Below are positions 1-64,000 of a stretch of DNA of 64,000 nucleotides, one piece after another. Under the pieces are notes generated by a model that was not told where the DNA came from, searched no databases, and saw only the letters and a program-made list of their open reading frames with translations. The DNA is from an uncultured Shewanella sp. (GTDB lineage: Bacteria > Pseudomonadota > Gammaproteobacteria > Enterobacterales > Shewanellaceae): assembly GCF_947495455.1 (NCBI RefSeq), contig NZ_CANLZC010000006.1:17280-81279 (forward strand), in the 5' to 3' direction. The stretch's first letter is position 1. Each line of letters begins with the position of its first letter. The translations under genes and the position numbers were made by a program.

Positions 1-576
1 GTGATTTTTTATCACTTTGACTTATTTTTAGCAAACCCCCTGTATTTATTTAAAATAACAGAAGGTGGAATGTCTTTTCATGGCGGATTAATGGGGGTGA
101 TTTTAGCCATGCTTTATATTGCTCGAAAGCAGAAAAGAACTTTTTTTGCGGTTGCAGATATGGTAGCTCCAGTTGTGCCTATTGGCCTTGGTGCTGGGCG
201 TATCGGTAATTTTATTAATGGTGAGCTTTGGGGAAGAGTCACCGATGTGCCTTGGGGAATGGTATTTCCAGGTGCAGGGCCTTTACCTCGTCATCCATCT
301 CAACTCTATCAATTTGCGCTTGAAGGTGTTGCACTCTTTTTATTACTGTTTTGGTTTAGTCGTAAAACGAATAAAAGCGGCGCCGTTTCAGGCATGTTCT
401 TATTAGGGTACGGCTGTTTTAGAGTGATTGTTGAAACGGTTCGTCAGCCCGATGCACAGTTAGGACTTTATTTTGGTTTTATGACAATGGGACAAATATT
501 ATCCATTCCAATGATATTGTTTGGTTTATATCTATTATTACGCCAAGCTCCGAATAATGGGAAAGGAAAGAAGTAA
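1..576 (+). CDS. lgt: Prolipoprotein diacylglyceryl transferase (5' end outside window)
   Basis: Motifs [22 protein letters not shown] and HPSQLY; directly upstream of thyA. Confidence 0.97.
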
Positions 577-1427
577 TGCAGCAGTATTTAGATTTATGTC
601 AGCGTATTATTAATGACGGTACTTGGGTTGAAAACGAGCGGACGGGAAAACGCTGTTTAACCGTTATTAATGCTGACCTTGTTTATGATGTGCAAAATAA
701 TCAGTTTCCTTTGATCACGACCAGAAAAAGTTTCTGGAAGGCTGCGATAGCCGAATTACTGGGTTATATTCGTGGTTACGATAATGCTGCTGATTTTCGT
801 GCTCTGGGGGCGAAAACTTGGGATGCAAATGCTAACGAGAATAAAGAGTGGCTTGAAAATCCTTATCGTAAAGGCCCCGATGATATGGGGCGGGTTTATG
901 GTGTTCAAGGTCGCAGTTGGAGTCAACCTGATGGCGGAAATATAGATCAATTAGCGAAAATTATTGATGATCTATCCCGAGGTGTGGACGATAGGGGGGA
1001 AATTTTAAGTTTTTATAATCCTGGAGAGTTCCATATGGGGTGTTTACGACCTTGTATGCATACTCATAACTTCTCTTTATTAGGCGATACGCTGCATTTA
1101 ACCAGTTTTCAACGCTCTTGTGATGTGCCTTTAGGGCTTAATTTTAATCAAGTTCAAGTTTTTACATTGTTGGCTCTTGTTGCTCAAATTACCGGTAAAA
1201 AGCCTGGAATGGCTTATCATAAAATAGTTAATGCACATATTTATGAAGATCAATTACCGTTAATGCGAGATGTTCAGTTAAAACGTCAGCCTTTTGATTC
1301 ACCACAACTTGTGATTAATCCAAAAATTAACTCATTGAAAGATTTAGAAACTTGGGTAACATTAGCTGACTTTGATGTTGTCGGTTATGAGCATCATGAC
1401 GCCATTCAGTATCCTTTTTCTGTTTAA
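576..1427 (+). CDS. thyA: Thymidylate synthase
   Basis: Catalytic [18 protein letters not shown] and HIYEDQ motifs. Confidence 0.98.
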
Positions 1428-1450
1428 TTATTAAAGGGACTTTACGCTAG

Positions 1451-1484
1451 AAAAACCCTTACGCTTGTCGTTAAGGGTTTTTTT
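1451..1484 (+). terminator. Rho-independent terminator after thyA
   Basis: Imperfect stem aaaaaccctta...taagggttttt followed by a T-run. Confidence 0.75.
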
Positions 1485-1630
1485 GTATTGGTTAAAATGA
1501 AGTTTCAATTCTTGTTTATTATATTATAACTCGAAAATATCGAGCTTTAACATTGAATCAATCGATTATTCATACTATATTCATTGAGCTACACTGAAAA
1601 TCTCGTGTAAGGGCTTAAAAAGGAAGAAAT

Positions 1631-2800
1631 ATGGAACGAGTGATTAAAAATTTTCTCAATAAGGGTTCCGCTGGCGGTATTTTATTAATGTTGGCAGTGA
1701 TCTTGGCGCTTCTTCTGGCTAATTCTCCTCTCTCATGGCTATACCAAGGTTTCTTGCATACAGAGATGCAAATTCGTGTTGGTAGTCTTGATTTAGACAA
1801 GTCATTGTTACATTGGATTAATGATGGTTTGATGGCCATTTTCTTTCTATTAATTGGATTAGAGGTTAAGCGTGAGTTGCTAGAGGGCGCATTGTCGACG
1901 CCTGCTCAAGCTTCATTACCCACTTTTGCAGCCATTGGTGGAATGATCTTTCCGGCAGCCATTTATTTATTATTTAATTTTTCCGATCCTATTGCGCAGT
2001 CGGCTTGGGCGATCCCTGCGGCAACGGATATTGCGTTTGCATTAGGTATTATTGCCTTGCTAGGTAGTCGAGTCCCTGTATCATTAAAAGTCTTTTTATT
2101 AGCCTTGGCGATTATTGATGATTTAGGTGTCGTGATTATTATTGCGATTTTCTACAGTACAGATTTATCTATGCTCAGCATGATCATTGCCGCTTTTGCG
2201 ATTATGGGGCTGGTTAGCTTAAACCTTAAAGGGGTGACGGCATTGGCGCCCTATGCTGTCATTGGGGGGATTTTGTGGATTGCGGTTTTAAAATCGGGCG
2301 TCCATGCAACATTGGCTGGTGTGATTATTGCTTTTTGTATTCCATTAAGGGCAAAAGATGGAAGTTCACCGTCTGAAAAATTAGAGCATGATTTACATCC
2401 TTGGAGTACCTTCTTGATTTTACCCGTGTTTGCTTTTGCCAATGCCGGTGTTGATTTATCAGGCATGAGTATGAGTTACTTAGTGTCACCATTACCGATT
2501 GGTATTGCGCTTGGGTTATTTTTAGGTAAGCCCATTGGCGTCATGTTATTCAGTTACCTTGCGGTAAAATTAAAATTTGCAGTCTTGCCTGATGGAATTG
2601 GTTGGAAACAGATTGCGCCAGTGGCTGTGATGTGTGGTATAGGTTTTACCATGTCAATGTTTATTAGCTCATTAGCCTTTATTGGTGTTGATCCACTTTA
2701 TGGGGATTTAGCACGCTTAGGGATTTTAATGGGGTCGATTGCCTCCGCCATAGTCGGTTATTTCTGGTTATCTAGTGTATTAGATAAAAAGGGAGAATAA
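1631..2800 (+). CDS. nhaA: Na+/H+ antiporter NhaA
   Basis: [28 protein letters not shown] and GVHATLAGV motifs. Confidence 0.98.
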
Positions 2801-2802
2801 AG

Positions 2803-3186
2803 ATGAAAACAAAGCTATTTATCGGCTTGTTGTCCATCCTAGTTGCGGGCCAAGCAAGCGCAACTCAAATTGCCGCTTGTAATAAAAATGTCAGTAGTGC
2901 AGCTTGCCAAGATTATTTACAAGGTGTGGTCGATGGTGCACTCATGCATCGAATGGACAGTTCACAGCAAGATATTGTGCCTGATTCTTATGCAAAAAGG
3001 GCATTAAAATATCGAACTGGTCAGCGCTTCAAAGAAGCGAATCGTATGTATTGTCAGGGAAGGGTTCCTGATAGAGAGTCATTAGTTTCAGGGCTTGGAG
3101 AGGCATTTATCACCAGTGAGATTAATGATGTGACAGCATTAAAAGGCGTCATGCTCAATTTAATGGATTGTAATCGACATCAATAA
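2803..3186 (+). CDS. Secreted 4-Cys protein with a Rap1a/Tai-like immunity-protein signature
   Basis: Signal peptide (..GQASA); C-x8-C-x2-YLQGVVDG, later YC..P and C-terminal MDC. Confidence 0.55.
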   Translation: MKTKLFIGLLSILVAGQASATQIAACNKNVSSAACQDYLQGVVDGALMHRMDSSQQDIVPDSYAKRALKYRTGQRFKEANRMYCQGRVPDRESLVSGLGEAFITSEINDVTALKGVMLNLMDCNRHQ

Positions 3187-3243
3187 TGCATAATTAACGT
3201 ATTGTCATTGACAGAACCTCAGTGAAATAGAGATGTAAACTGA

Positions 3244-4137
3244 ATGATTAATTTGAATTATAACCATCTGTATTATTTTTGGATGATCCAAAAGAAAGGT
3301 TCTGTTGCCAAAGCGGCTGAAACATTATGCCTGACGCCACAAACCATTACGGGGCAAATTAAGGTACTTGAAGCGCGTTTAAATGGTCGGCTGTTTATTC
3401 GTGAAGGGAGACAGTTAGCGCCAACAGAATTGGGTAAGTTGGTTTATCGTTATGCTGATAAAATGTTTAGCTTAAGCTATGAAATGCTTGATATTATTAA
3501 TTATCAGAAAGATAAAAAAACACTCTTTGAAGTGGGGATTGCTGATGTATTATCCAAGGAGTTAGTCGGTGATATTTTATTATCTGTGATGTCAGATGAC
3601 GATAGTTTGCACTTGGCTTGTTTTGAATCGACCCATGATGACTTAATGGCGAGATTGCGCGATCATAAATTGGATATTATTTTGTCTGATTGTGCTGGCG
3701 GCTCACTTAAATATCCTGAAATTTTATCAAAAAAATTAGGGGAGAGTGGCGTGGCTTTTTTTTCGCATAAGCCACTTTCAAATGCTTTTCCTTTATGTCT
3801 TGAAGAAGAAAAGTTGCTTATTCCAGGCAGGCATACTTCGTTAGGGCAGCAGCTAGTGCATTGGTTTGATGAAAAATTACTTAAAATCAAGGTATTAGGT
3901 GAGTTTGATGATTCAGCCATGATGAGTGCGTTTGGCTTTTCAGAACAAGGTATTTTTGTTGCGCCCAGTATTTATAAACAATCAGTGATGAAACGTGGTA
4001 TGTATTTACTTGGGGAAACTACTGAAGTAAAAGAGTATTATCATATGATGTTTGCTGAACGCATGATCCAGCATCCAGCAGTAAAGCGTTTACTTGAGAT
4101 GGATTTTACCGCATTTTTTTCTCCTAAGACTGAGTGA
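3244..4137 (+). CDS. nhaR: LysR-family transcriptional activator NhaR
   Basis: LNYNHLYYFW HTH start, LTPQTITGQIK, MIQHPAV; next to nhaA. Confidence 0.95.
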   Translation: MINLNYNHLYYFWMIQKKGSVAKAAETLCLTPQTITGQIKVLEARLNGRLFIREGRQLAPTELGKLVYRYADKMFSLSYEMLDIINYQKDKKTLFEVGIADVLSKELVGDILLSVMSDDDSLHLACFESTHDDLMARLRDHKLDIILSDCAGGSLKYPEILSKKLGESGVAFFSHKPLSNAFPLCLEEEKLLIPGRHTSLGQQLVHWFDEKLLKIKVLGEFDDSAMMSAFGFSEQGIFVAPSIYKQSVMKRGMYLLGETTEVKEYYHMMFAERMIQHPAVKRLLEMDFTAFFSPKTE

Positions 4138-4238
4138 GTAGGATAAGGGGGAAAGGGATGTCGACACTGAGCGCCAAGGACTGATAAACTAGTGATTAAA
4201 GCATGTGTGGACGATGAACCTATTCGAGGAGCAAGAGC

Positions 4239-4490
4239 TTGTCTGAGCCAATGAAGATCGCAAGAGTAAGGTGGGCGTGCCGTAGAGGTATGTTAGAGCT
4301 GGATGTGTTGTTTCAGCCATTTGTAGAAAAGCATTATGAACAACTGAGTAATGAAGATAAATTAACTTTTGTTCGATTGTTGGAGTGTGAAGATCCTGAG
4401 TTATTTGCTTGGTTTATGGGGCATAAAACTTGCGAAGTTCCCGAACTTGCTGACATGATAGTAAAAGTGCGTGGCCGATCAGCACCTTAG
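4239..4490 (+). CDS. sdhE: Succinate dehydrogenase assembly factor (FAD assembly)
   Basis: RWACRRGMLELD signature; TTG start. Confidence 0.95.
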   Translation: MSEPMKIARVRWACRRGMLELDVLFQPFVEKHYEQLSNEDKLTFVRLLECEDPELFAWFMGHKTCEVPELADMIVKVRGRSAP

Positions 4491-4884
4491 TTTTTCACTC
4501 ACATCCTCTTTTGACCAGCGTTTAACTCTGGTCATATCGTATCTGGTTTTTCTTTCCTCTTTTTTGTTTTGGCCTCAAAGCAATAGCAGCATTATTTTAT
4601 GGATTAAAATAGGCTTGTTGAGCGCACTGACAGTCTTTTTTATTTGGCAGGGATGGCGCTTAAGTCATTGGCAATGTGAGTTTCGTTTATCGACGTCGGG
4701 CTCCGGCTCTTTTTCAAATGGGCAAGGATTTATACTGGTAAAAAAAGCGTTTATTAGTGCTTTTGTTGTGGTCTTTTACTATCAGTGTGTCAATGACAAT
4801 AAAAGTAAAATGATGGTTGTTTGGAGCGATATGTTAACCGACACAAATTATCGGCATTTGTGTCGGTTATTATGCCAGCAATAA
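4471..4884 (+). CDS. YgfX/CptA-like inner membrane protein
   Basis: Overlaps sdhE as in the sdhE-ygfX pair; two N-terminal TM segments; C-terminal WSDML..YRHLCR. Confidence 0.7.
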   Translation: MADQHLSFSLTSSFDQRLTLVISYLVFLSSFLFWPQSNSSIILWIKIGLLSALTVFFIWQGWRLSHWQCEFRLSTSGSGSFSNGQGFILVKKAFISAFVVVFYYQCVNDNKSKMMVVWSDMLTDTNYRHLCRLLCQQ

Positions 4885-4892
4885 AAGTGCTT

Positions 4893-6515
4893 TTATATTG
4901 TTGATTCCGGACGAAGAACCGTTGGGCCTGCATGTGGCAATTTTTGCGGATGATCAATGTTATAGTGTAAACCTCGGCTTTCTTCTCTATCCATTGCACA
5001 ACGTATGATGAGTTCGGCAACTTGGACTAAATTTCTGAGTTCTAATAAGTGATTGGATACTCTAAAGTGTTGATAATACTCTTCAATTTCTTGTTGCAGT
5101 AATAAGCAGCGTCTTAATGCTCTTTCTAAACGTTTATCTGAACGGACAATACCGACATAATCCCACATGAAGAGTCTCAGTTCATGCCAGTTATGTGCGA
5201 TGACGACTTCTTCATCGGAATTTGACACTTGACTATCATCCCAAGGGGGAATGTCATTGGGCATACGGACCTTGTTAAGTTGGTTTTCGATATCTTCGCT
5301 AGCTGCTCGAGCAAAGACTAGACACTCTAACAAGGAATTACTTGCTAGGCGATTGGCACCGTGCAAACCGGTATAAGCCACTTCGCCGATAGCATAGAGT
5401 CCATTGATGTCAGTTTGTCCGTGTAAGTCGGCCATGACCCCCCCACAAGTGTAATGCGCTGCTGGCACAACTGGAATAGGATCTTTTGTAATATTAATAC
5501 CCAGTTCAAGACATCGCTGATAAATGGTGGGAAAGTGTTTAATGATAAAGTCTGCCGGTTTATGGGTAATATCTAAATAGACACAGTCCGCTCCGAGCCT
5601 TTTCATTTCAAAGTCAATGGCTCGAGCAACAATATCCCGAGGCGCTAATTCGGCGCGTTCATCAAAATCAGGCATAAAACGGCTGCCATCAGGCCGACGT
5701 AGATAGGCTCCTTCTCCTCGTAAGGCTTCAGTAAGCAAGAAATTACGTGCGTCGGCATGATAGAGGCAAGTGGGATGAAATTGATTAAATTCCATATTGG
5801 CGACTCGGCAGCCAGCGCGCCAAGCCATTGCAATGCCATCACCAGACGCGACATCTGGATTTGACGTATATTGGTATACTTTTGAACTGCCACCAGTGGC
5901 AAGGGCAACAAAGCGAGCTTTGATGGTTTCAACTTGTTCTATTTGTCTGTTCCAAACATAAGCGCCTTGTACACGGTTGCCTGGACGATTCAACTTGCGT
6001 GTGGTGATAAGATCAATGGCGTTGTATTTTTCAAAAACACGTATATTAGGGTGTTTTTTTACACATTCTTGTAAAGTCACTTGGACTTCTTTACCTGTAG
6101 CGTCGGCAGCATGTAAAATGCGTCTGTGGCTGTGACCACCCTCACGGGTTAAATGATAAGCTGCGTCAGCAGGAATGTGACCGTCTTCGTTTTCTTCTTT
6201 ATCAAAGGCTACTCCACATTGAATGAGCCAGCGAATGGCAGATTGCGCATTTTCAGCTGTAAAGTTTACCACGCTGGGGTCGCAAAGGCCGGCACCTGCG
6301 ATCAGTGTATCGGATACATGGGACTCAATGGTATCGTCTTCGTCAAATACTGACGCGATGCCACCTTGGGCATAATAAGTGGATCCTTCACTTAGAGGAC
6401 CTTTTGAAAGTAAAATAACCTTTGACTTTTCAGCAAGGTGTAATGCTAAAGTAAGGCCAGCTGCGCCGCTGCCAATAACCAAAATGTCAGATTGGTGTTC
6501 AACTACTTGTTTCAT
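4893..6515 (-). CDS. nadB: L-aspartate oxidase
   Basis: GSGAAG FAD motif, [31 protein letters not shown]; divergent from rpoE. Confidence 0.98.
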
Positions 6516-6623
6516 CGGGTATCATAGTATCTTCTGTGGGTCTGGTTATAGTAAACTAAGATGGATATTATGGATACAGGCTGATTGCATGTAGAGTCTA
6601 TTCATCATTTAAATATTTTTTTA

Positions 6624-6650
6624 GAACTTTTTTTTCATTTGTGAGTCTAC
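6624..6650 (+). promoter_or_regulatory. Sigma-E-dependent (autoregulatory) promoter of rpoE
   Basis: GAACTT-N16-TCTAC, matching the sigma-E -35/-10 consensus and spacing. Confidence 0.75.
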
Positions 6651-6713
6651 ATACTAGATGTATGAATTCGAGCGACTGAGAGATCAGTACAGATTTAGGA
6701 GTAGTCGGCTCGA

Positions 6714-7292
6714 ATGAGTGGACAAATAAGTGATCAACAATTAGTTGAGCGTGTACAGCGCGGTGATAAAAATGCCTTTAACCTTTTGGTGTTAAAATAC
6801 CAAAATAAGGTGGCGAATTTGGTTGTTCGTTATGTACGAAATCAGGCTGATGTGTCCGATATCGTACAAGAAGCTTTTATTAAAGCCTATCGAGCGCTGC
6901 CAAACTTTCGTGGTGAAAGTGCTTTTTATACATGGTTGTACCGAATAGCAGTCAATACTGCAAAAAACCATTTGGTTGCACATGGAAGACGTGCGCCAGC
7001 CAATGATGTCGATGTTGAAGATGCTGAATACTATGACGGTAGTGATGTGTTAAAGGAGTTTGCTTCTCCCGAGCGCTTATTATTGTCAGATGAAATTCAG
7101 AAGGTTGTTTTTGACACGCTAGAGACATTACCACAAGAATTGAAAATGGCTATTTCGTTACGTGAGCTTGATGGAATGAGCTATGAAGATATTGCTAATG
7201 TTATGGATTGTCCAGTGGGGACAGTACGATCGCGTATTTTTAGAGCTCGAGAAGCAATCGATAAAAAGCTACAGCCTTTGCTGGAGCGATAG
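6714..7292 (+). CDS. rpoE: RNA polymerase sigma-E factor
   Basis: DQQLVERVQRGD, SAFYTWLYRIAVN and GTVRSRIFRAR motifs. Confidence 0.99.
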   Translation: MSGQISDQQLVERVQRGDKNAFNLLVLKYQNKVANLVVRYVRNQADVSDIVQEAFIKAYRALPNFRGESAFYTWLYRIAVNTAKNHLVAHGRRAPANDVDVEDAEYYDGSDVLKEFASPERLLLSDEIQKVVFDTLETLPQELKMAISLRELDGMSYEDIANVMDCPVGTVRSRIFRAREAIDKKLQPLLER

Positions 7293-7317
7293 CATTTAAA
7301 TTGATACAGGTAGAGAA

Positions 7318-7947
7318 ATGGATAAATTAGGTCAGGAATGGGTGTCTGCAGCCGTTGATGGCGAAGTCGATGAAAAGACGTTAGCTGATTTAGCTAATGA
7401 TCTCGACTTACATGAGCAGTGGCGAGATTACCAAATCATAGGTGATGCGATGCGTAATGAATTACCCACAGCATTAAATATTGATCTATCGATGAACATC
7501 GCCGAAGCCATTGAGCAGGAGCCTTGTCACAATATGACTCATGCGAATAATCAACAGCATGAGAGCAAAGTATCTGAGGTGGCGCCAAAGCAAAGTCAAT
7601 CCTCAAAAATCATTCCTTTATTTAAGCAATTTGGGCAATATGCTATTGCGGCGAGTGTGGCTTTAGTGGTAGTGGTCAGTGTTGATAATTACAACAAGGA
7701 CACCAGTGTTGATACGAGTCCCTTATCTGTGCTCAATACTCGGCCATTAGTGGGTAGTGTGTCGCCGGTGAGTTTGCAAACGGGTGCTGTACAATCGAAT
7801 TCAGCTTCAAATGCTAAAAATGATCAGCTTGCTGAGCAACGATTACGTATCAATGCCTATATTCAAGATCATCAATTACAACAAAGGTTGAATAATGATA
7901 TGAATATAGATGACAATAGCCAAATTCAGGCCTTACCGAATCAGTAG
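7318..7947 (+). CDS. rseA: Anti-sigma-E factor RseA
   Basis: SAAVDGE, W..YQIIGDAMR, single TM (AIAASVALVVVV), HQLQQRLN; operon position. Confidence 0.92.
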   Translation: MDKLGQEWVSAAVDGEVDEKTLADLANDLDLHEQWRDYQIIGDAMRNELPTALNIDLSMNIAEAIEQEPCHNMTHANNQQHESKVSEVAPKQSQSSKIIPLFKQFGQYAIAASVALVVVVSVDNYNKDTSVDTSPLSVLNTRPLVGSVSPVSLQTGAVQSNSASNAKNDQLAEQRLRINAYIQDHQLQQRLNNDMNIDDNSQIQALPNQ

Positions 7948-7953
7948 ATATTT

Positions 7954-8919
7954 ATGTCATCAATTTTTAATAGGGTTAACGTGCGCGTGTTTGGGTTGGC
8001 TCTTTTGGCTTTGTCGTGTCCTGTTTGGGCACAAGAAGCCATTTCTGCGAAAGCTTGGCTAGAGAATATGAGTCAGGCCTTACACGAGAAAGAATACAAA
8101 GTTTCCGTTATTCAGCTTCAAGCTGAGCATATAAGTCCCCTTGTTTATATTCATGGAAAAGTGGATAGCCAAGAAGTGGCATTTCTTGAATACCTCAACG
8201 GTCCACCTCAAAGTGCTGTAAGAGTTGGGGATACAGTGAGTTTCATTGAATATCAACAGGCACCTTATAGCGTAAATGCAAAGCGGATCCCTGGCGTGCT
8301 GCCTGTTGGTTTTTCCAGTAATATCGATAGATTAGAGTCAGGCTATCAATTTGTGCTAGGAGGTCGCAGCCGTCTGGCTGGACGACCAAGTCAATTGGTG
8401 CGTTTAATTCCAAAAGATGATTTTCGATACGGTTATCAAGTTTGGCTAGATCTAGAAACCGCATTACCTTTGCGATACGATTTATTAACTAAAGATAAAC
8501 AGCTACTTGAGCAATTATTAGTGGTGGAGTTATTAGTGTTAGATAAAGCGCCTGCTATTTTAATTGAAGCTAAGAAACAAGAGTGGCCTTCCGTTGTGGT
8601 ACAAGCTTCTAGCTCTAAAAAAGAGCAATGGCACTTTAGCTGGTTACCTCAAGGTTTTACGGTACAGACAAATGATCAACATCGATTGATAGGTAATAAT
8701 GAATCGGTTGAATACATAGCATTAAGTGACGGTTTGGCCAATATATCAGTTTATATTTCTAAAGTGGGGGAAAGTCCTTTGCCTGAAGGTTTAGTGACGC
8801 GTAATGGTTTGGGGTTGTCGGCTGTAGTCGTGGGGGATCGTGAGGTGGTTGCTGTGGGTAAAGTGCCCAGTGAAACCTTAACGCGCATTGCGAAAAGTCT
8901 TGTTATTGGTGCCCATTGA
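7954..8919 (+). CDS. rseB: Sigma-E regulatory protein RseB/MucB
   Basis: Signal peptide, R.AGRP, YGY..WLD, SDGL..ISVY, VGKVP..T..RIA. Confidence 0.93.
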   Translation: MSSIFNRVNVRVFGLALLALSCPVWAQEAISAKAWLENMSQALHEKEYKVSVIQLQAEHISPLVYIHGKVDSQEVAFLEYLNGPPQSAVRVGDTVSFIEYQQAPYSVNAKRIPGVLPVGFSSNIDRLESGYQFVLGGRSRLAGRPSQLVRLIPKDDFRYGYQVWLDLETALPLRYDLLTKDKQLLEQLLVVELLVLDKAPAILIEAKKQEWPSVVVQASSSKKEQWHFSWLPQGFTVQTNDQHRLIGNNESVEYIALSDGLANISVYISKVGESPLPEGLVTRNGLGLSAVVVGDREVVAVGKVPSETLTRIAKSLVIGAH

Positions 8920-8929
8920 GGATTATCTT

Positions 8930-9373
8930 ATGATGGAAGAAATGGCCAAGGTGGTTGCATGCGATGAAACTGGCTGGATAAGAGTGGAAGTTAAGATCAA
9001 AAGTGCCTGTAATCATTGCGATAATAGTGAGTCTTGCGGAACTTCTGCTGTTTCTCAAGCTTTTTCTTCAAAGTCACAAGAGTTTTCAATTCTCAGTGAT
9101 CAATCTTACCCTGTTGGTGAGTGGTTAAAAATTGGTTTACCAGAAAGTGTGATTTTAAAAGCGGCGGCTTTAGTTTACTTGTTTCCTATTCTTGGCTTTT
9201 TTCTGGGGGCGTTTTTTGCGACGCGTATTTTTGCGTTTTCAGACTTATTTACATTTATATTGGGCATCCTTGGAGCAAGTTTGGCCTGGGGATTTGCTCG
9301 AGCAAAAGCATCGAGAATGGAGGAAGCGGCTCGGCCTGTTATTTTAGCGCATATTGGACAGCGAATTAATTAA
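8930..9373 (+). CDS. rseC: RseC/MucC family protein
   Basis: SAC.HC....CG cysteine motif plus two TMs; ATG at 8930 follows a GAGG RBS. Confidence 0.9.
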   Translation: MMEEMAKVVACDETGWIRVEVKIKSACNHCDNSESCGTSAVSQAFSSKSQEFSILSDQSYPVGEWLKIGLPESVILKAAALVYLFPILGFFLGAFFATRIFAFSDLFTFILGILGASLAWGFARAKASRMEEAARPVILAHIGQRIN

Positions 9374-9578
9374 AGCGTTTGATCCTAGAATCTATTATTG
9401 TATTTAATTAACTGTTTGAAATTAATGAGTTATTTAATTTCTATGGGCTTTTATAGGTGGCCTTTTTCGTTTTTTTTGTTATTATGTTACCAATCAAGAT
9501 TGGTATTGTCTGTTTGATAAGGTACAATTCCGCACTTTTAGAATTCTTTTCAACTTCGAGTTTAGTCATCCCAGCATA

Positions 9579-11369
9579 ATGAAGCATATAAGAAACTTTT
9601 CAATTATTGCCCATATCGACCATGGCAAGTCGACTCTATCAGACCGCCTTATTCAAGATTGTGGAGGTTTGTCTGATCGTGAAATGGCTGCGCAAGTTCT
9701 AGACTCAATGGAGCTGGAACGTGAGCGTGGCATTACTATTAAAGCACAGAGTGTCACTTTAGATTATAAAGCTGATGACGGTGAAACTTACCAATTAAAC
9801 TTTATTGATACGCCAGGTCATGTTGATTTCTCTTATGAGGTTTCTCGCTCTTTAGCGGCATGTGAAGGCGCATTGTTAGTCGTTGATGCAGGTCAAGGTG
9901 TTGAAGCGCAAACGCTGGCAAACTGTTATACCGCATTAGAAATGGATCTTGATGTGGTACCGGTTTTGAATAAAATCGATTTACCTCAGGCCGATCCTGA
10001 ACGTGTTGCTGATGAAATTGAAGATATTGTGGGAATTGAAGCTGCTGACGCGGTGAGATGCTCTGCAAAAACAGGCTTAGGCATCAAAGCGGTATTAGAA
10101 GATATCGTCTCTAAAATTCCACCGCCAGAAGGGGATCCCGATGGACCGCTTCAAGCACTGATCATTGATTCTTGGTTTGATAGCTATCTAGGTGTTGTAT
10201 CCTTAGTTCGAATCAAAAATGGTGTATTGCGTAAAGGTGATAAATTTAAAGTCATGTCAACAGGTCAGACACACAATGCTGATCGCGTCGGTATTTTTAC
10301 GCCTAAGCAAACCGATACCAAAGAGCTGAGTACGGGTGAGGTCGGTTATGTGATTGCTGGCATTAAAGAGATCCATGGCGCCCCAGTTGGGGATACATTG
10401 ACACTGGCTAAACACGGTGCTGAGTTACCTTTGCCTGGCTTTAAAAAAGTCAAGCCGCAGGTCTATGCGGGTGTATTCCCGGTTTCGACTGATGATTATG
10501 AAAGCTTTCGTGAAGCGTTAAACAAGCTGAGTTTAAACGATGCATCACTTTTCTTTGAGCCTGAGACTTCTTCGGCGTTAGGCTTTGGTTTTCGAATTGG
10601 TTTCCTCGGCTTGCTGCACATGGAAATTATTCAAGAGCGATTAGAGCGAGAATATAATCTTGATTTAATTACCACAGCGCCAACGGTTGTGTATGAGATC
10701 CTTGGGACCAATGGTCAGGTTCTCTACGTTGATAATCCGTCTGATTTGCCCGCGGTGAATAATATCGAAGAAATGCGCGAGCCTATTGTAGAGACAAATA
10801 TCTTAGTGCCTAAGGATTATTTAGGTAATGTGATCACTTTATGTGTTGAAAAACGTGGCGTACAAACCAATATGGTGTATCACGGCAATCAAGTGGCGAT
10901 TACCTATGATATGCCGATGGCTGAAGTCGTCATGGATTTCTTTGATCGCTTAAAATCAACCAGTCGCGGTTACGCTTCTTTAGAATATAATTTCAGACGT
11001 TTTGAGCAAGCGGATATGGTTAGACTGGATATTTTAATTAACGGCGATCGTGTGGATGCGCTAGCAATGATTATTCATAAATCTAACGTACGTTATCGTG
11101 GGTTAGCCTTAGTGAATAAAATGAAAGAACTTATTCCACGGCAAATGTTTGATATTGCTGTGCAGGCGGCCATCGGCAGTCAAATTATCGCGCGCTCTTC
11201 CATTAAAGCGTTACGTAAAGATGTTACCGCTAAATGTTATGGTGGTGATGTATCTCGTAAGAAGAAATTACTGCAAAAGCAGAAAGAAGGTAAAAAGCGC
11301 ATGAAGCAAGTGGGTAACGTTGAAGTACCACAAGAGGCCTTTTTAGCTGCGCTTAAGTTGAATGATTAA
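9579..11369 (+). CDS. lepA: Elongation factor 4
   Basis: [25 protein letters not shown] and KCYGGD motifs. Confidence 0.99.
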
Positions 11370-11405
11370 TGACAACTTGCTGAATCGAGATGAGTAAGCT
11401 CAGTT

Positions 11406-11431
11406 GCGCCGCAGTTTTATGCGGCGCTTTT
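11406..11431 (+). terminator. Putative terminator hairpin between lepA and lepB
   Basis: gcgccgca-gtttta-tgcggcgc followed by tttt. Confidence 0.6.
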
Positions 11432-11654
11432 ATTCATTATCGCTAGGAATGTGTGTCATTATTCAATGGATAAGTTTGCTTTAATTGATGATTTATTAAT
11501 AATTTAAAGCAGTGTGTTATGGTATAAAATAGGATGAGCAATCATTGATTACCGATATCTATTGTATGTCGCTGATTTTTGATTGAATAATTAATGATTA
11601 CTATTGCTTTGATAGTGATTGACTTAACTTAAAAGTGGCAGGAGTGCGTTAACT

Positions 11655-12572
11655 ATGGCAGCTTATTTTTCTCTCATTTTAGTTCTTGTAACGCTGTTTA
11701 GTGGCCTAATATGGTTGGTCGATGCACGTTTATTTGCTCCAAAACGTCGAGAAAAGTTGGCGTTGGCACAAGCCGCGACAGCGGAGTTGAGTGAAGAGAG
11801 TGCGGCGAAAATCATTCGAGAGCCTTCTATTGTCGAAACAGCGCGTTCTATCTTTCCCGTTATTGCGTTTGTTTTGGTATTACGTTCTTTTATTTATGAG
11901 CCTTTTCAAATTCCATCAGGTTCGATGATGCCCACATTGCTTGTTGGGGATTTTATTTTAGTTGAGAAGTTTAGCTATGGATTAAAAGATCCTGTTTGGC
12001 GTAAGAAGTTAATTGAAACTGGAGAGCCAAAACGGGGTGACGTTGCTGTCTTTAAATATCCTGAAAATCCTAAAATCGATTATATTAAGCGGGTTATTGG
12101 CTTGCCCGGTGACACCATTATATATCGAAACAAACAGTTGTATATAAAACCGGCTTGTATGCAAGGACGTATTGATTGTCCAGCTGCTGAGCAAGTGAAA
12201 CGGGTTGAAATCAATAGTGGTGAGTTTTTTCAAGATGGTACGCCTTTAATTCGTTATAAAGAGCAGTTAGGCGATGTGAGCCATGATATCCTCATTAATC
12301 CAGCTAGACCTGATATGATTAATTATTATTTTAGACAGCCCAATTTACCTGTTGGTGAGTTTATTGTTCCACAAGGCCATTATTTTATGATGGGCGACAA
12401 CCGAGATAATAGTACTGACAGTCGATATTGGGGTTTTGTACCAGAGGCCAATTTGGTTGGAAAAGCCGTTGCGATTTGGATGAGTTTTGAATTTGACCGT
12501 AAACCTTCAGACTTTTTACCTACTTGGATCCCAACTGGTGTACGCTTTAACCGTGTAGGCGGAATTCAATAA
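11655..12572 (+). CDS. lepB: Signal peptidase I
   Basis: [10 protein letters not shown] (Ser), [12 protein letters not shown] (Lys) and GDNRDNS.DSRYWG motifs. Confidence 0.98.
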
Positions 12573-12574
12573 CT

Positions 12575-13252
12575 ATGGAACCGATTAAAAATATCCCAAG
12601 ACTTTGTCGTACTTTGGGTTATGAATTTATTGATGTGACTTTGCTTGAGCAAGCGTTAACACATCGTAGCGCTGCAAGTAAGCATAATGAACGATTAGAG
12701 TTTTTAGGTGATTCAGTCTTATCTATTGTGATCTCTGATGCGCTTTATCATCAATTTCCAAAAGCGAAAGAAGGTGATTTAAGTCGCATGAGAGCCACAT
12801 TAGTGTGTGGCAAAATGTTGGCTGAGATTGCGCTGGAATTTAAGCTGGGGGATTATTTAAAACTCGGCCCCGGTGAGCTTAAAAGTGGTGGCTTTAGGCG
12901 AGAGTCTATTTTAGCGGATGCCGTAGAAGCCATTATTGGTGCGGTTTATCTTGATAAGGGGATTGAGCCCTGCCGAAAGTTAGTATTGACTTGGTATCAA
13001 AGCCGCTTAAAAACGATAAAGCCTGTGGATCAAAAAGATCCTAAGACATTATTGCAAGAACACTTACAAGGGTTTAAGAAGCCTTTGCCTGTTTATACTG
13101 TGGTTAAAACCGTCGGTGAAGCACACAATCAAACATTTACTGTTGAATGCATGGTGAAAGATCTGAGTGAGCCGATTGTTGGCGTTGCCAGTTCTCGACG
13201 TAAAGCAGAACAAATTGCCGCGGCCCAAGTGCTGGAGTTAATCAAGAAATGA
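12575..13252 (+). CDS. rnc: Ribonuclease III
   Basis: [10 protein letters not shown] signature and dsRBD (DPKTLLQE). Confidence 0.99.
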
Positions 13253-14244
13253 GTGACAAAAAAGAAGAAGCACAAGGGAGTGTCGACCCCAGCTTAGATG
13301 AGCTACTTGCTCGTATGAATCAACCGAGTCAACAGGCCCAATATGATGTGACTTATTGTGGTATGGTGGCGATTGTAGGACGGCCAAATGTGGGCAAGTC
13401 GACGCTGCTGAATAAAATATTAGGGCAGAAAGTCAGTATTACTTCTAAGAAGCCACAAACTACTCGTCACCGTATTATGGGGATCCATACCGAAGGCCCT
13501 AAACAAGTGGTGTTTGTTGATACGCCCGGGTTGCATATTGAAGAGCGTCGTGCCATTAACCGTTTAATGAATCGTGCAGCTTCAAGCTCTTTAGCCGATG
13601 TGGCCTTAGTGGTCTTTGTGGTTGACGGCATGAATTGGACGGCCGATGATGAGATGGTGTTAAAGAAATTACACCATAATGATGATGGCCGAAAAATTGT
13701 ATTAGCCATTAATAAAGTTGATAACATTAAAGATAAAGAAGCTTTATTTCCTTATTTAGAGCAAATGGCCACGAAATTTCCTTTTGATGAGATTTTGCCT
13801 ATTTCTGCGACCCAAGGAACCAATATTCAACGCATATTAGATTTATCCTTAGCTGTGTTGCCTGAGTCACCTCATTATTTTCCTGAAGATTATGTGACAG
13901 ATCGTTCTCAGCGTTTTATGGCATCTGAAATTGTTCGAGAAAAACTCATGCGTTTTCTCGGCGATGAATTACCCTATGACGCGACGGTTGAAATTGAGCA
14001 ATTTTCTATGATGGAGAATGGCGTTTATCAAATTAATGCGCTTATTTTAGTTGAGCGTAGTGGCCAAAAACGTATGGTAATTGGTAAAAAAGGTGAACGT
14101 ATTCGAACGATTGCCACTCAAGCACGCCTTGATATGGAAACTTTATTTGATAATAAAGTCTTTTTAGAAATTTGGGTTAAAGTCAAGTCTGGCTGGGCCG
14201 ATGATGAGCGCGCGCTAAGAAGTTTAGGCTACGGAGAAGAATAA
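13249..14244 (+). CDS. era: GTPase Era
   Basis: [21 protein letters not shown] and KH domain. Confidence 0.98.
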
Positions 14245-14290
14245 GCAGCATGACGGGTGAAGAGTAGGTATTGTTAAGCGGTAATATTTT

Positions 14291-14989
14291 ATGTTACGTG
14301 GATATGTATTACACACTCGCCCTTATCGTGATAATCGCGTTATTGTCAACTTATTGGTTGATAATCAAGGGCGTGTCGACGCTATTGCGCGTTTAGGTGG
14401 TAAGAAAAATGCGACTCGCAGTATACTTCAACCTTTTCAGCCCTTGATCTTTGCTTTTTCAGGCGCAGGTTCACTTAAAAATTTAACTCAATTAGAAGCC
14501 GCCAGTCCAGCTGTGCCACTTGTTGGTAATGATTTGTATACTGGCCTTTACCTTAATGAGCTATTGATGCGTTGTTTGACTGTTGAGCACCAGGCTGAAG
14601 GGATCTTCCTTCATTATCACCAGACATTACTGTCTTTGGCTTTAGGGTTTAAAGAGCAAGATTTACGCTATTTTGAATTATCCTTATTGGAAGAGTTAGG
14701 TATTATGCCTTCTTTGACGATAGATCCATTAGACAACCCTATTCATGGTGACGGCTTTTATCGCTTACAGCCAGATAGTGGCTTTATACCTGTGTATCCA
14801 ACAGCCTTTACGCAGCATAAATTCTTTCAAGGCAGTATGTTGTCTGCTTTAGCTCATCGCCAGTTATCAGAGTGTCACTTATTGGCGGCAAAAAAGCTTA
14901 TGCGGCAACTTTTAGCACGTATTTTAGGCAATAAACCATTGTATGCAAGGGCGTTGTTTAAGCCGCGCCAACCTAATAGGCCACAATAG
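14291..14989 (+). CDS. recO: DNA repair protein RecO
   Basis: GYVLHTRPY, LQPFQPL, GLYLNELL; era-recO-pdxJ order. Confidence 0.93.
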   Translation: MLRGYVLHTRPYRDNRVIVNLLVDNQGRVDAIARLGGKKNATRSILQPFQPLIFAFSGAGSLKNLTQLEAASPAVPLVGNDLYTGLYLNELLMRCLTVEHQAEGIFLHYHQTLLSLALGFKEQDLRYFELSLLEELGIMPSLTIDPLDNPIHGDGFYRLQPDSGFIPVYPTAFTQHKFFQGSMLSALAHRQLSECHLLAAKKLMRQLLARILGNKPLYARALFKPRQPNRPQ

Positions 14990-15065
14990 CCTGTGTGACA
15001 CAGTCATTTATTGAAGTGTGAAGCGTTGTTGTTGTGTGTTAGCTAATTAACCAAAGGACATTTTC

Positions 15066-15803
15066 ATGAGCCAGATTTTACTGGGCGTTAATATCGATCA
15101 TATTGCCACTTTACGACAAGCTCGTGGTACAAATTACCCTGATCCTGTGCATGCTGCGGCAGTGGCTGAGCATGCCGGCGCTGATGGAATAACGGTGCAC
15201 CTTCGTGAGGATAGACGGCATATCATAGATAGGGATATTCAAGTATTAGCGCGAACATTAAAGACACGCATGAATTTTGAAATGGCAGTAACAGATGAAA
15301 TGCTGGATATTGCTTGCGAGATAAAGCCTCACTATGTGTGTTTAGTGCCTGAAAAAAGAGAAGAGCTGACCACAGAAGGCGGTTTGGATGTTGCTGGGCA
15401 AATGAGTAAAATATCAAGTGCAGTGCAACGTTTGAGTGAAAAAGGGATTCAAGTTTCACTTTTTATTGATGCTGATAAAGCACAAATTGATGCCGCTGTT
15501 GAAGTTGGCGCACCAGTGATTGAAATACATACTGGTGGTTATGCGGATGCACAGACTGAGATAGAAGCGAACAATGAGCTTATGCGCATTAAGAATATGG
15601 CAAAGTATGCTCATGCTAAGGGATTGATTGTTAATGCAGGGCATGGATTGCATTACCATAACGTGAAGCCTATCGCGGCGATCCCTGAATTGTATGAGCT
15701 TAATATTGGCCATGCTATTATTGCAAGGGCTGCCATTGATGGTTTAGCGACGGCAGTTAAAGACATGAAACGGCTAATGCAAGAAGGGCGTCGTGGTGAG
15801 TAG
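15066..15803 (+). CDS. pdxJ: Pyridoxine 5'-phosphate synthase
   Basis: [21 protein letters not shown] and NAGHGL motifs. Confidence 0.99.
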
Positions 15804-15846
15804 GTTTCTTGCCATACTATTGTGATGTTATGTAAAGAGGCGGTTT

Positions 15847-16227
15847 ATGGCCATTGTGGGTTTAGGTACTGATGTTGTTGAAATTGAAAGGATCCATAAA
15901 TTAGTGCAAAGTTCGCCATTAAAGCTTGCTAAAAGAGTGTTAACTTTAAATGAGCTGAAGCATTTTCAATCTGTGAATCAACCTGCTCGCTTCTTAGCAA
16001 AACGTTTTGCGGCAAAAGAGGCCGCAGCTAAAGCACTAGGAACAGGCATTGGACGTGGTGTATCTTTTCAACATATTGAAATCAAAAACGATGATTATGG
16101 TGCGCCGCATATTTCTTTTAGTCAAGGTGCTGCGGATAGGCTGGCTTTTTTAAAGGGAACTTCTGCTCATGTGACTATTGCAGATGAGTTACATTATGCC
16201 GTTGCTACCGTGATTGTAGAATCTTAA
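15847..16227 (+). CDS. acpS: Holo-ACP synthase
   Basis: GLGTDVVEIERI and RFAAKEAAAKALGTG motifs. Confidence 0.98.
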   Translation: MAIVGLGTDVVEIERIHKLVQSSPLKLAKRVLTLNELKHFQSVNQPARFLAKRFAAKEAAAKALGTGIGRGVSFQHIEIKNDDYGAPHISFSQGAADRLAFLKGTSAHVTIADELHYAVATVIVES

Positions 16228-16244
16228 GTACAGTTTAATGGTAT

Positions 16245-16283
16245 AAAAAATCCCACAATGAAATCATCATTGTGGGATTTTTT
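16245..16283. terminator. Strong bidirectional terminator closing the lepB-acpS run
   Basis: aaaaaatcccacaatga...tcattgtgggatttttt inverted repeat. Confidence 0.85.
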
Positions 16284-16389
16284 GTGGAAAATAGATTGTT
16301 AATAAAAGACTGCCTGCGCTGGTATTTGCATCTATTTTGAGTATATTAGAGTAAGCTGTGTTACCGTTATTTTGAAAGGAAGCCCATTA

Positions 16390-16911
16390 ATGAGAAATGC
16401 CGTAGAGCGATTATCCACTTATAAAAGTGTTCATTTAAATAGGAATAATGTGAAGACACACTTCATTGGTGTACCTTTGATTGTCTTATCAGTGTTTATT
16501 TTATTAGCGTTAACACCCGTTGCGATATTGTTTGGCGATTATCGATTACCAATAGACAAACTGGCTGTGATTGTTCTATCTATTTATTACCTAATGTTGA
16601 ATATCCGTTTGGCTTTAGGTTTGATACTTGTCATGCTCATTACTCTGCTTATTGCCAATATCATTGCTGATTGGACGGGAGCCATTTGGTTGGCAATAGG
16701 GTTATTTGTTATCGGATGGGTTATCCAATTTTTGGGGCATTATTTTGAAAAAGCCAAACCTGCTTTTATTGACGATTTAGATCAGTTATTGATAGGTCCT
16801 TTCTTTTTAATGGCAGAAGGATATTTTCATTTTGGTTGGCTATCGTCTCTTGAAGAAGAAATAACGGCTATCGCAATGGAAAAACGTCAGAAAATGAATA
16901 GTAAAAAGTGA
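16390..16911 (+). CDS. DUF962/Mpo1-like membrane protein
   Basis: Y...H.N..N...HFIGVP and GW.IQFLGH.FEKAKPAF..D..QLLIGP motifs. Confidence 0.88.
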   Translation: MRNAVERLSTYKSVHLNRNNVKTHFIGVPLIVLSVFILLALTPVAILFGDYRLPIDKLAVIVLSIYYLMLNIRLALGLILVMLITLLIANIIADWTGAIWLAIGLFVIGWVIQFLGHYFEKAKPAFIDDLDQLLIGPFFLMAEGYFHFGWLSSLEEEITAIAMEKRQKMNSKK

Positions 16912-17083
16912 AAGATTTGTTTGCGATGATGTAATTATATTTTTGGAAAATTATTATTATTTTTAACGTAATAGAGGTCATTTTTTGCATTTTGTTCCAA
17001 TTTTTCATCGAGGTTAGCCTTTTCTTTTTTATGCCGTTAACATGGATGAGAATTAAAGTGCTAAGGATTTAAAGGTTGCAGCA

Positions 17084-17434
17084 ATGAGCATAGAGAGAAT
17101 ACAAACGAAAGCGAGAATGAGCCGAATTGTAAAACATAATGGCGTCATTTATTTATGTGGTCAGGTTTGCCAAGATGCCACACAAAATATCACAGTGCAA
17201 ACACAAACAATGCTGGATAAAGTGGATGATTTATTAGCCGAAGCCGGTAGCGATAAAGCTCATATTTTATCAGCAACTATTTATATCAAAGATATGAAGT
17301 ATTTCAGTGAGATGAATGCCGTTTGGGATGCTTGGGTTCCAGAAGGGCATGCACCGGCTAGAGCGTGCGTAGAAGCTAAAATGGCAAGAGAGGCATTATT
17401 GGTTGAGATTTCTGTTATTGCTGCACAGAAGTGA
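17084..17434 (+). CDS. RidA/YjgF/UK114-family protein (Rid1/YoaB-like)
   Basis: [28 protein letters not shown] and LVEISVIAA motifs. Confidence 0.92.
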
Positions 17435-17482
17435 CCATTCATTGAGTGGATGAGAGTGCATCCGTGCTCTCATTCTTGTCGA

Positions 17483-18199
17483 TTATTCCGTTATCATTAA
17501 ATACCCTCTGCTTAATCCTTCATTGAGATCGGCATTACTGATAATCGCTTGGTACAAGTCAGTTGTTTTTACCCAAATGGCAGGATATTTGAAACGAGAT
17601 ACATCCAATAATAAAAAGCGATCACTTTTTTTATCATAGGCCGCTAAAGGAGAGAAGTGACCTGATCCGATTTGTTTCAATGCTTGTCTATGATAATTAA
17701 CAATGATGAATTGTGTATCAGAGCTGACCGCATTAATTGCATCTTGCCGAAACTTGTTTTCGCTTATTTGTGTTCCACGATGAAGCTGAACATTTAATTT
17801 AAATGTCTTGATGGCATTGGATAATTCATCGATTGTCATTCCCCCCATGCTGACTTTAGCTGGTGTAGTAATATTGAGGACTTCTGGGGTAAAAAAATTA
17901 TCTTGTTCAAAAAGTTGGTAAGGGGCCAATAATAAAGAAGTGGGGCGTTGAAGGTTTGATGCATTTAATACCATAGATGCACTTGTGGGTCCGCAATAGG
18001 TCAATGTTTGCTGAGTCGCGAAATAAGGCATGAGATTAAAAACATCATTTTTATGCTGGCTTCGCTGTAAAAGATCCTTCCCTTCTATGGAGTTGAATGG
18101 AATGAGAGAATCATCAAGTGTTAGATCTGGCAGTGTTGCCGCTTGCAATGTCAGAGTCAGTAGAGATAAAAAAATAATAAGGGAAAATCTTAAACGCAT
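17483..18199 (-). CDS. Phytochelatin synthase-family (papain-like) protein with signal peptide
   Basis: Q..LTYCGPTS (Cys), GHFSPLAAYD (His), LLLDVSRFKYP (Asp); likely start MRLRFSLII at 18199. Confidence 0.88.
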   Translation of the reverse strand: MRLRFSLIIFLSLLTLTLQAATLPDLTLDDSLIPFNSIEGKDLLQRSQHKNDVFNLMPYFATQQTLTYCGPTSASMVLNASNLQRPTSLLLAPYQLFEQDNFFTPEVLNITTPAKVSMGGMTIDELSNAIKTFKLNVQLHRGTQISENKFRQDAINAVSSDTQFIIVNYHRQALKQIGSGHFSPLAAYDKKSDRFLLLDVSRFKYPAIWVKTTDLYQAIISNADLNEGLSRGYLMITE

Positions 18200-18644
18200 G
18201 TTGAACCTTGTTATTGAGTAAAAACTAATGTAATAGCAGACCATATTCGTCTGTAGGAAGTTTAGGTATTAGACTTTTGTCGTGGGCCTGATTAAGTGCT
18301 CTATGGGGTGAGATTAGCCAGAGTCTTTTCTATTTTATGAGAGAAAAGTGTTAACTTTAAACAAATACTTTACTTCATTACTGTCTAATTTTTATGTTTT
18401 TTTTGGTTTTTGGTGATAGTTTGTTTTTAACGGTCTTTTTTTGTTGGTATTTATCCTTCTTTTTTAAATTTTTTCAAATAAATTTGAGTGTGTGGAAGGT
18501 AATCACCATGATGCTTGTTTGTTGTTTATTTTTGTTATTTACTTTTCTCTAATGTTTTTATATTGATAAAATAGACTTAGCTTTTTCATAGAGTATAGCG
18601 TTTTTCTTTTCTACACTTAATATCATTCACTGTTTAGGGGAAGG

Positions 18645-19091
18645 GTGAGAATGACGTCAATTTATCAATTTATTTTTCATTTATTGTTATTGATGAATCT
18701 ACAACTGTTCAGCTTTGTATTGCAAGCGAAAGATTGCCAGCTACCCAATAGTATGAACGGGTTGACTATGATCCTATCTGCTGGTGAAGAATATAGTGAT
18801 ATTCCTCCTTTTGAAAATGATGTGGTTGAAATGACGTTTTCTAAAAAAAGTTACCAAGGGGTTGGTTTAAAAAAGAATCGACACTTTATCGGTGAGTATG
18901 TTTATCGTCGATTAGCTAATAATGTTGCTCAGGTTAGAACAAGAGAACTATTTGGCGCTGATATATTACAATACAGTTTAAACTTAGTTTGCCAGAGTGA
19001 CTTCGAAGGCTATTATATTTATGCTCCGAGTTCAGGAGAAACAGGCCCTCAGCTAGGCATTTTGATAGATCGTTATCTTATTGTTCAGTGA
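18645..19091 (+). CDS. Secreted 2-Cys beta-rich array protein 1 (subclass C)
   Basis: Signal peptide; DCQLP, GEEYS, GEYVY, LVCQSDFEGYYIY; start may be ATG 18651. Confidence 0.8.
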   Translation: MRMTSIYQFIFHLLLLMNLQLFSFVLQAKDCQLPNSMNGLTMILSAGEEYSDIPPFENDVVEMTFSKKSYQGVGLKKNRHFIGEYVYRRLANNVAQVRTRELFGADILQYSLNLVCQSDFEGYYIYAPSSGETGPQLGILIDRYLIVQ

Positions 19092-19287
19092 TTATGTCGA
19101 TAACCTAAGAAGTATGTCTTTAAACTGCTCTTGTAGGTTGTTTTTGCTAGGCGGCATTAAAGGAAAAATTTAGCCTTTGAATGTGCTCAATGTGTTCTGG
19201 TGGGCTGAAGAGAAAAAATACTGAATGAGTTAATTTCATCTACACTATTCTTAGCGTACTAAATTGTTTTAGTGATAAGGGTATAAC

Positions 19288-19704
19288 ATGAAGCAATTGT
19301 TTAGCTTATTTTTATTGTTTTATATAGGACAAGCTGTTGCAGATTCCTGTTCTATGCCAAAAAGTTTTGCTGGCTTGACTCTTTTAATCCGCGTGAATGG
19401 CAATTATTCTCCTGAAAATCCAATGGCAGGGACGTTACAAGAAATGACATTTAGTCGTTTGAATTTTAAAAGCACAATAATGAATACACGTGAGAGTGTT
19501 GAAGGATCCTATCGGTATACTCGTTTAGATACCAATTTAGCTCAAGTCAGTATTCGGCAGGGCACTGGAGATCAGTTATCTTTATATACAGAAACCTTTG
19601 TGTGTGAAACTAATACGACGGGATATTTTATTTTTAGCCAGACACAGGGGACAATTAAACCTGATATTCGCCAAAATACAGGGATTTATATTATTCGAAA
19701 ATAA
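19288..19704 (+). CDS. Array protein 2 (subclass A)
   Basis: Signal peptide; SCSMP, TLLIRVN, NPMAG, TFVCET, GYFIFSQT, RQNTGIYII. Confidence 0.85.
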   Translation: MKQLFSLFLLFYIGQAVADSCSMPKSFAGLTLLIRVNGNYSPENPMAGTLQEMTFSRLNFKSTIMNTRESVEGSYRYTRLDTNLAQVSIRQGTGDQLSLYTETFVCETNTTGYFIFSQTQGTIKPDIRQNTGIYIIRK

Positions 19705-19766
19705 TTATTGAGCTGCTCGGGAGTAAAGTCATTTTGAGTGCTTATAAACTGAGGTGGATTCGTTTG

Positions 19767-20201
19767 ATGGTGTTTAAAAAAATGGTATTTAAAAAAATAG
19801 CGTTAATCAGTCTATGTTTGTTGTCTAGTATTGTGATTGCTGATGATTGTATCTTGCCTGATAATCTTAACAAAAAACAAATATTATTTTTAGTCAGTGA
19901 GGTATACACACCGACAAACCCCGATGCTGGCAGTGTGATACAACTTAATTTTACGGATAAGAAAATCGTATCAACAAAATTAATTAAAGGGATTTTGAGT
20001 CAAGGTCAGTATGAGTATGAAATTATTGCACCTGGAGTGGCTTTATTGTCAGTTAAGTTGACTGAGGGGGATGATAGGGCACATTTTAGAACTGTGATGA
20101 TGTGTGAAAATGATTACAGCGGCATGTATATTTTTAGTCAATCTGAAGGGATCATTGAGCCAAGTAAAAGACAAAACACAGGGAGCTATATTATTGAATA
20201 A
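19767..20201 (+). CDS. Array protein 3 (subclass B)
   Basis: RBS gaggtgg before ATG 19767; DCILP, YTPTNPDAG, VALLSV, MCEND, RQNTGSYII. Confidence 0.85.
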   Translation: MVFKKMVFKKIALISLCLLSSIVIADDCILPDNLNKKQILFLVSEVYTPTNPDAGSVIQLNFTDKKIVSTKLIKGILSQGQYEYEIIAPGVALLSVKLTEGDDRAHFRTVMMCENDYSGMYIFSQSEGIIEPSKRQNTGSYIIE

Positions 20202-20253
20202 GATAAATGATCTTAGGTTATGCCAGTATGCGTCGCGTTAGGGGGGTTATGGT

Positions 20254-20697
20254 ATGCGCCAAATACGAGTGGCCATCGGCATGATGATGTGTGTTTTTAT
20301 TGCTTTTAATGGAAAAGCTTTACCCTTGACAAGTCCTAGTTGCACTGTACCTGAGCAGCTGCCAAAAAAGAAACTAGTCCTTGCTATAGATGAAGAATAC
20401 TCGGCCTATACCCCTGAAGTGATTGGTTTAATGCAACTCACTTTTGATAAAGAGACATTTGTTAATTACGTCATACAGAATAATTATTTTTTTCCGGGAA
20501 AATACACTTATCAAGTTATACACCCCGATTTGGCCATTGTCACGCTGACTGAAGTTGTGGGTGCGTTAGTGTCAAAGTACCAATTATTGCTGGTATGTAT
20601 CTCAGATATCGAAGGTTATTTTGTTTATCATTTAGAATATGGGGAAAGATTACCTAGAATGGAACATAATACTGGATTTTATGTATTGCGTGAGTAA
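20254..20697 (+). CDS. Array protein 4 (subclass C)
   Basis: SCTVP, DEEYS, GKYTYQV, LLLVCISDIEGYFVY. Confidence 0.85.
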   Translation: MRQIRVAIGMMMCVFIAFNGKALPLTSPSCTVPEQLPKKKLVLAIDEEYSAYTPEVIGLMQLTFDKETFVNYVIQNNYFFPGKYTYQVIHPDLAIVTLTEVVGALVSKYQLLLVCISDIEGYFVYHLEYGERLPRMEHNTGFYVLRE

Positions 20698-20720
20698 GTG
20701 GACGAATGTAGAGGAAGGTA

Positions 20721-21149
20721 ATGCGGCTATTGTTAATGTTGTTCACGGTTGTCATGTTGATGGGGCAAGGTAGAGCGAATACATGTGCATTGCCAACGAG
20801 TATCGTAGGAAAGACCATTCTGATTCGAGCAAATGGTGTGTATTCACCATTAAATACATTGGCAGACTCTATAATAGAATACGTATTTAAAGAGAAGACC
20901 TATGAGGTAACCATATTAAATAGTCGAAAAATGAATTCGGGTACGTATTTTTATCGAAGACTTAATCCAATGTTAGCACGTTTTAGTGTGATTTCGGGTT
21001 CTGGAGAGTCATTAACCTTATATTCTCAAACCTTTGTGTGTGAAACCAATAACATAGGTTATTCAATCTTTAGCCAAACAAAAGGTTTATATAAACCTGA
21101 TATTAAGCAAAATTTTGGTATATTCATTATTCAGGATCAAGATGAGTAA
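20721..21149 (+). CDS. Array protein 5 (subclass A)
   Basis: TCALP, TILIRAN, YSQTFVCET, GYSIFSQT, KQNFGIFII. Confidence 0.85.
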   Translation: MRLLLMLFTVVMLMGQGRANTCALPTSIVGKTILIRANGVYSPLNTLADSIIEYVFKEKTYEVTILNSRKMNSGTYFYRRLNPMLARFSVISGSGESLTLYSQTFVCETNNIGYSIFSQTKGLYKPDIKQNFGIFIIQDQDE

Positions 21150-21588
21150 ATTGAGTCAGTTAGTTTTATTTTTATGTTGGTTTACAAGTTGCTTCTATGG
21201 GCAAGCCGAGAGTAAACCGTGCGAATTACCGTTAACCTTATTTGGATATGATCTTTTTGCAAAAATAAGTGGGATGGATTATAAAACAGATTTAAATGCT
21301 ATGTCTTTTAGAAAATTATCCTTTTCTAATAAAAAGTTATATAATCAAAGTCTCATTTCAGGTGAGATGTTTTCAGCATTTTATACTTATCATCGTTTCT
21401 ATAACAATATCGCGATGATTAAAGTGTATCAAGATCCTAGGTTAACACGGCTTCTATATTTTGATTTGTTATTTTGTGAAACCGATTTAGTGGGTAAACT
21501 TATTTTTACACCGAGTAGTATTATTCCTTTTGACAATTTTGGTGACAAACAATTAACTGCTAAGTATGTCCTAAGGTCAGATGGTTAA
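21142..21588 (+). CDS. Array protein 6 (subclass D)
   Basis: ATG 21142 overlaps gene 5; PCELP, ISGMD, SLISG, NIA..VY, LLY, FCETDLVG. Confidence 0.82.
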   Translation: MSKLSQLVLFLCWFTSCFYGQAESKPCELPLTLFGYDLFAKISGMDYKTDLNAMSFRKLSFSNKKLYNQSLISGEMFSAFYTYHRFYNNIAMIKVYQDPRLTRLLYFDLLFCETDLVGKLIFTPSSIIPFDNFGDKQLTAKYVLRSDG

Positions 21589-21625
21589 ATAAGTTAATGT
21601 GAGTGATAAATGGCAAGGATGAAAA

Positions 21626-22051
21626 GTGATATCTAGATTGGTAATTATGCTAATATTGATGATAAATTTTTTTTATGAGCGAGCATTAGCGTGTGAGTTG
21701 CCTAGTTCATTAGCAGGGAAAAAAATCATTTTTAGTATCTCAAATTACTATACTCCTAATAACCCCATGGCTGGCACATTACTTTTATCAGAATTTAAAG
21801 CTAAAACGTACCAATTGGTCGTGTTAGATACTGATACTTCATATAGTGGTGCTTATTCTTATCAAAAGATAACACCTAATTTTGCACGTTTTACTGTTAT
21901 AGAAAGGCAAAATGTTGATATGACATCATATCGCTATTCAAAAACACTCACTTGCCAAACAGATAGGATGGGGTTTGTCATATTTAAATTTATTGGAGGG
22001 GTGGATCTAGATGCCCCCCATCACGATATCGGCACTTATTTTATTCAGTAG
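21626..22051 (+). CDS. Array protein 7 (subclass F)
   Basis: ACELP, FSISNYYTPNNPMAG, FARF, YSKTLTCQTD..G.VIF, DIGTYFIQ. Confidence 0.85.
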   Translation: MISRLVIMLILMINFFYERALACELPSSLAGKKIIFSISNYYTPNNPMAGTLLLSEFKAKTYQLVVLDTDTSYSGAYSYQKITPNFARFTVIERQNVDMTSYRYSKTLTCQTDRMGFVIFKFIGGVDLDAPHHDIGTYFIQ

Positions 22052-22098
22052 CTAGCAATGTTATATGATGTTTAGCTACGTTCAATATTACCTAGGAG

Positions 22099-22539
22099 GT
22101 GACATTGAAGTGTATTTTATGGTTAATATTACTAATAAATATGTTTCACATAGCAATACTAAAAGCATGTCAGTTGCCTGAAAGTTTGGTGGGAAAAAGA
22201 ATTTTATTACACGTTTATGGTTTGGCTGCTGAAACTAATCCTCTTGCGGATAATATAGTGATGATGCATTTTAATCAGAGGGACTATCAAGTAATGATTT
22301 TGGATACGGGGAAAAAATCGGTCGGTACTTATTCTTATCAACGATATGAGTTTGATCTGGCTGAATTAAGGATAAAAGAGAATGTGTCTTCTGAAGGCAA
22401 AACGGTTATGGCTGATTATACTAATACTTTTGTTTGTCAGAGCGATACATCAGGTTTATATATTTTTAATGGTATTGAAGGGACTGCCTATCCACAATAT
22501 TGGCAACATTCTGGTCGATATTTTATTCAAAGTCATTAG
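22099..22539 (+). CDS. Array protein 8 (subclass E)
   Basis: ACQLPESLVG, YGL...TNPLA, DLAEL, YTNTFVCQSD, GRYFIQ. Confidence 0.85.
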   Translation: MTLKCILWLILLINMFHIAILKACQLPESLVGKRILLHVYGLAAETNPLADNIVMMHFNQRDYQVMILDTGKKSVGTYSYQRYEFDLAELRIKENVSSEGKTVMADYTNTFVCQSDTSGLYIFNGIEGTAYPQYWQHSGRYFIQSH

Positions 22540-22588
22540 ACGCTGCTTGATGAATACAGTATGGAATAATAGAAAGGAGAGGAGAACG

Positions 22589-23014
22589 ATGATTAAATTA
22601 TTATTAGTATGTTTAATCGCATGTCCTTTCATTGTAGTACAAGCGTGCCAATTGCCGAGTACATTAGCCGAGCGGCAGCTCTATATTGTCGTTGATCAGT
22701 TTTATACGCCAGACAATCCTAAAGCAGGCAAGGTGACATTATTGCAATTTTTCAAAAATGGTATTGAACAGATCACATTAATGAATAATCAAGTTAGTGA
22801 AGGGACATACCAGTATGAATTACTAGCTTCTAATGTTGCGTTATTAAGTTATCAACTTACTCATGGAGCTGAATGGACAATATCAAAATTGCTGCTTGCT
22901 TGTGATACATCGATAAAAGGGAAATTTATTTATAGTCAAACTAAAGGTTCGGTGAAACCCAATATTCGACAAAATACCGGAAGTTTTATCATGTTAAAGC
23001 AACCCAAATTTTGA
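22589..23014 (+). CDS. Array protein 9 (subclass B)
   Basis: Strong RBS aggagagga before ATG 22589; ACQLP, VDQFYTPDNPKAG, VALL, ACDT, KGSVKPNIRQNTGS. Confidence 0.85.
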   Translation: MIKLLLVCLIACPFIVVQACQLPSTLAERQLYIVVDQFYTPDNPKAGKVTLLQFFKNGIEQITLMNNQVSEGTYQYELLASNVALLSYQLTHGAEWTISKLLLACDTSIKGKFIYSQTKGSVKPNIRQNTGSFIMLKQPKF

Positions 23015-23087
23015 ACTATAGTTATAATAAGTGAAGTGACTTTTTGCCTGTAGAATATACGATAATGAGGGGAAGATAATACTTGAT

Positions 23088-23549
23088 ATGTATCGATTGA
23101 CTGGGCAGGTATTATCCTTTTTTATTTTCTTGATAAGCTCTTTGGCTTATGCAGCAGATGATACAGATTGCCATGTACCTGAAAAAATTGATCAATCAAC
23201 ATTGCTTTTTACCGTCGATGAAGAGTATTCCATTTTTAGTCCAGAGACTGTGGGCTTAATAGAGGTCGTGTTTAATCAAGGCAGTCTTGAGACTAGGATT
23301 ATACAAGAGCGCCTGACATTTGTCGGTCGATATGTTTATCAAGTACTTGAAAAAGATTTTAGCATGATCAAAGTCAGCGAGTTAGACGCGAATACCGTAT
23401 CGAATTATTATCTTTTGCTAGTGTGTAGCAGTGATATTGAAGGCTATTATATTTACCGTTTACAGGGGGGGGAAGACATGCCAGGTGTGAGTCATTGGAC
23501 TGGGCGATATATTATTCGTCTGCCACAAAAGCCCTTAGGTGAAGAATGA
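23088..23549 (+). CDS. Array protein 10 (subclass C)
   Basis: DCHVP, DEEYS, GRYVYQV, LLLVCSSDIEGYYIY. Confidence 0.85.
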   Translation: MYRLTGQVLSFFIFLISSLAYAADDTDCHVPEKIDQSTLLFTVDEEYSIFSPETVGLIEVVFNQGSLETRIIQERLTFVGRYVYQVLEKDFSMIKVSELDANTVSNYYLLLVCSSDIEGYYIYRLQGGEDMPGVSHWTGRYIIRLPQKPLGEE

Positions 23550-23962
23550 GACGTGCGGCTGTATTGCTCATGCTTGTGCTTATCGTTAAACACAGTTGGG
23601 CTGAAGAATGCCATCTACCCAATAACTTATTGGGGTTAACCTTATTGCTTCGAGTGAATAGAATACATACACCTGATAACCCTATGGCGGGTATGGTGCA
23701 TGAGTGGTTTTTTGGAAAAAAACATTATCAAATCACCCTATTGAATACAAGGAAGACAGCTAAAGGCACCTATCAATACACGCGCTTTACTGAGCAACTT
23801 GCACGCCTGAGTGTGCAAGAAGGCCCAATTGATGAGCGTTCTGTCTATTCTATTACCTTTGTTTGTGAGACTGAGTACATTGGCTATTATATTTTTAGTC
23901 AAACAATAGGCGATTCTCAACGTGATGTGCGCCAAAATACCGGAGTGTATATTATTCAGTAA
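23546..23962 (+). CDS. Array protein 11 (subclass A)
   Basis: ATGA overlap with gene 10; ECHLP, TLLLRVN, NPMAG, YSITFVCET, GYYIFSQT, RQNTGVYIIQ. Confidence 0.85.
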   Translation: MRRAAVLLMLVLIVKHSWAEECHLPNNLLGLTLLLRVNRIHTPDNPMAGMVHEWFFGKKHYQITLLNTRKTAKGTYQYTRFTEQLARLSVQEGPIDERSVYSITFVCETEYIGYYIFSQTIGDSQRDVRQNTGVYIIQ

Positions 23963-23975
23963 ACGGAAGGGCATT

Positions 23976-24419
23976 ATGCGTACTGTTATCGTATTACTGG
24001 TTTTAATGGGGATGTTGTTTTCTTTTAAAGTGAGCAGTCAGTCATGTCAGGTACCTGCTCATTTAAATGGAAAAAGTGTATTGCAGGAGATCACTGGCAT
24101 GGATGCTAGAATTAACCCTGAAGCGGATAGCTTGCGCTCATACGTCTTTTTGAATGATAAAATAAACGATGTTAGTTTGATCACAGGAAAGAAGATCAAT
24201 GCTAACTATCATTACCAAGTATTGGCACCCAATATCGCGCAGTTAGAGGTGTACAGTTTTAAAGATAAGCAAAATTTGTTGTATCGAGCTATTTGGGTGT
24301 GTACCACCAATACAGTTGGTTATTTTATTTACACCCTCATTAACGGCGAGTATTCAGTCAATGTTACCCCGCATCAAGCTTCTGGCGTGTATATCATTCA
24401 ACAAAGTCAATCTGATTGA
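23976..24419 (+). CDS. Array protein 12 (subclass D)
   Basis: ATG 23976 after ggaagg; SCQVP, ITGMD, SLITG, NIA..VY, LLY, WVCTTNTVG. Confidence 0.85.
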   Translation: MRTVIVLLVLMGMLFSFKVSSQSCQVPAHLNGKSVLQEITGMDARINPEADSLRSYVFLNDKINDVSLITGKKINANYHYQVLAPNIAQLEVYSFKDKQNLLYRAIWVCTTNTVGYFIYTLINGEYSVNVTPHQASGVYIIQQSQSD

Positions 24420-24489
24420 TTGGGTCGCTGTATGGGTTGGGTATTGAGTTTATTTAGAGTGGGTTTAGAGTGGAATTAAGGGCCATGTT

Positions 24490-24939
24490 ATGGGGCATCT
24501 ATTTGTTCTAATAAGTCATACTATGCTGTTTTTTAGCCTTTCTTGGCCTGTTTTGGGCAGTGATTGTACATTACCTAAAAGTTTAAATGGCGTGACATTC
24601 TTATTTAAAATCAGTGAGAGTTACACTCCCATGAATGTGATGCCGGGCAATCTCCTTGAGTCGAGGTTTTCTGAGCGGCATTATACAACAGAAATATTAA
24701 ATACTGGGGAGAAAGTGAGGGGAGTATATACTTATCAGCGTTATCACTCTCAGTTTGGCCGTTTTCATGCTAGTGAGGGGACTGGGGAGCAATTAACTCA
24801 GTACGCTAAGACATTAGTGTGTAAAACAGACAAGGTAGGTTATGTCATTTTTAGTCAAAGTATAGGAGTGATTAAGCCTAATGTTCGCCAAGATACTGGT
24901 ACCTATGTCATCACATCTTTACCAGCTAGGAATCAATAA
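24490..24939 (+). CDS. Array protein 13 (subclass F)
   Basis: DCTLP, FKISESYTPMNVMPG, FGRF, YAKTLVCKTD..G.VIF, DTGTYVI. Confidence 0.85.
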   Translation: MGHLFVLISHTMLFFSLSWPVLGSDCTLPKSLNGVTFLFKISESYTPMNVMPGNLLESRFSERHYTTEILNTGEKVRGVYTYQRYHSQFGRFHASEGTGEQLTQYAKTLVCKTDKVGYVIFSQSIGVIKPNVRQDTGTYVITSLPARNQ

Positions 24940-24941
24940 GA

Positions 24942-25403
24942 ATGAATAAACACTATGGTAGTCATCGGGGTCGTCATCAGAAGAGCTCACTGAGATTATT
25001 TGGTGTTAGTCTTGTTCTTTTGTGTTTTTCTAGTGTGAGTATGGCTTGTGAATTGCCTGAATCATTATCGGGTAGACAACTTTTGTTACGTATTTATGGA
25101 TTAGTGTCTGCTACCAATCCGTTTGCTGAGAGTGTATTGGAAGTGACTTTTAGTGAAACGACATATGTACTTAAAGACTTAAAAACTGGTCAAGGCTATG
25201 AAGGGCAGTATCGTTATCGACGTTTTGAGAAAGATTTGGCGCAATTGACAGGGTTAGAAAAAGTCGGAAAAAGCAAAATGCAATATACGGAAACTTATGT
25301 GTGCGAAACCAATAAAACGGGTTATTACATTTTTAGTGTGAAGCAAGAAGGGATTGGCCCTAAGGTTCGCCAAAATACTGGGCGGTATATTTTTCAGCAG
25401 TAA
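24942..25403 (+). CDS. Array protein 14 (subclass E)
   Basis: ACELPESLSG, YGL...TNPFA, DLAQL, YTETYVCET, RQNTGRYIFQ. Confidence 0.85.
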   Translation: MNKHYGSHRGRHQKSSLRLFGVSLVLLCFSSVSMACELPESLSGRQLLLRIYGLVSATNPFAESVLEVTFSETTYVLKDLKTGQGYEGQYRYRRFEKDLAQLTGLEKVGKSKMQYTETYVCETNKTGYYIFSVKQEGIGPKVRQNTGRYIFQQ

Positions 25404-25429
25404 TGTAAAGGTAAAAATAGGGAAAACGT

Positions 25430-25873
25430 ATGATTAAGTTGACTGGGGTCATGCTGAGTTTTTTGTTGTTTTTTGGGTTTTCCCATGTCATAGCGAAAGA
25501 GTGCCATTTACCTGAAGTCCTATCAAATAAACGTATTTTGTTGGAAGTTGATCTATTTTATCAGCCGTCTAATCCCGATGCTGGTGGGTTAAAAGCACTG
25601 ACATTTTCAGGGAACATTATCAGTGATATCACCTTAGAAACAGGGGAGAATAATCAAGGGACGTTTCAGTATACTCGGCTCAAGCCTTATGTTGCTGTGC
25701 TAAAGGTGGCATTGAACCAAGGCCCTAAGATGAGTGAGTCGGAAATCACGCTTGTGTGTGATACGCCCTTAACTGGATTGTATATTTACACTCAAGTTAA
25801 AGGCTCAATTAAGCCAGATCTACGTCATAACTTAGGAAGCTATATGATAACGAACAAGATCGATAAGCCTTAA
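25430..25873 (+). CDS. Array protein 15 (subclass B)
   Basis: ECHLP, VDLFYQPSNPDAG, VAVL, LVCDT, KGSIKPDLRHNLGSY. Confidence 0.85.
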   Translation: MIKLTGVMLSFLLFFGFSHVIAKECHLPEVLSNKRILLEVDLFYQPSNPDAGGLKALTFSGNIISDITLETGENNQGTFQYTRLKPYVAVLKVALNQGPKMSESEITLVCDTPLTGLYIYTQVKGSIKPDLRHNLGSYMITNKIDKP

Positions 25874-25895
25874 AAACACTCAATCATTTTTGTTA

Positions 25896-27164
25896 TCATG
25901 GTTTTTTATAATGTTGAGGGATCACTCTGACGGTTTTAACGCGATTATCACCAATATCAACCACTTCAATAGGGTATCCTGCAATGCGCATGCTGGTATT
26001 GGTTTGAGGTATTTCTTCCATATATTCCACCACTAAGCCGCTTAAGGTTTTGGGGCCGTTAGTGGGAAAGTGCCAGCTCATTTCTTTATTAAGCTCTCGA
26101 ATATTAATTGTCGCTTCAATGAGATAACTGCCATCTTGTTGCTTTTTAATTTCTTCACTGGGTGCGGGCATCATTGAGGTGGTAAAATCGCCGACAATCT
26201 CCTCAAGAATATCTTCAAGTGTCACTAGACCTTGAATATCACCGTACTCGTCGACAACCATACCAATTCTTTCTTTATTTTCTTGGAAATTAGCTAATTG
26301 GACGTTAAGGGGCGTTGCTTCAGGAATAAAATACAGCTCTTTTACAGCCCTTAGTAGTGACGATTTACTAAATTGCTCTTTTGCCTGTAATCGCAGGGCA
26401 TCGCGAATGTGCACAAAACCGACGGCATCATCAATATTATCTCTATATAACAGAATACGTGTATGGGGACTTTGAATGACCTGTTTGTTGATGAGCTTAA
26501 AGTCTGAGTTGATATTAATGGCGTAGAGTTCAGCTCTTGGGATCATGATGTCTTCTACAGTGACTTTTTCAAGATCTAAAATAGACAATAACATCTCTTG
26601 ATGTCGCTGTGGGATCAATGCGCCGGCTTCATTGACGACAGTGCGAAGCTCTTCTTGACTTAAGGCATCACTGCTTTGTTGCGTATGGACACGCATTAAA
26701 CGTAAAAAGCCAGAGGTGATCAGGTTGACTACCTTGACGAGAGGGGAAAGTATGGTTAACAGAAGTTGTATGATAATACTTGAAGGAAAAGCGATACGTT
26801 CGGGATGTAATGCTGCCAGGGTTTTAGGCGTAACTTCGGCAAAAACCAGTACGACTAGCGTTAATGCGCCTGTGGCGATGGCGACACCCACATCACCGTA
26901 TAAACGTATACCTATAATAGTGGCAATGGCTGAAGCCAAAATATTAACTAAGTTGTTACCAATTAAAATAAGGCCAATGAGTCGATCTGGACGTTCTAAC
27001 AGCTTAATTGCTCGTAATGCGCCTTTATGCCCACTTGAGGCTAAATGACGAAGTCGATAACGATTTAACGTCATCATGGCAGTTTCTGTGCCAGAAAAGT
27101 AGGCTGACAGTATGATTAGCACAATAAGAATAATAAAAAGTGCACTGGTATGTATCGCGTCCAA
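25896..27164 (-). CDS. corB: CNNM/HlyC/CorC family transporter (DUF21 + CBS + CorC_HlyC)
   Basis: SAYFSGTETA, LIGNNLVNI, EVTPKT, VVDEYGD..GLVTLEDILEEIVG. Confidence 0.9.
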   Translation of the reverse strand: MDAIHTSALFIILIVLIILSAYFSGTETAMMTLNRYRLRHLASSGHKGALRAIKLLERPDRLIGLILIGNNLVNILASAIATIIGIRLYGDVGVAIATGALTLVVLVFAEVTPKTLAALHPERIAFPSSIIIQLLLTILSPLVKVVNLITSGFLRLMRVHTQQSSDALSQEELRTVVNEAGALIPQRHQEMLLSILDLEKVTVEDIMIPRAELYAININSDFKLINKQVIQSPHTRILLYRDNIDDAVGFVHIRDALRLQAKEQFSKSSLLRAVKELYFIPEATPLNVQLANFQENKERIGMVVDEYGDIQGLVTLEDILEEIVGDFTTSMMPAPSEEIKKQQDGSYLIEATINIRELNKEMSWHFPTNGPKTLSGLVVEYMEEIPQTNTSMRIAGYPIEVVDIGDNRVKTVRVIPQHYKKP

Positions 27165-27281
27165 AAAGGGCTCCGTTTTAAGAGTGATAAATAATCAATA
27201 ACTGAATCATGTCAATGATTGTTATGTTTTTACTCTGTGATAAATGTTAATACTATCGAATGACAGTGACGAGAATTAATC

Positions 27282-28070
27282 TTATTGTAAAATAAGCTCT
27301 TTGACAATACGCGCTCCGAAATAGGCAAGTGATAACAAAGTGGCACCAGAAAGTGTATAAATCACGGCGGTTCTTATTTTACACCCGACCCAATACTGCT
27401 GAGCTAACATGGCAATATACACTAGCCATGCCAACATGGATAACACGGTTTTGTGTCCTTTTCCGTCGGCAAACATATCATCTAAGAAAATAAATCCAGT
27501 GGCTAATGCTAAGCTGAGTAAAATGACACCAATTACCACTAAGTGGTAAAGCTGTTTTTCGACTGTCATCAATGGAGGAATTGAAGGGCTTAAAATGAGT
27601 TGTTTGCTTTTTAGTTTGTGTTGAATGATGGCGAGCTGAATGGCGTATAAAGCTGCGATCATCAAGGCACTATAAGCCATTAATGATAAAATAACGTGAG
27701 CGAGCACTTCAGGGTAAAGCTCAAAATGAATGATAAGTTTTGGCGGTAATAACCAAAGTAAGGCAACTGATAAGAGAGAGCAGGCATAAACCACAGGTAA
27801 CACCATGATGACTTTGACTCTGAAGATGAGTAAGGTAAAACTAAAGGCAATAATCCAATTGACCAAAGAAATCACATTAGTCAAACTGAAATTTTGTCCA
27901 TTATCAATGAAAATGGCTTCCGATAGTGCTGCTGCATGTAATCCCACGGCAATGGCTGCAAAGATAGCCACAACTTGACGGTTTGGCCCTTCGTTATGAA
28001 AGAGTTTGCTTGCGATGAGCACCAATGCAAAAAAATAAAATAAGATGGCGGAAGCTGAAAAAATAATCAT
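27282..28070 (-). CDS. ypjD: Inner membrane protein YpjD (CcsA-like cytochrome c assembly family)
   Basis: Polytopic; H.ILSLMAY, PPLMTVEKQL, HKTVLS; divergent from ffh. Confidence 0.88.
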   Translation of the reverse strand: MIIFSASAILFYFFALVLIASKLFHNEGPNRQVVAIFAAIAVGLHAAALSEAIFIDNGQNFSLTNVISLVNWIIAFSFTLLIFRVKVIMVLPVVYACSLLSVALLWLLPPKLIIHFELYPEVLAHVILSLMAYSALMIAALYAIQLAIIQHKLKSKQLILSPSIPPLMTVEKQLYHLVVIGVILLSLALATGFIFLDDMFADGKGHKTVLSMLAWLVYIAMLAQQYWVGCKIRTAVIYTLSGATLLSLAYFGARIVKELILQ

Positions 28071-28411
28071 TAAGTATTAGCCTATGACTTTGTTGATATT
28101 AACGAACGATAACATCCAATAATGGGTATGTCTTTTAGTCTTTCTATTTCTGGAACGGTATTGGGTTTTGAATGATTGTCACTCGATTGTGCTGTATCTC
28201 ATTTTTATTATCTTTAAGGATAACATGAGCAGGATACTGTTAGGCAATAATAATACGCGTAAAATTGCGTTTAACTTTGGTGTGAGTTCTCATTTTTTAC
28301 AAATGATGTGACCGACTTTTTAGGATAATCAAAGTGAGCAGTAGCATAATATTCGGGCATCGCTATAATACTTACCTATCTATAGCAAAATGAAACGGTA
28401 AGAACTGGATA

Positions 28412-29785
28412 ATGTTTGAGAACTTAACTGACAGATTATCACGGACTCTGAAGAATATCAGTGGCCGCGGTCGCTTAACAGAAGACAATGTTAAGGATAC
28501 ACTTCGCGAAGTCCGAATGGCTTTGCTTGAGGCCGATGTTGCCTTGCCTGTGGTACGAGCGTTTGTTAATAGCGTTAAAGAACGTGCTGTTGGACAAGAA
28601 GTCTCAAAAAGTTTAAGTCCGGGTCAGGCGTTTATTAAAATAGTTCAAAGCGAATTAGAACATGCGATGGGGGAGGCGAATGAAGCCTTAGACCTATCCA
28701 TGCAACCTCCTGCCGTTATCATGATGGCAGGTCTTCAAGGGGCAGGTAAAACCACCAGTGTGGCTAAACTGTCAAAGTTCTTGCGTGAGCGGGAAAAAAA
28801 ATCGGTTTTAGTGGTCAGTGCCGATGTTTATCGTCCAGCGGCGATTAAACAACTTGAGACCTTAGCATCAGAGGTTGAGGTTGAGTTTTTTCCATCCGAT
28901 GTGAGCCAAAAACCCATTGATATTGCCAATGCGGCTATTGCGCATGCGAAACTTAAATTTATCGATGTGGTGATCCTCGATACTGCGGGCCGTTTGCATG
29001 TCGATGATGCCATGATGGACGAAATTAAAGATTTGCATGCCGCGGTTAATCCAGTAGAAACCTTGTTTGTTGTTGACGCTATGACAGGTCAAGATGCGGC
29101 CAATACGGCCAAAGCCTTTAATGAAGCCCTGCCGTTAACTGGGGTGGTATTGACTAAGGTGGATGGTGACGCTCGAGGCGGCGCCGCTTTATCAATACGC
29201 CATATCACAGGCAAACCGATTAAGTTCTTAGGGGTCGGTGAGAAGACGGATGCACTGGAAGCCTTCCATCCGGATCGTATTGCCTCACGTATTTTGGGTA
29301 TGGGAGATGTGCTCTCGCTGATTGAAGATGTTGAGCGAGGGGTTGATCAAGACAAGGCGATGAAGTTAGCCGCTAAAGTGAAAAAAGGTGGCAACTTTGA
29401 CTTAGAGGATTTTCGTGAACAGCTCTCCCAAATGCAAAATATGGGTGGAATGATGAACATGATAGAAAAATTGCCTGGTGTGGGGCAATTACCTCCAGAA
29501 GCCTTAGCACAAGTGCAAAATGGCAAAATGACAGGGCAAATGGAAGCCATCATTAATTCGATGACAGTGGCTGAGCGTCAGCGTCCAGATATCATTAAAG
29601 GGTCCCGTAAAAGGAGAATTGCGGCAGGCTCTGGTACGCAAATTCAAGATGTGAATCGTTTATTAAAGCAATTTTCGCAAATGCAAAAAATGATGAAAAA
29701 GATGTCTTCAAAAGGCGGCATGAAAAAAATGATGCGCGGTATGAGTGGCATGCTTCCACCGGGCATGAAAATGCCTGGCCGTTAA
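28412..29785 (+). CDS. ffh: Signal recognition particle protein
   Basis: GLQGAGKTT, DTAGR, TKVDGDARGG and Met-rich M domain. Confidence 0.99.
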   Translation: MFENLTDRLSRTLKNISGRGRLTEDNVKDTLREVRMALLEADVALPVVRAFVNSVKERAVGQEVSKSLSPGQAFIKIVQSELEHAMGEANEALDLSMQPPAVIMMAGLQGAGKTTSVAKLSKFLREREKKSVLVVSADVYRPAAIKQLETLASEVEVEFFPSDVSQKPIDIANAAIAHAKLKFIDVVILDTAGRLHVDDAMMDEIKDLHAAVNPVETLFVVDAMTGQDAANTAKAFNEALPLTGVVLTKVDGDARGGAALSIRHITGKPIKFLGVGEKTDALEAFHPDRIASRILGMGDVLSLIEDVERGVDQDKAMKLAAKVKKGGNFDLEDFREQLSQMQNMGGMMNMIEKLPGVGQLPPEALAQVQNGKMTGQMEAIINSMTVAERQRPDIIKGSRKRRIAAGSGTQIQDVNRLLKQFSQMQKMMKKMSSKGGMKKMMRGMSGMLPPGMKMPGR

Positions 29786-29818
29786 CGCCTTAGGCTTGTT
29801 TTATTTGAGATATTTGAC

Positions 29819-29846
29819 AAAAGCACATCATTGGGTGTGCTTTTTT
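29819..29846 (+). terminator. Terminator after ffh
   Basis: aaaagcacatc-attg-ggtgtgcttttt. Confidence 0.75.
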
Positions 29847-29900
29847 GTTTTTTCGATTAGCGTCGAAGGATTAGGACAGGGTTTGGAGTGAAGGCTTGTT

Positions 29901-30215
29901 ATACCAATCTTAGTAAATAAGTGGCCATTCAGCGAGAATTAAAAATGCGGTAGGCAAGGTCGTTAATCGCTCCTGCATTAACAGACAGTCCCACCATCCG
30001 TGGTGGTCGCAGCTATTTGAAGCTAATAGTCACTCTATATCAAAAATAGATAACGTAGCATAACGCTTTTTTAAACTCGCACAGAGTGAGCCGCTCAGGC
30101 ATTCCACTTCTGTGTTGCATTCATTTGAAAGGGATCACCATTACTTCATAAATGCGCCTTGAAATGAAACGCCTGAGCGACTCTGAATTGATTATTTATT
30201 TACTTCGATTGGTAT
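29901..30215. mobile_element. MITE-like non-autonomous element, copy 1 (315 bp)
   Basis: Ends ATACCAATC..AGTAAATAA and TTATTTACT..GATTGGTAT; body matches the reverse complement of 35347-35612. Confidence 0.82.
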
Positions 30216-30393
30216 CTATCTTTTGAAGGATGGATTAATTTAAATGATATGCACTAAAAACGTCTAATTTTGTTGCATTCGCCGTGAAGTAAGGTAAAAT
30301 CTTCCGGCTTTCTATCTGGTACTCTTCGCGAACACGGAGGACCAGTTTTTATTTTTGCTTTTAAAGAAGCAAATCATTAGAGGAATAAAACGC

Positions 30394-30645
30394 ATGGTTA
30401 CCATTCGTTTAGCTCGTGGTGGCGCAAAAAAGCGTCCATTTTATAATATCGTAGTTGCTGATAGCCGTAATGCTCGTGATGGTCGTTTCATCGAGCGTGT
30501 TGGCTTTTTTAACCCATTAGCCCGTGGCCAAGAAGAAACGTTACGTTTAGATCTTGACCGTGTTGAGCATTGGGTTGCTAACGGTGCTGGCACTTCAGAC
30601 CGTGTAGCAAAACTGATCAAAGACGCACAAAAAGCTGCGGCTTAA
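30394..30645 (+). CDS. rpsP: 30S ribosomal protein S16
   Basis: [17 protein letters not shown]; start at ATG 30394. Confidence 0.99.
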
Positions 30646-30661
30646 TGGCGTTAAGGTATAG

Positions 30662-31195
30662 ATGATGAGCAGTAAACAAGAACCCGTTGTGTTAGGGAAG
30701 TTAGGTTCCTGTCACGGCATTAAAGGTTGGTTGAAGATCACTACCTATACCGATTCTGTTGAAGGTATTTTTGACTATTCACCTTGGTTGATTAAAGAGC
30801 AAGGGGAATGGCGCGAAGTGAAAGTCACTCAGTGGCGTTTTCAAGGAAAAGCGGTTATTGCTGAACTTGAAGGTGTGACTACGCGGGAACAAGCGCAAAT
30901 GCTCACTAATTGTGAGATTGCCATTCCTGCTGAAGACATGTTGGATCTGCCTGTAGATGAATTCTATTGGCGTGATCTTATTGGTTGCGAAGTGGTTAAC
31001 ACTAATGGTTATAACATGGGTAAAGTACAACAGATCGTGGAAACAGGATCTAATGATGTACTTCTTGTTAAAGCCAATGCGAAAGATGGCTTTGGCAAAG
31101 CGGAACGTATGATCCCCTTTGTCACCGAGCAATTCATTCAATCAGTGGATATTTCGGCAAAACAGATTTTAGTGGATTGGGATCCGGACTTTTAA
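30662..31195 (+). CDS. rimM: Ribosome maturation factor RimM
   Basis: [25 protein letters not shown] and DWDPDF motifs. Confidence 0.98.
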
Positions 31196-31210
31196 GTCGA
31201 GGTACAGCTG

Positions 31211-31957
31211 ATGTGGTTAGGGGTAGTCACCCTGTTTCCGGAGATGTTTCGTGCCATCACCGATTTTGGAGTAACGGGTCGGGCCGTTAAGAAGGGCCTT
31301 TTAGCGTTGCAAACGTGGAATCCAAGAGATTTCACCCATGATAAACATAATACTGTGGATGACAGACCTTATGGTGGTGGTCCCGGTATGTTAATGATGG
31401 TGCAACCTTTACGTGATGCTATCCATGCAGCGAAAGCTGCAGCAGGTAAAGATGCAAAGGTGATTTATTTATCTCCTCAAGGACGTAAGCTCACGCAGCA
31501 AGGCGTTGAGGAGTTAGCTCAGTCATCGAGTTTGGTATTAGTGTGCGGACGATATGAAGGTATTGATGAGCGCATTATACAAACGGAAGTGGATGAAGAG
31601 TGGTCGATTGGTGATTACGTGCTTTCGGGTGGTGAGTTACCTGCGATGACGCTGATTGATTCAGTATCGAGATTGGTACCCGGTGTGCTGGGTAAGCAAG
31701 CTTCAGCAGAGCAAGATTCTTTCTCTGATGGTTTACTGGATTGCCCACATTACACGCGTCCTGAATGCTTGGATGGGCATGATGTACCCGCCGTTTTATT
31801 AAGCGGTAACCACGAACATATTAGACGCTGGCGTTTACAACAAAGTCTAGGTAAGACTTTGTTGAGACGGCCAGAATTATTTGAAAATCTAGCTCTGACT
31901 GACGAACAAACCGAGTTATTAACAGAGTTTGTCGACACCATGAATAAGCATGGTTAG
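31211..31957 (+). CDS. trmD: tRNA (guanine37-N1)-methyltransferase
   Basis: [22 protein letters not shown] and [11 protein letters not shown] motifs. Confidence 0.99.
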
Positions 31958-31990
31958 TTAGGTTCAGTTACACTAGAATGGAGTTTATTC

Positions 31991-32344
31991 ATGAACAACA
32001 TCATTAAAATGCTCAACGATGAGCAAATGAAAACTGACGTACCAGAATTTGGCGCAGGTGATACTGTCGTTGTTAAAGTACGTGTTAAAGAAGGCGGAAA
32101 AGAGCGTTTACAGGCTTTTGAAGGCGTTGTAATCGCAAAGCGTAACCGTGGTCTGCATTCAGCATTCACAGTACGTAAAATCTCTAATGGCGAAGGTGTT
32201 GAGCGTGCATTCCAAACGCATAGCCCAATCATCGCAGGCATCGAAGTGAAGCGTCGCGGTCGTGTTCGTCGTGCTAAACTTTACTATTTGCGTGAGCGTT
32301 CAGGTAAGTCTGCGCGTATCCGTGAGAAACTGGCTAACAAATAA
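31991..32344 (+). CDS. rplS: 50S ribosomal protein L19
   Basis: [10 protein letters not shown] and [10 protein letters not shown] motifs. Confidence 0.99.
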
Positions 32345-32381
32345 ACTTTTATTTGTTAGAAAAACGATGCAGTGTTCGCAC

Positions 32382-32408
32382 AAAAAACCGCCCTTGAGGC
32401 GGTTTTTT
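32382..32408 (+). terminator. Terminator of the rpsP-rplS operon
   Basis: aaaaaaccgcc-cttga-ggcggtttttt. Confidence 0.85.
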
Positions 32409-32557
32409 GTGTCTTAACGCCATGAGACATATTGGTTTAATGATAAACTAATACCTCATTTCTAAAAGTGTGAGTTTGGCTTGTTTACAGTGAGGTTGTA
32501 ATGATGTAATATTGCGCCATTACAGTATTGGTTATATATACAGCCTTAGGTGAAAAC

Positions 32558-33634
32558 ATGCAGCAAGACACTATTAACAATATCCATATTACTTCTGAAG
32601 AGGTACTTATCAGCCCTAAAGCGCTTAAGCAGGCCTTACCTTTATCTGAGCGTGGCAGTCAATTTGTGTTAAATGCACGTCAGACAGTGTCAAATATTGT
32701 GCATAAACGTGATAACCGAGTCCTTATCATTACAGGCCCTTGTTCTATTCACGATCTGGATGCGGCTAAAGAGTATGCATTAAAGCTTAAAAAGCTACAT
32801 GATGAATTGAGTGACGAATTTTTTATTTTGATGCGAGTGTATTTTGAAAAACCTCGAACCACAGTGGGTTGGAAAGGCATGATTAACGACCCCGATATGG
32901 ATGAGTCATTCAATGTTGATAAAGGGCTTCGTCAGGCAAGAGAGCTGATGATTTGGTTGGCAGAGTTAGAGTTACCTGTGGCAACAGAAGCCTTAGATCC
33001 TATCAGTCCTCAGTATATGTCTGAGTTAGTGACTTGGTCAGCCATTGGTGCACGAACAACAGAATCGCAAACTCACAGAGAAATGGCATCGGGACTGTCT
33101 ATGCCTGTTGGGTTTAAGAATGGTACTGATGGTAAATTGCAAGTGGCAATTAATGCATTGGAATCTGCTGCCAGTGGCCATCGTTTCATGGGGATCAACC
33201 AAGAAGGTCAAGTGGCGTTGCTTAAAACCGAAGGTAACCCTGATGGCCATGTTATTTTAAGGGGAGGCAAAAAACCTAACTATGATGCACAAAGTGTCGC
33301 AGAGTGTGAAGAGCAATTACATGCTGCAAAGTTAAATGCCAGATTAGTGATTGATTGCAGTCATGGTAACTCTTCTAAAGATCATGCTAAGCAGCCTTTA
33401 GTGTGTCATGATGTTTTTGAGCAAATTCGTAATGGCAATAAATCTATTATAGGGGTGATGTTAGAAAGTCATTTAAATGAAGGGAATCAAAGCAGTAATA
33501 AGCCCATGAGTGAACTCACTTATGGCGTATCAGTAACAGATGCTTGTATTAATTGGCAAACGACTGAAGTACTATTGAGAAACGGCGCTGAAAGTTTATC
33601 ATCTATACTACCTCATCGCTTTGATAAGCCTTAA
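32558..33634 (+). CDS. aroF: DAHP synthase (class I-alpha, Tyr-sensitive type)
   Basis: GPCSIHD, RVYFEKPRT.VGWKG, AIGARTTESQ.HRE and DCSHGNS motifs; precedes tyrA. Confidence 0.95.
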   Translation: MQQDTINNIHITSEEVLISPKALKQALPLSERGSQFVLNARQTVSNIVHKRDNRVLIITGPCSIHDLDAAKEYALKLKKLHDELSDEFFILMRVYFEKPRTTVGWKGMINDPDMDESFNVDKGLRQARELMIWLAELELPVATEALDPISPQYMSELVTWSAIGARTTESQTHREMASGLSMPVGFKNGTDGKLQVAINALESAASGHRFMGINQEGQVALLKTEGNPDGHVILRGGKKPNYDAQSVAECEEQLHAAKLNARLVIDCSHGNSSKDHAKQPLVCHDVFEQIRNGNKSIIGVMLESHLNEGNQSSNKPMSELTYGVSVTDACINWQTTEVLLRNGAESLSSILPHRFDKP

Positions 33635-33641
33635 TTAGGGA

Positions 33642-34796
33642 ATGGAAACAAAACCCATGAATGAAAGAACAACGGCTGATCTTGAGAATTTAAGAGGCTT
33701 AATTGATGGTGTGGATCAACAATTAATTCACTTATTAAGAAAACGTTTGGATTTGGTGGCTCAAGTTGGAGCGGTAAAACACAGTGCTGGGTTGCCTATT
33801 TATGCCCCTCAACGGGAAGCTAATATGCTGGCAAAGCGCCGCAGAGAGGCTGAAAGTATGAATGTCTCTCCTCAATTAATTGAGGATATATTGCGGCGCT
33901 TGATGAGGGAGTCCTATCAAAATGAGAAAGACGTGGGCTTTAAGCAAGTTAAGCCTGATTTAGGCCATGTTGTCGTCGTCGGGGGCCAAGGTAAGTTGGG
34001 CGGCTTGTTTTCACAAATGTTGACATTATCTGGCTATGAGGTGAGATCCTTAGATAAAGATGATTGGCATAAAGCGGACAGTTTGTTTGAGGGAGCAGGC
34101 CTAGTGATTGTCACTGTCCCTATTCAAATGACCTGTGAATTAATCGCGACTCAGTTGACCCAACTGCCTAAAGATTGTGTCTTGGCGGATTTGACGTCAA
34201 TAAAATCAGAGCCGATAGAGGCGATGCTTAATGCCCATGAGGGACCTGTGATAGGTTTACATCCCATGTTTGGTCCTGACGTTGGCAGTTTAGCAAAACA
34301 AGTCGTGGTAGTGTGTCACGGAAGGCAACCAGAAACTTACGAATGGTTACTGGAACAGATTAGGATTTGGGGAGCGAGGCTTGTTGAAGCTGAGCCTAAA
34401 GCCCATGATAAGTCAATGCAATTGGTACAAGCCATGCGCCATTTTTCTTCTTTTGTCTATGGATTGAACCTTTGTAACGAGTCGGCGGATATTGAAACTT
34501 TACTGCAATTTAGTTCGCCTATTTATCGACTTGAATTAGCCATGGTGGGAAGATTATTTGCACAAAGCCCAGAACTTTATGCTGATATTATTTTCTCTCA
34601 GCCTGAAAGCTTGAATGTCATTAGTGATTATTTAAAAAACTATACTCAAGCGCTGGCATTGCTGCAACAAGGTGACAAAGCAGGCTTTATTGAGCAATTT
34701 AAAGCTGTTTCTACTTGGTTTGGCGATTTTGCTTCGCAATTTCAAAAAGAAAGCCGTGTGATGTTGCAATCGGTTAATGACATGAAATCAGATTAG
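33642..34796 (+). CDS. tyrA: Chorismate mutase/prephenate dehydrogenase
   Basis: N-terminal CM domain; GG.GKLG, DLTSIK, HPMFGPD, QAMRHF. Confidence 0.97.
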
Positions 34797-34996
34797 CAAA
34801 AGCACAGCGATGTTCAAAGGTGTGTTGAGTAAAAAGTAAAAGGCGTAGAGCAAGGCGGGAAAGGCTAATCTCATCAGTGAGTTGATCCTTTTGTTACATT
34901 CTTAATGTTGCAGAATTGTCTATTTGACAGTAAAGTTAGTATTGGGATACGAATGGATTTGCTCCTGATCGGTCTTTTATTTTATGGAGTAAATTT

Positions 34997-35347
34997 ATGG
35001 GTTTTATGACTTCAACTTCTAATCTTTCATCAAATCAATGCCGAGAAGATGTGAGTCTCGGCCATTTATTATATGGCTTGCTTGCCGCTTTTCCCTTATT
35101 GCTTATTCCTGCCTTATTTAGCCTTATCATCAATATGTTACAACGTGAAAGTCATATGGGTGATATGCTTAAGTCCCACTTAAGTTGGCAACGTCGCTCT
35201 ATATTTGGTTTGTTATTTGTTTTGTTGATTGGCTATGGATTCCATCCTTCATGGGTGAGTATGTTACTTTATTTATTTGGTACTTTCTGGTTTACTAGTC
35301 GCATTGTTAAAGGCTGGTTATGTTTGCTGGATGGGCGGGGGATATAA
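34997..35347 (+). CDS. Small membrane protein (DUF4870-like)
   Basis: Three hydrophobic segments; SH..WQ.R and W...RI.KGWL.L.DG patterns. Confidence 0.65.
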   Translation: MGFMTSTSNLSSNQCREDVSLGHLLYGLLAAFPLLLIPALFSLIINMLQRESHMGDMLKSHLSWQRRSIFGLLFVLLIGYGFHPSWVSMLLYLFGTFWFTSRIVKGWLCLLDGRGI

Positions 35348-35612
35348 TACCAATTCCATTATATAGATGATCAATTCAGAACTTCTCAGGCTTTTCAATT
35401 CAAGGCGCATTTATGCTGTAATGGTAATTCCCTTTCAAATGAATGCAACGCAGAAGTGGAGTGTCTGAGAAGCTCACCTTGTGCGGGTTTCAACATACTT
35501 TATGCTACGTTAGATGCTTTCGATATAGAATCACTATTAGCTTCAATCATCCGCCTTGCCTACAGCATGTTGAACTCCCGCTGAAAGATCACTTATATAA
35601 TGGAATTGGTAT
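35347..35612. mobile_element. MITE-like non-autonomous element, copy 2 (266 bp, inverted relative to copy 1)
   Basis: Perfect 19-bp terminal inverted repeats ATACCAATTCCATTATATA ... TATATAATGGAATTGGTAT. Confidence 0.87.
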
Positions 35613-35816
35613 AAAGTGTTTGAAAGGTTTTTGATTCGAGGCATATAATATCTTACTCGTTTAAATATTTTTTTGATATGTTTTTTTATTCTTGAATGTT
35701 AATCCATTAATTTTTTTGTTTTCTACAAATTTTTATTTTTTTAGAAGTTTTATCCTTTAAATCCGATTAAAAAGTAAGTTATTCATGTGTTGCTAATTTA
35801 CTGTGTAGGGTTTTAT

Positions 35817-36776
35817 ATGGATCTCATCAATAATACTTATATTTCTGCTGCCGAAATTAATCGTGCTAATCATGCTGATAATCTGAGTGAACAAATATTG
35901 GCCCAATTTGAGCATGTTTGGGATCGGATCAGTGATACCTTTCTTGGAACAAATCGCGTGGAAGCAAAAGCATTAGTGAAGGTGTTTTATATTGCTCAAC
36001 ATGGATCTGGGCCATTGATGGAGCATAAAGATGAATTGCTAAAAGAGACGCAATTAGCTCAATCCGCGGATAAAATTAACAATAGAGTAGATTTGCTTTT
36101 ATCATGTTATGAGAGGTTAGATGCATTATTAGAAGAGCCTGATTCTGGTTATCAGACTGAGCTTAGTTATAATCATCGTAAAGGGGAAATTAGTTTTCGA
36201 CCCTATAGCTCTAATCGCGATGAGATAGTTGTTCCAATACTAATTAGTAGTCCTGCGCAACTCGGGCGGCATAGTGAGTTTACTTTAAATAATTTAGATG
36301 AATTAGGGGCGTCTCAGGGAAAGTTTGGACTTAATCGACATTGTGATGCGCTTGCTCAAATTGCCAACGCATTAAAATTTAAAGTTGAGCATGTAGATTT
36401 ATCCCTTTCCGATGAGGCTTATAGACAGTTTAAAGTTGATACATTTACCCCTTTATTCAGTCTTTTTTCCAATCAAGGCGCGTTAGACATTAAAGGTTTA
36501 AATAATGCTATCAAGGACGTGAATACTTTTATTCAACCTCAGTTACATCTAACGCTTGAGCAAGAGCAGCATAAAGATGAAAAAAGTAACATACAAGTTA
36601 ACGTTAACGTGCTGGCTTTATATGAATATGATGCTGAGACATTGCAGGCTGCAAAAGAAAGAAGTGGCGTTGATGAATTAGAAGATTTGCCCGGGCGCTT
36701 TGGCAATGTAACTTATGAGGCACTCAAAGCTCAGCAGAGCCCCAAACATCTTGATTGTCTTTGTTTAACGGTTTAA
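35817..36776 (+). CDS. Hypothetical protein with effector-like N-terminal W[DE][KR]IxDxF motif
   Basis: Long ORF (about 319 aa from ATG 35817); contains VWDRISDTFLGTNRVEAK; no signal peptide. Confidence 0.7.
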   Translation: MDLINNTYISAAEINRANHADNLSEQILAQFEHVWDRISDTFLGTNRVEAKALVKVFYIAQHGSGPLMEHKDELLKETQLAQSADKINNRVDLLLSCYERLDALLEEPDSGYQTELSYNHRKGEISFRPYSSNRDEIVVPILISSPAQLGRHSEFTLNNLDELGASQGKFGLNRHCDALAQIANALKFKVEHVDLSLSDEAYRQFKVDTFTPLFSLFSNQGALDIKGLNNAIKDVNTFIQPQLHLTLEQEQHKDEKSNIQVNVNVLALYEYDAETLQAAKERSGVDELEDLPGRFGNVTYEALKAQQSPKHLDCLCLTV

Positions 36777-36895
36777 AGAAGCGTTTTTAAAGGGGCTCTA
36801 TGAAGCACAAGACCCATAGGCTTATAATATTGAAGCGGATGGATGAAAACGATACGTAGAATTTAAGCTTTAACATTTATAATCATGAATTATGG

Positions 36896-36934
36896 TATAC
36901 CAAGAATGCTGCATTTTGCGGCATTCTTGGTATA
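36896..36934. terminator. Long hairpin between convergent genes
   Basis: tataccaagaatgc...gcattcttggtata inverted repeat. Confidence 0.65.
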
Positions 36935-36976
36935 TGTTTTTTACAGCATTAATATATTGAGTATTAAGTTGTCAAT

Positions 36977-38953
36977 TTAGCGATAAAGTGCGTGTAAATT
37001 TTCATTGAGTTGATTGATTTCATTTTGAGCAATAGCTTGTGTTGATGGGGATAAGTGAAGCACGACTCCGTCCGCCTGTAGTTTTTTCATGGCGGGGATA
37101 TAGGCGTTGATTTGCGGCATTTCAACGGCATAACAAGGGTTAACAATAACGGGTAAATGTGTGGTACTTTTTAAATAAACCAGTCCAGCTAAATCCAGTG
37201 AAATGTCTTGGCTATTATTCACTTTGATACCGGACTCACATAAAATCACTTGTTGGTTTCCTTGACTTAATACGGTATTACTGGCATTTAACAGTGCGTT
37301 AGTGCTTGCTGTGTTATTTCGTTCAATAATAACGGGAAGTAATAATGTGCCGAGTGTCGTCAGAATGGATTGATTGAACATTTGTGCACCGTCGAGAAAT
37401 AACATATCGGCATGTTGTGCCGCGAGTGGTAAATCTGTTTCATGCTCAATGGTAATAATGCAGGCAAGATTAAAATGTGTCAGTGTTTTTTTCAATTGAA
37501 TAAGCGTGTTATCTAGGTTGGGCTGTAAGTGTAACCCTCTGAGTTGTATCCCTTGAAAGCCTAATTCTTTTAAGGCCTTAACTTGTTGCTCAAATATATT
37601 TGTTTCAATGGGAAGCTGGAGTTCAATTATCGCGCCTGGTTGCTGCGCATTAAACTCCAATTGTTCGCATTTGATTTGAGTCGGACTCGTTTTATAGGTC
37701 TTGCTATATCGTTGAGGTTCAGGCTGGTGTAGTGTCTGCTCTGTTTTGTTGTCTGCTTCCTTTGAACTGCTCTCTACCATGAGTTGCTGATGGGCTAAAT
37801 GGGTCGGTTTGACTGACTCACTGGGGTAGCAGCCTAGCACTTTGATAAAACGAGTAATCTTTTCTAATTCTTTTAAAGCCATTTTCATTGCACTTGATGA
37901 TAGGTTTGCCTCAATATCGAGGTAAAACATCTCTTCCCAAGGTGTGCCTGCAATGGGTCTTGATTCGAGTTTACACATGTTTAAATGATGCTTTTTAAGT
38001 ACTGATAATGCATCAACTAATGCGCCAGGTTTTTGTCCTGTCGCCATGATCAGGGTTGATTTTGCTGGTAACTGCTCTGGAACATCAACGGGTTGTTGGG
38101 CGACAACAATAAAACGACTTTGATTAATTTTTTGGTTGGCGAGTCCTTTTTCGATAGCCTCAAGTTGATATAAGGCGCCACCTTCAGCACTGCCAATGGC
38201 TGCAACATTTGAAGTACTGCTCTGTTTGACTTTTTCCATGGCTTCTGCACTACTTGAGCAGTATTCTAATTTAAATTCACCATGGATCCCCAGATAGCGG
38301 CTACATTGACTAATAGGCTGAGGATGAGCATACACTGTTTTAATGTGATTGATGTTGCTGCCTGATTGTGCCAGTAGACAATGCTCTACTTCGATGGTGG
38401 TTTCACCGACAATAGCAAGACGGGTATGTTGCAGGACATCGTAAACTTCATTAATGGATCCTGATGATGTATTTTCAATGGGGAGAAAACCATAATCAGC
38501 TTGACCCGATTCGACTGCTTGAATGATAGCGTCAAAACTCTGGCAACCGAGTTCTTGCATATCGACTTGTCTGCGTGCGCAGTATCGAGTGGCTGCTAAG
38601 TAAGAGTATGAGCCTTTTGCACCTAAGTAAGCAGCGATATATTGAGGCTTTTGTGTTTCAGGGTTGGCTCGTCCGTGCAAAAAAGCTTGTTGGTTTAGCA
38701 CTGAGTCTTCAATAATACTTTGGTAAAGAGAAATGATGTAATGGGCATCGAGTCCTTTTTCGCGACCTTGTTTAACTAATCTTGCTAAAAGATCTTTTTC
38801 ACGTTCAGTATCACGAATGGGGCGAACATCGACTTCTTTGCTGCGGGCGACATCTAAGCTTAATTCACGCCGTTTAGCCAATAAACTGAGTAATTCATTA
38901 TCCAGTGCAGTAATTTGCTCTCGAGTTTGGTTTAAAGGGGTGGGTTTACTCAT
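36977..38953 (-). CDS. pheA: Chorismate mutase/prephenate dehydratase with C-terminal degenerate DAHP-synthase-like domain
   Basis: CM (LAKRRELS), PDT (GFLPIENTSSGSI, SHP-like AHPQP), ACT (ESRPI..PWEE.FY); about 270 extra C-terminal residues. Confidence 0.93.
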   Translation of the reverse strand: MSKPTPLNQTREQITALDNELLSLLAKRRELSLDVARSKEVDVRPIRDTEREKDLLARLVKQGREKGLDAHYIISLYQSIIEDSVLNQQAFLHGRANPETQKPQYIAAYLGAKGSYSYLAATRYCARRQVDMQELGCQSFDAIIQAVESGQADYGFLPIENTSSGSINEVYDVLQHTRLAIVGETTIEVEHCLLAQSGSNINHIKTVYAHPQPISQCSRYLGIHGEFKLEYCSSSAEAMEKVKQSSTSNVAAIGSAEGGALYQLEAIEKGLANQKINQSRFIVVAQQPVDVPEQLPAKSTLIMATGQKPGALVDALSVLKKHHLNMCKLESRPIAGTPWEEMFYLDIEANLSSSAMKMALKELEKITRFIKVLGCYPSESVKPTHLAHQQLMVESSSKEADNKTEQTLHQPEPQRYSKTYKTSPTQIKCEQLEFNAQQPGAIIELQLPIETNIFEQQVKALKELGFQGIQLRGLHLQPNLDNTLIQLKKTLTHFNLACIITIEHETDLPLAAQHADMLFLDGAQMFNQSILTTLGTLLLPVIIERNNTASTNALLNASNTVLSQGNQQVILCESGIKVNNSQDISLDLAGLVYLKSTTHLPVIVNPCYAVEMPQINAYIPAMKKLQADGVVLHLSPSTQAIAQNEINQLNENLHALYR

Positions 38954-38992
38954 TTAGGCCTCTACATCTTTATTTTATATCGCATTAGAAAC

Positions 38993-39019
38993 AAAAAAGC
39001 CTCCATTTTAGGAGGCTTT
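38993..39019 (-). terminator. pheA attenuator terminator
   Basis: Minus strand aaagcctcc-taaaat-ggaggctttttt; upstream GGAGGC (39054-39059) can pair with GCCTCC as antiterminator. Confidence 0.85.
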
Positions 39020-39026
39020 GGAATTT

Positions 39027-39113
39027 TCACTTTCGTTTATACACCGAAAATCCGCCTCCGAGTGGTGGAGGTGTAAAAAAGAAAGTAAATAGACCGTGAT
39101 AGTGTATATTCAT
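39027..39113 (-). CDS. pheL: phe operon leader peptide MNIHYHGLFTFFFTPPPLGGGFSVYKRK
   Basis: Read by hand; FTFFF Phe cluster just upstream of the attenuator hairpin. Confidence 0.8.
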   Translation of the reverse strand: MNIHYHGLFTFFFTPPPLGGGFSVYKRK

Positions 39114-39188
39114 AGCTTAAAAGTAATAGGCTATAGAGTGAGTGTCAATGAAAAAGTCACATTATGAGTTGATTTATGCTTAGAAAGT

Positions 39189-39215
39189 AAAAAGCGCATC
39201 GGAAGATGCGCTTTT
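39189..39215 (-). terminator. Terminator of raiA
   Basis: aaaaagcgcatc-ggaa-gatgcgctttt. Confidence 0.85.
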
Positions 39216-39232
39216 AAGTAAGTAAAATGTAA

Positions 39233-39595
39233 TCAAGCTGCGTATTCCTCCTCATCATCATAGATAAAATCTTTGTCTCGAACATCATCTTCTAAAGTAA
39301 GTGTGGCTCGGCGCTGACTTTCGGGTTTATGGACTTGGCGATTAAGTTGTTTTTCCAGTTTTTGCCCCATTGCGTTGATGGCAGCATAAAGGTCTTCATT
39401 TTTCGCCTGTGCAAAGAGTCTCGCATTAGGAATGCCAACAGAAGCTTCGATTTTAAAGATTTGTTTCTCCTGTACAATGATAACATGCGGATTAAGGAAC
39501 TGGACATCATGCCTTGAAAGCTTAGCAATTCTGCTTTCAATACGTTCACGGATAGAGTCAGTTACGTCAAATTGCTTACTAGTAATCTTTATCAT
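39233..39595 (-). CDS. raiA: Ribosome-associated inhibitor A / HPF family
   Basis: IKITSKQFDVT..IR, EDLYAAIN...KLEKQL; upstream of pheA. Confidence 0.92.
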   Translation of the reverse strand: MIKITSKQFDVTDSIRERIESRIAKLSRHDVQFLNPHVIIVQEKQIFKIEASVGIPNARLFAQAKNEDLYAAINAMGQKLEKQLNRQVHKPESQRRATLTLEDDVRDKDFIYDDEEEYAA

Positions 39596-39652
39596 ATGTC
39601 GAACCTTCTGTTGTTTCCTTGAGTTCAGACTACCAACCTTTAGGGAAAAAGT

Positions 39653-39668
39653 CGTGACTTAAATCACA
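39653..39668. promoter_or_regulatory. Putative CRP-binding site upstream of raiA
   Basis: CGTGA-N6-TCACA, one mismatch to TGTGA-N6-TCACA. Confidence 0.6.
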
Positions 39669-39894
39669 TTTTTTCCCCCTTTTTTAATTGTTCGCATTTT
39701 ATTTGATCACTTAGACAAAAATTAAAAATTATCTTAGTGATCATCTTGAAACTTAATATAAACCCGTGCATATTTGATGGGATAACTTCAACTGCAGTGT
39801 GGCTATTCAGCTTATTTTTGCATATTCTCGTCATCTTTATGTATTGAAAGACGCCTTTCAAATTGCATCATTTATTAGTTAAGAGTAAAGCAGT

Positions 39895-40566
39895 ATGGAT
39901 AACATTAAATTGAATATTCGAGTATGGGATTTTCCAATCCGCTTTTTTCATTGGTCCATGGTCGGGTTACTCGCAGGATTATGGTGGACAGCGTCTATGG
40001 GAGAGATGCAATGGCATCAATTGCTGGGTTATGTGTTGTTAAATTTGATCTTGTGTCGATTCATATGGGGGTGGATAGGCAGTGACACCGCGCGTTTTTC
40101 TTTTTTTTTGGTGTCGCCTAAAAAAGTGTTACAGCATTTGCAGCCTAAGAAAAGAGAGGTGCCTTCTTTAGGGCATAATCCTATTGGCGGGTATATGGTG
40201 ATCTTACTCTTGTTGTTATTGAGCATTCAATTAATCAGTGGGTTATTTGCAACAGATGATATCTTCACCGAAGGACCACTTTTTCATTATGTCAGCTCAG
40301 ATACTGCCGCTTGGTTCACTTGGTTACATAAAAACACTTTTAATGTCATATTGACATTTGCTGGAGTACACATTCTTGCAGTGTTTGTGCATTTGTTCAA
40401 AGGTGATAATTTAATTACAGCCATGGTAACGGGTAAAAAAAGAATGGCTAATAATAAAGGTCTTCAGCTCAGGTTCACGCATGCTTTTGTTGCACTAGGG
40501 CTCTTTCTGGTCATTGGCAGTGTGATATTTTATTTTTGGGGATGGCCTGTTTTCTCAATGCTTTAA
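39895..40566 (+). CDS. Cytochrome b/b6-like (Ni/Fe-hydrogenase b-type cytochrome family) membrane protein
   Basis: VWD.PIRFFHW, GHNPIGG, WLH and GVHI heme-ligand His motifs. Confidence 0.88.
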   Translation: MDNIKLNIRVWDFPIRFFHWSMVGLLAGLWWTASMGEMQWHQLLGYVLLNLILCRFIWGWIGSDTARFSFFLVSPKKVLQHLQPKKREVPSLGHNPIGGYMVILLLLLLSIQLISGLFATDDIFTEGPLFHYVSSDTAAWFTWLHKNTFNVILTFAGVHILAVFVHLFKGDNLITAMVTGKKRMANNKGLQLRFTHAFVALGLFLVIGSVIFYFWGWPVFSML

Positions 40567-40641
40567 TAATGACAAGGTATTGTGCTGTCCTTGCCATTAT
40601 TGTCATTATCTCAATATCTTTTTTAAGTGATTTAAGCTGTA

Positions 40642-41115
40642 TTAATCTTTTTTGTAATCATCATGACAAGATTTACAGCTTTTTCCTGTTGTCATAAAGG
40701 CTTTTTGTACGGCTTTTTTATCTCCACTCTTGGCAGCGACGACTAAGAGATTGGCACTTTTTTGCAGTGTTTTCATTTGTTCATCGAACTTGGCTTTTTC
40801 TGTCCAAATTTTATCGAGAGCGTCACGTTGATCTAAACCTTTGGCTTGTATAAACCCTTCTAAAGGGAGTTTAGCTAAGGCGGCGACATTCTCAGCTCTG
40901 ATGGTGACAGAAGCAGGATCGTAAGGTTTCTTTCCTTTTAACATGGCGCCAATATCGCCAAAATTATAAGCCATCAAACTAAAAGCGGATTGTCTGTATT
41001 TAACGGCATCTTCGGGCTTTTTGAAATTATTACTGGGGCTAGTTTCAGCAGCGTTTACGGTCAAGGTCGTGCAGGTAAAAAATGCCAGTAGGCTTAATGT
41101 TAGTTTGTTCTTCAT
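40642..41115 (-). CDS. Cytochrome c' (class II c-type cytochrome)
   Basis: Signal peptide, AVKYRQS, IW.EKAKF, C-terminal CKSCH heme motif. Confidence 0.92.
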   Translation of the reverse strand: MKNKLTLSLLAFFTCTTLTVNAAETSPSNNFKKPEDAVKYRQSAFSLMAYNFGDIGAMLKGKKPYDPASVTIRAENVAALAKLPLEGFIQAKGLDQRDALDKIWTEKAKFDEQMKTLQKSANLLVVAAKSGDKKAVQKAFMTTGKSCKSCHDDYKKD

Positions 41116-41326
41116 CGTGCTCGCTCTTGTTATCTTGTTTTTGTTAGGGTGTTATTGTGCTTATATTGTTACACTTAATACTGTGTAATTGAAACTTATT
41201 TTTCAATGTTTGAATGATTAATAACAGGGTCAGTGAGGGGGGGAGCTTTTAGAATAATAGAGTATTGAATAATAATTTTGTTACAATAGGAATTAATTGT
41301 TAGGGTTGGGGGAAACAGGGGTAAAC

Positions 41327-41602
41327 ATGCGAGCAGAATGGGATTTAGTATTAGAGAAAGTGACTTCTCATCATGATCATAATGGATTGATAGATTTGTT
41401 TGAATTGTTACTGACAGAAGATGAACGCAGTGCAATCGCCAGCCGATTGAAGGTATTTCAGTCTCTGCTCGATGGTGAAATGAGTCAAAGGCAGATTGCT
41501 CATGAGTATCAGATCAGTATTGCGACGATAACTCGATGCTCAAATTATTTAAAGCAGATGTCCATTGAAAAGAAAAATAAGATCAAGTCACTCATTTTAT
41601 AG
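41327..41602 (+). CDS. trpR: Trp operon repressor
   Basis: LLLTEDER, SQRQIA...QISIATITRCSN.LK. Confidence 0.9.
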   Translation: MRAEWDLVLEKVTSHHDHNGLIDLFELLLTEDERSAIASRLKVFQSLLDGEMSQRQIAHEYQISIATITRCSNYLKQMSIEKKNKIKSLIL

Positions 41603-41667
41603 CGCCAGTGGGATTGGCCCTAAAAAGCCTCAATAACAACAAGCATTGAGACTTTTTAGGGGGAGAG

Positions 41668-42198
41668 TTAATGACCCTCGCAGCAACCATCTTTATGTTC
41701 GTGTTGCTCAGTGGAATGACTTTCACACTGGCCTGACGCATGCACGTGACCATGGGCTAGCTCTTCTTCAGTGGCTTTGCGAATATCAACCACTTCAACA
41801 TTAAAATGTAATCTTTGGCCTGCTAAAGGATGATTGCCATCAACAACAGCAACATTATCTTTCACTTCTACGACTTGAACGGGTCTTTGCCCCATTTCAG
41901 TTTCGGCAATAAAGCGCATGCCAGGTACGATATCTTCAACATCACCAAAAGCGTCAAGAGGGACTTCTTGGCGTAATCCATCATGATATTCACCATAACC
42001 GTCTTTGGCTTCAATACTGGCTTCTATTTTGTCACCAATGGTTTTACCTTCAAGCTCTGCTTCAAGGCCTGGGATCATATTTTGTGCGCCGTGTAGGTAC
42101 AGCATGGGCTCACTGTCAAATGAACTTTCAACAATACGGTTTTCATCATCTTTTAGTTGGTAATGGATCGTGACTGCACATGCTTGGGTAATTTTCAT
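41668..42198 (-). CDS. slyD: FKBP-type PPIase SlyD
   Basis: YLHGAQNMIPGLE, VDGNHPLAG; His/Cys-rich tail. Confidence 0.95.
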   Translation of the reverse strand: MKITQACAVTIHYQLKDDENRIVESSFDSEPMLYLHGAQNMIPGLEAELEGKTIGDKIEASIEAKDGYGEYHDGLRQEVPLDAFGDVEDIVPGMRFIAETEMGQRPVQVVEVKDNVAVVDGNHPLAGQRLHFNVEVVDIRKATEEELAHGHVHASGQCESHSTEQHEHKDGCCEGH

Positions 42199-42669
42199 GG
42201 TAAAACTCCAATAAATGAATGGCGAGCAGTTTAACTGGATTTGACATAAGATGCGATAACGGACTGGCATAACTTTGGCTTGATGTATTCATAGTGAAGC
42301 CCCAGAATTTGATATGAGTGAATAGTCATGCAGCTTTACTTGTGTTATTTGTGCCAAAATTACGCATTGAAAAGCAATATCAATCCTATGACTAAGGTGT
42401 GTAGTTGACTGACGAAAGTTTATTTTATTGCAAAGAATATTAAATTTAACGCTTGAGTAACAGTTATTTAAATAAGATGCCTCCATTAATAAACATGTTT
42501 TCCATGAATGGTTTGACCTGATGAAGGTAAATATTCAAGCTATTTAACTGCTAAATAGAAAAAGTGGGTAGTTTATTAAAATTATTCATAAAAAGGGGCT
42601 TGACAGTGAGCCTGTAAAAAGCAATTCTTTAAGGCATATATCAACGAATGAATTAAATTACCCCTTTTT

Positions 42670-42741
42670 ATGATGCTTAGCCGCGCTCTTGTAACGATTA
42701 TTATTACGACCACCACGATTATTATCGTGGGGACAGGCTGA
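42670..42741 (+). CDS. thrL: thr operon leader peptide MMLSRALVTIIITTTTIIIVGTG
   Basis: Read by hand; run of 11 Thr/Ile codons. Confidence 0.93.
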   Translation: MMLSRALVTIIITTTTIIIVGTG

Positions 42742-42767
42742 GCGTATCTAATATAAGATTAAACATT

Positions 42768-42800
42768 AAGCCTGCTTCCCATAAAGAAGCAGGCTTTTTT
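42768..42800 (+). terminator. thr attenuator terminator
   Basis: aagcctgcttc...gaagcaggctttttt; leader ACAGGCT can pair with AGCCTG. Confidence 0.92.
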
Positions 42801-42832
42801 GTTTCTTAATCGGGGTGGGCACAGGAGAAAGT

Positions 42833-45301
42833 ATGAAAGTCATGAAGTTTGGTGGTACCTCACTTGCCAATTGGCAGCGATTTCAATCTGCGGCAGCCAT
42901 TGTGGCAAAATCTGCCAATGAGGAGCCTATTGCTGTTGTTTTATCTGCGCCCGCAACGATTACCAATAGCTTGTTGGAAGTCGTGAATCTTGCCACTGAT
43001 GACGGGCAGTTTGAGCCGGTTTTATCCAGAATTGAGCAAGTCTTTACAACGCTTTATGGGCAAGCAGCAGAGGCGTTACTCTCTAGTAATCAAAGCCAAC
43101 ACTTACAAAATTGTCTGGATAAACAATTGGCTTTTTGGCGCAATAAATTACAAGGCATTACCTTGCTCGGTGTGTGCCCCGATAGTGTAAAAGCTGAAAT
43201 TATTATCGGCGGCGAAAAACTGTCAGCGGCATTAATGGATCAATTGATTAATGCGATGGGCCATAGTGCCTCGCAACTTAATCCTCAGGCATTGTTACTT
43301 GCTGAGGGGGCAAGACTGGAATCAGCTGTCGATATTGAGGCCAGTAAAGTGAGGTTCAACGCCATTAATTTGAATGAACATAGAGTCTGGATAATGCCTG
43401 GCTTTAGTGCTGGTAGAGAAGATGGTTCGGTCGTTACCTTAGGGCGCAACGGCTCTGATTATTCTGCAGCAGTATTAGCTGCCTGTATCGATGCCAGTTG
43501 CTGTGAAATCTGGACGGATGTTGATGGTATCTATAATACCGATCCTCGTGTGGTTCCCGATGCGAAATTATTGGCACAGATGAGTTACCAAGAGGCCATG
43601 GAAGTCTCTTATTTTGGAGCCAAAGTGCTGCACCCTAAAACGGTTGCTCCAATCGCTCAGTATCATATTCCTTGTTATATCCGTAATAGTTTTAATCCTG
43701 ATGCGGTCGGTACCTTAGTGTCCAATGCACAAGATGAATCGGGATTAAGTGTGAAAGCCATCTCTAATCTCGACGAACAAACCATGTTTGATGTCTCTGG
43801 GCCGGGTATGAAAGGCATGGTGGGAATGGCAAGCAGAACATTAGGTGCCATCTCAAGAAGTGGTGTGTCGGTATCGCTTATTACCCAAAGTTCTTCTGAA
43901 TACAGTATTAGTTTTTGTGTCAATACCTCTGATGCGGCGAGTGCGAAACAGGCGTTAGAGCAAGAGTTTGAACTGGAATTGCAAAGTGAGCTATTAGAGC
44001 CGTTAGCAATTCGCCATAACTTAGCCATCGTGTCCTTGATTGGTGATGGCATGCGGACAAACAAAGGGATCACCGCCACCTTTTCTCAAGCATTAGCCCA
44101 AGCAACGGTCAATATTATTGCTATTGCACAAGGTTCATCAGAACGCTCCATTTCTGCCGTTGTCGAGCAGCGTAAGATTAAAAATGCGATTTCAGCTTGC
44201 CATCAAAGCTTTTTCGATGTGCAGCACTACTTAGATGTTTTTCTTGTGGGGTGCGGTAATGTTGGTGCTGGATTACTGGATCAAATTGCCAGTCAAGCAG
44301 ATATGCTTAAAGAGCAACATATTAGTATTCGTGTGTGTGGCATCGTTAATTCCAGCAAAATGTTACTTAATGCTCAAGGAATTGATTTGGCGACATGGTC
44401 ATCTTTGTTAAATGAATCCACTCAACACAGTGATCTTGACTTTATGTTACGTTGGGCTAAAGAACAGCAATTGCTTAACCCTGTACTCGTTGACTGTACT
44501 TCAAGTGATTTTGTGTCAAATAAATACCTTGATGTGATGAATGCTGGTTTGCATGTTGTCACGCCAAATAAGAAAGCCAATACTCGTGATATGGCGTATT
44601 ATCAAGCGTTACGTCAAACAGCCTTAAAGCAACGTCGTCAATTTCTATACGAAACAACTGTGGGTGCGGGATTACCTGTTATTGATAACCTGAAAAAATT
44701 ATTATGTGCTGGCGATAAGGTATTAAGCTTTAGCGGTATTTTATCAGGAAGCTTATCTTATATTTTTGGTATGTTAGATGAAGGCATGAGTTTGTCAGAG
44801 GCAACACGCATCGCCAGAGAAAAATGCTTTACAGAGCCAGATCCAAGAGATGATCTCAGTGGTATGGACGTGGCGCGTAAAGTGCTCATTTTAGCCCGTG
44901 AGATTGGGCTACAGATAGAGCTTGATGACATCGAAGTCGAGTCTGTGTTACCCCCTCATTTTGATGCCTCCGGTGATGTTGAAACCTTTATGGCGAACTT
45001 AACTGCATTGGATGAGGAAGTAGGAGCACAAGTCAGTCATGCTAAAGCCCAGGGCCGCTTATTACGCTATGTGGGACAAATTGATGATAAAGGCTGCCGC
45101 GTTAAAATTGTTGAGGTCGATGCCAGTCACCCTCTTTACAGTGTAAAAGGAGGCGAAAATGCACTTGCCTTTAATAGCCGCTATTATCAGCCTATTCCTT
45201 TTGTATTGAGAGGATATGGTGCAGGCACTGAAGTGACAGCAGCGGGGGCTTTTGCAGATGTTTTAAGAACATTAAATTGGACTCGTGAGGTAACAGCATG
45301 A
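42833..45301 (+). CDS. thrA: Bifunctional aspartokinase/homoserine dehydrogenase I
   Basis: [23 protein letters not shown] domains, [13 protein letters not shown]. Confidence 0.98.
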
Positions 45302-46242
45302 GTGTGAAGGTTTATGCTCCGGCATCGATAGCCAATATTAGTGTTGGGTTTGATACTTTAGGAGCGGCATTGGCTCCCATAGATGGCACCTTGTTAGGCG
45401 ATACTGTATCTATTGAGGCGATAGACACAGGTGTGACTTTGGTTGTTAAGGGGCCTTGGGCCCATAAACTCCCCACTGATCCTAAAGAGAATATTGTGTA
45501 TCAATGTGCTGAGTTCTTTATTTATCAATTAACGGATAAAAGTGCTTTTACGGGAGGGATAAAGTTAACATTAGAAAAAAACTTACCCGTAGGTAGCGGA
45601 CTGGGGTCGAGCGCGAGCTCTGTGGTTGCTGCTCTCTATGCGTTAAATGAGTATTTCAGTACACCATTTACCGAAGCTGATTTATTGTTAGTGATGGGTA
45701 AGTTTGAAGGGCAGATCAGTGGCTCTGTGCATTATGATAATGTCGCACCTTGCTATTTAGGCAAAATGCAATTGATTCTAAATGGAAAAAGTCAGGTGTG
45801 TGATGCCATTCCCAATTTTAATCAATGGTATTGGGTGATGTCATATTCTGGAGTGTCTTTATCGACAGCGAAAATGAGGCAACTTATGCCCGATCAATAT
45901 GATAAGTCCATTGCAATTGAGTTTGGCCGTTATTTAAGTACATTTGTGCACGCTTCTTATAAACAAGATGAGGCACTAGCAGTTGATGCTTTACAAGATG
46001 TGCTTGCTGAGCCTTATCGAGCCGCTGCGATTCCGGGTTATATGGAGGCTAAAACGGCATTGCAAATTATGGGTATGTTAGCCACGGGAATATCCGGTAG
46101 TGGCCCCACACTTTTCTCTATCACTAATAGCCTTGAAAAAGCTGAGCAAGCTAAAGCTTGGTTGGATAAGCATTACCTGAATGATGAAAACGGCTTTTCA
46201 CATGTTTGCCGAATTGATCCTAAAGGTGTAAGAATAATTTAA
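45298..46242 (+). CDS. thrB: Homoserine kinase
   Basis: [14 protein letters not shown] motif, HYDNVAP, SGSGPT. Confidence 0.98.
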
Positions 46243-46323
46243 TCGTGTTGAGTCTATTCTGGTGTGAATAGGCTTTAGCAGTATGCAATAAAGCGTGTAT
46301 TGAACAATAAAGGGCAAGTTGTT

Positions 46324-47607
46324 ATGCAGTTATATAATTTAAAGCATCCATCTCAAGTGGTGAGTTTTACTGAAGCAGTAAAGCTTGGGCTAGGGAAAGA
46401 TAGAGGGCTATTTTTTCCAACGGAGATCCCCGTTTTGGAAGATATGGACAGGTTATTAGCACTGCCGTTTGTTGAAAGAAGCCAAAAAGTGATTGGCGCT
46501 TGGTTGGCTTCAGAGCTTGGACAAGACACCGTTGATGCACTCGTTGAAAAGGCGTTCAATTTTGATGTGCCTTTAGTGAAAGCAGATGAAAATCGATACA
46601 GTTTAGAGCTTTTTCATGGGCCGACCTTAGCGTTTAAAGATTTTGGCGCCCGCTTTATGGCTCAATGCTTGAATGTGTTAGCAAAAGATGAGCCCATTAA
46701 TATTCTCACTGCGACATCAGGGGACACTGGGGCGGCAGTGGCTGATGCTTTTTTTGGACTCGATGCCATTAACGTTGTGGTGCTTTATCCAAAAGGAAAA
46801 ATCAGCGTATTGCAAGAGAAGATGTTTACGACATTAGGCCAAAACATTCATACTGTTGCAGTTGATTCTGATTTTGATGCTTGCCAAGATTTAGTTAAAC
46901 AGTCATTTGAAGACAGCACAATTCGTGATGGATTGCATCTAAACTCAGCGAATTCTATTAACATCAGTCGCTTACTTGCGCAGATTTGTTATTATTTTGA
47001 AGCCGTTGCCCAGTTTAAACAGCAGCATGATGTGCTACCTGTTATTGCTGTCCCCAGTGGTAATTTTGGTAATTTAACCGCGGGTTTGTTTGCGAAAGCT
47101 ATGGGGTTACCTGTGAGCTATTTTGTTGCGGCGACGAACAGCAATGATACTGTTCCTCGTTACTTACAGGATGGACTATGGGCGCCTAATAGCACTGTGG
47201 CGACCATGTCTAATGCAATGGATGTGGCTGAGCCGAGCAATTGGCCAAGAGTCGAAGCAATCGTTGATAAAATGGGATGGTCGCTAAGCGGCATTAAGGG
47301 AGTTGCTCTGTCAGAATCACAAACCTCTACGGCATTAGTGGCCTTATATGAAGCGGGCTATTTATCTGAGCCACATGGTGCGATTGCCGCAGATGCGTTG
47401 AATCAAGTGATGAATGATAGCGAGAAAGGCATTTTCTTAGGAACAGCACATCCAGCAAAATTTAATGAAGTGGTTGAGGCGGAGCTTAATATTGACCTAC
47501 CTTTACCTCAACCTTTGAAGAATGTTGAGAGTAAGTCGATTTTATCTGCCGAATTACCCGCCAGTTTTGATGCCTTAAAAGCTCATTTATTCACGATATT
47601 GAAATAA
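46324..47607 (+). CDS. thrC: Threonine synthase
   Basis: LELFHGPTLAFKDFG, ATSGDTG, PSGNFGN and TAHPAKF motifs. Confidence 0.98.
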   Translation: MQLYNLKHPSQVVSFTEAVKLGLGKDRGLFFPTEIPVLEDMDRLLALPFVERSQKVIGAWLASELGQDTVDALVEKAFNFDVPLVKADENRYSLELFHGPTLAFKDFGARFMAQCLNVLAKDEPINILTATSGDTGAAVADAFFGLDAINVVVLYPKGKISVLQEKMFTTLGQNIHTVAVDSDFDACQDLVKQSFEDSTIRDGLHLNSANSINISRLLAQICYYFEAVAQFKQQHDVLPVIAVPSGNFGNLTAGLFAKAMGLPVSYFVAATNSNDTVPRYLQDGLWAPNSTVATMSNAMDVAEPSNWPRVEAIVDKMGWSLSGIKGVALSESQTSTALVALYEAGYLSEPHGAIAADALNQVMNDSEKGIFLGTAHPAKFNEVVEAELNIDLPLPQPLKNVESKSILSAELPASFDALKAHLFTILK

Positions 47608-47653
47608 TGGTATTAAAATAACAGTATTGACATGATTTAGAATAGAGAGATAG

Positions 47654-47684
47654 AAAGAGCAGCGTTAATTGGCTGCTCTTTTTT
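47654..47684. terminator. Terminator after thrC
   Basis: aaagagcagc...gctgctctttttt. Confidence 0.8.
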
Positions 47685-47704
47685 ATTGCTGAAGGGAGAG
47701 AAAA

Positions 47705-47890
47705 CTATATGAACAAGTTGTCTATTTCATCATTGAAATTATTATCGATGTCTTGAAGTTCTTTGAGTAGGCGATGTTTTTCTTTTAGCGCTTCTATTTC
47801 ACGCCATTTTCGCTTTTTACTGGAATTTCTCGAGCGGCTGGGTTTTTCTACTACACTATCTAGCGCACAACCATAATCTAAACGATTCAT
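47705..47890 (-). CDS. DUF3545-family small protein
   Basis: KKRKWREIEALKEKHRL.KEL..ID; RBS aggagg before ATG at 47890. Confidence 0.8.
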   Translation of the reverse strand: MNRLDYGCALDSVVEKPSRSRNSSKKRKWREIEALKEKHRLLKELQDIDNNFNDEIDNLFI

Positions 47891-48055
47891 AGCAACCTCC
47901 TGTCGTTTCTTTGTCTTCAAATAAATAGCATGTTTTTCAAACAGGGCGCAACAAAAATGTTTCATTAATGTTAATTTTGGGTGTTTTTTTTATTTATTTA
48001 CACTTTTAATGTGGTTTAGTGTCAATGAGTGGCATGTCTATGAGGAGGGGGGAAT

Positions 48056-48084
48056 AAAAAAGCCAATGACAGGTGTCATTGGCT
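48056..48084 (-). terminator. Terminator after pgi
   Basis: agccaatgac-aggt-gtcattggct with an A-run on the + strand. Confidence 0.7.
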
Positions 48085-48120
48085 CTAGATTAAAGCGGTG
48101 TTAAAAATAATGCTAAAGGA

Positions 48121-49758
48121 TTATATCTTCTGCTGGCGAAACAGATTGATTAATCCATTACTTGAGCTATCGAGCTCTGCGCTTGCTTTAGTCGCCGTTA
48201 AGCGTTCAAGTACATCATTGCCGAGCACTTTACCGAGTTCAACACCCCATTGATCAAATGAGTTTATCTGCCAGATCGCACCTTGAACAAAAGTTTTATG
48301 TTCATATAGCGCAATTAGCGCCCCTAAAGTCGAAGGGGTCAGCTTATCCATAAGTAGGGTATTGCTTGGCTTGTTGCCAGGCATCACCTTATGTTTTGCA
48401 ATCAGCTGTTTTTCATTGTCATCAAGGGCGCTGTTTTTTAACTCGGCTAAGGCTTCCTCAAACGTTCTTCCTTGCATTAAGGCCTGTGTTTGTCCAAAGC
48501 AGTTAGAAGCTAGCTGAACATGGTGCTCACCCAATGGATTATGGCTATTTAGCGGCATAATGAAATCGGCAGGGATCAATCCTGTTCCTTGATGCAATAA
48601 CTGATGATAAGCGTGTTGACCATTTGTGCCTTCACCGCCCCAAATAATAGGGCCCGTTTTATAATCAACATCTTGTCCATTAAGAGTGACAGATTTACCG
48701 TTACTTTCCATATCAAGTTGTTGAAAATAAGCGGGGAGTCCTCTCAAGTAGTGATCGTAGGTCAAGACAACATGAGATTGTGCATCAAAAAAGTTGACAT
48801 ACCAAACAGACAATAGCCCCATAATAACGGGCATATTTTCTTCAAGAGGGGCATTGGCAAAGTGCTCATCCATTTCATTGGCGCCAGCTAATAACTCACG
48901 AAAGCTTTCCATACCAATGAGTAGTGCAATGGGCAAGCCAATGGCGGACCAAAGTGAATATCGCCCGCCGACCCAGTCCCACATAGGAAAAATGTTTTCA
49001 GGCGCAATACCAAATTCACAGGCTTTAGTGACATTGGAGCTAACTGCGACAAAATGCTTAGCCACATCACTTTGACTCGCACCCTGACGAATAAACCAAT
49101 CTTTTGCACTTAAGGTATTGGTTAATGTCTCTTGAGTGCCAAATGACTTAGAAGACATGATAAACAGGGTTGTTTCTGCATTCAGTCCTTTAAGTTTTTC
49201 GACAATTGAAGTGGCATCGACATTAGCGACAAAATGACAGTTTATTTTTCCTGTCCAATACGGACGAAGTGCTTGAGAGACTATTTTAGGCCCTAAAAAA
49301 GAACCCCCAATACCTATACTCACCACATCAGTAATGTTTTTACCTGTGTAACCTTTCCATGTTCCTGAGGTAATGTTATCAACAAAGTTTTCCATTTTCG
49401 CTAAGGTTTGTCGAATCTCAGAGAAAATATTGTCGCCATCAAGATTAATATTTGGATCTGATTGAGCGCGTAAGGCACTGTGCAACACAGCACGTTGCTC
49501 TGTGGTATTAATTTTCTCTCCACTGAGCAATGCGTGGATCTTGGTTGTCAATGCAGATTCTTTAGCCAGAGAGAATAACTGTGACAAAGTTTCATCGGTG
49601 ATCTTATTCTTAGAATAATCTAAAAATAATCCACAAGCCGATAAAGAGAATTTTTCAAAACGCTTAGGATCGCTGGCAAATAAGGATCGCATATGCGGCA
49701 CAGTTTCACTGTGGCGTTTAAGTGCGTTCCAAGATGATAATTGAGTTAATTCAGTCAT
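48121..49758 (-). CDS. pgi: Glucose-6-phosphate isomerase
   Basis: [31 protein letters not shown] and [10 protein letters not shown] motifs. Confidence 0.99.
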
Positions 49759-49776
49759 GGTGATTTGCTCGCAAGC

Positions 49777-50733
<957 letters not shown>

Positions 50734-50946
50734 AAAAATTACATCCTTCTCAGGTGGCAGCGTAAATATGATGAGTGCAATAGCGTATTAAAAGCGATTT
50801 TACCCTATAATCCAACTCTAAATGAAAAAAAATTACAGAAAAGTTGTAAAATACCATTAAATATTTGCGAACTGACTATTATATTTCGTTAATAGTCAAT
50901 TTTTTACATCTTTTGTCGGTTAAATGCGTTCAATAAAATGTGTATT

Positions 50947-50979
50947 AAAAAAGCCCGTGTTTGACATGAACACGGGCTT
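50947..50979 (-). terminator. Terminator of the OmpA-family gene
   Basis: aaaaaagcccgtgtt...aacacgggctt. Confidence 0.8.
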
Positions 50980-50999
50980 CATTTTAGTACAATGGCGAC

Positions 51000-52103
51000 T
51001 TATTCCATGACTTCAGTGCGCATGAGTGGAACCTGCTCTACGCCTGTCACTTGCGCTTCAATTCGACGGTTCGCTTTATTGGCTGCAGCTGAACTTCCCG
51101 GAATAAGGGGTTTGGTAATACCATAGCCTTTAGAAGTGACTCGCGACTTTTGAATACCAAAGCGTTTAACGAGTATATTGGCAACCTTATCTGCTCGGCG
51201 TTGAGACAAGACCATATTATATTCTGGAGAACCGACATTTGAGGCATATCCAGAAACTTCAACCATACTATCGGGATATTCCATCATGAAATCGGCGACT
51301 TTTTTGATATCAGTCATGGCCGCTTTTTTGACAACAGATGAATTGTTGTCAAATTCAGCGCCTATTTCAAATTTGAATATTTTGTCTTCATAAATGGTAC
51401 AACCATAGGCGTCAACTTGCTCGTTAGGTGGCGTATTAGGGCATTGATCTATGTCATCCGGCACACCATCGGCATCGGAATCAAAGATGACAACAACCAT
51501 TTCTTCTTTGGCTTTATGCCCAAAACGATAACTGAGTTGCAGTCCCCAGTAGTTACTTTCCATGTCATAGGTACGATACTCTGTATCATTGAGATCCTGA
51601 TAACGGCGATATTTCATTTCGAATTTAACGTTATCGGTGACATTAAAACCAAAACCAGCACCAAAGTAAGGGGCAAAGTCGGTTGCGCTGTAGTAATCAC
51701 TACCGTAATTTTTATTGTTGTACCAGAGATAATGCATTGCACCGACTTCAGCATTAAAGCTCCATCGATTACCTAAGGGGACAATACCGACAAAACCAGC
51801 TGTAACGCCATGAACGCCAACGTCGTTTAGGTTTCCTGAATAATCAGTAAATTCTGCACGCCCTAGATCCCGATAGCCGACCTCAATGCCAACATAGTCA
51901 CTAAATAGGAAACCTGCGAATACATCCCATGCATAGGGATCATCTTTTCCACAAGAAGCCATTGTTTTCATATCGCATTGGGGTTGATAGTCATTGATAC
52001 CTATGCCTGCACCAATATACCAAGGTGTCATACCATCATCTGCATGTGCAGCAAAAGGCAGTATTGATGTAAGCAATACAGCTTTTAGAGTGTTGTTCAT
52101 CAT
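51000..52103 (-). CDS. OmpA/OprF-family outer membrane protein
   Basis: Signal peptide, N-terminal barrel, DSDADGVPDDIDQCP linker, C-terminal LSQRRA..V and NRRIE peptidoglycan-binding domain. Confidence 0.93.
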   Translation of the reverse strand: MMNNTLKAVLLTSILPFAAHADDGMTPWYIGAGIGINDYQPQCDMKTMASCGKDDPYAWDVFAGFLFSDYVGIEVGYRDLGRAEFTDYSGNLNDVGVHGVTAGFVGIVPLGNRWSFNAEVGAMHYLWYNNKNYGSDYYSATDFAPYFGAGFGFNVTDNVKFEMKYRRYQDLNDTEYRTYDMESNYWGLQLSYRFGHKAKEEMVVVIFDSDADGVPDDIDQCPNTPPNEQVDAYGCTIYEDKIFKFEIGAEFDNNSSVVKKAAMTDIKKVADFMMEYPDSMVEVSGYASNVGSPEYNMVLSQRRADKVANILVKRFGIQKSRVTSKGYGITKPLIPGSSAAANKANRRIEAQVTGVEQVPLMRTEVME

Positions 52104-52683
52104 TAAAATCCTTATGTTTTATAATAAAAACGCCTCCACTGACATCAATATAAAACACTGTTAGCGTAACAAGTGGAGTTCCTTTAACAAGGGGCTAACA
52201 AGCATTAGTATCTGTCGCAAATGAGGTTATTGCCAATTTAATGAAGATATTTTTTGTGTTTATTTGCCTTGGAATCAAAAATAATGGCTTGTTAATTGAG
52301 GGTAAAATGAGTGGAATTAATTTTATTATTATGAATAACAGCTGCTTGTATATATTTTTAGAATGAATAGAGCAAGTGACCTGTTTCTTATTGAAAAAGT
52401 TCTTTTAGATGAAGAAGAATAAGGCTTAAGGAGCGATTAAAAAGGGTACATGCTAAAGCGGCTTCAATACTCAATGGATAGGCTATGATGATATTTAACT
52501 TGTTTTAAGTTTGATGATAAAACGTTTTCTTTATGTTACTTTTCAACCTTAATTATTCTAAGCTGTAATGAGTAAATGCCATTAAGTTTATTCCGTTTGT
52601 GTTGTTTTATGCAGGTGAAGCTAGGTCACAGCTGATAACGAGATAAGTTAATGGCTTTGTTTGTCATGAGGGTGAACAGAAAT

Positions 52684-54168
52684 ATGTTTGAAATGATAGT
52701 TGATTTTCTTAATGCATTGTTGTGGGGGAAAATACTCGTTTATGGATTGGTCGGAGCGGGCTTATTTTTTACTCTACGTTTAGGATTTATTCAAATTACC
52801 CATTTTAAACATGCCATTATTACCTTGTTAAATAGCAGAAAAATGGTGACAGAGGGAGGTTTATCTTCTTTTCAGGTTTTTTGTACCAGTATGGCAGCGC
52901 GAGTGGGTGCTGGAAATATGGCCGGAGTCGCTGTTGCCATTGGAGCGGGTGGGCCCGGTGCTATTTTCTGGATGTGGTTGATTGCAGTGTTGGGCATGGC
53001 CACTGCCATGGTCGAATCAACCTTGGCACAGATTTATAAAGTGCGTGATGATAATGGCCAGTTTCGAGGTGGTCCTGCTTATTATATGGAAAAAGGGTTA
53101 GGACAACGTTGGATGGGCATATTGTTTTCCATTTTTTTAATTATTGCTTTTGGTCTGGTTTTTAATGCTGTTCAAGCCAATACGATTACCGCTGCAATGA
53201 CACAAGTGTTTGGTTTGTCCGCACCTGATGTTGGATTGATCTTGGTTATATTTTCTGGTTTCGTGATCATGGGAGGGTTACGAAAAGTGGCGCGAGTGTC
53301 TGAGTTATTGGTTCCTTTTATGGCGCTGGCTTATATTACTGTTGCTGCAATAGTGGTTGTGACTAATATTGAAAAGGTACCTGATGCATTAATGTTAGTG
53401 ATTAAAAGTGCATTTGGCTTGCAAGAAGTGGTTGCTGGTGGCGTGGCTTATAGTGTGGCACAAGCCATGCAATCAGGTATTGCGAGAGGCTTGTTTTCCA
53501 ATGAGGCAGGTATGGGAAGTGCTGCCAATATTGCCGGCAGTGCTGCCCCTTATCCAAATCATCCTGCATCACAAGGTTTTATACAAATGTTAGGCGTTTT
53601 TGTCGATACGATAGTTATTTGTACTGCGACTGCGGCTATCATTTTATTGACAAGCGATATAGACACTGATGGTGACGGTATTCGAATGACAATTGATGCA
53701 TTAACAGGGCATGTTGGACAAGAAGGTGGTGCTTTTATTGCTTTTACTATTTTGTTTTTTTGTTTTACCTCTATTATTGCCAATTATTCTTACGCAGAAA
53801 CAAATGTGTTGTTTTTGACTGGGCATAAAGAAGGTATTTTACCTTTTTTCAGATTAACGGTTCTTGTTATGGTGATGTTTGGCTCCCTTGCCAAAGTAGG
53901 GTTGGTTTGGGCGCTTGCTGATGTATCCATGGGGTTAATGGCAACGGTCAATATTATTGCATTACTCTTATTGTCGGGATTAACTGTGCGTGTTATCCAA
54001 GATTATTCTCGTCAATTAAAGTCAGGTAAATTACCGAGTTTCAATTATAAAGATTTTCCAGAACTCATGCGGCATAAAGAAAATGCTTGGATTGTCGACT
54101 CAACACAAGGTACAAGCGAAAACACTGTTGAAGTGCCACTGTTGAAAGGGACAAAGACACAGAATTGA
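52684..54168 (+). CDS. Sodium:alanine/glycine symporter (AGCS family, YaaJ-like)
   Basis: RVGAGNMAGVA, GGPGAIFWMW, RGGPAYY, ARGLFSNEAGMGS; start could be 52651. Confidence 0.95.
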   Translation: MFEMIVDFLNALLWGKILVYGLVGAGLFFTLRLGFIQITHFKHAIITLLNSRKMVTEGGLSSFQVFCTSMAARVGAGNMAGVAVAIGAGGPGAIFWMWLIAVLGMATAMVESTLAQIYKVRDDNGQFRGGPAYYMEKGLGQRWMGILFSIFLIIAFGLVFNAVQANTITAAMTQVFGLSAPDVGLILVIFSGFVIMGGLRKVARVSELLVPFMALAYITVAAIVVVTNIEKVPDALMLVIKSAFGLQEVVAGGVAYSVAQAMQSGIARGLFSNEAGMGSAANIAGSAAPYPNHPASQGFIQMLGVFVDTIVICTATAAIILLTSDIDTDGDGIRMTIDALTGHVGQEGGAFIAFTILFFCFTSIIANYSYAETNVLFLTGHKEGILPFFRLTVLVMVMFGSLAKVGLVWALADVSMGLMATVNIIALLLLSGLTVRVIQDYSRQLKSGKLPSFNYKDFPELMRHKENAWIVDSTQGTSENTVEVPLLKGTKTQN

Positions 54169-54231
54169 AAGTAAAATTGCCTTGTATTGCCTGTATTTTA
54201 TTCAGGCAAAAAACCAATTATAACAATCTAG

Positions 54232-54261
54232 AAATCCACGAACGTTATACGTGGATTTTTT
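54232..54261 (+). terminator. Terminator after the symporter gene
   Basis: aaatccacg...cgtggatttttt. Confidence 0.65.
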
Positions 54262-54312
54262 GTTTATGGCGAGTATCATGTGTTTATGAGTGAATAATGG
54301 CTAAGGTGTTTT

Positions 54313-55086
54313 ATGTTGATTTTGATTTCTCCCGCGAAAACGCTGGACTTTGATACCCCTACAACAACGCAGGAGTTTTCATATCCTGAATTAGTAAAAG
54401 AAAGTGAAGCGTTAATTCAAATTTGTCGTGAATTAAGTCCTAGTGATATTGCTAGCTTAATGAAAGTGAGTGACAAAATAGCAGGGTTAAATGTGGCACG
54501 CTTTAATAGCTGGAGCAGTGATTTTAACCTTGATAATGCAAAACAGGCTATTCTTGCTTTTCGTGGTGATGTTTATACTGGACTGGATGCAGACTCTTTA
54601 GATGAAGCAGGGTTAAAGGCTGCTCAGAATAAATTACTTATTTTATCAGGCTTGTATGGCCTTTTAAGACCCCTTGATTTGATGAAAGCTTATCGTTTAG
54701 AAATGGGGACACGCCTTGAAAATGCGAGGGGAAGTAACTTATATCAATTTTGGGGAGATATCATAACAGATGAGATCAATAAATCATTAGCGAAAGCGCA
54801 GAGTGAGTATCTTGTTAATTTAGCCTCGAATGAGTATTTTAAAGCTGTTAAGCCAAAGCAATTAACGGCGAAGCTGATTACCCCTATTTTTAAAGATTGC
54901 AAAAATGGCCAATATAAAGTGATCAGCTTTTATGCCAAAAAGGCCAGAGGTTTGATGGCACGTTATATCATTGATAATGACATAAGGACCCAGGAAGCAT
55001 TAATCAAATTTGATAGTGCAGGTTATTATTACAGTGAAGCCGAATCCAGTATTGAAAGCCCCGTCTTTTTGAGAGAAGAGCAGTAA
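54313..55086 (+). CDS. yaaA: Peroxide stress protein YaaA
   Basis: [21 protein letters not shown]...[15 protein letters not shown] and FYAKKARG motifs. Confidence 0.97.
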
Positions 55087-55344
55087 TACTTTTTTACAAT
55101 CAATGTATTATTGCAGTGAAGTCGAGTCGAGTATCAAAAGCCCTGTCTTTTTGAGAGAGGAGCAGTAATACTTTTTTACAATCAATGTATTATTGCAGTG
55201 AAGTCGAGTATCAAAAGCCCTATCTTTTTGAGGGATTAGCAGTAATGCTATTTAAAATCAATGTGTTATTGCAATGAGGTCGAGTCGAGTATTGAAAGTT
55301 CCGTCTTTTTGAGAGAGGAGCTATAATACCGTTTAAAATAAATG
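55024..55344 (+). repeat. Four tandem copies (82, 82, 76, 81 bp) of the yaaA 3' end plus downstream spacer
   Basis: Units start at 55024, 55106, 55188 and 55264; consensus tattattgcagtgaagtcgagtcgagtat.aaaagccc.gtctttttgagagaggagcagtaata...caatcaatg. Confidence 0.92.
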
Positions 55345-55369
55345 AGTTTCTTTGATTCGTTTTCATATT

Positions 55370-55392
55370 AAAAGCAGCGTTATGCTGCTTTT
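55370..55392. terminator. Bidirectional terminator between yaaA and the peptidase gene
   Basis: aaaagcagc-gttat-gctgctttt. Confidence 0.75.
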
Positions 55393-55440
55393 ATACTCGT
55401 GAGATTTCCAGCTGCAGGAGTAGACTGAAATAAAAACCTT

Positions 55441-56844
55441 TTATTTATTGGTTATGGGTCTTAGCTCACTGTTTGATTGTGCCATTAAGTAGGCAAAGAG
55501 CGCGTATGCCGCGACATTTTGCTGTAATTTCTTAGGATCGATTTTATCCAGTGTATCATTGGGAGTATGGTGATAGTCGAAGTAATCTAAGCCATTTTGC
55601 CTTAGTGAAGCGACTGGGATCCCTTTGTTGGGAAAAATTGAGATATCGGGTCCACCATGAGCACGATTATTCCCTAGAGTGATCTGATGGGATGTGATGG
55701 GGAATAATGTGTGATGAAGTTCATTAAAAGCCTGTTGGTTGACATTGAGATCCAGCTGGTAAATGAAGCCTGCACCGAAATCCGATTCTGCGGCGATATA
55801 ATGATTTGCTAGCTCTTTTTCATGTGCCTTAAGGTAGGCTTTTGCCCCGATTATCCCTATTTCTTCTGCAGCGAACAATACCACCCTTATCGTCCGATCG
55901 GGTCTTTTAGGGAGATCTTGAATGATTTTTGCGGCTGCAGTGACAATACCGACGCCAGCGCCATCATCAAGGGCGCCAGTGCCTTCATCCCAAGAATCTA
56001 AGTGTGCACTGATGAGCACAATTTCCTGAGGTTTGGTGTGTCCAGTGACTTCAGCGATGACATTATAAGATTGCGTAAAGCCTTGCCTTGACGATGACAT
56101 TTTTAAATTGATCAGGATATTAGGGGAACGTTTGAGCATGGCATTAACGAGATCGGCATCTGGATTGGACATGGCAGCAGCAGGTATTTTTTTTATATTG
56201 TCATGATACTTCATGATACCTGTGTGGGCCATTCGGTCGCTATCTGTTCCAATGGAGCGGATCAATATGGCGACAGCGCCTTTTTCTGCAGCAATCATTG
56301 CGCCCTGAGATCGGCCAGAAACGGTTTCTCCATAACCTGCACCAGTTCGAGTTTTTCGCGTTTTATGATCAATAAACACAATCTTATCTTTCACTTGGGC
56401 CTTAGAAGCTGCTTTTAACGCATCTAAGTTATCAAAGCGAATGATGTTGGCTTCTATCCCCTTTTCTGGTGTGCCTATACTTCCGCCTAAGGCGGTGATG
56501 ACAAGGGGTTGTTGAAATGGTGCTATGACATTAGCTGTGGCTGTTCCTCTATGCCAAACGGGAACCTGCACCGGCTCTTTATAGACTTTATCAAATCCGA
56601 GTGCTTTGAAGGTCTTTTCTGCCCATTGCACGGCGAGTAAATCTTTATCGCTGCCCGCGAGTCTGGGGCCCACTTCAACAGTGAGAGATTCAACTAATTC
56701 ATAGGCTAGAGTAGACTCATATGCCTTTTGTTCTATTTTTGTTATGTCTTTTTTTTGTGATTTGTCTTGAGGATAATGGGTCTGACAACCTATTAAAACT
56801 AATAAAATTAGTGGAATGCATATTTTTATGTGTTGTTTTTTCAT
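55441..56844 (-). CDS. M28-family Zn peptidase (carboxypeptidase Q-like), probable lipoprotein
   Basis: LIGC lipobox; AHLDSWD, GALDDGAG, AAEEIG and YHHT metal-ligand motifs. Confidence 0.92.
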   Translation of the reverse strand: MKKQHIKICIPLILLVLIGCQTHYPQDKSQKKDITKIEQKAYESTLAYELVESLTVEVGPRLAGSDKDLLAVQWAEKTFKALGFDKVYKEPVQVPVWHRGTATANVIAPFQQPLVITALGGSIGTPEKGIEANIIRFDNLDALKAASKAQVKDKIVFIDHKTRKTRTGAGYGETVSGRSQGAMIAAEKGAVAILIRSIGTDSDRMAHTGIMKYHDNIKKIPAAAMSNPDADLVNAMLKRSPNILINLKMSSSRQGFTQSYNVIAEVTGHTKPQEIVLISAHLDSWDEGTGALDDGAGVGIVTAAAKIIQDLPKRPDRTIRVVLFAAEEIGIIGAKAYLKAHEKELANHYIAAESDFGAGFIYQLDLNVNQQAFNELHHTLFPITSHQITLGNNRAHGGPDISIFPNKGIPVASLRQNGLDYFDYHHTPNDTLDKIDPKKLQQNVAAYALFAYLMAQSNSELRPITNK

Positions 56845-56980
56845 GAAAGCCCTTTATATTTTTATTGTTCACATCCATTTTTTGAACAATTTAGCAAAAA
56901 GTGTGCGTTGTGTCGCGACTATATTTTTACATTCGGGTTATATTAAGGGTTAATGTTTGTTTTAGGAGAATGTGCTAGTC

Positions 56981-57295
56981 ATGAATATTAAATTAATGCA
57001 ACAAAGAGCAGATAATGCTGTTGTATTGTTAAAAGCGTTAGCAAATGAAAGTCGTCTTTTTATTTTGTGCTATTTGCTCAATGAAGGTGAGATGTGTGTC
57101 AGTGACATGAATAAAAAGTTGGGGTTAAGCCAATCGGCACTGTCTCAGCATTTAGCATGGCTTCGTAAAGATAACTTAGTGACAACTCGTAAAGTAGCAC
57201 AAACGGTTTATTATTCACTCAATAGCGAAGAGGTGAGTGAGATCATTCAAGTATTGAATACGATTTATGCACAAGAGACATGTACTGCAGCTTAA
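56981..57295 (+). CDS. hlyU: ArsR/SmtB-family regulator (HlyU-like)
   Basis: LLKALANESRL.ILC, LSQSALSQHLAWLR, RK.AQTVYYSL. Confidence 0.8.
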   Translation: MNIKLMQQRADNAVVLLKALANESRLFILCYLLNEGEMCVSDMNKKLGLSQSALSQHLAWLRKDNLVTTRKVAQTVYYSLNSEEVSEIIQVLNTIYAQETCTAA

Positions 57296-57447
57296 GCGTA
57301 TTGAGTATAGTATTAAGTTGAAAGCGCTATCATGAGTGTGATTGACAGAGTTGATATAGCAACTCGCGATATTGATGTTTAAATATCGAAAGCGTTTTTG
57401 ATTTAACCATTTCGGCACATCTTAGCATGGACGTTGAAAATGAAATT

Positions 57448-57476
57448 AAAAAAACCGGCATAAGCCGGTTTTTTTT
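57448..57476. terminator. Bidirectional terminator after rpsT
   Basis: aaaaaaaccggc-ataa-gccggttttttt. Confidence 0.88.
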
Positions 57477-57496
57477 ACATCATATAAAGCTAAAAA

Positions 57497-57763
57497 TTAA
57501 GCAGCAAGTGCTTTAATTTTTGCATTCAAACGTGCTTTATGACGTGCAGCTTTATTCTTATGAATAAGGCCTTTTGTCGCTAAACGGTCAACGATAGGTT
57601 GTGCCGCAATAAATGCTTCTGTAGCCGCTTTGTGATCGCCACTGTTAATTGCAGCGATAACTTTTTTTACGTAAGAACGTAACATAGAGCGACGGCTAGC
57701 GTTATGCTTACGACGCTTTTCAGATTGAAGCGCGCGCTTCTTTGCAGACTTGCTATTAGCCAA
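57497..57763 (-). CDS. rpsT: 30S ribosomal protein S20
   Basis: [11 protein letters not shown] and [10 protein letters not shown] motifs. Confidence 0.99.
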
Positions 57764-58011
57764 GGTGCAACTCCTAAAACTGGGTTTGATATTTTTAAGG
57801 TCGAGGAATATGCCTTGTTTTCGTCATTTTGTCAATGACAATGATTGAATCTGTGCCTTAAACACAAAATAATCCAATCGGCTTTGGCTATCTTCGGCCT
57901 AACTCGTGTAATATGGTGCGTAATTCTAGCAGCTATTGCTGTCAGGCAACAGAGGTAAGCTCGACTATTTATGTAATGGTGTCGTGTTTTTGCTCACTTT
58001 AGGGGGATTAT

Positions 58012-59571
58012 TTGAGTAGGAAATTAATAAGATCGGGCATGATTGTGAGTTTTATGACATTGATCTCTAGGATGTTAGGTCTAGTAAGAGATGTTGTCAT
58101 TGCAAACTTAATGGGTGCAGGTAGTAGCGCAGATGTTTTTTTCTTTGCTAACAAAATTCCTAATTTTTTACGTCGCTTATTCGCGGAAGGTGCTTTTGCT
58201 CAGGCTTTTGTGCCTGTGTTAACCCAATATCAAGAGAAAAATACGTCAGAAGAAACCAAAGAGTTACTGGCTAAGGTGGCAGGAACCTTAGGAGGATTAG
58301 TGACTTTAGTGACTTTAGTCGGCGTGTTAGCCTCACCTATCTTAGCCGCTTTATTTGGTGGCGGTTGGTTTTATGATTGGCTGAATAATGAACCTGGCGG
58401 TGCAAAATTCGAACTTGCATCTATGATGTTGAAAATTACTTTTCCTTATTTATGGTTTATTACCTTTACCGCTCTTTCTGGCTCGATATTGAATACTCGT
58501 GGCCGGTTTGCTGTTTCGGCATTTACACCAGTATTTTTAAATATAGCGATTATTCTTGCCGCATTGTATGTCGCACCTCATCTAGACAAACCTGAAATAG
58601 GCTTAGCTTGGGGCGTATTTTTTGGCGGGGTTGTTCAATTTTTGTTTCAAATTCCTTTTTTAGTCAGAGAAGGGGCTTGGGTTAAACCATCATGGGGTTG
58701 GCACCACCCTGGAGTGGTGAAAATTAGAACCTTAATGCTTCCAGCATTGTTTGGTGTATCGGTTTCGCAAATTAATTTATTGTTTGATACCTTTATCGCC
58801 AGCTTTCTCATGACAGGTTCCATCAGTTGGCTGTACTATTCAGATAGATTACTTGAGTTCCCACTTGGCCTGTTTGGTATTGCGATTGCCACCGTTATTT
58901 TACCTGCGTTATCAAAAAAGCACGTTAATGCTGAAGGTCAAGGATTTACTCACACTATGGAGTGGGGCATTCAAGCCATATTATTGTTAGGCTTGCCAGC
59001 AATGTTTGGATTAATTCTATTAGCTAAGCCGATGTTAATGGTGCTATTTATGAGAGGAGCATTTAGCTTTGAAGATGTTGAAATGGCGTCTTACAGTTTA
59101 ATGGCCTATGGCAGTGGTTTACTCAGTTTTATGCTGATTAAAGTATTGGCGCCGGGTTATTATTCCAGACAAGATACGCGCACACCCGTTCGTTATGGCA
59201 TTATTGCGATGGTCAGCAATATCGGACTCAATTTAATGCTTGCTTATCCTTTTGGTTATGTGGGCCTTGCACTGGCGACATCCCTCTCAGCATTGTTAAA
59301 TGCGAGCTTGTTATACCGTGGTTTATATAGGCAACAGGTCTATAAAATTAGCCGTTCAACGGTGATATTTTTTACCAAAGTACTGTTATCGGCATCTGTC
59401 ATGGCGGGGGTACTTTATCAGTTTGATCCGAGTCAAGATGTATGGTTGAGTTGGTCGTTACATCAACGGGGACTGATGTTAGTCGAGTTAATTGCAGCAG
59501 GCGTGGTGAGTTATTTAGTCTGTTTGCTGATAGTGGGAATTCGTCCATGGCGATTAAAAACGGCTCACTGA
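58012..59571 (+). CDS. murJ: Lipid II flippase MurJ
   Basis: SRMLGLVRD, RRLFAEGAF, DRLLEFPLGLFG; divergent from rpsT. Confidence 0.98.
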   Translation: MSRKLIRSGMIVSFMTLISRMLGLVRDVVIANLMGAGSSADVFFFANKIPNFLRRLFAEGAFAQAFVPVLTQYQEKNTSEETKELLAKVAGTLGGLVTLVTLVGVLASPILAALFGGGWFYDWLNNEPGGAKFELASMMLKITFPYLWFITFTALSGSILNTRGRFAVSAFTPVFLNIAIILAALYVAPHLDKPEIGLAWGVFFGGVVQFLFQIPFLVREGAWVKPSWGWHHPGVVKIRTLMLPALFGVSVSQINLLFDTFIASFLMTGSISWLYYSDRLLEFPLGLFGIAIATVILPALSKKHVNAEGQGFTHTMEWGIQAILLLGLPAMFGLILLAKPMLMVLFMRGAFSFEDVEMASYSLMAYGSGLLSFMLIKVLAPGYYSRQDTRTPVRYGIIAMVSNIGLNLMLAYPFGYVGLALATSLSALLNASLLYRGLYRQQVYKISRSTVIFFTKVLLSASVMAGVLYQFDPSQDVWLSWSLHQRGLMLVELIAAGVVSYLVCLLIVGIRPWRLKTAH

Positions 59572-59811
59572 CTCTTGTTTATTCAATAAGGGGGAGTTTT
59601 GATGGATGAAATTCATTGTTGATTGAATTATAAGGTATTAATCTATTTCATATTGATATATCTGAATGGATTTTATGCCATAAACAAAGTCAGTGGGTAG
59701 TAAAAATTGGTGATGAAGAGAAGTGTTTGAATGTTGGCGGCATTCAACATTTCCAAGTCCTTTGGCTATAGTATATAATCCGCCCATTTAGACAGGCTTA
59801 TCATATTAAGA

Positions 59812-60747
59812 ATGGAATTAATTCGCGGGATCCATAATATTTTACCAGCGCATCATGCTTGTGTGCTCACCATAGGGAACTTTGATGGTGTTCATCGCGG
59901 TCATGCTGAAGTGATTGCACAACTTGTTAAAAGGGCAAGGCATCTTGGTTTGCCTGCCACATTGATGACATTTGAGCCTCAACCACAAGAATTATTTAAT
60001 GGTGAAAATGCCCCAGCGAGATTGAGTTCATTACGTGATAAGTTGGCTTTACTTGATGAATTGGGAATAGATAGACTGTTATGTGTGAACTTTAATGCGC
60101 AGTTTGCCACTCTATCTGCTCATGAGTTCATTGATGAATTGTTAGTGAAAAAACTGGGAGTAAAATACCTGGTTGTCGGTGATGATTTTTGCTTTGGCCG
60201 TCAAAGAAAAGGTAACTTTTCTATGTTAAAGCAAGCGGGCGAAGTCAATGGTTTTGCTGTTGTGAGCACGCAAAGTTTTATGCTTGCTGATAAACGAGTG
60301 AGTTCAACAGAAATAAGAGATGTACTCAATAAAGGGAACTTAGAGCAAGCAAGACGATTATTAGGTCACCCTTTTGTGCTCAGTGGTAAAGTGTTTCATG
60401 GTGATAAAATTGGGCGCACATTGGGGTTTCCAACAGCTAATATCGCCCTAAAACGACAAGTGAGTCCTGTAAGAGGCGTATTTGCCGTTAAGTGTTATTG
60501 GCAAGGGAGTGATGTCTATGAAGGGGTTGCCAATGTTGGATTTAGACCGACAATTAAGGGACAAAAATGCCAATTAGAAGTTCACTTATTTGATTTTTAT
60601 GGTGATCTCTATGGCAAAGCCGTTAAGGTGGAGCTGGTGGCAAAAATTAGAGATGAACAGCCATTTAAATCCTTAGATGCGCTGAAACAACAAATTAAAA
60701 ATGATGCTGACAAAGCAAGGGCTTTGCTTGGCAATGATGCTGGCTAA
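59812..60747 (+). CDS. ribF: Riboflavin kinase/FAD synthetase
   Basis: IGNFDGVHRGH, VSSTEIR, GRTLGFPTAN and LEVHLFDF motifs. Confidence 0.98.
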   Translation: MELIRGIHNILPAHHACVLTIGNFDGVHRGHAEVIAQLVKRARHLGLPATLMTFEPQPQELFNGENAPARLSSLRDKLALLDELGIDRLLCVNFNAQFATLSAHEFIDELLVKKLGVKYLVVGDDFCFGRQRKGNFSMLKQAGEVNGFAVVSTQSFMLADKRVSSTEIRDVLNKGNLEQARRLLGHPFVLSGKVFHGDKIGRTLGFPTANIALKRQVSPVRGVFAVKCYWQGSDVYEGVANVGFRPTIKGQKCQLEVHLFDFYGDLYGKAVKVELVAKIRDEQPFKSLDALKQQIKNDADKARALLGNDAG

Positions 60748-60779
60748 TAATATTAGTCAAATAATACGGTGTAGGATCA

Positions 60780-63602
60780 ATGAGCGACTATAAATCTACT
60801 TTGAATTTGCCGGAAACTGATTTTCCGATGCGTGGTAATTTGGCTAATCGTGAGCCAGAAATGTTGAAATCCTGGACCAAAAATGGACTGTATCAGCAGA
60901 TCCGTGATAGTCGTGTTGGTTGTAAACCTTTTATTTTACATGATGGCCCTCCTTATGCGAACGGTGATATCCATATTGGACATTCTGTCAATAAAATATT
61001 AAAAGATATCATTGTGAAATCAAAGACATTATCAGGCTTTGATGCACCTTATATTCCTGGTTGGGATTGTCATGGATTACCGATTGAGCTTAAGGTTGAA
61101 CAAAAAGTCGGTAAACCAGGCCATAAAATCAGTGCTGGTGATTTCCGTCAAAAATGTCGTGAATATGCCGCCAAGCAAGTGGATGGACAGAGAGATGATT
61201 TCATTCGTTTAGGCGTGTTTGCTGACTGGCAAAATCCGTATTTAACCATGGATTATAGCACTGAAGCCAATATTGTTCGTTCATTATCAAAAGTTATCGA
61301 CAGTGGCCATCTACACAAAGGTGTTAAACCTGTTCATTGGTGTACTGAGTGCGGTTCAGCATTGGCAGAAGCTGAAGTTGAGTATGAAGATAAAATGTCA
61401 CCGGCCATTGATGTGGCTTTTTCGGTTGTCGATAAAGCAGCGCTACTGGCTAAATTTGGTTTGACTGATTATGAGTCAAGTATTTCGATGGTGATTTGGA
61501 CCACAACGCCGTGGACCTTACCCGCTAACCGCGCTTTATCTGTTGCTGCAAACCTCGATTATGTATTCGTTGAAATGACTAAAGCAGGTGAGAAACAAGC
61601 GTTAGTATTAGCTCAAGCGCTAGCGGAATCCTGTGTTGAGCGTTATGGCGCCGAATCATATACTGTGTTAGGGCAAGTCAAAGGTTGTGATTTAGAATTA
61701 TTAAGATTTAATCATCCTTTTTATGATTTCGATGTTCCCGTTATTTTGGGGGATCATGTCACCGTTGAATCAGGAACGGGGGTGGTGCATACCGCACCTG
61801 GTCATGGTCAGGATGATTTTGTTGTGGGGCAACAATATGGCATTGAAGTGGCCAATCCTGTGGGTGATAACGGCGTATATAAAGCGGATACCCCTATTTT
61901 TGCTGGTCAACATGTTTTTAAAGCCAATAAAAATGTAATTGCGCTTTTAGCTGAAAAGCACGCCTTACTCAATCATGTTGATATTTCACACAGTTATCCT
62001 CATTGCTGGCGCCATAAAACACCGATCATCTTTAGAGCGACACCACAATGGTTCATCTCTATGGATAATAATGGGTTAAGGCAGCAGTCTTTAAGCGAGA
62101 TAGAACAAACACAATGGCTTCCTGATTGGGGTCAAAGCCGTATAGAGAAAATGGTCGAGAACCGACCCGATTGGTGTATTTCTCGCCAGCGGACTTGGGG
62201 CACACCTATTACTCTATTTGTACACCGTGAAACAGAAGAACTGCATCCTGATAGCGTGTCATTAATGGAGCGAGTGGCGAATCGTATTGAGCAAGAAGGC
62301 ATTCAAGCTTGGTGGGATCTGGATGCGAAAGAGTTGTTAGGTGATGAAGCGGAGCAATACCGTAAGGTCACGGATACTTTGGATGTATGGTATGATTCTG
62401 GTTCAACTTTCTCATCTGTAGTGGCTTCTCGTCCAGAGTTTCAAGGTCATGACGTTGATTTATATTTAGAAGGTTCAGATCAACATCGTGGTTGGTTCAT
62501 GTCATCTTTGATGATTTCAACGGCGATGAATGGTAAAGCACCTTATAAACAAGTGTTAACTCATGGTTTTACCGTTGACGGTAAAGGCCGCAAGATGTCT
62601 AAATCCATTGGTAATGTGATCTCACCTCAACATGTGACCAATAAACTGGGCGCTGATATTTTACGCTTGTGGGTTGCGGCAACCGATTACAGCGGCGAAA
62701 TGACAGTGTCTGACGAGATCCTAAAGCGTAGCGCTGATGCCTACCGCCGTATTCGTAACACCGCTCGTTTCTTGTTGGCTAATATTAATGGCTTTGATCC
62801 AGCGACCGATAATGTGGCTATTGAAAATATGGTTGCCTTGGATCGTTGGGTGGTTCGACGTGCGGCAGTGCTACAAGAAGAGTTGTTAGAAGCCTATGAG
62901 CAATATAATTTTCATGTCGTCACCCAAAAGCTCATGCAATTTTGCTCTGTTGAGTTAGGTAGCTTTTACTTAGATATTATCAAAGACAGACAATATACAG
63001 CCAAGCAAGATAGTCATGCTCGTCGTAGTTGCCAATCAGCACTGTATCTTATCAGTGAAGCATTAGTGCGCTGGATAGCCCCTATTTTAAGCTTTACCGC
63101 TGATGAAATTTGGCAACTTTTACCCGGTGAACGTGAACAATTTGTCTTTACTCAGCATTGGTTCAAAGGGCTTGAGGCCATTACTTTGGATGAAGATTTA
63201 AGTGATGATTTCTGGCAGGAATTGCTAGTGGTGCGTGGTGAAGTGAATAAGGTGATTGAACAAGCGCGTCGTGATAAGCAAATTGGTGGAGCATTAGAGG
63301 CGAAAGTGACTTTATATGTTGAACCTGAACTTAAAGCAACCCTTAGTCAAATGGGTGATGAGTTACGTTTTGCATTGCTGACATCTGAAGCCACTTTGTG
63401 TGCGTTAGAAGATGCGCCAGAAAGTGCCATTGAAACTGATTTGAGTAGTTTGAAGTTGGGGTTAAATAAAACTCAGGCGCCAAAGTGCGAACGTTGCTGG
63501 CACCATAGAGAAGATGTGGGTCAAGTGGAGTCACACCCAAGTTTGTGTACACGTTGTGTCACGAATATTGAAGGTGACGGTGAAATTCGTCAATTTGCAT
63601 AG
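60780..63602 (+). CDS. ileS: Isoleucine--tRNA ligase
   Basis: [19 protein letters not shown] and C-terminal CERCWH zinc finger. Confidence 0.99.
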
Positions 63603-63617
63603 ATAAAGGAACGTGTT

Positions 63618-64000
63618 ATGCCGTCGACTTGGAGAGAAAGTGGATTACGTTGGTATTGGGTTGTTGTATTAGTCTTATTGGCTGATCAGCTTTCAAAGCA
63701 ATGGGTGTTATCAAATTTTGCCCTTTATGACTCAATACAGCTAATGCCTTTTTTTAGTTTCACCTATGTACGTAACTATGGGGCGGCTTTTAGTTTTTTA
63801 AATGACGCTGGAGGGTGGCAACGCTGGTTATTTACTGCCGTTGCCATAGGGTTTAGTTTATTACTGAGTTTTTGGTTAAGACAGCAGTCTTTTAAAGCTT
63901 GGCGCTTAAACTTGGCCTACACCTTAGTGATCGGCGGTGCGTTAGGCAATTTAATCGATCGGCTGCAACATGGTTTTGTGGTTGATTTCCTAGATGTATA
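63618..64000 (+). CDS. lspA: Lipoprotein signal peptidase (3' end outside window)
   Basis: Read by hand: ADQLSKQW, NYGAAFSFL, GGALGNLIDRL..GFVVDF; follows ileS. Confidence 0.96.
   Translation, partial: MPSTWRESGLRWYWVVVLVLLADQLSKQWVLSNFALYDSIQLMPFFSFTYVRNYGAAFSFLNDAGGWQRWLFTAVAIGFSLLLSFWLRQQSFKAWRLNLAYTLVIGGALGNLIDRLQHGFVVDFLDV

Follow-up and report, generated by a model that had tools for sequence, protein, structure and literature searches.

Among the small eight-stranded β-barrels that block an enzyme are the Inh/AprI inhibitors and the staphostatins, the latter being cytoplasmic, lipocalin-like proteins whose genes sit beside the gene of a papain-fold protease. The calycins at large are typically monomeric binders (PMC4933562, PMC3367933), with a signature in which a Gly-x-Trp motif on strand A packs against an Arg on strand H (PMC3367933). 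Described bacterial versions include metalloprotease inhibitors (MPIs), which are calycin-type proteins Sec-exported to the periplasm, and the bile-salt receptor VtrA/VtrC, an obligate heterodimer whose calycin-like barrel functions only in the hetero-complex (PMC4933562). Lipocalins and bacterial lipocalin-like proteins (e.g., Blc, YxeF, the Bacteroides structures 4gzv and 4iab, and nitrophorins) are likewise exported, small, eight-stranded +1 up-and-down barrels, in which the long first loop lies at the open end and a disulfide adds stability, and MoaF and Treponema pallidum Tp0751, both functionally unclear, are bacterial barrels with a non-canonical lipocalin-like form. On the genomic side, the comparisons are tandem paralogue arrays from segmental duplication, in which the nearest relative lies one period off and blocks are gained or lost as units, and the orphan immunity arrays of T6SS and CDI systems.

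The locus described here lies in a window of 64,000 nucleotides (the whole stretch of DNA analyzed) from an uncultured Shewanella sp., wherein 15 tandem, co-oriented ORFs (18645-25873, + strand) all encode small exported proteins, each with a predicted Sec signal peptide followed by a mature domain of ~118 aa with two invariant cysteines. The first three are gene 1 (18645..19091; class p1, C-type; orthologues at position 1 in three species, clade support 100/99), gene 2 (19288..19704; class p2, A-type; clade 97/98, with 86% aa identity to the G021 orthologue), and gene 3 (19734..20201; class p3, B/D-type; clade 100/100), the likelier start of which is 19767, as the database gene call P0006 begins MVFKK. 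These are followed by two six-gene blocks. Block I comprises gene 4 (20254..20697, class C), gene 5 (20721..21149, class A), gene 6 (21115..21588, class D; likelier start 21142), gene 7 (21626..22051, class F), gene 8 (22099..22539, class E), and gene 9 (22589..23014, class B; the longer ORF, from 22382, extends it upstream into gene 8). Block II repeats this order with gene 10 (23088..23549, class C), gene 11 (23546..23962, class A), gene 12 (23922..24419, class D; likelier start 23976, database gene call P0008), gene 13 (24490..24939, class F), gene 14 (24942..25403, class E), and gene 15 (25430..25873, class B), with genes 13 and 15 placed in their classes by the orthologue-extended tree. 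The gaps between the genes are short or the ORFs overlap: the start of gene 11 and the stop of gene 10 share 4 nt, and gene 14 begins 2 nt past gene 13. A promoter and terminator scan of the array gave counts equal to background, with no internal terminator above it, and the genes are presumably co-transcribed from one or a few operons. None of the RNA runs searched for the locus matched, with one coral metagenome holding 5% of the sampled words.

The residues C22, P25, and C107 are invariant across the family, and the predicted signal peptides end in AxA-type cleavage sites. We considered and rejected a lipoprotein reading, for no lipobox precedes the invariant Cys and the AxA-type sites lie upstream of it. 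The N-terminal invariant Cys and the one in strand 6 probably form a disulfide, and the proteins are likely to reside in the periplasm. For the two classes that diverge most (genes 11 and 6, pLDDT 89.4 and 88.9), the AF2 models converge on the same eight-stranded up-and-down barrel, which is closed in both cases with no partner strand needed. The array proteins are predicted to be ~13 kDa lipocalin/calycin-like barrels. Foldseek searches against the PDB returned matches with a probability of about 1.0, weak E-values (5e-3 to 1e-1), and TM-scores of 0.44-0.6, which are scattered across lipocalins, nitrophorins, FABPs, avidins, and designed barrels; the best neighbors are lipocalin-like proteins, nitrophorins, MoaF, Tp0751, and designed barrels. 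The resemblance to lipocalins extends to the exported barrel, the long first loop, and the probable disulfide, but the array family differs in several respects. It has no Pfam lipocalin match at E <= 1; the Gly-x-Trp signature is absent, with no conserved Trp anywhere in the 67-sequence alignment (Gly 30 and Arg 129 are common, and Thr, Lys, or Arg stands in place of the Trp); the C-terminal helix is missing, with chains stopping 1-12 residues past strand 8; the putative disulfide pins the N-terminus; and the genes occur in multi-class cassettes. The best matches of the gene 11 model are MoaF (4q51, E = 6e-3) and the lipocalin-fold domain of Tp0751 (5jk2, E = 8e-3), with TM-scores of about 0.5 and 10-13% identity. 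MoaF is however a two-domain protein and Tp0751 a lipoprotein with a disordered N-terminal region, and neither has a profile match to the family; for the MoaF domains (PF10703/PF17409) the sole link is the Foldseek neighbor 4q51 at 12% identity. Scans of family members, including distant ones, against Pfam, NCBIfam, and PADLOC recovered no real match, and a family-profile search of PDB sequences yielded nothing below E = 1.

A prior sequence-only reading of the array held that each gene most resembles the one six positions away, and the class motifs it quoted are all present in the translations. By pairwise identity of the mature domains, this holds for six of the nine genes 4-12, with six-apart pairs showing 42% (4/10), 31% (6/12), 41% (7/13), 40% (8/14), and 41% (9/15) identity; gene 5 matches gene 2 at 50% and gene 11 at 47%, and for gene 12 the best match is nearly tied. 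Averaged by gene offset, identity reaches its maximum at 6 (38.0% for all genes, 40.3% for genes 4-15), as against 27-30% at offsets 1-5 and 7-8. The maximum-likelihood (ML) tree of the 15 proteins, with moderate branch supports (37-100), recovered the six positional groups that had been anticipated, with five label changes, which is the minimum and was not equaled in any of 200 shuffles. When orthologues of three sister species and of a fifth lineage were added, the class supports rose to 100/95 (C), 99/97 (D), 100/99 (F), 99/92 (E), 100/92 (B), and 77/78 (A). The predicted DNA dot-plot diagonal at ~2.8 kb was not found: there are only five short HSPs, located at the conserved 3' ends of gene 14 and of A-type genes 2, 5, and 11, and the periodicity is therefore seen in protein only. 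The six non-redundant classes are real, each being kept as a same-position orthologue in four species and the fifth lineage. At a deeper level the family resolves into three types, namely C-like, A-like (including F and E), and B/D-like. Genes 1-3, which had been assigned to subclasses C, A, and B, indeed belong to the same deep types but fall outside the clades formed by the C, A, and B members of the six-gene blocks; in the orthologue-extended tree gene 1 clusters with dispersed single copies as their sister, apart from genes 4 and 10.

The content and order of the array are identical in four lineages, and the class clades and gene order are conserved in five. All relatives possess [C-A-B][C-A-D-F-E-B] at the array site, along with a dispersed [C-A-D-B] cassette and one single copy; the latter, at the C3 locus, is present in this genome and every other carrier. 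This genome has in addition one six-gene cassette, one four-gene cassette, and one pseudogene (on contig C14), giving 24 copies, or 25 counting the pseudogene. All multi-gene cassettes, at three kinds of locus in five lineages, have kept C-, A-, and B-type members in this order, and the observed units have 1, 3, 4, or 6 genes. These patterns support gain and loss by whole cassettes, and the cassette, rather than the single gene, is the unit of inheritance. The retention of C, A, and B in order and the whole-cassette gain and loss are equally compatible with a set that co-assembles.

Whole-cassette gain agrees with the earlier proposal that a six-gene cassette was duplicated as a block; genes 10-15 are, however, no simple in-place duplicate of genes 4-9. 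In a concatenated tree, the block I copies of all four species exclude block II (98/98), and within class C gene 10 likewise falls outside the block I genes of every species. A topology that unites the two blocks of this genome, as expected if block I had recently been duplicated into block II within this lineage, was rejected by the AU test (p = 4.8e-5). The alternatives are an old duplication with later losses and the lateral gain of a whole cassette. Likewise, the triplet of genes 1-3, once read as an internally deleted copy, is not a recent one, being deep-branching and present in all lineages. Unlike typical tandem paralogue arrays from segmental duplication, the blocks here are old (about 40% aa identity), their members are orthologous across species, and the class order recurs at dispersed loci.

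The array is flanked by genes for acpS, Mpo1-like, RidA, PCS-like, CorC, and CcsA proteins. The left edge of the island is marked by a RidA/L-PSP-like gene (17084..17434, + strand; PF01042), which is missing between Mpo1-like and CorC in four array-less Shewanella genomes. It is followed by a gene divergent from the array (17483..18244, - strand) for an exported papain-fold enzyme of the phytochelatin-synthase-like (PCS-like) type (PF05023, E = 2e-60), whose orthologue (79-86% identity) is found only in the four array-bearing species and always adjoins the array. The array and the PCS-like gene belong to one clade-specific insertion. No effector-like ORF occurs in or beside the main array in the ORF list, PADLOC has no match there, and no toxin, T6SS, or protease gene adjoins it except the PCS-like one. 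Of 148 Shewanella genomes, 4 carry the family, which amounts to 78 representatives among 1.84 billion clusters, with single-copy distant relatives in Pseudomonas and other taxa. The Pseudomonas relative is directly 3' of the alpha-2-macroglobulin (Mag) operon, and the others are found next to rhomboid, ChaC, or PPE genes, in a mobile element, a flagellar cluster, or a short contig with unannotated neighbors; these seven neighborhoods are unrelated in context and justify no guilt-by-association inference.

The dN/dS ratio is 0.09-0.24 in all nine G021/G160 orthologue pairs tested, and the array genes are under purifying selection. They are nonetheless more divergent between species than the flanks (45-86% vs 81-99% aa identity), also with a higher dN/dS. 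The long first loop (the NPxAG region) has its own conserved version in each class: in loop 1 (residues 38-50), within-class entropy is very low (0.3-0.7 bits at most positions) and between-class entropy is high. This loop and the conserved RQNTG loop, which precedes the final strand, are located at the same end of the predicted barrel. This arrangement suggests that the classes are non-redundant binding modules, and, as an overall explanation, we slightly favor a clade-restricted family of exported barrels, grown by cassettes, whose classes are such modules in the periplasm. The family grew through the copying of whole cassettes, with [C-A-B], [C-A-D-F-E-B], and the dispersed [C-A-D-B] common to all carriers and the second six- and four-gene cassettes added in this genome. 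The barrels would provide a common scaffold and a common binding end, and the class-specific loops might be tuned to different ligands or target proteins. That the modules work separately, as independent binders co-expressed from one or a few operons, is a tentative extension of this proposal. The unit sizes of 1, 3, 4, and 6 genes argue against one fixed stoichiometry, and the single-copy members in all carriers and in other taxa indicate that one member can act alone. The weak Foldseek matches (E about 5e-3) and the missing Gly-x-Trp and C-terminal helix speak against this explanation.

A less likely reading is an assembly of fixed composition in the periplasm or outside the cell, in which the C, A, and B classes would form the core and D, F, and E would be optional subunits; cassettes would then be inherited whole as the subunits are needed together. 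The constant order of C-, A-, and B-type genes, the gains by whole cassettes in this genome, and probable translational coupling at 10/11 and 13/14 would all fit such an assembly, and VtrA/VtrC is its nearest precedent. However, in VtrC an open barrel is completed by a strand of a membrane-anchored partner with a different fold, whereas the array models are closed and come from a single family. The sequence-only reading took the preserved order as an argument for ordered assembly, but order follows automatically from block duplication. The variable unit sizes, the conserved single-copy members, and the single-copy state of distant relatives also sit poorly with one stoichiometry.

We regard as similarly unlikely a panel of inhibitors or immunity proteins, in which the barrels would act on hydrolases, be it the PCS-like enzyme itself or those of competitors or hosts, with the classes diversified by target. 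The constant adjacency and co-inheritance of the exported papain-fold enzyme recall the staphostatins; the rapid evolution relative to the flanks, the conserved class-specific loops, the Mag-linked Pseudomonas relative, a four-gene cassette beside an eCIS cluster in several lineages, and the periplasmic MPIs would also accord with this role. Yet, the proteins show no similarity to Inh, staphostatins, or any PADLOC or Pfam family, and neither Inh nor the staphostatins are among the top structural matches; the Inh/AprI family has no Pfam or PDB sequence match here and no serralysin or ABC-exporter genes occur in the flanks. Moreover, 9-15 genes per array, as opposed to one, would make an implausible excess of inhibitors for a single enzyme, the remaining distant relatives occur in unrelated contexts, and the fixed content and order, not shuffled between lineages and with no effector neighbor at the array, contrast with the orphan immunity genes of T6SS/CDI systems, whose archives vary.

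More doubtful than either is a dedicated periplasmic or extracellular complex in which three to six different calycin-like barrels would assemble around a core of C, A, and B, functionally tied to the PCS-like enzyme, for instance in the capture and hand-over of gamma-glutamyl or thiol compounds; if true, this would be the first bacterial hetero-oligomer made solely of paralogous lipocalin-like barrels. Finally, a functionless copy-number expansion, i.e., drifting redundant paralogues with the periodicity as a fossil of segmental duplication, is very improbable: the lower G+C of the array region (0.34-0.39 vs about 0.41), the long branches of both six-gene blocks of this genome (0.73 and 0.76 vs 0.10), and the one pseudogene would suit it, but reading frames, signal peptides, and both cysteines are intact in the 24 other copies, positional orthologues are kept despite near-saturated synonymous sites, and dN/dS is low.

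The array thus defines a protein family that Pfam, NCBIfam, and the PDB lack and that is confined to a handful of marine Shewanella, with up to 24 copies per genome (25 with the pseudogene), and offers an unusually clear bacterial case in which duplication, dispersal, and retention act on a multi-gene cassette instead of on single genes. Should the classes bind distinct ligands or targets, they would constitute a natural set of small disulfide-stabilized barrels with diversified loops; if they co-assemble, they would represent a new kind of calycin complex. Under either reading, the four-gene cassette is a compact experimental system.

The array comprises 15 ORFs in a single orientation (window 18645-25873, forward strand), each of 138-165 codons and separated by gaps of -41 to +73 bp, the sole exception being the 196 bp downstream of gene 1; its G+C content is 0.34-0.39 versus ~0.41 in the surrounding DNA. 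All 15 products bear a hydrophobic N-terminal signal sequence with an AxA-type site, not a lipobox, at its end, and an invariant Cys-x-[LVM]-Pro motif 0-5 residues past this site. The mature domain spans 117-126 residues, with a second invariant Cys ~85 residues beyond the first. A 210-codon ORF at window 22382-23014 corresponds to gene 9 with an upstream extension overlapping gene 8; translation most likely begins at the ATG at 22589, giving a normal signal peptide.

The sequence-only reading had proposed a six-gene periodicity, namely [C-A-B][C-A-D-F-E-B][C-A-D-F-E-B], where classes C, A, D, F, E, and B are respectively genes 4/10, 5/11, 6/12, 7/13, 8/14, and 9/15. This periodicity is real, given both the identity peak at an offset of six and a maximum-likelihood (ML) tree that recovers all six groups. 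In the mature-domain alignment, genes 4, 6, 7, 8, 9, and 10 find their best match exactly six genes away (31-42% identity) and gene 5 best matches genes 2 and 11; the mean identity is 38.0% at offset 6 (40.3% within genes 4-15) versus 27-30% at offsets 1-5 and 7-8. The 15-protein ML tree, despite weak support for several branches, places each proposed group on one side of a branch with five label changes, the minimum, which none of 200 label shuffles equalled. All the motifs quoted in that reading occur in the array proteins; the DNA-level diagonal it predicted at an offset of about 2.8 kb is not seen, as the blocks are too diverged and the 3' ends of the A-type genes alone align, at 72-78% identity. 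These segments lie at 19565-19696, 21001-21132, and 23855-23957 (genes 2, 5, and 11) and at 25283-25397 (gene 14), the rest of these genes being unalignable; their persistence may be due to strong constraint on the FVCET...RQNTGxYII segment at the C terminus or to gene conversion long ago.

An ML tree of 67 sequences resolves one clade per positional class (UFboot/SH-aLRT: C, 100/95; A, 77/78; D, 99/97; F, 100/99; E, 99/92; B, 100/92), with further clades for array positions 1 (100/99), 2 (97/98), and 3 (100/100), for the positions q1-q4 of a dispersed four-gene cassette (98-100), and for single copies (100/96). The labelling requires 14 changes, the minimum, versus 53.7 with shuffled labels. 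At a deeper level, position 1, the singles, C, and q1 unite in a C-type clade (98/99), and D, position 3, B, q3, and q4 in a B/D-type clade (95/81), with position 2, A, F, E, and q2 forming an unresolved A-type grade. This establishes six positional classes nested inside three deep types, and the placement of q1-q4 identifies the four-gene cassette as [C-A-D-B]. All multi-gene units begin with a C-type gene followed by an A-type gene and end with a B-type gene, genes 1-3 having the same three deep types as the other units. The class order is conserved over lineages and loci. The triplet of genes 1-3 had been taken for a third, internally deleted copy of the block. However, the sister group of gene 1 is the singles and not genes 4 and 10, and all lineages possess the triplet; hence, the triplet is old and not the product of a recent internal deletion.

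A profile built from the 15 array proteins yields 26 matches in the window's own genome: the array itself, four-gene cassettes on contigs C88 (6476-8305) and C48 (6579-8492), a single gene on contig C3 (68746-69249), and a frameshifted pseudogene on contig C14 (130-559). This pseudogene belongs to the C-type single-copy subgroup and lies at the contig start, with one TGA and one TAA in frame. Among 148 species genomes of the genus, only four carry the family, namely this one and three others (G021, G160, and G165) with 14 copies each: nine at the syntenic site, a four-gene cassette syntenic with that on C88, and a single gene syntenic with that on C3. In a fifth lineage, taken from a Logan assembly, both the nine-gene array and the four-gene cassette recur in identical layout, each gene best matching its same-position counterpart in the other species. 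Members are very scarce beyond the genus: single copies occur in one of 24 genomes from this order and one of 400 gammaproteobacterial genomes drawn evenly over 321 genera, and only 78 proteins in all matched the profile among 1.84 billion cluster representatives. The relatives with names are single-copy Pseudomonas "hypothetical proteins". The neighborhoods of these distant single-copy relatives are inconsistent. In four independent assemblies, the Pseudomonas copy (L021-L024:8001-8429) lies ~225 bp downstream of a co-oriented MagC/alpha-2-macroglobulin/DUF2300/YfaP operon. The array genes belong to a new family of exported two-Cys barrels with a very narrow distribution.

The block history was inferred from the six classes concatenated, the tree being rooted on the four-gene cassettes. 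Block II (genes 10-15) falls outside block I (genes 4-9) of all four species (98/98), and the best tree constrained to unite this genome's two blocks loses 32 log-likelihood units (AU p = 4.8e-5), which rejects a recent in-place duplication of block I as the origin of block II. Both blocks of this genome have long branches (0.73 and 0.76 versus ~0.10 for G021 and G160); as long-branch attraction would tend to join them, we accept their separation. Block II thus arose either by an old duplication followed by at least two losses or by acquisition of a complete cassette from an unsampled relative, inserted in tandem. A comparable divergence marks the additional four-gene cassette on C48. In both scenarios, whole cassettes (+6 and +4) set this genome apart from its relatives; gain and loss proceed by such units. 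Comparison of window 19288-23014 with loci L011, L015, L018, and L030 of the other lineages reveals mosaic ancestry: this genome is nearest G160 at positions 2-3 (dS 0.67-0.92), and at positions 4-9 G021 and G160 are nearest each other (dS 0.39-0.81), with highly divergent copies in this genome. The fifth lineage is 89% identical to G160 at position 1 and nearest G165 at the remaining positions. This pattern suggests between-species recombination within the array.

In divergent orientation to the array is a gene for an exported phytochelatin-synthase-like enzyme (PF05023, E = 2e-60), whose orthologs at 79-86% identity are found only in the four array-bearing species, each beside the array; 16 other Shewanella genomes have weaker matches only (34-48%). 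A RidA/L-PSP-like gene and this enzyme gene (both within window 17084-18244) lie, along with the array, between genes for Mpo1-like and CorC proteins. All three are missing from four Shewanella genomes devoid of the family, where the Mpo1-like gene abuts corC directly or is itself absent; hence, they constitute one clade-specific insertion. In the fifth lineage, an extra single copy (P0015) lies directly downstream of a gene for the glutathione-degrading enzyme ChaC (L027:6206-7423). After the phytochelatin-synthase-like neighbor of the main array, this is the second glutathione-processing enzyme encoded beside a family member; it may be a coincidence. The [C-A-D-B] cassette has a peptidase-S51 gene on one side and an extracellular contractile injection system (eCIS) cluster on the other in this genome, in G160, and in the fifth lineage; in G021 the eCIS-side genes adjoin the cassette, with the S51 homolog a few genes away. 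The cluster encodes a DUF4157/eCIS_core protein, a 1013-aa protein, and baseplate components, and its end lies beside the cassette at C88:6476-11460, L012:4382-7947, L016:3602-7250, and L031:4005-9125. This placement may reflect either a functional tie or synteny retained by descent.

AlphaFold2 models of gene 11 (A class; mean pLDDT 89.4) and gene 6 (D, the most divergent class; 88.9) both display the signal helix followed by eight consecutive strands. Their top Foldseek PDB neighbors are MoaF (4q51), Tp0751 (5jk2), nitrophorins, the Bacteroides lipocalin-family structures 4gzv/4iab, and designed barrels (E 5e-3 to 1e-1; TM 0.44-0.6), which indicates a predicted barrel of calycin or lipocalin-like type that lacks close relatives among solved structures; we do not class the family as lipocalin. 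Nearly all members share C22, P25, F56, G74, Y76, Y78, C107, G113, I116, and a C-terminal P-x-x-R-Q-N-T-G-x-Y motif, and column entropies show loop 1 (residues 38-50, the Y-x-P-x-N-P-x-A-G region) to be highly conserved within classes with very large differences between them. An up-and-down barrel brings loops 1 and 7 to one end, and this topology, rather than model coordinates, would place a conserved site beside class-specific residues. In the least saturated species pair (G021 versus G160), dN/dS is 0.09-0.24 for all nine genes. Flanking housekeeping genes yield 0.01-0.11 (dS 0.45 to >2 between species), and between-species amino acid identity is 45-86% for the array versus 81-99% for the flanks. 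Thus, purifying selection acts on each class tested, yet the array evolves faster than its neighbors.

The sequence-only observation is thus confirmed and extended, and the interpretation built on it holds in part. We tentatively favor class-specialized periplasmic binding modules that act separately. The preserved order and full set of classes had earlier been read as pointing to an ordered or fixed-composition hetero-oligomer; however, this does not follow because block duplication by itself preserves order, and units of one, three, four, and six genes along with stand-alone relatives speak against a single stoichiometry, leaving a hetero-oligomer rather unlikely. A panel of inhibitors or immunity proteins likewise appears doubtful, and functionless drift is highly improbable. 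Higher-order paralog arrays are an evolutionary pattern already known; the present one represents a family of lipocalin-like barrels whose cassette organization is unusual and whose classes might serve as separate, specialized binding modules in the periplasm.
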